Assembly (NCBI RefSeq): GCF_000018305.1
Contig: NC_009954.1
Coordinates: 780,001 to 812,000, forward strand
Reading direction: 5' to 3'
Source of the DNA: Caldivirga maquilingensis IC-167
GTDB taxonomy: Archaea > Thermoproteota > Thermoprotei > Thermoproteales > Thermocladiaceae
Length of the DNA: 32,000 nucleotides
Part shown: positions 1 to 32,000 of the stretch, in pieces
Numbering within the stretch: position 1 is the first letter of the stretch
Layout: the number at the start of each line of letters is the position of its first letter
Notes under the pieces: generated by a model
Databases searched by the model: none
What the model was told of the DNA's origin: nothing
What the model saw: only the letters and a program-made list of their open reading frames with translations
Translations under genes and position numbers: made by a program

Positions 1-130
1 CAACAACAACAAAACCAACACCCCTCCCACCCAACACACCACCAACCCTAAGCAAAGCCAATGAATAAACCCCAACACCCACAAAAACCCAAAACAAAAA
101 ACCTTAATCAACCTAACTGATTATTAACCA
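1..130. repeat. C/A-rich, strand-asymmetric low-complexity tract
   Basis: The first 120 nt of the + strand hold only 4 G and 9 T, so 107/120 are A or C. Runs include caacaacaac, cccctcccaccc and aaaaacccaaaacaaaaaacc. The complementary strand carries several G-runs. Confidence 0.8.
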
Positions 131-146
131 CCTTCTAATCATTTTT

Positions 147-308
147 CTTTCTAATCCCTTTTGGGATTTACGATTCCCTATGGAAAACTTCATGATGAGA
201 ATCCAGGAGCACTTTCTAATCCCTTTTGGGATTTACTCCTCGGTGGCTGCTGCAGTCTACCTTATTGCGAATAAGAAGGAGCACTTTCTAATCCCTTTTG
301 GGATTTAC
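147..308 (-). CRISPR. Mini CRISPR array with 3 repeats and 2 spacers
   Basis: Identical 25-nt repeats ctttctaatcccttttgggatttac lie at 147-171, 212-236 and 284-308. The reverse complement is GTAAATCCCAAAAGGGATTAGAAAG, which ends in GAAAG like crenarchaeal repeats and suggests minus-strand transcription. Spacers are 40 nt (172-211) and 47 nt (237-283). A degenerate partial repeat ccttctaatcattttt at 131-146 abuts repeat 1. Confidence 0.85.
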
Positions 309-593
309 TGATTTATTGGCTTTTTTAGGGTTTTTAAGTTTTACTCTACTGCCTGTTTTGTTTATCATTAGCACACACTATTCCACCATTCTGTGCTCTC
401 ACATCCCTGTGCTGATGATGCAATGAAGCCCCCTAATGGTTGTGCTAATTGAAAGAAATGAAGAATGACAATGAAACTGTGCCGATGACAATATATAGAA
501 TATATATTTAACTCAATGAAAGAAGATAAGAATCATAAACAAGAATAAAATTCACATACATTTGCAGGGAAATTATAAAAGGAATTGGGGAGT
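309..593 (-). promoter_or_regulatory. Putative CRISPR leader (AT-rich, non-coding)
   Basis: This ~285 nt AT-rich stretch has no ORF and sits directly upstream of the array if the array is read on the minus strand. It contains TATA-like tracts (atatatagaatatatattta at 491-510) and internal repeats. The orientation is inferred only from the repeat 3' end. Confidence 0.4.
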
Positions 594-1058
594 TTAAGGG
601 ATGGGGGATGATGTCATTTGTTCAGGTATTGTGCTGGCTTCAACTGTGGATTTCTCCACTAGCCTATACACATATACTGTGCTTGAAATGTTTCCGTAAA
701 CGCTCATTAGGGAGTTGACTAATTTATTAGATAATTCTATTGCAAGTATGGGTGATGTATCCCTTACACATGACTTAAACCTACCACTCAGTACTACATT
801 GCCTTCCTCACCCACTAGGAGTAGTCCATTGAATTCATCATTGTCTAGGCTTAATGAACCACCGTATACTTCACTTATATTACCTAAGGCAAGTCTAACA
901 GACAAGGGGGCGTTAATCATGTTGACATTATCGGCGTTAGTAATACTCCACCTCAGTATACTTGACATTACTTTACCTAACTCATCTCCCTCGCTCCTTG
1001 GTTTAACTAGTATGAATACGTCGCATCCGTTCAGGAAAACCTCCAGTTCGAAATCCAT
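594..1058 (-). CDS. Hypothetical protein (154 aa)
   Basis: The ORF has a balanced, protein-like composition, whereas the overlapping + strand ORF 715-1086 is S/L/T-rich shadow sequence. No motif was recognised. It reads toward the CRISPR leader. Confidence 0.45.
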   Translation of the reverse strand: MDFELEVFLNGCDVFILVKPRSEGDELGKVMSSILRWSITNADNVNMINAPLSVRLALGNISEVYGGSLSLDNDEFNGLLLVGEEGNVVLSGRFKSCVRDTSPILAIELSNKLVNSLMSVYGNISSTVYVYRLVEKSTVEASTIPEQMTSSPIP

Positions 1059-1190
1059 AAGGAGATGGGTTATTCACTGGAAATAAACCTTACTCAGTTT
1101 TTCACAATAATCATTATCATTCAATCATAATGCTGTATTCATATTATGAATAATGATTAAGCTAATTTCCACTAATGGTGCATTACCCAG

Positions 1191-2165
1191 TTAGCCTGAT
1201 GACTTAAGCATTAACCTTATTTCTGCGAGTAAACCAATAACCTGCGTTAAGTCATCACTCCCCCTTAGTATTGCATGATGACGCATAGCAATACTGTATA
1301 TTATCCTCGGTTTCAGGTACTCGGGTGCATTAATCTTAGAGACTGTTGAAGTGACCTCCCTATGCAGTAGCCTAATTATGTAAATTGGGTCAACACCTCT
1401 ATCCCTTATCATTGATTTAAGACCCATTATAGCCTTTCCAAAGTCACCATTCAACGCCTCATATATTAAATCCCTAACCTCCTGAGGATTAATGCCGCCG
1501 AAGAGTTGATAAACGGCGTTTTCATCCACTTTTTTGTTTGTTGTGGTTGTTGTTTGTAGTGTGTTTATTGCTTTTCTCATGTCTCCTTGGCTCACCTCCC
1601 ATATTGCCTCTAACCCATCCTCAGTTACCTCTACTCCAGTTTCCTTGGCTATTTGCCTAAGCCTCTCTATTACTGCCTCCTTTGGTAGTGGGTTGAATCT
1701 GAATATTGCGCACCTGGATTGTATTGGTTCTATTATTCCGCTTATGTAGTTGGCTAGTAGTATGAATCTTGTTGTTGATGCGTACATCTCCATAATCCTC
1801 CTTAAGGCTTGCTGGGCATCACTAGTCATGTTATCAGCCTCATCAAGGATTACTAGTTTAAACGGTACTGGGCCGGTGGGTATTGTTCTAGCGAATTCCT
1901 TAACCTTCTCCCTAATAACATCAATACCCCTCTCATCACTGGCATTAAGCTCAAGAACACTACTACGCCATGAATCACCGTAAAGCTCCCTAGCCAAAGC
2001 CAAGGCAGCAGTAGTCTTACCAACACCTGGAGGACCATAGAAGAGTAGGTGAGGCAAGTCACCACGCCTAACAAACTCCATCAAACCAACCTTAACACCC
2101 TCCTGATCAACCAAATCCACAAGCCTAACAGGCCTAAAACGCTCCACCCAAGGCTCCTCAGGCAC
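1191..2165 (-). CDS. rfcS: Replication factor C small subunit
   Basis: N-terminal WVERFRP, Walker [10 protein letters not shown], Walker [13 protein letters not shown] motif QSRCAIFRF, and a typical length of 324 aa. Confidence 0.95.
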
Positions 2166-2479
2166 ATTTACTAGGGATTTATTGAATTATAAACCTTCCC
2201 ATTCCAAGCACCTTATTAATCTTAAGGACAAGTAACTTACCTTCAATGATGCTTAACCTGATGGGTACCCATTTGATGGCGTTAGTATAGCTGATTAACT
2301 CAACCCACCTATGCTTAATGGATTATACTGAAGTATACCGTGCCTTGAGGCAGGTTAATTAAACAGGTTCTGGGTTAATTCTACAATGGGGTAATCGGGT
2401 TGAAGACTTAGCACATGGTCCATTACTCATTGAGTACTTGAAAATACATAAATAGGTAACCATAATTTAAACTGTAGTC

Positions 2480-3412
2480 ATGGTTATTTTAATCAGACCC
2501 CTTGGTGAGGAGAGTCTTGGCATTAGGTCGATGAGTCTTTACGTGGAGACTAGGGGCTTAAGGATATTGATTGACCCAGGGGCAAGCCTAGCCCCCTTTA
2601 GGTTTGGTTTACCACCGCATCCAAGGGAGTTTGATGCCCTTAAGGCATTTAGGGAGAGGTTAATGGACTTGGTGGATAAGGTTGATTACATATTCATATC
2701 CCATTACCATAGGGATCACTTCACCCCACCCTACAGTAGTGTTTACATGGGTACCGGTGCCAAGGATTATGAATTAATTTATGGAGGTAAGGTGGTGTTG
2801 GCTAAGGATTATGAAACCGTTAACCCAAGTCAAAGAAGGAGGGGCATTGGACTCTTCAAGGCTGTTCAAGGCTTAGTGAGTAAGTGGGTTAAGTGCGATG
2901 GGCAGGTTATTGATATTAATGGTACTAGGCTCATAATCTCTAACCCAATACCCCATGGTAAACCAGGCAGTAAAACCGGGTACGTGGTGGGCTTAGGTAT
3001 TATTGATGAGTCCGGTTCCCTCGCCTACATACCTGATGTTCAAGGCCCCCTCTCCAGGGAGGCCGTTGAGTTTGCGTTAAGCCTTAAGGCTGAAATCCTG
3101 GTAATAGGTGGTTTTCCAGTATACCTTCTTGGAAACTCCTTTAAGCAGGAGGATCTTAATGAGGCTAATAATAACTTAATCACAATATGGAACATGGCTA
3201 AGCCTAAGAAGCTAATACTTGCCCATCACTTACTTAGAATAATTAACTGGAGGAATTACATACCAAGTATTATTGAAGCGCATACCTACGCATCCATCCT
3301 TGGGTTAAACGATAACCTGCTTGAAGCCAGGAGGAGGGAATTATATGAAATTGAGGATCCAGGTAGAGGTTACGTTAATAAATTTAAAAGAAGGAGTAAT
3401 AGGGAGGAGTAG
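2480..3412 (+). CDS. Metallo-beta-lactamase fold protein (UPF0282-like)
   Basis: It has the SHYHRDH (HxHxDH) metal-binding motif. The N-terminus IRPLGEESLGIRSMSLYVETRG..ILIDPG resembles the archaeal UPF0282 MBL family. Confidence 0.75.
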   Translation: MVILIRPLGEESLGIRSMSLYVETRGLRILIDPGASLAPFRFGLPPHPREFDALKAFRERLMDLVDKVDYIFISHYHRDHFTPPYSSVYMGTGAKDYELIYGGKVVLAKDYETVNPSQRRRGIGLFKAVQGLVSKWVKCDGQVIDINGTRLIISNPIPHGKPGSKTGYVVGLGIIDESGSLAYIPDVQGPLSREAVEFALSLKAEILVIGGFPVYLLGNSFKQEDLNEANNNLITIWNMAKPKKLILAHHLLRIINWRNYIPSIIEAHTYASILGLNDNLLEARRRELYEIEDPGRGYVNKFKRRSNREE

Positions 3413-3681
3413 GTTTCACGGTGACATGCTGCTCATGTTTAAGTAAACTTCCTTATAAGCTCCCTATTAACCGTGAAAAGCCTTAACAGTTCTTTTCCAG
3501 GATTAACAATCATTAATGAGCAATAGAAGTACCCACTTACTAATAAGCTTTGGTGATTTAATTGAGAGATTTATGAATAATCTATGGTTGAATATAAGCA
3601 ATTTCCCACGTAATAATGATATATTTAATGATTAAAAGAGAGAGCATTAATCTCTTTTCTCCATGATTAATGCTCTTCATG

Positions 3682-3689
3682 TTTATTAG
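3682..3689 (+). promoter_or_regulatory. Candidate TATA box for cren7
   Basis: tttattag lies about 30 nt upstream of the ATG at 3718. Confidence 0.35.
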
Positions 3690-3717
3690 CCATTACGCTG
3701 TATACCTATTGACCGGT

Positions 3718-3903
3718 ATGGCAGTAAATGTACAGCAATACCTCAATAAGGAGTATGAAGTGGAGTGCGATGGACAGATGGTTAGGCTGAAGCCAGTTAA
3801 GGCCTGGGTGCTTCAACCAAAGGGCAGGAAGGGTGTTGTAATAGGGCTCTTCAAGTGCCCCAATGGTAAGACGTTAAGAAAGGCAATAGGCAAGATTGAG
3901 TAA
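3718..3903 (+). CDS. creN7: Chromatin protein Cren7
   Basis: [27 protein letters not shown] closely matches the Cren7 core [26 protein letters not shown]. The internal Met (MAVNVQ...) gives the expected ~61 aa. The track ORF from 3670 adds 16 hydrophobic residues that are unlikely to be translated. Confidence 0.85.
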
Positions 3904-3960
3904 TCCTGGTTAAAATATTAAGTTAAAGGTAAAAACATTTTTATTTTTCAACCAATGAAT

Positions 3961-4620
3961 TCAACCGCATTCTGCTTTCCTAGATTCATCCTCAATTTTA
4001 ATGAATGAATCCTTAGGGTTACTTGACTCATATATAGCCCTCCCCACTATTTCAAAGTCAGCCCCATTAGCTATCGCGCAACCGGGCTTAACCCCCTGTG
4101 CACCAATGCCTGGGCTAAGTATCACATATTCATTACCTAAGTATGATCTAGCTCTCCTTATTAAATTGGGCTTATTCCCGCCAATAATAACCCCTGCGGC
4201 GTTAATCTCCTTGATAATACTGATTACCTCCTCAAAGTTGGCGTCATATAATTCACCCCCACTGGTCATGGAAACCAATACCAGTATATCTAGGTCGCTT
4301 ACATTAGGCATATTAACCTTACCTATGAATCCATGGACTATAATCCCATTAATACCCAGTTCCTTAAATTTACCTGCGATTATATTGTTTATGAAGCCTA
4401 CATCAGCTAGTTTAGCATCCATGAGGAAGTAAACATCCTTGTTATCACTTATTAATCTACGTAAACCATCAGGGCCTATTGTAAGTAACGTTACCCAACT
4501 AATCTTAACTATTTTAATTAAACCCCTTAATTCATTCATTATATCCCAATACCTCCTAGGTTCCGTTAAGTCCAGGGCCAGCACCACCCTGCTTATGCCT
4601 CTTAGGTCTCTTATTCTCAT
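3961..4620 (-). CDS. pyrF: Orotidine 5'-phosphate decarboxylase
   Basis: Motifs VVLALDL, MDAKLADVG, LSPGIGAQG and IVGRAIY, with a length of 219 aa. Confidence 0.85.
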   Translation of the reverse strand: MRIRDLRGISRVVLALDLTEPRRYWDIMNELRGLIKIVKISWVTLLTIGPDGLRRLISDNKDVYFLMDAKLADVGFINNIIAGKFKELGINGIIVHGFIGKVNMPNVSDLDILVLVSMTSGGELYDANFEEVISIIKEINAAGVIIGGNKPNLIRRARSYLGNEYVILSPGIGAQGVKPGCAIANGADFEIVGRAIYESSNPKDSFIKIEDESRKAECG

Positions 4621-4641
4621 TGCTTAATGAGGGTAGGAGGG

Positions 4642-5349
4642 TTATTTATTAGTATCATTGCCTTGGTTCACCTGCCTCCTCTTAACGCTGTTCCTTAGGT
4701 CCTCAATCAACTTAAGTAATGCCACCGCGTAACTTCTCTCAACAACTATGAATACATCATTATCGTACCTAAGCATGTGCCTTATTGTTATTCCACTTGC
4801 CCTAGCTAACTGAACCATGAATGTTACAAAACCCACAGGTGCCTTTTCCCCAAACATTATTCTAACCAATGTATACTCCAGTCTACCCACTGGATTAGTG
4901 AACTTACCTAGAACAGCGACCGGCGCAATTAATTTCACTCTCTCCCCATCAGTTAAGAGTATTGAGTAGCCTTTAAACAGTTCCATTAACTCATGTGATT
5001 CATAAAGCTTAACCGTATCCGCTAGGCTTAATTCAACTTCATCAACACCATTAAATATGACTACCTCAGCCTTCTCTAAGGCTTCCCCAATATCCCTTAT
5101 TGAAGCTGGGGTTTTCCTTGATGTTAACCTCTCTAACGCCTTAACTATGGTCATTAGGTTAACCTCCTTACCAACTATGGATTCAACAAGTGGTTTAACC
5201 TCCCTAGCTATGGCTGATAGATTGGCTATGCCGCTTGATAATGCAATTAAGTAGAGGGGATTCTCCTCTACAATTACCCTAACGGCCTGCTGGACACTAA
5301 CCATAATTAAACTGTTCTGAACTGGTAAATAAATGTAACTATATGTCAT
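4642..5349 (-). CDS. Conserved hypothetical protein, possibly an N-terminal HTH-like plus ACT-like regulatory domain
   Basis: It is a clean ORF 21 nt upstream of pyrF on the same strand. The likely true start is Met16 (ATG top at 5304), which has a TTTATTTA-like element ~25 nt upstream on the minus strand. The domain assignment is a weak impression only. Confidence 0.5.
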   Translation of the reverse strand: MTYSYIYLPVQNSLIMVSVQQAVRVIVEENPLYLIALSSGIANLSAIAREVKPLVESIVGKEVNLMTIVKALERLTSRKTPASIRDIGEALEKAEVVIFNGVDEVELSLADTVKLYESHELMELFKGYSILLTDGERVKLIAPVAVLGKFTNPVGRLEYTLVRIMFGEKAPVGFVTFMVQLARASGITIRHMLRYDNDVFIVVERSYAVALLKLIEDLRNSVKRRQVNQGNDTNK

Positions 5350-5398
5350 ATTCTTGACAAAATAGTTTTTAAATTAGAAGCCGGTTAAGCGTAAGTTT

Positions 5399-6229
5399 AT
5401 GATATACATAACACCTCTCCAATACGCTCTCTCAGTAATATCAGGAATACTAGTGGGGTTTTCACTTGGCTTAATAGGGGGAGGAGGCTCAATATTAGCC
5501 GTACCCCTCTTCCTATACCTAGTGGGCCTTGATACAATACCTAATGCAGCCCACATAGCCATAGGCACCACGGCATTGGCCGTTGGCTTAAACGCATACA
5601 TAAACTCATACATGCACCTCAGGAAACACAATGTTGCACCGAGGATTGGTGGTATATTCGCTGGTGTTGGTGTAGTGGGTGCATTAATAGGAGCATACCT
5701 AGGCCACATCACGCCAGGCACTAGGCTTCTAATATACTTCTCAATAGCCATGATAGTGCTTGGGGTGTATGTAGCCGTGAGGAGGGAATCAGCTAAGGCA
5801 GGTACTGATGATGAAGTAGATAGGGTTATTCAATCACTTAACAAATGCCCAAGGTTAACGCTAGGCACTATTATGAAGGTAGCTGGCGCCGGATTCGCAG
5901 TTGGCTTAGTGAGCGGTTACTTTGGAATAGGGGGTGGCTTCCTAATTGTGCCAGCGTTAATGTTCTCAACAGGCTTATGCATAACTAGGGCTATTGGAAC
6001 ATCACTAATAAGTGTGGGTACCTTTGGTGTAGCCAGTGGAGCGGAGTATTGGGCTTACGGTGAGGTGCTGGTGCTTATTGCCGCATTATACGTGCTTGGG
6101 GGTATTGCCGGTGGCTACGCCGGGACAAGTATAGCGGTTAAGGCACCTAAGAACACGCTTAGGGTGGCTTACGGAGTCATAATAGTGTTAGTGGGTATAT
6201 ACATGCTCTACAGGTTAGGCGTATTTTAA
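5399..6229 (+). CDS. TauE/SafE (TSUP, DUF81) family anion exporter
   Basis: It is a polytopic membrane protein with GGGGSILAVPLFLYLVG in the first half and a matching FGIGGGFLIVPAL in the second, which is the typical TSUP duplication. Confidence 0.85.
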   Translation: MIYITPLQYALSVISGILVGFSLGLIGGGGSILAVPLFLYLVGLDTIPNAAHIAIGTTALAVGLNAYINSYMHLRKHNVAPRIGGIFAGVGVVGALIGAYLGHITPGTRLLIYFSIAMIVLGVYVAVRRESAKAGTDDEVDRVIQSLNKCPRLTLGTIMKVAGAGFAVGLVSGYFGIGGGFLIVPALMFSTGLCITRAIGTSLISVGTFGVASGAEYWAYGEVLVLIAALYVLGGIAGGYAGTSIAVKAPKNTLRVAYGVIIVLVGIYMLYRLGVF

Positions 6230-6375
6230 ACTACCACTAACTTGAAGGGTAATCCCTCATAATCAGATAATGCCCATCCTCCCTCTGGTTACTCAGTGGA
6301 ATGGGATTCATTGCAATTCCATGTAGGCCACGACTATGACTAAAAAGAAAAATAAGCCTCCACTTAAGGTAGCTT

Positions 6376-7371
6376 GTGACCAAGGTATCAGTACTAGTGC
6401 CGGTTAATGCTGGTGGGTTCGTTAAGAGACTTGGCCCCATGCTTAGGTTATTTTCACTACCTTACGGTGACTTTGAAATAGAGGTCACCGGTGACGTATC
6501 ATCGATAATTGAATCCAGATCCATGAGCCTTGATGCGTTATCCGGCCTTAGGCTAGCGGTTAAGGTGCTTCACGATAATTTAAGGAAACTAGACAGTGTG
6601 GTTCATGCATTCTTCTGGTACATTAGGCCTAGTGGTAGGTTAATACTTGAGACTGATCAATCCCCAGGTCAATTCTTCACAGGATACTTAAACATGGCCC
6701 CCGTTAAAACACCGGTAAGGGCATTGTATAAGGATTCAGTATTAATCACTTGGAGTAGGTGGGCTAGGGATGGGTTATTAAGGGATGGTTTTAGTGATGA
6801 GCAGGTGAAAGTGGTGCCATTACCCTACGTTGAATCATTATTCAGGGTCAAGGCAACTAAGATTAAGGCAGTAGCCTTCGTGGGTTATGATTACTATAGG
6901 AAGGGCGGTGACTTAGCCTTAAAGACTATGGCCGTGATTAAGTCCATTGACCCCTCAGTTAAGACAATATACATTGGTCAAATACCTCATGGTGTACCAA
7001 GATTCATTGATGAGTATCACGCCTACTTACCTAGATCCAGGATCCTTAAAACGTTCGCTGAATCCATGATTGCTCTAGCGCCATCCAGGCATGAGGCGTA
7101 TGGATTAGCGGCCATGGATGCAATAGCTAATAAGGCTATTGTAGTGGCCACTGACGTTGAGGGATTGGGGGAGTTCGTTAAGGTTAATGGTGGTGTAGTG
7201 TGCCCCCTAGGTGACTTAAATTGCCTAATTGAAAACACATTAAGGTACCTGGATAGGAGGGAGCATGAAGCCAGGGCAAATCTACAGCTTCAAAGACTCA
7301 TAGAGAACCATAACCTGGGTAGAATTAGAAACATGATGAAGGAGATTTACGAGGAGGCATCAAGTAAATAA
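6376..7371 (+). CDS. Glycosyltransferase family 1/4 (GT-B)
   Basis: The C-terminal domain motif SRHEAYGLAAMDAIANKAIVVATDVEGLGEFV matches the E-x7-E type GT4 signature. The start codon is GTG. Confidence 0.75.
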   Translation: MTKVSVLVPVNAGGFVKRLGPMLRLFSLPYGDFEIEVTGDVSSIIESRSMSLDALSGLRLAVKVLHDNLRKLDSVVHAFFWYIRPSGRLILETDQSPGQFFTGYLNMAPVKTPVRALYKDSVLITWSRWARDGLLRDGFSDEQVKVVPLPYVESLFRVKATKIKAVAFVGYDYYRKGGDLALKTMAVIKSIDPSVKTIYIGQIPHGVPRFIDEYHAYLPRSRILKTFAESMIALAPSRHEAYGLAAMDAIANKAIVVATDVEGLGEFVKVNGGVVCPLGDLNCLIENTLRYLDRREHEARANLQLQRLIENHNLGRIRNMMKEIYEEASSK

Positions 7372-7583
7372 TATTTAACGGAATACATTAATGCAGTGAA
7401 TCAACGTAAGGAATTAATGGTGATTAGGAAATCCTTAACTGCATTGAAAATCACTATGTAAAGTGCTACCGCATCATTCACCTGGCTTATGAAGGATGTT
7501 GATTGGCTTAATGCTTTAGGAGAATGCATTTAAATAATAATGCACCTTAACCAAGCCACCAGTGGAAGTCAAACCAGGCTGCT

Positions 7584-8405
7584 CTAGGTTACGTATGGTT
7601 TATACCATTCATCACTTAGGCTTGGTCTATTAACACTGGATGTGCCCTCCACGAATGATCTACCATTATTAACGGCTTCACTCACCAGCCTAAGATCCAG
7701 TGGTAGGCTTGGCCCAAAGTGGGCTAACGTGTCATTGGGTACGAATAATACACGTCTATTAGCCGCAAAGTCAAGTTCCTGGGGTCTATAGGTCTTAGTC
7801 TTACCCTCGTATATTATTAGGTTGGGGTTAAGTTGATTAATCAGGTTGATTAAACCATCCTTATTAGTTAAAACCATTACGCACTTAAACCCCTTAACGT
7901 AATTCAACCCAACCCTATTAAGCGCAGAGGCTACGTAAGAAGCTTCACACGGCACCACGTAATCACCCAGTGAGAATACTGCGAGAACGCCGTCAACATT
8001 AGCCTCACGCCTCATTAAATCACGGTAAATACCTACCAGCCTCAAGGCCTCCTCATCCATATCAAGTAAACCACCAATCATCTCAAAGAAGCCTAGGGCA
8101 GTGTTTAAGTTAACTGGGGTAGGTATAGCCAATACAGGTGCCAGCGCCCTCAATTGGTTAACCAACTGCCTTTGAACAGGATATGATAGTATTATTAAGT
8201 CTGGGTTTAAGTTCTTAATCAAATCAATGTTAGCTGACGTAAATGAACCAATCCTCATAACCCTCATGGCTTCACGCGGCCTATAACTCCACACATCAAC
8301 ACCCACAACCCTATCCCCAGCCCCAAGTAGGAATAGGAACTCTGTTACAGATGGATTAAGGCTAATTACCCTACGTGGCACACCCATTAACTCACCATCA
8401 ATCAC
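7584..8405 (-). CDS. Periplasmic-binding-protein type 8 (BtuF/FhuD-like) domain protein
   Basis: RVISLNPSVTEFLFLLGAGDRVVGVD and NIDLIKNLNPDLIIL are typical of PF01497 binding proteins. No N-terminal signal peptide or TM segment is visible. The start is GTG at 8405, with an alternative ATG at 8387. Confidence 0.7.
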   Translation of the reverse strand: MIDGELMGVPRRVISLNPSVTEFLFLLGAGDRVVGVDVWSYRPREAMRVMRIGSFTSANIDLIKNLNPDLIILSYPVQRQLVNQLRALAPVLAIPTPVNLNTALGFFEMIGGLLDMDEEALRLVGIYRDLMRREANVDGVLAVFSLGDYVVPCEASYVASALNRVGLNYVKGFKCVMVLTNKDGLINLINQLNPNLIIYEGKTKTYRPQELDFAANRRVLFVPNDTLAHFGPSLPLDLRLVSEAVNNGRSFVEGTSSVNRPSLSDEWYKPYVT

Positions 8406-8697
8406 CCTCCACCACCCACTTCATCATTAAGGTAAGGGGACTTGTATTTTAACCCTTCATCCCTAAACACCAGTAATACTCATAATTATTCCTCAACTCA
8501 TGGGGGGACTCAATACTTAACACCAGTATCATAATTCATTGCACATATGACTCTCCCCTTAACCTACTTCCAATGTATCAAATAAATTATATGCGTTATC
8601 ATTTAACATTACATCACCTTTGAAAAATGATATATGGGAATAATCTATTAAACTTAATTGGGGAAAATTTAAAAATATAGCGTAATGGGTCACGTCA

Positions 8698-9330
8698 ATG
8701 GATGTTAGAATTCTTTACGTAGGAATAATACTGTTAGTGGCGGCTCTTGCGGTTACTAGCTTAGGGTACTATACCCTACTACAAAAGTATAATAACTTAC
8801 AACAACTGGTGAATGGTAAGAAGCCCGTAATACAGGATATTATAGATAACTATACAATCGCAGGAATTTTAAATGCCTCTGAAGTTAAAGTTTTTATCCA
8901 GATAAAAGCATCGAATAATTATTCTGCAATTAATGAATATTCCTTCATCACTGCACCCATAAGATTAGTTGGCAATATAGAGATCCTAAGTTTTAAGTCC
9001 CCATTATATGCTGAGAATCGTTATTATGAATTCCTCCTAGACTCCTCATACTTCAATTATGTTGTTTCAGGGTATTATAATGGATGGAATTACACACTTT
9101 TACTTAATGCCACGGAGCCAATCAATAATGTTTCAAGGTTATTTCGATACGGGGCACTGGTAGCATATGGAGGGAATGAGGTTTTCTATATCAGCATTAA
9201 TGCCTTATCACCCACTGGATTATATAATTTCAATGCCAGTATATTCCTACAGATTCTTGGCGCTGAATTAGCTTACCATCATATTTACCACCTGAAGACC
9301 ACAGGAGACCCAGCCCAGGTCCACCACTAG
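8698..9330 (+). CDS. Hypothetical N-terminally membrane-anchored protein (N/Y-rich)
   Basis: It has an N-terminal TM helix ILYVGIILLVAALAVTSLGYY and several N-x-S/T sequons. A TATA-like aatttaaaaata lies ~30 nt upstream. No family was recognised. Confidence 0.55.
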   Translation: MDVRILYVGIILLVAALAVTSLGYYTLLQKYNNLQQLVNGKKPVIQDIIDNYTIAGILNASEVKVFIQIKASNNYSAINEYSFITAPIRLVGNIEILSFKSPLYAENRYYEFLLDSSYFNYVVSGYYNGWNYTLLLNATEPINNVSRLFRYGALVAYGGNEVFYISINALSPTGLYNFNASIFLQILGAELAYHHIYHLKTTGDPAQVHH

Positions 9331-9602
9331 ACGAGCAGGGTGGGTAACACCCACTGGTAATAAGGTAATGATAGAAGACGGTAAACCAATAAATCAACCC
9401 CTAGGATGGGGAGGAAGCTATTTTCATGCCTCAGGGAATTTTAATGGCCATTAGAAGGAGGTGGTACCTTATGAATGCATTAGTGAGTTATGATAACCAT
9501 GGTTAATACTAACGGTGCAGTCACCATTATGGTAGAACATTAAGGAAGGCTAAGGCATTATTAAAATCCATGTTTAATAATCAGTGATAGTGTTGCTTCA
9601 AT

Positions 9603-10835
9603 TCACTGCGGATTAACCTCCTCCAGGGTCTTAAGCCTGGTTTCAACACCATGGGTAAACCAAATCAATGCACCTAATAGCCCAAGGCTCCATAGTGCGA
9701 CATTATACCATGCGTATTGCCATATTGTGAAACCAGCTGTTATGAAGATTGATGCTATGTAGGCGACGTAGGCTATTGCCCTAACCAAGGCAACACCCAT
9801 GGATCTACTGCCTGTTGGAAATAACTCAGGCTCCAGTACAACCCTAGCGGCCCACCCCAGTTCACCAAATACGCCGTTAACAGATAGTATTAGAAGGAAT
9901 AGTGGTAGGTTTTGCGGTGCAAAGGCTAATTGAGGTATAACCAGTAGCATTGTGATGAAACCACCTAGGTAGGCCATTAGGGTGAACTTCCTCATACCCA
10001 TTATATCAGCTAAGGCCATGCCTATTAAGCCACCCACTGATTCACCAACATTATACAGTAGCACGATCCATGAGGTTAATTTCGGAAAGAGGTAAGGACC
10101 CATTACGAGAGCCAGTAATGCATATGTTAACACTATTGTTAAGGCTATGAGTGTTAAGAATATTAACCTAATCCTAAATCCCTTCATCTCACTTAACCCA
10201 ATCACCCTACATGACGACTTCACGTTACTCCACCTATATGATTCAGGTATCAGCAGCCTAGTGGCTAATATTATAATTATGGTGACTAGTATTGTTACAC
10301 CAAAGAACAGCTTCTGAAGGTACATTGATGAAGCAACAAGGGACAATGCAGCCGCCACCGCGGCACCAATATTAGCCACATTAGTAACACCTATGATGAT
10401 CCTCTCCCTCAACCTAATGGGCATCATTTCAGCCATATAGGCTAACGTTGCAGGCTCCTCACCACCAAGACCAAATTCAGCTAGAGCTATGCCGGCTATT
10501 AATTCGTAAACGTTACTGGATAATATTATTAGTAATGCACCAACACCGTAAATAACCATGGTCATTATGAAACCCATCTTCCTACCCAAGGCGTCAGATA
10601 ATTTCCCGATGATTAAATTACCAACCATTAATGATACTGGCGCCGCTAAGAGTACGTACTCATCAAAACTACTTGGTACGAAGGGCCATTGCGTTGTTAA
10701 TGGGGCTAATGCCAGTATGAAACCCCATAGGAACATGCCCAGTGCCGTTGATGTTATGGCGAAGAACCTACTCCTCCCTAATGGCCCATAATCAATCTCC
10801 CTTAAATTACTCATGAATTGGTAACCAATAACCAA
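9603..10835 (-). CDS. Major facilitator superfamily transporter
   Basis: About 12 predicted TM segments and the MFS motif A GKLSDALGRKMGF between TM2 and TM3. Confidence 0.85.
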   Translation of the reverse strand: MVIGYQFMSNLREIDYGPLGRSRFFAITSTALGMFLWGFILALAPLTTQWPFVPSSFDEYVLLAAPVSLMVGNLIIGKLSDALGRKMGFIMTMVIYGVGALLIILSSNVYELIAGIALAEFGLGGEEPATLAYMAEMMPIRLRERIIIGVTNVANIGAAVAAALSLVASSMYLQKLFFGVTILVTIIIILATRLLIPESYRWSNVKSSCRVIGLSEMKGFRIRLIFLTLIALTIVLTYALLALVMGPYLFPKLTSWIVLLYNVGESVGGLIGMALADIMGMRKFTLMAYLGGFITMLLVIPQLAFAPQNLPLFLLILSVNGVFGELGWAARVVLEPELFPTGSRSMGVALVRAIAYVAYIASIFITAGFTIWQYAWYNVALWSLGLLGALIWFTHGVETRLKTLEEVNPQ

Positions 10836-10965
10836 TTTATAAATTTTATGCGCTTACTCAATCTATACATTGATTAGGAAAATGAGGTATACCGAGCATG
10901 AGTTAGGCATCACTTAGAAAATGCAGAAAGATAAAGCAGGAATAATCAAGGCGCAGTATTGTGAT

Positions 10966-11066
10966 TGGTGGGGCCGCCGGGATTTGAACCCGGGATCACA
11001 CGGGCCCGAGCCGTGCCTTAGGCGTGGTTAAACCCACGTGTCCTAACCAGGCTAGACTACGGCCCC
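10966..11066 (-). tRNA. tRNA-Pro (anticodon CGG) with a ~23-nt intron and encoded CCA
   Basis: The reverse complement folds by hand as follows. Acceptor GGGGCCG/CGGCCCC. D arm GTCT-AGCCTGGTTA-GGAC. Anticodon arm CACGG-CTCGGGC-CCGTG, with loop positions 34-36 = CGG and G37. T arm CCGGG-TTCAAAT-CCCGG. Discriminator A, then CCA. An extra 23 nt (CGTGGGTTTAACCACGCCTAAGG) lies between the D arm and the anticodon stem. Confidence 0.8.
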
Positions 11067-11181
11067 TGCATTCCGCAATTATTTAACCTCCTTTTTAAGA
11101 TTACTGCAGTTCCTTTATTTTTCAGTTTCCTCAAGGAGCTTTACACATTAAGAAGCAATAAGCTATATATTGGTATTCCCC

Positions 11182-11334
11182 TTACCGCTCATCTAAATCA
11201 TCTCCCAAGCGCTTCTTAAAGAAGTTAACCATCACCTTCCAAGCATCTTTGGCAGTAGTTTCACTATGAGATAGATCACCTTCAGTGGTGAATACATGGT
11301 AAGGCCTAGGTACAGCACCATTTAAGTCTAGGCT
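11182..11334 (-). pseudogene. Possible C-terminal remnant of a dienelactone-hydrolase-like alpha/beta hydrolase
   Basis: The minus-strand frame reads SLDLNGAVPRPYHVFTTEGDLSHSETTAKDAWKVMVNFFKKRLGDDLDER*. This resembles the ...H.F......A..AW.....FF...L C-terminal pattern of DLH-family proteins. Stops lie immediately upstream in all frames, so only ~50 codons survive. Confidence 0.3.
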
Positions 11335-11792
11335 TATACTTAATCATAGTTCCCATATTCATAATTACTTAACGTAATATTAATATGATGCATAGGAGAG
11401 GATCGACATAATTAAGACGAAGTTTCAGTAAGGCATGGATGATTCGGTGATTTCAGGAAAAACATATGTGGCCTTATTCTTATTATTATATAGCAACCAC
11501 TGTTAATTAAAGGTTGATTCAGTAAAACCATTGCATTGAAACTCATGTAGGTCTAATGCTAACCCTGTGAGCGGTATAATGCCACCTTAATAATGCGGTA
11601 ACCTTTCTGAGTCACTGCGTCTAGGAGGGGTTTAAGTAGTGTTAGTTTAAGGATGAGTACTCGGTGTACCAGTATGGGAAACTCCAAATATGAGGGATTT
11701 GCCTGGTGTTTTCCGGTAATGGTGAATATTACTCCGGTAGGATTAATGATTCTATTCCTTAAGTTTCCTAACGGTATCTGCCTGTGGGAAAC

Positions 11793-11800
11793 TTTAAATA
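11793..11800 (+). promoter_or_regulatory. TATA box of the aIF1/SUI1 gene
   Basis: tttaaata matches the archaeal TATA consensus and sits ~30 nt upstream of the ATG at 11829. Confidence 0.5.
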
Positions 11801-11828
11801 GGGGAAGCTGGTCTTATTAATGTAGGTC

Positions 11829-12203
11829 ATGGGAGAGGTGGATAATAAGCCCAACCAGGATAACGTGATTGATCAACTGCTCTCGTCAATAAGTGGGAGT
11901 GATAATGTTGTTAGTGAGTCAATAGCTAAGGAGCAGGCCCTAATTAGGATAAGGGTTGAAAAGAGGAGGGCGCATTACGTTACTATAATTGAGGTTGATA
12001 GTAATGATGCTAAGAGTATAAACCTAGAGGAAGTGGCTAAGCAACTTAAACGTAAGTTAGCCGCAGGAGGTACTGTTAAGGATAATAGGATTGAGATTCA
12101 AGGTGACCATAGGTATAAGATTAGGAAACTGCTTCTTGAGGAGGGATTTAATGAAGATAACATATTCATAGACGAGAACATAACGGTGGTTCAGAATAAA
12201 TGA
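11829..12203 (+). CDS. sui1: Translation initiation factor aIF1 (SUI1 family)
   Basis: IRIRVEKRRAHYVTIIEV and LKRKLAAGGTVKDNRIEIQGDHR match the SUI1 domain signature. Confidence 0.9.
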   Translation: MGEVDNKPNQDNVIDQLLSSISGSDNVVSESIAKEQALIRIRVEKRRAHYVTIIEVDSNDAKSINLEEVAKQLKRKLAAGGTVKDNRIEIQGDHRYKIRKLLLEEGFNEDNIFIDENITVVQNK

Positions 12204-12547
12204 GCATAGAATACATTAAGGACGGCTTCAGGACTGAATTAGCCAGCAATTTATCAAACCCTGTTAAGGTTCATGAAATCTGTCTAAAGTTACTCTCAGA
12301 GGTGGCTAAGGTACTGGGTATTAATCAAGTTATTGAATCCACGGAGGATGGCTGGATTATAATTAATAAATTAATAGAGATGAGTAATGAATACGTATTA
12401 GCTAGATTCTATGCTGAGAATTCCTCCCTAGCCACTAAATTGCAGGTTAATGAATTAGTGCTAGGTATGTTAATTAGGGATTCAATAACATGCATGGAGA
12501 AGATAAGAACCATAGCCCTTGGTTTAACACCCAGGGAGGCAGGTTAA
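12200..12547 (+). CDS. Hypothetical protein (115 aa), translationally coupled to aIF1
   Basis: Its ATG overlaps the aIF1 stop (ATGA at 12200-12203). The protein looks helical and no family was recognised. Confidence 0.55.
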   Translation: MSIEYIKDGFRTELASNLSNPVKVHEICLKLLSEVAKVLGINQVIESTEDGWIIINKLIEMSNEYVLARFYAENSSLATKLQVNELVLGMLIRDSITCMEKIRTIALGLTPREAG

Positions 12548-12626
12548 TTAATAGGAGTTAAGTAGGGGCATGTGTTATTAAATTAATGATTATTTTAATG
12601 AAACTGATGCAATTAAGTAAAGCTAC

Positions 12627-14695
12627 TTACTCATTAATATTTACCCCCATTTCCTTAAACACGGCAATTAAATCATCAGTTAGTAAACCACTACGGGTAC
12701 CATACATGTATAGTGCAAGTGCAACCACTGCAGCGGCCACAGTATCCCATGGGAATGGTATTATCGGGGTTTGGAATACGCTGAAGCTGCCTAAGAATGA
12801 TAATACTAATGCTGAGTACAGTACAGCTATTATCCACCAACCTGCATTAATGTGACTACGGAGGTCTTTACTCTTTGCCGTTGAGGCAACCCAGTAAATT
12901 AACGCCACTAAGGTTACTAACGTTACCGCGACGTAGCCTAAGAAGTCTACTATGTGTGTGAATTGAAGCTTAAGCATAGTGACGGGGCTTGATGATGGCC
13001 AGCCGGTGGGTTTAGCGAAGGGTAGGTAGATTAGGAAGTAGGTTGATGCTATTAATACTGCCCAGTATATAATACTGGCAATAATGCTGATCATCCTGCT
13101 TGCCCCATGCTTATTAACCATAGTGTACATGAAGAATAAGGGTAACCCAGCCATAATTAAGGCGAATGCGAACCAGAGGTAGTAGAAGCTTGACCAATAG
13201 ACTATTAGGAATGCCGCAATGGTTGCTACCGCCCCAATAACTGACGCTAGAGGAAGCTTAATGGGCCTGGGTGCATTAGGCGCCAGTCTCCTAAGTGTCA
13301 TTAATGCTGGTCCACCGATTATGTACGTGAACACTGTTGTGGTGGTTATGAAGGATGATATTGCGAACCATGTTGGGAATGGTAGTAGGAAGAGCATTCC
13401 AAGTATCCACGCGGTTAAAGTCGGCCATAAAGGCACCTTATACTTATTAAGCTTAAGGAACGTGTTAGGTAAGTGTCCATCCGCAGCCATGCCGTAAATC
13501 GTCCTAGCAGTGGTACCTATGTAAATCCAGCCTGTACCTGATGGTGAAATAACGGCATCAATAAGTAGTATTACCGCGAAGGCCGCTAGAATAGCAACAC
13601 CACTTGACACAAGTACACCGTAAAATGGCCCACTGGCCAACGGAACATAATTACTACCCGATTTATAAGCCGCGAACTCAGCGATATTACTGCTCACCGG
13701 TACGCCTGTACTGCTTATGTAACCCCAATTCCATGTTCCTGCTGTGGGGTGTCCAAGGACTTTAACCACTTGGCTAGTTTGAGTATTTATATCAACTAAG
13801 TATAAGTTGTTAAAGTTTAATCCACCTATGAATGATATTTGAAGTAGCACGTAAATGATCATTACCACTACGAAGCCTATTATAGTACCCATAACTACGT
13901 CAGTTGGTCTCCTCGCCTCACCACTATAATCAATCCCCTGCCTAAATCCTAAGTAGGCATATGCTATTCCCGTGGTTGGAATAGCCAGAAACATTGCGGC
14001 TGAGCCATAGGGCATGAAGCCTCCTGCTAATTTAGTGTAGTTAACTGAGTGCATTGCCAGTGCCATGAGTAGGATGAAGGTTAATGATGGGATGACCAGC
14101 TTCCACCAACCAACAGCGGTATTAGTCTTACCCATTACGTGGACACCAAACCAATTCAGTAGGAAGAAGAAGGTTGCCAATACCGCTGCAACCAATACAC
14201 CAAGTGGAGTCAACATGCCGCTGACGGTTAATTGAGGTAACCACGTAGACATGTACGTTACCGCCGCTATAGCCTCACTGGGGCTACTGTCACTGCGCTT
14301 AGGAAGTAGGCCCAGGCAAGCATGAATGATGCGAAGCCACCGTGAGTATACTGAGGATACCTCACGATACCACCTGATTTAGGAAGCATGCCGCTTATCT
14401 CCGTGTAGGTGAAGGCTATGAAGATCATTAGGAAACCCGCTATTAACCATGATAGTATTGCCGCAGGGCCGGTGTATGATGATGCCCCAGCGGATGCAAA
14501 TAACCAACCACTACCAATCATTGCGCCTATTACCAGGAACGCTATATCCCATTGATTTAAAGCACGTCTAAGCATTTTATCAGTTTGCTCAGCTTCATTG
14601 GGTACATTAAGTTTATTTTCCCCTGCCTTATCCACCCCTTCATCTTTACTCATGCCAGTATACTCTTGTTCTACATTTTTAAGTATTACGTACAT
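12627..14695 (-). pseudogene. APC-family amino acid permease interrupted by a 1-nt frameshift (pieces 14267-14695 and 12627-14252)
   Basis: The N-terminal piece has the APC signature WDIAFLVIGAMIGSGWLF...GPAAILSWLIAGF...FTYTEISGMLPKSGGIVRY. The downstream frame stays open upstream of its Met and reads ...SEAIAAVTYMSTWLP, so the two pieces form one protein once the frame is corrected near 14274-14284. Confidence 0.85.
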
Positions 14696-14789
14696 TGTCT
14701 ATATCAATATTGTCAAATATAGTATAATAAATATATATTGAATATACTTGCCACTATATGCCTTATTGTTATCTCATTATAATTGCTGA

Positions 14790-15719
14790 TTGGGGAAAGA
14801 TTTATACGCTCAGCCCGATATCGGGTTTATGCCCGCTGTAGAGTTCGCTAATGTTACTAAGCGTTTTAATAAGATAGTTGCTGTTGAAAATATTAATCTT
14901 GTCGTCAATGATGGTGAAGTAATAGCGCTAGTTGGTCCTAATGGTGCAGGTAAGACCACGTTACTTAGAATGGCCGCAGGTGTTCTACTGCCTGATTCAG
15001 GCAAGGTGCTTGTTTACGGTATTGAGGCTCATAGAGCTGAGGCTAAGCGCCACGTGGGCTTCATGACACCCATGGATAGGGGTGTTTACTGGAGGATTAG
15101 TGCATTAGATAATTTAGTGTTTTTTGGAACACTATATGGTTTATCCATTAAGGAGGCTAGGAGAAGGGGTCTTGAGTTACTTAGGGAATTCGGCTTGGCT
15201 GAGAGGGCTAATGATTGGGTTGCAACATATAGTACAGGCATGATGAGGAGGCTTGAGTTGGCTAGGGCAATGATGCATGACCCAGACATACTGCTTCTTG
15301 ATGAACCAACCAGCGGTATTGATGTTGATGGTAAAAGAATAATACTTGACCACATAAGGAGGCTTAAGGGTAGGAAGACGATAATAATGGCTAGTCATGA
15401 CCCGCAGGAAATTGAGCTTGCTGATAGGGTTGTTTACCTGAATAGAAACATAGTGAGTACTTTACCAACCCTTAAGATTGTTAAGGTGCTTGTTAAGGGT
15501 GCTTTACCATCATTAGACGGATTCAGGATTACTGATCTTGGTGATGGCAGTTACGTTATTTATGCCAGTATTGATAAGTTTAATGACTTAATTAAGAAAT
15601 TAGCCTCAATGGATGGTAACCTCAGGGTAATTGATCTCAACGTTGAAGTTGCCTTCGCAGAGAGGAATGCGAGGATTGAGGAAAGAATGAATAGGAGGGG
15701 TGGTGGACCATGGGTTTAG
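14790..15719 (+). CDS. ABC transporter ATP-binding protein (ABC-2/DrrA-type)
   Basis: Walker A GPNGAGKTT, signature variant YSTGMMRRLELA, Walker B ILLLDEPTSGID and H-loop ASHD. The likely true start is the ATG at 14829 (MPAVEFANVTKRF). A ~95-aa C-terminal extension is present. Confidence 0.9.
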   Translation: MGKDLYAQPDIGFMPAVEFANVTKRFNKIVAVENINLVVNDGEVIALVGPNGAGKTTLLRMAAGVLLPDSGKVLVYGIEAHRAEAKRHVGFMTPMDRGVYWRISALDNLVFFGTLYGLSIKEARRRGLELLREFGLAERANDWVATYSTGMMRRLELARAMMHDPDILLLDEPTSGIDVDGKRIILDHIRRLKGRKTIIMASHDPQEIELADRVVYLNRNIVSTLPTLKIVKVLVKGALPSLDGFRITDLGDGSYVIYASIDKFNDLIKKLASMDGNLRVIDLNVEVAFAERNARIEERMNRRGGGPWV

Positions 15720-16519
15720 CAGCTAAACTATACTCCTTCGTAGTAATAAGGGGGTTTAAGGTTTGGGTAAGCTATAAGACTCAAGTAGCCTTAAACTTCA
15801 TAAGCTGGACAATACCGGTTTTCCTCTACTACTTCATAGGCTTAACCTTCGGGGCAAGTAAAATGTCAGCGGCAATAGCATCAAACTACAGTTATACAGC
15901 GTTTGCAACCGTTGGCATTGCCTTCCAAGGCTACTTCTCATCAGCCGTAGCCACATTAGCTGGTAGGATTAGGAATGAGGAATTAATAGGCACCCTAGAG
16001 TACCAGATGGCCGCACCCCTTAGGCCTATGTCACTCATGTTCTACTCCACGGTATGGGGATTCGTAATAAACTCAATAAGCACAGTCACAGTATTGGCAA
16101 TAGGCTATGGCTTAGGAATAAAGTACATTATTAATCCCCTCTCAACATTCGTGGTTCTACTACTATACATGGTGTCGATAATAGGCTTAAACCTAATATC
16201 AGGTGCAGTGGTCCTTATAGTTAAGCAGGGTAATCCAGTGGCATTATTCACCTCAGTGGCCACTAATATTCTTGGTAACGTGGTCTTCCCAGTATCAATA
16301 CTACCCACCTGGCTTAAGGACATGAGCTACGCCTTATCCTTAACATGGGCCCTTGATGGTTTAAGGAAGGCAATGTTATCTGGGGAGGGGTTAGGCAGTA
16401 TGATTAATGACTTAGTGATACTATCCATACTGTCAGTAATATACATAATAATAGGTATATGGTTAACCAACTACGCCTTCAAGAGAATACTGGAGCAGGG
16501 TACTGTGCACATGTACTAA
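15710..16519 (+). CDS. ABC-2 type transporter permease
   Basis: The start overlaps the ATPase stop. It is a six-TM-like hydrophobic protein of 269 aa, typical of an ABC-2 membrane partner. Confidence 0.8.
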   Translation: MGLAAKLYSFVVIRGFKVWVSYKTQVALNFISWTIPVFLYYFIGLTFGASKMSAAIASNYSYTAFATVGIAFQGYFSSAVATLAGRIRNEELIGTLEYQMAAPLRPMSLMFYSTVWGFVINSISTVTVLAIGYGLGIKYIINPLSTFVVLLLYMVSIIGLNLISGAVVLIVKQGNPVALFTSVATNILGNVVFPVSILPTWLKDMSYALSLTWALDGLRKAMLSGEGLGSMINDLVILSILSVIYIIIGIWLTNYAFKRILEQGTVHMY

Positions 16520-16616
16520 CGGTGCGTGAATTAAATACCCTTAATTTTAAGGTTTAAAATCATTCTTGATGCAATGCGTGGAATAAACCTTAATCCTACA
16601 CTAATCATGCGTAACG

Positions 16617-16627
16617 CTTATTAATAA
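16617..16627 (+). promoter_or_regulatory. Candidate TATA box upstream of argG
   Basis: cttattaataa is centred ~24 nt upstream of the ATG at 16645. Confidence 0.4.
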
Positions 16628-16644
16628 CCCCTTTACGTAGGCTT

Positions 16645-17861
16645 ATGGATAACCTGGGACGAGGAAACCAAGTAGGATAGCCCTAGCCTACTCAGGTGGT
16701 TTAGACACCACCGTGGCTATCCACTGGTTGAAGAGTAGGTTTAATGCAGAGGTCGTGACGGTGACGGTTAATGTGGGTCAGGAAGATGACTTCAGTGAAA
16801 TAGAAAATAGGGCCTATAAACTCGGCGTACTTAAGCACTACACCATTGATGCTAGGGATGACTTCGCCAATGGTCCCATAGCCTCGGCAATAATGTTGAA
16901 TGCCCTATATGAGGACAAGTACCCTCTTGGAACAGCATTAGCTAGGCCATTAATAGCTGAGAAGGTTATTGAGGTTGCCAGAAGGGAAGGCTGCGATGCC
17001 ATTGCCCATGGCTCAACCTCTAAGGGTAATGACCAGGTTAGGTTTGAGGAGGCTATAAAGGCCATGGCCCCTGACTTAACCGTAATTGCGCCGGCTAGGA
17101 TATGGGGAATGGATAGGAAAACCGAGGTTGAGTACGCTAGGAGGAATAATATACCTATCCCTGAGGTTCACAGTAGGTTTAGTATTGATGATAATTTATG
17201 GACTAGGAGTATTGAGGGTCCTGAATTAGATGATTCAATGGTTGAGCCACCTGAGGATGCCTTTAAGTGGACTATTAATCCAAGTAAGGTTAATGAGTCT
17301 CTTAAACTGGAGATTGAGTTCAAGAATGGTGTACCAGTTGCTGTAAATGGTGAGAAGATGAAGCTTTCCGAGCTTATACTAGCCTTAAATAGGCTTGTGG
17401 GTAGTCATGGATACGGTAGGGTTGATCATGTTGAGAATAGGGTTGTCGGTTTTAAGTCAAGGGAGGTTTATGAGGCTCCAGCCGCGTTAACCCTAATAGA
17501 GGCTCATAGGGATCTTGAGAAGTTAATATACACTCCAATTGAGTATAGGTTTAAGAGGCTCATGGACCAGACTTGGACCGACCTAATATACCAGGGGCTT
17601 TGGCATGAACCACTGCGTATTGAACTTGAGGAGGCTGCTAAAGCCATGAATAAGTGGGTGACTGGTGTTGTTAAGGTCACTGTACGCGGTGGCTTAATGA
17701 TAACAGGTAGGTCAAGCCCATACGCCAGTTACAGTAAGGAGATTGCGGATTACGTGAAGGGCTGGTACCCAAGTGACGAGGAGGCGAGGGGCTTCATAAG
17801 CATGTGGACGTTGCACTCATTAACCGCATATAGGGTAAGGTGGGGTAGTGGTGTATCGTGA
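16645..17861 (+). CDS. argG: Argininosuccinate synthase, with a frame discontinuity near the 5' end
   Basis: AHGSTSKGNDQVRFE and the rest of ArgG are clear. The essential PP-loop ALAYSGGLDTT is encoded at 16680-16712, in frame with and upstream of the track start (GTG 16713). No ATG, GTG or TTG lies between it and the in-frame stop at 16650. The only nearby start, ATG 16645, is offset by one nucleotide. Confidence 0.85.
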
Positions 17862-19200
17862 GGGACTACTGGGGAAGGGGGAATTAAGCAAGATTAAGTA
17901 CACCTCATCCCTATTGGATGATGCTGAAATATATAGGGAAACCATACTTGCATTGATAACTCACGTCAATGAGTTAAACAAGGTTGGTGTATTACCCAGT
18001 AATGAGGCTGAGGCAATAATTAAGGCGTTGAGGTCTCTAGCCAAGGAGCCATATAAGCCCAGTGATGAGTATGAGGATGTTCACGAGTATATTGAGGCCG
18101 TGTTAATTCATAGACTTGGTGACGCTGGTGGGTGGATTGGATTAGGTAGGTCGAGGAATGATCACGTAGCGACGGCGCTTAGATTAAGGCTTAGGAAACT
18201 TATAATTGAATTAGCCTCAAGTATTATTGAATTAAGGAGGGTGGTGTTGAATAAGGCTATTGAAACCGCAGACACCGTAATAATAGGCACCACCCATAGG
18301 CAACCTGCTCAGGTCACAACCCTAGGCCACTACATGCTTTACCTAGATGAATTAAGCAGAGACTTCCTAACTAGCCTCCTCTCAATTTATGAAGTAGTGA
18401 ATAAGTCCCCCTTAGGTTCAGGCCCATTAGCAGGCACCATGGTTAAGTTGAATAGGGTTAGGGAGGCTGAGGAGCTTGCATTCAATGGTATCGTTGAGAA
18501 TACTGTGTACGCAACGGGTTCAAGGTACTTCATGCTTGCTTCAGCATCAATTACTGTATCTTACCTAGTTGAGTTAGGTAGGTTCATTAATAATATTGAA
18601 ATGTGGCTTATGCCTCAGTTAAACTACATAACACTTGAGCCAAGTCACTTAGCCACAAGCAGTATTATGCCTCATAAACGTAACCCAGCCACACTTGAGG
18701 TTTTTAGGGCTAGGATAGGGGAGGCTGTGGGGCATTTAGTATCAATGTACTCGATTGAAAGACCTGTTGAGGCTGGTTACCAGCTTGACCTACAGGAGGA
18801 GACTAGGCACGCTTGGTTAATCATGAGGATAGCCATTGATGGTGTGGGAATGATCACTGATTTACTAAGGGGAATCAAGGTGAATGAGGGGAGGGTTAAG
18901 GAGGACCTGGTTAAATACCCTGTCACAGCCGCTGAGTACGTTGAATTAATGTCAATTAGTAGAGGAATACCCTTCAGGAATGCTCATAGGGAGGTGGCTG
19001 TAATGATTAAGGAGGGTAAGAATCCGGGAATCAACCCCACTGAGGCTATCAGGGGTAAGGAGGTTTTAGGCGGACCTAATCCAAGTATTATCACTGAGTC
19101 AGCTAAGGCTAGGTTAATTGAATTAAGCAGCATTGAGGCTAAGGTTAAGGAATTGGAGGTAAGTGTTAATAAGGCTGAGGCTGAACTAATGGGTGATTAA
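17848..19200 (+). CDS. argH: Argininosuccinate lyase
   Basis: GRSRNDHVATALRL and the fumarate-lyase signature SSIMPHKRNP. It overlaps the argG 3' end. Confidence 0.9.
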   Translation: MVYREGLLGKGELSKIKYTSSLLDDAEIYRETILALITHVNELNKVGVLPSNEAEAIIKALRSLAKEPYKPSDEYEDVHEYIEAVLIHRLGDAGGWIGLGRSRNDHVATALRLRLRKLIIELASSIIELRRVVLNKAIETADTVIIGTTHRQPAQVTTLGHYMLYLDELSRDFLTSLLSIYEVVNKSPLGSGPLAGTMVKLNRVREAEELAFNGIVENTVYATGSRYFMLASASITVSYLVELGRFINNIEMWLMPQLNYITLEPSHLATSSIMPHKRNPATLEVFRARIGEAVGHLVSMYSIERPVEAGYQLDLQEETRHAWLIMRIAIDGVGMITDLLRGIKVNEGRVKEDLVKYPVTAAEYVELMSISRGIPFRNAHREVAVMIKEGKNPGINPTEAIRGKEVLGGPNPSIITESAKARLIELSSIEAKVKELEVSVNKAEAELMGD

Positions 19201-20344
19201 CATGGTTAGGTTAGCCAGGTACTATAAGGTTTACCCACTAAGCATCATTAAGGGCAGTATGCAATACGTATGGGATTCAGGGGGTAATAGGTATATTGAC
19301 GCTAATACAGGCCATGGCGTAGCCTTCATGGGTCACTCAAACCCTGAAATAATTAATGCAGTGAAGGCTCAATTGGATAAGATAACCACGGTACCACTCA
19401 ACATGGGTAATGAGGCCAGGGATGAGTTTGTAAGTGAATTCTCTAAAATAATTCCCCACGGCTTCGATACAGTATTCCTGCAAAACACCGGTACTGAGGC
19501 TGTTGAAACAGCTATTAAGATAGGGAAGAAGGTGACTAGGAGGAAGACCATAGTTGCCTTCACTAATTCATTCCATGGAAGAACCATGGGTAGCCTTTCC
19601 GTGACTTGGAATGAAAACTACAGGAAGGCGTTCCAGCCCCTTTACCCACATGTGAGGTTCGGTACATTTAATAACGTTAATGAGGTTGATAAGCTCATTG
19701 ACGATGATGTATGCTGCGTAATAGTTGAACCAGTCCAGGGTGAGGGTGGTTTAAACACAGCCACGGTTAATTTCCTAAAGGCGTTAAGGGAGGCCGCAAG
19801 TAGGGTTAATGCATTACTCATATTTGATGAGATTCAATGCGGCTTTGGGAGAACTGGTGAAGCATGGGCCTTCCAACACTACGGTGTTGAACCAGACTTA
19901 TTCACCGCAGGTAAGGCAATTGCAGGTGGATTACCCATAGGCCTAGTGGTTGCTAAGGGGGAGTTTGGGGATGTTTTCAGCCCTGGGGAGCATGGCTCAA
20001 CCTTCGCAGGTAATCCAGTGGTAATGGCTGCTGCAGCCGCAGCCACAAGGGTTTTCACAAGGGTTAATGTACCAAGTATAGTTAAGGAGACTGGTTCCCT
20101 ATTGGCTAAGAGGCTTAGTGAATTGAATTCAAGGCTTGTGATTAGGGTTAAGGGTATGGGGTTGATGATTGGCGTGGAGTTGAGGACTAGGGCTGAACCC
20201 TATGTTGAAGCATTAATGAGGCACGGCATCCTAGCCTTAACCGCTGGAGTTAATGTGGTTAGGTTCCTACCACCCTACATGATAAGCGGTGATGATGTTG
20301 AGGCAATTGTCAACGCCTTGAATGAAGTACTTAAGACTCAATGA
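19193..20344 (+). CDS. argD: Acetylornithine / LysW-linked aminotransferase (class III)
   Basis: DEIQCGFGRTG, the PLP-lysine region FTAGKAIAGGLP, and GHSNPEI. The probable start is the ATG at 19202. Confidence 0.85.
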   Translation: MINMVRLARYYKVYPLSIIKGSMQYVWDSGGNRYIDANTGHGVAFMGHSNPEIINAVKAQLDKITTVPLNMGNEARDEFVSEFSKIIPHGFDTVFLQNTGTEAVETAIKIGKKVTRRKTIVAFTNSFHGRTMGSLSVTWNENYRKAFQPLYPHVRFGTFNNVNEVDKLIDDDVCCVIVEPVQGEGGLNTATVNFLKALREAASRVNALLIFDEIQCGFGRTGEAWAFQHYGVEPDLFTAGKAIAGGLPIGLVVAKGEFGDVFSPGEHGSTFAGNPVVMAAAAAATRVFTRVNVPSIVKETGSLLAKRLSELNSRLVIRVKGMGLMIGVELRTRAEPYVEALMRHGILALTAGVNVVRFLPPYMISGDDVEAIVNALNEVLKTQ

Positions 20345-20470
20345 CCCCGTTGCCTCTCAACTGTGTAGTCCGAATCAACGGGGTCTCCCTAATAGGGGAG
20401 GACATTAAGTTAAACTTAGCACTAGGTGTTTTAGAATCTAAGGGTGATTAAGGAAATGGGTAGAGAAGGG

Positions 20471-20478
20471 TATATTTA
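20471..20478 (+). promoter_or_regulatory. Candidate TATA box upstream of sfsA
   Basis: tatattta is centred ~26 nt upstream of the GTG at 20502. Confidence 0.4.
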
Positions 20479-20501
20479 AGATTGGGTTAATAGGCTTAAG
20501 G

Positions 20502-21204
20502 GTGGTTACCTATACTAGGCTTCACCATTAATAAGCCTGATGTTGAAGGCGTCTTCATTAAGAGGATTAATAGGTTCCTGGGCATTGGTCTAATCAATGG
20601 AGTTGAGTCCCTGGTTCATATTCATGATCCAGGGCGTTTAAAGGAATTACTTAAACCCGGCATCAAGTTCTACGCATACCATAAAGACTCAGGTAAGACT
20701 AGGTTCTACCTTACCGCAGTGGATTTGGGTAATGAATTGGTTTTAATTAATTCAGCCATACACAATAATGTAGCCGCCTGGCTCATAGAGAATGGCCTCA
20801 TTTTAAAGGGTTACGAGGTCTTAAGAAGAGAACCCAGGTTTAGTGGGGGTAGGTTTGATTTAATGCTTAAGTCACCTAAGGGTGGTTACACTATGGTTGA
20901 GGTTAAGGGGGTTACGCTGGAGGAGGATGGTGTAGCCAAGTTCCCGGATGCACCCACATTACGTGGTGCAAGACATATGATTAAGTTGGCTAAAGCCATT
21001 GAGGAGGGTTATGAAGCCTACGTAATATTCCTAGTACTAAGATCCAATGCACTATTATTCACACCAAACGTAAGCCTCGACCCCAGGTTCAGTAACGCAT
21101 TGAAGTACGCCATTGAACATGGGGTTAAGGTACTAGCCTACAAGCTAGCGTTAACTAGGGACTGGGTACTGCTCCCCATGGGTCGAGTTAATGTGATACT
21201 GTGA
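20502..21204 (+). CDS. sfsA: SfsA-family nuclease-like protein, with a frame discontinuity at the 5' end
   Basis: The track ORF (20719-21204) holds GRFDLML, VEVKGVTL and FPDAPTLRGARH. The N-terminal OB-like part EGVFIKRINRFLG...HIHDPGRLKELLKPG is encoded in the same frame from 20500, but that stretch has no canonical start. GTG 20502 is offset by one nucleotide. Confidence 0.8.
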
Positions 21205-21364
21205 ACAGTCACTAAGGTTAATGAATAAAGCTAAGGTGAGTTAATGAATCCTGAAAAAATTAAAGGAGGAGCTTAGCGTTAAATTAATGTGAGTAGAATT
21301 AAGGGTAGAATTGGGCATATATATGTTATTAGGCGTAGGGTCGGGCACATTTGGGTGATTAAAA

Positions 21365-21793
21365 GTGGCCGTGAGAGTGAGGGTCAGGTTAAGGAGTAGT
21401 GGCTCCATTGAGGTATCAACCTCAGCATTAGTTAACACAGGCTTTGAGACTGAGAGGCCACAGGTATTAATACCCATAAATCTAGCTAAGGTACTTAAAT
21501 TATGGCCACCCATAGGTAATGCCTACATTGTTGAACTTGGAACCGCCGGCGGACCCATTAGGGAATACGTGATTCCGAATTCCATAGAGATCACTGTGAT
21601 CACAGCTGATAGGGAATCCAGGGCTGTGACCTGCGATGCGGTGGTATCGCATGTTGAGGAGGAGGTTATTATTAATGATAAGCTCTCCGAGGAGCTTGGC
21701 ATAATTATACTAGCTGCCGGTAGTGGAAGGTGGAGATTTACAGATGATTCAGAAGGCACAGTGAGGTATTCTGAGACGCCGCAATACTGGTGA
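21365..21793 (+). CDS. Retropepsin-like (clan AA aspartic protease fold) protein with NTG instead of DTG
   Basis: The pattern (basic N-terminus)...IEVSTSALVNTGFE...VLIPINLAKVLKL...VIINDKLSEELGIII resembles archaeal AF_0612-type or retropepsin-like proteins (xALVDTGA...LLGxDxLxxLG). The family call is by eye only. Confidence 0.5.
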   Translation: MAVRVRVRLRSSGSIEVSTSALVNTGFETERPQVLIPINLAKVLKLWPPIGNAYIVELGTAGGPIREYVIPNSIEITVITADRESRAVTCDAVVSHVEEEVIINDKLSEELGIIILAAGSGRWRFTDDSEGTVRYSETPQYW

Positions 21794-22310
21794 ATTATAA
21801 GGAAACCATTATTTAGTGAGTTAACTATGAATCACCCTAAAGTAGAATTCAAGGCTCCTTACCCTTGATCTTAACTCTTCTCCTTTAGTTTAATCATTCT
21901 TTATGAGTCCTGGATTTTTATGACATATTATGAATGATCTCAACAGAGTTAACTTAAATGGATGCGCACATTAACTTAACCATGGATTAAGGCTAGCATA
22001 ACCTCAGAAACATCATCAAGTAATCTAGTCGATTCCTCAAGTAGTGAGGAAGGTTAATGCATGGTGGAGTAAATTCTCAGCAACAATATACTTACTTGAC
22101 TAATCATGCAGATTAAGTTCCCTGCAATGTTAATCCTACTAGTTGAAGCATCATTCTACATATATAAGTTAATTACCTTAACCTAGTCATGAATAATCCT
22201 AGTCAAGCCATATAGGTAGTAACTGCATTGTGTATGAATTCTCTTGTAACAGGTAAAACATTGATATGTAACGCGGGGGATTGAATGGAAATGTTAATAA
22301 TAAGTATCCC

Positions 22311-22387
22311 TGGAGCCCCGGCCGGGATTTGAACCCGGGGCCTACGGGTCTGCAGCCCGCCGCTCTACCGTGCTGAGCTACCGGGGC
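22311..22387 (-). tRNA. tRNA-Cys (anticodon GCA), CCA encoded
   Basis: The reverse complement folds as follows. Acceptor GCCCCGG/CCGGGGC. D arm GCTC-AGCACGGTA-GAGC. Anticodon arm GCGGG-CTGCAGA-CCCGT. T arm CCGGG-TTCAAAT-CCCGG. The discriminator is U73, the Cys identity element, followed by CCA. Confidence 0.9.
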
Positions 22388-22495
22388 TTAGTTAACATTA
22401 TAGGCATGGATTTTATAAGCTTTATTACGGTACTAAGTAATGAAATTTAGGGAAAGATTCAGGTTTAGGTTATGGGAAGTACCTTTTACTTTAAC

Positions 22496-23773
22496 TTACT
22501 CATATCTTAGTGTTTGAGCTGGTGGTATTCTAGTAGCCCTTATGGCTGGTACTAATGCAGCAATGATGTTTGTGGCTAATGGAACAATGAATAGAAGCAC
22601 TATGTATGGTGCAGTGAGGGTTATGGGTATTGGTAGGCTTATGCCTACTGATGATGAGGATGATGCAGATAAGGCACTTGATGCCGCAGCACCCCTGAAG
22701 CCTCCCCTGAATCCCACCCCTGGGCTGGCGCCGAATAGTGATGATGTGTGTATTAGGTGTGTTAAGGCAACTAAAAGTGAGACACCTATTATTGAACCTA
22801 TTACACCAACTATTACTGCCTCGGTTATTAATAGGAGTGGTATTGATCTCCTACTGAACCCAACTGCACGCATTATCCCGAACTCCCTAGTCCTCTGGAT
22901 AACATTTATTGTAGTGGTATCAAATATCCATATTCCAATTATCACGAAGCTTATGCCCGATATGAAGGCTAGGAAGAGTTCAAGTGTTGTGAAGAATTGA
23001 TTAACGCTTGAAAGCACCGTGGATAGGTTAAGTACCTGGTCCTGAGGGTAAAGCGACTGAAGCATACTTGATACTGAATTAACATTACTGGGTTTATCAA
23101 CATGGATAGTTAATCCACTTAAGACGCCTGATGGGTCAATTTCACTGAGGAATGATGATGAATCCATGAATATTGCCGTATTAGGATTAACCCCAATTAA
23201 ACCAACACTACCAGGTTTCAAAACCCCACCCACTATTGCCGTCACAGTCTTACCATTAACAGTTATGGTTAGTAACTGACCCGGGTAAATTATCTCCTGG
23301 CCAGTGTTAGTGAACGCAACATCATAACCCACCAGAACAACGCCAGTTTGTAGAATTGGGTTACCGCTGATTAATGCGTCACTAAGGGATGTGACACCAT
23401 ACATTTGCATTAACTCATCCACCGTGACTCCGACTAATTGAACACGTTGAGGATGACCATTAACATTTATGCTACCTGAGGCCTCAAGCAAAGGCTCCAC
23501 ACTACTAACGTGTGGTAGTGATGATACTGTGGCTAGGTCGGTTAAGGTTAATTGCGCCGAGCCACTTGGGAATAGAACAATAGTGTTAACCCCAAACACG
23601 CTCTCAAAGAAGCCAGTGGTTAGTGACTTAAAACCCTGACCGGCACCAACAGCTAGGCCTAGGGCTATTATTGCTATAACTATGCCCGCAATAGCCCCAA
23701 TAGTCCTACCTCTCCTCTCCCATAATGCCCTCCAGGCTAAGTTAAGGTAATCAATGACCCTCACTACCACCAC
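22496..23773 (-). CDS. MacB/FtsX-type ABC transporter permease
   Basis: It has an N-terminal TM helix, then a ~230-aa extracytoplasmic domain, then an FtsX-like three-TM bundle containing QRTREFGIMRAVGFSRR. The GTG start overlaps the end of the upstream gene by 23 nt. Confidence 0.85.
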   Translation of the reverse strand: MVVVRVIDYLNLAWRALWERRGRTIGAIAGIVIAIIALGLAVGAGQGFKSLTTGFFESVFGVNTIVLFPSGSAQLTLTDLATVSSLPHVSSVEPLLEASGSINVNGHPQRVQLVGVTVDELMQMYGVTSLSDALISGNPILQTGVVLVGYDVAFTNTGQEIIYPGQLLTITVNGKTVTAIVGGVLKPGSVGLIGVNPNTAIFMDSSSFLSEIDPSGVLSGLTIHVDKPSNVNSVSSMLQSLYPQDQVLNLSTVLSSVNQFFTTLELFLAFISGISFVIIGIWIFDTTTINVIQRTREFGIMRAVGFSRRSIPLLLITEAVIVGVIGSIIGVSLLVALTHLIHTSSLFGASPGVGFRGGFRGAAASSALSASSSSSVGISLPIPITLTAPYIVLLFIVPLATNIIAALVPAIRATRIPPAQTLRYE

Positions 23774-26378
23774 CCCTCCTCCTTAAGGCAAGTACAACCA
23801 CGGCAACTACAATAATCACCACCACCGCAATTGTGATGTAGGTTACTAACCCATACCTACTACCACTTACTCTACTAGCCGTGGTTGTGAAGACCCTTGT
23901 GAAGAACCTACCACTACTATTGCTACCTGGGAAGCCAGCGAACCTGGTTGAATTCCCAAACACCCTAATCGGCACACTGTAGTAAATCCTGTGAAGCTGC
24001 CCATACTGATCAGTGAATGTGATTATGAAGATTATTGAACCGTTAAGCGGCCTAACTGGTAGCACTGTGAAGGCAACATTACTTAGTGACTGGGATCCAA
24101 GTGAACCGAGGTAAATACTCCTACCACTAATGGCTTCTAATCCGGGACTGGTTAGCATTGTTACGTTCAGGTTATTTGCAGTTACTGGACCTGAGTTAAC
24201 TAGTGTTAATGATATTGATACATCAGTACCCACCGTGGCTACTGTTGGTGCAATGGTGTAACCAGTTATTAGGATTTGCGGTAACCCAGCAACACTCATG
24301 GTTATTTGGCCCTCAACATTACCCTCACCACCAGCGTAACTGTACATTAGGGTGTAGCTTAGTGAGACTGAGCTTGATGATGATGGTATGGCTGCAGGTA
24401 CCGTTAAGTAGTAGGTTCCCCCGGCCCCAACTTCATTAATATGATACTCAGTATTAGTAATAGACATGCCGTTCACTGAATTGAAGATTAGCGTTAAATT
24501 GTAGAGTGGTACTGGTTCATTATTACGTATACCTAGTATTAACTTACCTAAACCAGCATTGAGGGTTGAGTTAAGTGGATAAACCACGGCTATGACACTG
24601 GGTGCACTTGACACCCCTAGGTTTAATTCACCATTAACGTTACTTACGTACTTGCCTACGCCGTATGTTAAAACATAGTTAATCACCACTGAGCCCGCTG
24701 ATAAAGGTACCATTAACGGTACAGTAACCATGCGTGCACTATACGGTTGTATTTCACCAATGTTAAAACTAGTCACTAGTGGATACGCCCCCTGTGCTGA
24801 GGTTATTGTGAAGGTGACGTTACTTAGGCTTGATCCTAAATTATTCCTGATAACGATGGGTATTGTCTCATTACCAATACCTATGGTTGAGTTAAGTGGG
24901 TAAACAGTTAATATTGACTGGGGGCTAATTACGTTGACTGGTAATGACCCAGTTATGCTTCCACCATATGTGCTTGGTGTTAGGTAGTAGTAGAGTGTGT
25001 AGCTAATGGTTGCCGTGCCTGTTGTTGATGGGGTCATTACGGGTACTGAAATATAGTATGAACCACCTGGGGGTAGTTCAGGTATATTATACTCACTGCC
25101 ACCTAAACTTAACCCACCTGCGGAGTTAAACACTAGGCTAACATTGTATAATGTCACTGAGGCTGAGTTAAGTACACGAAGCGTTAATTCCCCTAATCCA
25201 GGGCTTATTGTTGAGTTAAGGAGTAGTACTGATAATGGGTTAGCCACACCATAGATGCTTAAGGTGAGTGAACCTTCTCCACTGCTTACGTAACCGTTAG
25301 GTAACTGGAATGATAATACGTAACTTATTGAGGCGGTTGTGGCGGATAATGGTACAACCACCGGTACAGTGAGGGTTAAGTAACCGCCACTGGGTATGCT
25401 TGATACCATTATTGTACTATTACCCCTTAGTATCAATCCCTGTGTTGAAACCAGTTGAATAGTCACATTATACAGTGTTACCGGGTTTAGATTACGTACA
25501 CCTATCTCAAGAATCCCAGGCCCTGGACTAAGCGTGGAGTTAAGTGGATATACGGTAACTTGGCTTGCTGACACTGATAAGGTACTCATACTTATTGTTG
25601 AGGAGCCTGATACTGAATCACCGCTTTGAGTTATGCCACTGTAGGTTATGGTTAATGTCACTGAGGCAGTTGAAGTGGGTACTACGTTAATCATTAATGG
25701 TAGTGATTCACCGGGATTAAGGTAATTAATTACAGTTGATACTCCACTGGGGCTTAGGTAGGCTCCATTGGCCTGAATTGAAATAGCCATATTGTATATT
25801 GGTCCGCTTCCATTATTTGTTACAGTTAATGTGATTGGGTTGATTGAACCATATATTAAGTAGCCTTGATTAACGTTAATGTCAATATTCGGTTCACCGT
25901 ATATCACTATAGGTAATGTTATGCTTGTTGAACCTGAACCACCAGCATTAACGTATGATGATGTTAATTGAGAGTACTTGGATTCTCCACCCCAGTTAAC
26001 GTTAAGGTTTGCCTGACAATTAATGGGTAATGAACCATTTATAAGGTAAGTTAAGGTTAATTCCTGTTGGGGACTAATCCAATCAATGAATATTGAGCCT
26101 GGTGAAACAGTGTAATTACCGCATGAGAGGGTTGGTTGTAATTGGAAGTAGACATCATATAAGTAGTAGCCACCAGTGTACTCTACGGTTAACGTTAACT
26201 TAGAGACGCCAACGGGTGTTAGTGATGGCGTGGCTTGTTCATTTAATATAACGAAGGGTGGTGGGGTGTTTTGAGCGTAGGTTACCTTAAGGAAACCCAC
26301 TAGGGCTAGTAGGCTTACCGCCACCATTATTGTAGTTAACTTTACTTCACTTACTGAGGTTTTCGATAACGGGTTCAT
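23751..26378 (-). CDS. Large surface protein (875 aa) with tandem Ig-like (CARDB / COG1361-like) modules, a signal peptide and a C-terminal TM anchor
   Basis: The N-terminal hydrophobic segment IMVAVSLLALVGFLKVTYA|QN looks like a signal peptide. The motif VYPLNST..G.G.L...VRN....LYNV is repeated, and N-x-S/T sequons are very numerous. The C-terminus has a TM helix YITIAVVVIIVVAVVVLAL followed by RRRGGG. Confidence 0.8.
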   Translation of the reverse strand: MNPLSKTSVSEVKLTTIMVAVSLLALVGFLKVTYAQNTPPPFVILNEQATPSLTPVGVSKLTLTVEYTGGYYLYDVYFQLQPTLSCGNYTVSPGSIFIDWISPQQELTLTYLINGSLPINCQANLNVNWGGESKYSQLTSSYVNAGGSGSTSITLPIVIYGEPNIDINVNQGYLIYGSINPITLTVTNNGSGPIYNMAISIQANGAYLSPSGVSTVINYLNPGESLPLMINVVPTSTASVTLTITYSGITQSGDSVSGSSTISMSTLSVSASQVTVYPLNSTLSPGPGILEIGVRNLNPVTLYNVTIQLVSTQGLILRGNSTIMVSSIPSGGYLTLTVPVVVPLSATTASISYVLSFQLPNGYVSSGEGSLTLSIYGVANPLSVLLLNSTISPGLGELTLRVLNSASVTLYNVSLVFNSAGGLSLGGSEYNIPELPPGGSYYISVPVMTPSTTGTATISYTLYYYLTPSTYGGSITGSLPVNVISPQSILTVYPLNSTIGIGNETIPIVIRNNLGSSLSNVTFTITSAQGAYPLVTSFNIGEIQPYSARMVTVPLMVPLSAGSVVINYVLTYGVGKYVSNVNGELNLGVSSAPSVIAVVYPLNSTLNAGLGKLILGIRNNEPVPLYNLTLIFNSVNGMSITNTEYHINEVGAGGTYYLTVPAAIPSSSSSVSLSYTLMYSYAGGEGNVEGQITMSVAGLPQILITGYTIAPTVATVGTDVSISLTLVNSGPVTANNLNVTMLTSPGLEAISGRSIYLGSLGSQSLSNVAFTVLPVRPLNGSIIFIITFTDQYGQLHRIYYSVPIRVFGNSTRFAGFPGSNSSGRFFTRVFTTTASRVSGSRYGLVTYITIAVVVIIVVAVVVLALRRRGGGSEGH
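24565..25540 (-). repeat. Intragenic tandem modules with ~323-nt period
   Basis: The anchor sequence g(t/g)tgagttaag(t)gg recurs on the + strand at 24565, 24887, 25210 and 25534, giving spacings of 322, 323 and 324 nt, or ~108 aa per module. More diverged modules flank this core. Confidence 0.75.
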
Positions 26379-26392
26379 ACGATATCGGCAAT

Positions 26393-26442
26393 CTATAAAC
26401 CTTATAAACCATACTCACCAGTTATATGTACTAGTTTAAATA
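26393..26442. promoter_or_regulatory. Bidirectional promoter region between the surface-protein operon and the ABC ATPase
   Basis: gtttaaata (26434-26442) lies ~27 nt upstream of the ATG at 26466. The tandem ctataaac/cttataaacc (26393-26410) reads TTTATAAG/TTTATAG on the minus strand, ~25 nt upstream of the ATG top at 26378. Confidence 0.4.
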
Positions 26443-26465
26443 CCCTAGAAGTATGCGAATTAACC

Positions 26466-27182
26466 ATGGCGTTCATTGAGTGTAGGGATGTTTGGAAGTA
26501 CTACGGCGATTACCCAGCCTTAAGGGAAGTTGATTTAACAATCAATGAGGGTGAATTCCACTGCGTAATCGGACCCAGTGGTAGTGGTAAAACCACATTA
26601 CTAAGCCTAATAGGTGGTCTTGATAGGGTTAGTAAAGGTTATTTGAGGGTGGGGTCTTATGAGCTTCATAATCTCGGTGATAGTGAACTAGATGAATACA
26701 GGAATAAGTACGTTGGCTTCGTCTTTCAATTATTCTACCTAATACCACGCATGAATGTTGTTGAGAACGTTGAATTACCATTAATAGCCAGGGGAGTTGG
26801 TTTAAGGGAGAGGAGGAAGCTGGCTCTTGAGGCGCTTGAGGCTGTGGGTATGAGGGATAAGGCCTACAGGAAGCCAAGTCAATTAAGTGGTGGTGAACAG
26901 CAGAGGGTCGCTATTGCAAGGGCTATTGTAACTCGACCAAGGCTACTCCTTGCTGATGAACCAACAGGTAACCTTGATAGCAAGTCAGCTGTTAATGTAA
27001 TGGAGATCTTCAGGAGGCTTAACCATGAGTTAGGAATGACTATAATAATGGTTACTCACAACCTTGAGCTAATTAGGTACTGTCACAGGGTCTCAAGGAT
27101 AAGCGACGGTAGAATAACCAGAACCTACAGTGTCTCTGAGGCCAAGAACTACGATGAGTTAATTAGAGAATTAGCTGAGTGA
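26466..27182 (+). CDS. ABC transporter ATP-binding protein (MacB/LolD-type, COG1136-like)
   Basis: Walker A GPSGSGKTT, Q-loop GFVFQ, signature LSGGEQQRVAIARA, Walker B LLLADEPTGNLD and H-loop VTHN. Confidence 0.9.
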   Translation: MAFIECRDVWKYYGDYPALREVDLTINEGEFHCVIGPSGSGKTTLLSLIGGLDRVSKGYLRVGSYELHNLGDSELDEYRNKYVGFVFQLFYLIPRMNVVENVELPLIARGVGLRERRKLALEALEAVGMRDKAYRKPSQLSGGEQQRVAIARAIVTRPRLLLADEPTGNLDSKSAVNVMEIFRRLNHELGMTIIMVTHNLELIRYCHRVSRISDGRITRTYSVSEAKNYDELIRELAE

Positions 27183-27271
27183 TTCTTAAGTGTTTATGGG
27201 AATTAAGGCATGTTCCCATGTAATTAATGATTTAGGGAATGGTTTAATAACCTAAGCCTAAGCTTAATGCG

Positions 27272-28081
27272 ATGAAGATTGGGTTAATAGTATCTAGGGT
27301 TGATGAAGCCTCCATAGGTATTTGGAGCATGCTTAAAGGCATGGTTAAGTTCAAGGAGATTAACACTAATGAGTATTCATCAGACCTAGCCCTAGCCTTA
27401 GTCTCAGATAAGGATATAGTGTACGTTGATGAGGCTGATGAATGGGCTAGGGTTAATGACATAGATTTATTATTATTCCTAAGTAGGCATGAGATGAAGA
27501 ATCCTAAACCACTTATAACATTCCACACCCCGGGCAACTGGACTAATGACGTTGAGTTAGGTGGTAAACCGGGTCAAGTAGCCATTAGTGAACCAAGGGT
27601 ACTCACTAACCTGTTTAGGGAAGCGTATAGGAGGATTGGGGAGTTAAACGGCTACTCAGTTACCCTGGAGGCTACTCATCACGGTCCCTTTGTTGATAAA
27701 CCAGTAGTTTTCGTAGAAATCGGCTCCACAAGCAATGAGTGGAGGGATCCTAAGGCTCAGGAATTCCTGGCGTCACTGGTTTTTGACCTCCTTAACAACA
27801 CTGATAAGTATATTAATGATGGTAAGGATGCCGCAGTATCAATAGGTGACCTACACTACACAACACTGGTTAACCACATAATTAATGGTGAATATGATGT
27901 AGGCCACATGGTACCTAAGTACATTAAACCCACACCCACAATTATTAAGATGGCTGTTGAACGCAACACCGTTAGACCGAGGATAGGTATAATACACTGG
28001 AAGTCGCTGGATGCTGAATCAAGGGTGATGTCGGAGAAGGAGCTTAGTAATCTTGGGTTAACTGTGATTAAGAGGAGGTAA
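27272..28081 (+). CDS. dtdA: Archaeal-type D-aminoacyl-tRNA deacylase
   Basis: FLSRHEMKNPKPLITFHTPGN, LEATHHGP and VFVEIGSTSNEW match the DtdA (PF04414) pattern. Confidence 0.8.
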   Translation: MKIGLIVSRVDEASIGIWSMLKGMVKFKEINTNEYSSDLALALVSDKDIVYVDEADEWARVNDIDLLLFLSRHEMKNPKPLITFHTPGNWTNDVELGGKPGQVAISEPRVLTNLFREAYRRIGELNGYSVTLEATHHGPFVDKPVVFVEIGSTSNEWRDPKAQEFLASLVFDLLNNTDKYINDGKDAAVSIGDLHYTTLVNHIINGEYDVGHMVPKYIKPTPTIIKMAVERNTVRPRIGIIHWKSLDAESRVMSEKELSNLGLTVIKRR

Positions 28082-28083
28082 AC

Positions 28084-28374
28084 ATGCCCAGGTACATTAT
28101 AATTGAGGCGAAGAGTAGGGATACTTTACCTCAAGTCTATAGGGATTTAGTGATCAAGGCTAGGGGGATTGCTGGAATTAACTGGGATTCAAGTAAATGC
28201 TACGCACTTCCAATACTTCTCCACGCTAATAGAATCGTTATTAAAGTACCCAGTAATTGCATTGCATGGTTCAGGGCAGCGATGGTAAGCATAGATTATG
28301 CAGTAACCATTAGGGTCACTGGTACCGCTAAGAAGGCTAAGGCTCAAGCATTATCAATACCCAGCGTATTTTAA
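28084..28374 (+). CDS. rnp2: RNase P protein component 2 (Pop5/Rnp2-like)
   Basis: PRYIIIEA near the N-terminus and IRVTGTAKKAKAQAL near the C-terminus parallel KRYIAFKV ... VLGVSGTIKRLKRKFL of archaeal Pop5. The gene lies 3 nt downstream of dtdA. Confidence 0.55.
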   Translation: MPRYIIIEAKSRDTLPQVYRDLVIKARGIAGINWDSSKCYALPILLHANRIVIKVPSNCIAWFRAAMVSIDYAVTIRVTGTAKKAKAQALSIPSVF

Positions 28375-28396
28375 GGTATAATACATTGTAATTTAA

Positions 28397-28639
28397 CTAC
28401 TGCTTACCCTTAATCCTTATCCTAACGGTAATAACGCCGTCACTCTCATCTAGATTTAATAATTCATTATTGGTTACCCTAGCCCAATTAATTAAATCCT
28501 GCTTAGCAGCTGGATCAGTGGCTATAACCTTAATAACCTGACCAGGCTTAGCTAATCTAGCAGCCTTAGCGGTTTCAAGCACTGGAATTGGGCATACCTT
28601 TCCCTTAACATCAACCGTAATCTCATTATCCTCCTCCAT
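28397..28639 (-). CDS. tusA: TusA/SirA-family sulfurtransferase
   Basis: It is 80 aa and carries the conserved Cys-Pro motif VDVKGKVCPIPVL. Confidence 0.85.
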   Translation of the reverse strand: MEEDNEITVDVKGKVCPIPVLETAKAARLAKPGQVIKVIATDPAAKQDLINWARVTNNELLNLDESDGVITVRIRIKGKQ

Positions 28640-28758
28640 GGTTAAGGTGGGGTTAGTTAATTTAATATGCTATTTCACTTAATGCATAATATGCCCCCTA
28701 ATGTAGAAAATAACCAATTAATGATCCTATATAAGCCAAGGAGTTAGGAGCCTGAATT

Positions 28759-29220
28759 ATGAGTAGTAAAACAGTGGGTATGGTTGTCCAAAGCGGTGCC
28801 GCTAATAGAATATGCTGCGTAGTAGTCTACGCAGCCGCCGCTTTAGCCTCAGGCAGGAAGGTGGTCCTCCACCTGGTTAATGAGGGTTTAGTTGCCTTTA
28901 GGAAGGATGTGGCTGGTAAGATTTGGAGCAGTGAGAAGCCTGATGATTGGTCAATATTTCCTGAACAGTATAGGAGTTATGTTGAGGTATTCTTAAAGAA
29001 TGTTAATGGCGCCATTAAGTCAGGTTCCTTTAAGAATTGGCATGAGATGCTGGCTGAGCTTAAGAAGGAGTATGGTGATAATCTAAAAATATATGCATGC
29101 CCCCTAGCCGCTCAAATGTATAATATTAAGAAGGAGGATTTATTAGACATTGTTGATGCAATAGCTGGCGCTGAAACATTCCTAGCAGAGGTTGAGGGAG
29201 GTACAGTATTTGTATTTTGA
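28759..29220 (+). CDS. DsrE/DsrF-like family protein
   Basis: The ~150-aa protein has an N-terminal MVVQSGAANRICCVVVYAAAALASG and a C-terminal YACPLAAQMYNIKKEDLL...AGAETFL. It is divergently paired with tusA. Confidence 0.7.
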   Translation: MSSKTVGMVVQSGAANRICCVVVYAAAALASGRKVVLHLVNEGLVAFRKDVAGKIWSSEKPDDWSIFPEQYRSYVEVFLKNVNGAIKSGSFKNWHEMLAELKKEYGDNLKIYACPLAAQMYNIKKEDLLDIVDAIAGAETFLAEVEGGTVFVF

Positions 29221-29439
29221 TTTCAATTATACAGTTAAAAATTAGGTCTTAATTCTTAAAATGAAAATTCAGTTCAGGATTAAATAATCTCCTTCTAGTA
29301 TTAAAAGAGAAGATCAATGTTGGTTTTAAGAATTTATAATTAATCAGCAGCCTGGAAGTAGTCACTTAATCCTTCCTCACGCACCTCATCATCACTCATG
29401 TTCCCAGTATTAGGCTAATAAATATTGTGTGAAGCCTCT

Positions 29440-31566
29440 TTATGAGGGGAGGGTTAACTCCAGGGTTGCTTCAGTGTACTGTATGTTAACTAGTAGTAGT
29501 TTACTTGACTCATTATAATCATAATTAACTGGAGTTCCATTAACCTTAACACTAATTGGCTTACTGGGTGAGTAAATGAGGATTTCACCAGGTTCAACTA
29601 GTGTTAAGGTGGCTTTATAAAGTGGCCTTGAGTACTCCTCATTAATCCTGATTACTGAGGCTGGCATCAATGCGTACTTGGTTAACCCAATTACCCTTGG
29701 TTTACTTGAATCATTGAATGCAAGGATTAAGTGGGGCTCAGCCTTCCTTACACATCCCTCCGCTTTACCATCATGAGTAGTCATAGTGTTCACCCTCAGT
29801 AAGACCGAGTCCTTAGGTAAACCCAATTTACCAGATTCCAGTGTGTAGCATACTTGGTCAAGATCCCTATGTACGTTAAATAAAGTGATCACAGTAATAT
29901 CCCTCACAGTGGTTAAGGCGATTAATGGTACTGGTTCAGTATATGGATCATTTAGGAACATTTCATCAGCTAGTTTAGCTGGCTCATCAGGCCTAAGCAC
30001 AATCCATTGCGGGGTCAAGAACCTCCTAAGTAAATTAACATTAACACCCCTCCTCCAGTATGGGTCCTTATCAATGGCGTCACCAATACCCATTGCGGAG
30101 AAGAATAATATCCTGGCCAGTAGGTCAGCGTAAGCGTGATGATCCGTTGTCACCATGACGTCGAAGAAGGGTGCGTAACCCAGTTGAATCGCTAATTGCG
30201 AATCATATGCATTATAATAGAGTAGCAGATGCTTAGGTAGTGATGACCCGTAATCCGGGCTTGTTCTAATCATTAATGCATTATTATGCTTAAAGCCTAT
30301 GAAGTAGTGGTACATATCAGGCATGCATAATTCAATAAGTAAATCATGCTTCCCCGCGGCATTGAATAATGCATCAATATACCTCTCAAGGGCACCAACC
30401 TCACTCATGTACACTTCACTGCACCTCTGCCTTAACGTTGTTAACCAATCATGCTTAACAGACATAATGCCCTTACTCTTAAGCGCCTTGAATAGGTCAT
30501 CGAAGAACTCCTCAGGTTGCAGTAGGCATGCTGCATCCTTAACAAGCCTTGAGGAGTATTTTTGAGCATACGGTGAATTCTTGGATAAATACCTTATGTG
30601 TAAGCTTACTATTGGTCCAAGTACCTTAGATAACGCATCCAAGTCGCTTCCCAATTCAGGAACCTCCTTATACTCCAATGCTCCACCATCCTCAGTACTC
30701 TTAGGGTACCACCATGAGTCAACTTGGTAATACTTAACGCCAATCCCTTTCTCATCCATGTATCTCTTAATCTCAAGCATTGTTTGAGTATAATTCATGC
30801 CAGGTAATGTCCTATACCAGTACATCCCACCTGTATCTGTCCAGTATTGAAGTGAATCCAGGTAATTCCGGTTAACTTCAATGGATGTCTTAGTTCTACC
30901 GTAAAATCCTCTAATCCAACGTCCCCACCTTGATAATGCCTCATTAGGTGACTTGCCATACACCACCACTGAGGAGAGGTTGAATCCACTGGGTATTTCC
31001 CTAATGGTTCCGCTCAAGCCCAAGATAGCCTTAAACCCAACGGAACCTGGATTTAATTTAAGGAGCTGAGGGGCCCTTGGCTCAAGGGCCGATACCAGCA
31101 TTGTGTTAAGTCCACTGGAGTTAATAAACATTCCAAAGGAACCCAATACCGTGGGTTCCTTGAAATCACCAGCCCTTATGAAAACAGGCCTAATCCAGTT
31201 ATACGGCGTATAACCAAACCCCCTATCTAGTAATACATGGGCATTAAATGAAGCTGTATCAACATCAGCCTCCCTACCAACACTCCTGTTCACACTTGAA
31301 TTGAATAATATGCTTGATACTATAATTGGGTCGTTTAAGTAAGCCTTAACCGAGAATGTTAAATCCCCAGGCTCTGCTCTAATTGAATATACTATATACT
31401 TACCCAATGAGTCAACGTTCTCATGCGACTCATACCCTTTGGGGCTAAGTAACTTACCATTAACCAGTGGTGAAGCCCTAAGCAACAGTGAGTCGCCAAG
31501 AATTAACTCCCATGCTGCATCATCGTGAAGTACCGTAAGCCTTAAATCATTCCACTTAATCATCAT
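29440..31566 (-). CDS. Large cytoplasmic protein, putative clan GH-D (GH36 / raffinose-synthase-like) glycoside hydrolase
   Basis: There is no signal peptide. LQYWTDTGGMYWY...GVKYYQVDSWWY, MSVKHDW and MIRTSPDY parallel GWCSW.AFY...IIDDGWQ, GVKVDxQ and R.SDDF of GH36-like enzymes. This assignment is by eye only. Confidence 0.4.
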   Translation of the reverse strand: MMIKWNDLRLTVLHDDAAWELILGDSLLLRASPLVNGKLLSPKGYESHENVDSLGKYIVYSIRAEPGDLTFSVKAYLNDPIIVSSILFNSSVNRSVGREADVDTASFNAHVLLDRGFGYTPYNWIRPVFIRAGDFKEPTVLGSFGMFINSSGLNTMLVSALEPRAPQLLKLNPGSVGFKAILGLSGTIREIPSGFNLSSVVVYGKSPNEALSRWGRWIRGFYGRTKTSIEVNRNYLDSLQYWTDTGGMYWYRTLPGMNYTQTMLEIKRYMDEKGIGVKYYQVDSWWYPKSTEDGGALEYKEVPELGSDLDALSKVLGPIVSLHIRYLSKNSPYAQKYSSRLVKDAACLLQPEEFFDDLFKALKSKGIMSVKHDWLTTLRQRCSEVYMSEVGALERYIDALFNAAGKHDLLIELCMPDMYHYFIGFKHNNALMIRTSPDYGSSLPKHLLLYYNAYDSQLAIQLGYAPFFDVMVTTDHHAYADLLARILFFSAMGIGDAIDKDPYWRRGVNVNLLRRFLTPQWIVLRPDEPAKLADEMFLNDPYTEPVPLIALTTVRDITVITLFNVHRDLDQVCYTLESGKLGLPKDSVLLRVNTMTTHDGKAEGCVRKAEPHLILAFNDSSKPRVIGLTKYALMPASVIRINEEYSRPLYKATLTLVEPGEILIYSPSKPISVKVNGTPVNYDYNESSKLLLVNIQYTEATLELTLPS

Positions 31567-31831
31567 TGGATTAGTGGTTAGTCTGTTTTAAATCATACTG
31601 TGGCCTAGTCTTATTAATAAAGTATTACCTATAGTACACTTAGGCTAATGTAAAATGTAGGTAATCGCATACAGTATAGTTGATTAATGTGAATCATATA
31701 CATATCCTATATAGTTTTTCACTTTTAATGCACTTGGGTTTACTGGTTTAGGAATAATTAACTACTATAAATGATTACTAGTATACAATGTTAGAATACA
31801 TGTTTAAAAACATGTACACCCTGTATTAGGC

Positions 31832-32000
31832 ATGGCCACTGTTAGGGTACTCGGAATACTACTATCAATACTATCGATAGCGGTAGTGTTATCGGCAGCC
31901 ACTACAGTGACTTCAGCGGTCAGTTTTAATGTAACCCAAGCCGTATCATCAACCCTCTTATATGTACCAAATTCCCCAAGCGACTGGAATTTATTTGTCT
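31832..32000 (+). CDS. Secreted or membrane protein, 5' part only (runs off the window)
   Basis: The ATG at 31832 is followed by a signal-peptide-like MATVRVLGILLSILSIAVVLSAATTVTSA, and the frame stays open to the window end. The TATA-like tttaaaaa lies ~25 nt upstream. Confidence 0.5.
   Translation, partial: MATVRVLGILLSILSIAVVLSAATTVTSAVSFNVTQAVSSTLLYVPNSPSDWNLFV

What the first reader, a model, noticed from the sequence alone, without database searches (positions are those of the whole stretch)
22496..27182. MacB/FtsX-type ABC transporter genetically fused to a giant double-anchored Ig-repeat surface glycoprotein: candidate uncharacterised envelope system
The 875-aa protein has a signal peptide, about 7-8 Ig-like (CARDB/COG1361-like) modules dense in N-glycosylation sequons, and a C-terminal TM helix followed by RRRGGG. 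Its gene overlaps the start of the MacB-like permease gene by 23 nt. The matching LolD/MacB-type ATPase is transcribed divergently from a shared 87-bp promoter region. In bacteria, MacB-type pumps act by mechanotransmission through their periplasmic domain to partner proteins (MacA/TolC, LolC/LolA, FtsEX/hydrolase activators). Archaea lack those partners. Here the tightly coupled partner is a long repetitive surface protein, which suggests an ATP-driven module that remodels, extends or secretes through the S-layer or pseudo-periplasm, or exports a substrate along an Ig-repeat stalk. No function can be read from the sequence.
Basis: partly seen in the sequence, partly recalled or inferred. Interest (0 to 1): 0.7.

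Follow-up and report, generated by a model that had tools for sequence, protein, structure and literature searches.

The report
Archaea-wide ABC motor with Ig-stalk partner
The three genes are real, and they form a gene cluster kept together across at least a dozen archaeal lineages: a MacB-type ABC "motor" paired with a membrane-tethered chain of Ig-like domains, a partnership no searchable paper describes and whose function is unknown.

Summary
The window is Caldivirga maquilingensis IC-167. It encodes a 238-aa LolD/MacB-class ATPase (26466-27182 +). An 87-bp gap separates it from a divergent 875-aa secreted protein (23751-26378 -). That gene overlaps a 425-aa MacB_PCD+FtsX permease (22496-23773 -) by 14-23 nt. 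The 875-aa protein has a signal peptide, seven beta-sandwich modules, a flexible linker, one C-terminal TM helix and an RRR tail.

Two words in the title are wrong. "Fused" is wrong because the ORFs are separate and in different frames. "Double-anchored" is wrong because the N-terminus looks like a cleaved signal peptide.

A profile of the protein's last 250 aa hits exactly one ORF, always inside the ABC cluster, in 54 of 57 informative archaeal loci. These carry 28 taxon labels, including Thermoproteota, Nitrososphaeria, Micrarchaeota, Asgard, methanogens and haloarchaea. Only 1 of 21 bacterial loci has such a hit. In 33 of 48 pairs the partner gene overlaps the permease gene.

The family has a conserved core of about 420-550 aa, and Caldivirga added three internal repeats. 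The cluster is best read as a type VII (mechanotransmission) ABC system with a new class of partner. Physical contact and substrate remain untested. Ten literature searches found no description.

The parts
26466..27182 (+). ABC ATPase, 238 aa, of the LolD/MacB/FtsE class (ABW01607).
   Evidence: Pfam ABC_tran scores 111.6 bits. The top NCBIfam models are LolD and FtsE, both below their equivalog cutoffs. The best PDB matches are MJ0796 (1f3o, E 1.4e-56), Spr0694 (5xu1_A) and LolD.
26379..26465 (.). 87-bp divergent intergenic region. A/T-rich TATA-like boxes lie about 24-31 nt upstream of each start codon: TTTATAAG at 26409-26402 on the minus strand and TTTAAATA at 26435-26442 on the plus strand. 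This spacing suggests two leaderless transcripts.
   Evidence: The sequence was read directly. Promoter function is inferred from the known archaeal TATA spacing and has not been tested.
26277..26378 (-). Signal peptide of the 875-aa protein (aa 1-34), with a predicted cleavage site at ...VTYA|QN.
   Evidence: AF2 places a helix at residues 9-29 followed by a disordered stretch. Homologues across the family have the same n-h-c layout with small residues at -1/-3. No signal-peptide predictor was available.
25899..26273 (-). Module D1 (aa 36-160), the membrane-distal beta-sandwich. It is conserved with Vulcanisaeta.
   Evidence: The AF2 model. Identity to the Vulcanisaeta 540-aa orthologue is 44% across D1-D2-R1. 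The module boundary was set by eye.
25563..25898 (-). Module D2 (aa 161-272), which carries the Pfam CARDB hit.
   Evidence: CARDB matches aa 168-245 at 29.3 bits against a cutoff of 22.7. The AF2 model agrees.
24279..25562 (-). Four paralogous Ig-like repeats R1-R4 (aa 273-700, about 107 aa each). Each has conserved sequons at LNST and YNVT. Three of the four are extra copies relative to Vulcanisaeta.
   Evidence: Pairwise alignment scores are 121-211 against 41 +/- 8 for shuffled sequence. Amino-acid identity is 38-42%. No DNA-level tandem repeat was found. The Vulcanisaeta orthologue has only one R module.
23949..24278 (-). Module D7 (aa 701-810), the membrane-proximal CARDB-like domain. 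It is the most widely conserved part of the family.
   Evidence: The most distant family members match only aa ~635-800. Alignment A2 shows the conserved N-x-G...A..V...GD...Y.D pattern.
23850..23948 (-). Disordered linker (aa 811-843) that is rich in S, T, G and N.
   Evidence: pLDDT is below 50 across residues 810-844. A variable low-complexity tether of similar length is present in all 33 aligned members.
23754..23849 (-). C-terminal TM helix (aa 844-865) and cytoplasmic tail RRRGGGSEGH (aa 866-875). The RRR/GG codons (AGGAGGAGGGGTGG, 23783-23770) also form the Shine-Dalgarno-like site and the start region of the permease gene.
   Evidence: The sequence and the AF2 helix at 842-868. A TM helix followed by a basic tail is conserved in the family, but no residue in the TM is conserved.
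22496..23773 (-). MacB/LolC-type permease (type VII ABC), 425 aa, or 422 aa from the GTG at 23764. It has four TM helices and an extracytoplasmic domain of about 190 aa (aa ~60-250). The TM3-TM4 loop (aa 345-379) is disordered and rich in G, S and A.
   Evidence: Pfam MacB_PCD and FtsX. The AF2 model has pLDDT 83.6. The top Foldseek PDB matches are MacB, LolC/LolE, Spr0695, YtrF, HrtB and YbbP.

Best explanation
The three genes encode one envelope machine: a homodimeric type VII (MacB/LolC-class) ABC transporter plus a dedicated extracytoplasmic partner.

Proposed mechanism:
- The partner is exported by Sec, loses its signal peptide and is N-glycosylated.
- It stays tethered beside the permease by a single C-terminal TM helix and a flexible linker of about 35 aa.
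- Its conserved membrane-proximal CARDB module (D7) docks on the permease's extracytoplasmic Porter/Sabre domain.
- The remaining Ig-like modules, seven here and about four in the family core, project as a stalk into the pseudo-periplasm towards the S-layer.
- ATP binding and hydrolysis in the cytoplasm are transmitted through the permease (mechanotransmission) to work done outside the membrane.
- The most likely work is extracting or expelling a hydrophobic or amphipathic molecule (peptide, lipid or lipid-linked compound) from the outer leaflet and handing it to, or along, the partner.

What is shown:
- the folds and families of all three proteins;
- the architecture of the partner;
- conserved, translationally coupled linkage across archaea.

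What is inferred:
- physical contact and which domain makes it;
- glycosylation;
- the direction of the work and the nature of the substrate.
For: Identity of the ABC parts:
- Pfam MacB_PCD covers 205 of 207 profile positions, alongside FtsX.
- The AF2 model matches MacB, LolC/E, Spr0695, YtrF, HrtB and YbbP at E 1e-18 to 1e-9.
- The ATPase is closest to MJ0796 and LolD.

Linkage:
- Saccharolobus has ATPase -> 851-aa homologue -> permease, with the genes overlapping.
- Vulcanisaeta has the same divergent layout with a 540-aa homologue.
- Methanolobus has ABC_tran -> 453 aa -> MacB_PCD/FtsX.
- In 80 loci fetched with a permease profile, the family HMM hits exactly one ORF per locus, always in the cluster. 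This holds in 54 of 57 informative archaeal loci and 1 of 21 bacterial loci.

Coupling:
- 33 of 48 partner-permease junctions overlap (19 of them by 4 nt) and 14 more lie within 30 nt.
- Most of the 38 co-directional ATPase-partner junctions also overlap by 4 nt.
- Pairwise distances of the permease and the partner's last domain correlate at r = 0.89, against 0.76 for permease and ATPase.

Architecture:
- Matches are collinear from N-part to N-part and C-part to C-part, so there is a conserved core with a variable repeat number.
- Signal peptide, TM helix and basic tail are universal in the family.
- Sequon positions are conserved.

Precedent: each characterised type VII system is defined by a dedicated partner, namely MacA, LolA, EnvC, TesA or BceS (PMC12646458).
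Against: - No interaction was modelled or measured, because no multimer prediction was available.
- The partner's TM helix has no conserved residues beyond hydrophobicity, so a specific helix-helix contact is not supported.
- The Ig modules match only generic Ig arrays such as hydin and alpha-2-macroglobulin/complement MG domains. None is a known adaptor or channel.
- A related 406-422-aa subfamily sits after ABC-2-type exporters instead. The protein may therefore be a more generic ABC-associated surface module than a MacB-specific partner.
- Thermoproteus, one Bathyarchaeia locus and one Halobacteriota locus have the permease without the partner nearby.
- Three Sulfolobales/Desulfurococcaceae MAG loci have the partner-permease pair without an adjacent ATPase.
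- Distance correlations are expected for any co-inherited operon and do not prove contact.
Confidence: 0.55

Rival explanations
1. The Ig-repeat protein is the cargo rather than a subunit. In a Lol-like way, the MacB-type transporter would extract the protein's C-terminal TM anchor from the membrane, to release it or hand it to the S-layer or cell surface.
For: The permease model matches LolC/LolE with bound lipoprotein as well as it matches MacB. The partner is anchored by a featureless hydrophobic helix on a long flexible tether. Type VII systems typically extract membrane-embedded moieties (PMC12646458).
Against: The 4-nt overlaps imply roughly stoichiometric synthesis, as for subunits. There is no conserved processing motif before the TM helix, and the basic tail is a classic stop-transfer anchor. 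There is one permease gene, not a LolC/LolE pair, and the LolCE model scores 43.9 bits against a cutoff of 362.
Confidence: 0.15
2. The transporter is an ordinary SalXY/MacB-like resistance pump for peptides or toxins. The Ig protein is only a passive accessory, for example a shield, a scaffold or a spacer towards the S-layer, and takes no part in the mechanical cycle.
For: Source databases annotate related permeases as an 'antimicrobial peptide transport system'. Makarova et al. 2014 refer to SalXY-like ABC systems in Methanococcales (PMC4158269). Related Ig proteins also accompany ABC-2 exporters.
Against: Bacterial relatives of the same permease clade work without such a gene, since 20 of 21 bacterial loci lack it, while archaeal loci almost never lack it. 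The membrane-proximal domain co-varies with the permease more tightly than the ATPase does.
Confidence: 0.2
3. The Ig protein is an independent S-layer or adhesin-type surface glycoprotein, and its neighbourhood with the ABC genes has no functional meaning.
For: COG1361-type proteins are loosely called 'S-layer domain' proteins in the literature. The protein has the composition and sequon density of a thermoacidophile surface protein.
Against: The linkage holds across 28 archaeal taxon labels with overlapping stop and start codons. Sulfolobales members coexist with the known SlaA/SlaB S-layer (established knowledge). The flanking genes differ between Caldivirga, Vulcanisaeta and Saccharolobus while the cluster stays intact.
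Confidence: 0.05

Closest known systems
MacAB-TolC tripartite efflux pump (type VII ABC; E. coli, A. baumannii)
   Same: The permease has the same four-TM FtsX fold and a MacB_PCD extracytoplasmic domain. The ATPase belongs to the same class. It also has a dedicated partner that reaches away from the membrane.
   Different: The ATPase is a separate gene and is not fused to the permease. The partner is not a HlyD/MacA membrane-fusion protein; it is a chain of Ig-like modules anchored at the C-terminus rather than the N-terminus. There is no outer membrane and no TolC.
LolCDE-LolA lipoprotein extractor
   Same: It is among the top structural matches to the permease (9rld, 7arh), and LolD is among the top matches to the ATPase. 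It also suggests the idea of pulling a membrane-anchored molecule out of the outer leaflet.
   Different: There is a single permease gene, implying a homodimer, rather than a LolC/LolE pair. No LolA-like chaperone is present. NCBIfam LolCE and LolD scores are far below their equivalog cutoffs.
FtsEX-EnvC/PcsB and YbbAP-TesA (type VII ABC with an extracytoplasmic protein partner)
   Same: They share the principle that the partner protein defines the function and that ATP-driven motion is transmitted to it (PMC12646458). YbbP is a structural match.
   Different: The partner here is neither a coiled-coil hydrolase activator nor an enzyme, and no catalytic domain was detected. The extracytoplasmic domain of the permease is the MacB type, not the smaller FtsX type.
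Spr0693-0694-0695 (S. pneumoniae) and YknXYZ / YtrEF (Bacillus): MacB-like systems of single-membrane bacteria
   Same: The cell has a single membrane, the ATPase and permease are separate genes, and the structural match is close (5xu1, 9o9x, 5f9q).
   Different: Their accessory proteins are MacA-like fusion proteins or small membrane proteins, not Ig-repeat type I membrane proteins.
MJ0796 of Methanocaldococcus jannaschii (a classic ABC ATPase crystal structure)
   Same: It is the best solved relative of the window's ATPase (E 1.4e-56). It is an archaeal LolD-like ATPase whose transporter was never characterised (PMC8277102).
   Different: Only the ATPase has been studied. Whether its neighbours form the same three-gene cluster could not be checked here.
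COG1361 / CARDB 'S-layer domain' proteins
   Same: The 875-aa protein and its homologues carry CARDB or NPCBM_assoc hits. UniProt calls it 'Conserved repeat domain'.
   Different: That name is only a loose label. No paper found here links the family to ABC transporters or shows that it forms an S-layer.

Membership tests
Type VII ABC transporter (MacB/FtsX superfamily) | Permease with the four-TM FtsX fold | tested here: met
   Pfam FtsX scores 51.6 bits against a cutoff of 25.5. The AF2 model (pLDDT 83.6) has four long helices. Foldseek matches MacB, LolC/E and HrtB.
Type VII ABC transporter (MacB/FtsX superfamily) | Large extracytoplasmic domain between TM1 and TM2 of the MacB periplasmic-core type | tested here: met
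   MacB_PCD scores 48.2 bits against a cutoff of 27 and covers profile positions 1-205 of 207. There are structural matches to isolated MacB, LolE and YknZ extracytoplasmic domains (3ftj, 5udf, 5f9q).
Type VII ABC transporter (MacB/FtsX superfamily) | Cognate ATPase of the LolD/MacB/FtsE clade | tested here: met
   The best PDB relatives are MJ0796, Spr0694, LolD, YbbA, YtrE and MacB. The top NCBIfam models are LolD and FtsE, both below their equivalog cutoffs.
Type VII ABC transporter (MacB/FtsX superfamily) | Dedicated partner protein that physically binds the transporter | tested here: inconclusive
   Conserved adjacency in 54 of 57 archaeal loci and overlapping genes argue for a partner. 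No interaction prediction or experiment was possible.
Type VII ABC transporter (MacB/FtsX superfamily) | Mechanotransmission: work done outside the membrane with no passage of substrate across it | not testable with these tools
   This requires structures in different nucleotide states, or biochemistry.
MacAB-TolC tripartite efflux pump | MacA/HlyD-family membrane-fusion protein and a TolC-like outer-membrane channel | tested here: not met
   No HlyD, Biotin_lipoyl or OEP hits appear in the cluster or its flanks. The middle gene is a CARDB-type Ig array.
MacAB-TolC tripartite efflux pump | ATPase fused N-terminally to the permease (MacB equivalog) | tested here: not met
   The genes are separate. 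The NCBIfam MacB equivalog scores 66.6 bits against a cutoff of 966.
LolCDE | Paired LolC/LolE permeases reaching the equivalog scores | tested here: not met
   There is one permease gene. TIGR02212 lolCE scores 43.9 bits against 362, and LolD scores 214.8 against 307.75.
FtsEX | FtsX and FtsE equivalog scores, plus a coiled-coil hydrolase-activator partner | tested here: not met
   FtsX models score 18-53 bits against cutoffs of 225-255, and FtsE scores 209.8 against 264.85. The partner is all-beta.
CARDB / COG1361-type Ig-repeat surface proteins | At least one CARDB-type beta-sandwich domain above the Pfam threshold | tested here: met
   CARDB scores 29.3 bits against a cutoff of 22.7. Homologues hit CARDB, NPCBM_assoc or DUF11. 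AF2 shows seven beta-sandwiches.
Archaeal S-layer protein | Being the lattice-forming envelope protein | not testable with these tools
   There is no sequence or fold match to solved S-layer proteins among the top hits. Sulfolobales members coexist with SlaA/SlaB (established knowledge). Settling this needs envelope proteomics.
Type 1 secretion of giant repeat adhesins (LapA/RTX type) | A T1SS-type ABC exporter, and a substrate without a Sec signal that carries a C-terminal secretion signal | tested here: not met
   The ABC system is MacB-type. The protein has an N-terminal Sec-type signal and a C-terminal TM anchor.
Anti-phage defence systems (PADLOC) | A match to a defence-system protein model beyond the generic ATPase fold | tested here: not met
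   The large protein has no hit. The other two show only generic ABC/ATPase and LolE-TM similarities.

The most novel reading that the evidence does not exclude
The cluster is the founding example of an archaea-wide, so far undescribed class of type VII ABC machine. Its partner would be an Ig-domain stalk bridging the membrane motor to the S-layer, making it an archaeal counterpart of tripartite pumps or of the Lol pathway. The number of spacer modules would be tuned to the width of the pseudo-periplasm. Partner lengths are about 4 modules (400-660 aa) in Micrarchaeota, Nitrososphaeria, Asgard and methanogens, 7 modules in Caldivirga, Saccharolobus and Metallosphaera, and 10-14 modules (1194-1579 aa) in Desulfurococcales and Ignisphaera.
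Probability: 0.25. Interest if true: 0.8.

Novelty: new variant of a known kind. Interest (0 to 1): 0.62.

Why it matters
Type VII ABC transporters are currently described as bacterial machines whose function is set by their partner protein: MacA/TolC, LolA, EnvC or TesA (PMC12646458). Archaea have the motor but none of those partners, and no archaeal member has been characterised, even though the MJ0796 ATPase is a textbook ABC structure.

This analysis identifies a near-universal candidate archaeal partner. It is a family with about 2,500 clusters at 50% identity at E <= 1e-10, annotated only as "hypothetical" or "conserved repeat domain".

This makes the question "what do MacB-type ABC systems do in an S-layer envelope?" directly testable in genetically tractable hosts such as Sulfolobus, Methanosarcinales or Thermococcales. 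The answer could reveal how archaea move material across, or sense, the pseudo-periplasm.

Tried and rejected
- **Fourth conserved component.** A 165-201-aa four-TM gene recurs near several clusters, but the copies are not homologous between lineages. Rejected.
- **Permease signature for partner-associated systems.** The length of the TM3-TM4 loop (19-84 aa) and the size of the extracytoplasmic domain vary by lineage, not by presence of the partner. Rejected.
- **Recent or hypervariable ("periscope"-type) DNA repeats.** TRF finds no repeat of the module period, and R1-R4 are only 38-42% identical. The expansion is old.
- **Sequon enrichment beyond composition.** Not significant: 17 against 13.6 +/- 3.2. 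Positional conservation does hold.
- **Defence-system membership.** None.
- **Sequence search of the PDB with the large protein.** Nothing below E = 0.05. Foldseek gives only generic Ig arrays.
- **Word-indexed homologue searches of the large protein.** Only 6 and 42 hits, none with an informative name.
- **Literature.** None found a description of this cluster. Makarova 2014, 2019 and 2021 do not cover it.
Full report
**Source and observation**

The window is from Caldivirga maquilingensis IC-167. All three proteins are 100% identical to ABW01605-ABW01607 on a 2,077,567-bp contig.
- the permease at 22496-23773 (-), 425 aa;
- the large protein at 23751-26378 (-), 875 aa;
- the ATPase at 26466-27182 (+), 238 aa;
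- an 87-bp gap between the two divergent starts.

The two minus-strand ORFs overlap by 23 nt if the longest permease ORF is taken. RefSeq uses the GTG at 23764 (422 aa), which gives a 14-nt overlap. They are in different frames, so "genetically fused" should read "overlapping, probably translationally coupled". The codons for the RRRGG tail (AGGAGGAGGGGTGG) also form a Shine-Dalgarno-like element just before the permease start codons.

In the 87-bp gap, A/T-rich TATA-like boxes lie 24-31 nt upstream of each start codon. That spacing fits two leaderless divergent transcripts, which is an inference from known archaeal promoter geometry. The flanking genes are housekeeping genes: argininosuccinate synthase, SfsA, D-aminoacyl-tRNA deacylase and a tRNA-Cys. 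The cluster is therefore not in an obvious mobile island.

**The ABC parts**

The permease has Pfam MacB_PCD (48.2 bits, profile positions 1-205 of 207) and FtsX (51.6 bits). Its AF2 model (pLDDT 83.6) matches MacB, LolC/LolE, Spr0695, YtrF, HrtB, YbbP and BceB.

The ATPase's best solved relatives are M. jannaschii MJ0796, Spr0694, LolD, YbbA, YtrE and MacB.

All NCBIfam equivalog models (MacB, LolCE, LolD, FtsX, FtsE) score far below their cutoffs. This is therefore a type VII ABC transporter, but it is not an orthologue of any named bacterial system.

**The large protein**

AF2 (pLDDT 75.8) gives the following layout:
- an N-terminal helix at residues 9-29;
- seven beta-sandwich modules;
- a disordered stretch at 810-844;
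- a C-terminal helix.

I divide the modules as D1 (36-160), D2 (161-272, which carries the CARDB hit), R1-R4 (273-700) and D7 (701-810). R1-R4 are clear paralogues, with alignment scores of 121-211 against 41 +/- 8 for shuffled sequence and 38-42% identity. They have no DNA-level repeat, so the duplication is old.

The protein has very few charged residues and is rich in S, T, N and G. It has 17 sequons. This is about eight times the density of its cytoplasmic neighbours but not above a composition shuffle. Sequon positions are nevertheless retained: 14 of 16 in a 67%-identical orthologue and 8 of 9 in Vulcanisaeta. Family-wide the median is 19.6 per 1000 aa, against 2.5 in the permeases. This supports real N-glycosylation.

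The N-terminus ends in ...VTYA|QN. Across the family the same n-h-c layout ends in small residues at -1/-3. The protein is therefore most likely a type I membrane protein with one anchor, not "double-anchored".

Sequence search of the PDB finds nothing. Foldseek finds only generic Ig arrays such as hydin and alpha-2-macroglobulin/complement MG domains.

- A Saccharolobus MAG has ATPase -> 851-aa homologue -> permease, with overlapping genes.
- Vulcanisaeta moutnovskia has the same divergent layout as Caldivirga, with a 540-aa homologue. That homologue aligns to D1-D2-R and again to R4-D7-TM, so it has one R module instead of four.
- Methanolobus tindarius has ABC_tran -> 453 aa -> MacB_PCD/FtsX.

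I then fetched 80 loci from one genome per species using a permease profile. I annotated them with my own ORF calls and HMMs. The results were:
- The 49 "middle" proteins form a single phmmer-connected family.
- An HMM of the last 250 aa hits exactly one ORF per locus, always inside the ABC cluster. This holds in 54 of 57 informative archaeal loci and in only 1 of 21 bacterial loci (Oribacterium).
- The archaeal loci carry 28 taxon labels. They include Thermoproteales, Thermofilaceae, Sulfolobales, Desulfurococcales, Nezhaarchaeota, Methanomethylicota, Nitrososphaeria, Wolframiiraptor, Marsarchaeota, Micrarchaeota, Aenigmatarchaeota, Njord- and Baldrarchaeota, Methanophagales, Methanosarcinales, Thermococci and Halosimplex.
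- The usual order is ATPase -> partner -> permease. Methanophagales, Methanosarcinales and Halosimplex have partner -> ATPase -> permease.
- The inverted ATPase is a peculiarity of Caldivirga and Vulcanisaeta.
- 33 of 48 partner-permease junctions overlap (19 of them by 4 nt) and 14 lie within 30 nt. Most of the 38 co-directional ATPase-partner junctions also overlap by 4 nt.
- Pairwise distances of the permease and the partner's last domain correlate at r = 0.89, against 0.76 for permease and ATPase. This shows co-inheritance as a unit, not contact.

Exceptions:
- Thermoproteus, one Bathyarchaeia locus, one Halobacteriota locus and one unclassified archaeal locus have the permease without the partner.
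- Three Sulfolobales/Desulfurococcaceae MAG loci have the partner-permease pair but no adjacent ATPase.

**Family anatomy**

Matches to the Caldivirga protein are collinear. N-terminal parts align to N-terminal parts, and aa ~640-870 aligns to C-terminal parts. The most distant members match only around D7.

The core is therefore a signal peptide, about four Ig modules, a low-complexity tether, a TM helix and a basic tail, roughly 420-550 aa in total. Lineage-specific spacer expansion follows this pattern:
- 400-660 aa in Micrarchaeota, Nitrososphaeria, Asgard and methanogens;
- 851-875 aa in Saccharolobus, Metallosphaera and Caldivirga;
- 963-979 aa in Nezhaarchaeota;
- 1194-1579 aa in Desulfurococcales and Ignisphaera.

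D7 carries the CARDB-type pattern N-x-G...A..V...GD...Y-x-D. The TM helix is conserved only in hydrophobicity.

In a library of 1.84 billion 50%-identity representatives, the family profile finds 7,250 proteins at E <= 1e-3, 2,563 at E <= 1e-10 and 221 at E <= 1e-30. Where the source databases name these proteins at all, the names are "hypothetical protein" or "conserved repeat domain".

**How it most likely works**

Every characterised type VII ABC system is defined by a dedicated partner, and it does its work outside the membrane by mechanotransmission (PMC12646458). Here the partner would be the Ig-stalk protein.

I propose a complex of two ATPases, two permeases and one or more tethered partners:
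- D7, held on a tether of about 35 aa, docks on the MacB-type extracytoplasmic domain.
- The distal modules reach into the pseudo-periplasm. Seven modules would span roughly 25-30 nm, assuming about 4 nm per Ig domain (my estimate).

The extracytoplasmic domain is the complete MacB/LolC type rather than the FtsX type. The closest systems (MacB, LolCDE, HrtBA, YbbAP) all extract or expel molecules from the outer leaflet. I therefore favour extraction or expulsion of a hydrophobic or amphipathic compound with hand-off to the partner, over regulation of a hydrolase.

The folds, the architecture and the linkage are shown. Contact, direction and substrate are inferred.

**Rivals**

- The Ig protein is itself the cargo, with Lol-like extraction of its anchor.
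- It is a passive accessory of an ordinary peptide-resistance pump.
- It is an unrelated surface protein.

The last is hard to reconcile with the conservation and the gene overlaps.

One complication is that a related 406-422-aa subfamily (Bathyarchaeia-like) sits directly after ABC-2-type exporters in four loci. The Ig protein may therefore be a more general "ABC-exporter-associated" envelope module.

**Comparison and novelty**

This works like a type VII ABC/partner system and meets the sequence and fold criteria of that superfamily. It fails the defining features of MacAB-TolC (no MacA or TolC, and an unfused ATPase), of LolCDE (a single permease, no LolA, scores far below cutoff) and of FtsEX.

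Ten full-text searches found no description of the cluster, and reading the most relevant comparative-genomics and type VII reviews added none. The library lacks most subscription journals, and the neighbourhood is visible in public genome browsers, so an unnoticed mention cannot be excluded.

I rate the finding as a new variant of a known kind: a known motor with a new, archaea-wide class of partner.

Noticed in passing
window 22311-22387 (-): A tRNA-Cys (GCA) gene lies 108 nt downstream of the permease stop on the same strand, inside an otherwise ORF-free gap of about 700 bp (21794-22495) (ARAGORN; Rfam 70.1 bits).
   Followed up: partly
window 14790-16519 (+): A second, unrelated ABC exporter: a 309-aa ABC_tran ATPase overlapping a 269-aa ABC-2-type membrane protein. 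No Ig-repeat gene lies next to it.
   Followed up: partly
L086 5001-6251, L087 5001-6221, L089 5001-6269, L088 1239-2507: A 406-422-aa subfamily of the same Ig-protein family (Bathyarchaeia-like metagenome contigs) lies directly after ABC-2-type exporters (ABC_tran plus two ABC2_membrane genes) instead of MacB-type permeases. The family may therefore partner with more than one class of ABC exporter.
   Followed up: partly
L043 (Thermocladium modestius JCM 10088), about 6300-9200: In this close relative, the partner and permease genes appear as several short fragments (207 and 239 aa; 99, 106, 162 and 71 aa). This is either pseudogenisation or frameshift errors in a draft assembly.
   Followed up: no
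window 29440-31566 (-): A 708-aa ORF with no Pfam family at E <= 0.001 and 8 sequons (11 per 1000 aa). It may be another uncharacterised protein.
   Followed up: no
window 28397-29220: A divergent pair of sulfur-relay-type genes: TusA (80 aa, minus strand) and a DsrE/DsrF-like protein (153 aa, plus strand).
   Followed up: no
window 21365-21793 (+): A 142-aa ORF convergent with the cluster has no Pfam or NCBIfam hit.
   Followed up: no
protein cluster of P0006: One member of the >=90%-identity Saccharolobus cluster of the 851-aa partner protein (P0178) is labelled 'Candidatus Micrarchaeaceae archaeon'. This could be binning contamination or very recent transfer between host and DPANN symbiont.
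   Followed up: no
L051, L073, L067 (bacterial loci): In some CPR and gammaproteobacterial loci a very large ORF (2336, 2137 and 1854 aa, no TM called) directly precedes the ATPase -> permease pair. It is not hit by the archaeal family HMM. It may be an analogous but unrelated partner.
   Followed up: no
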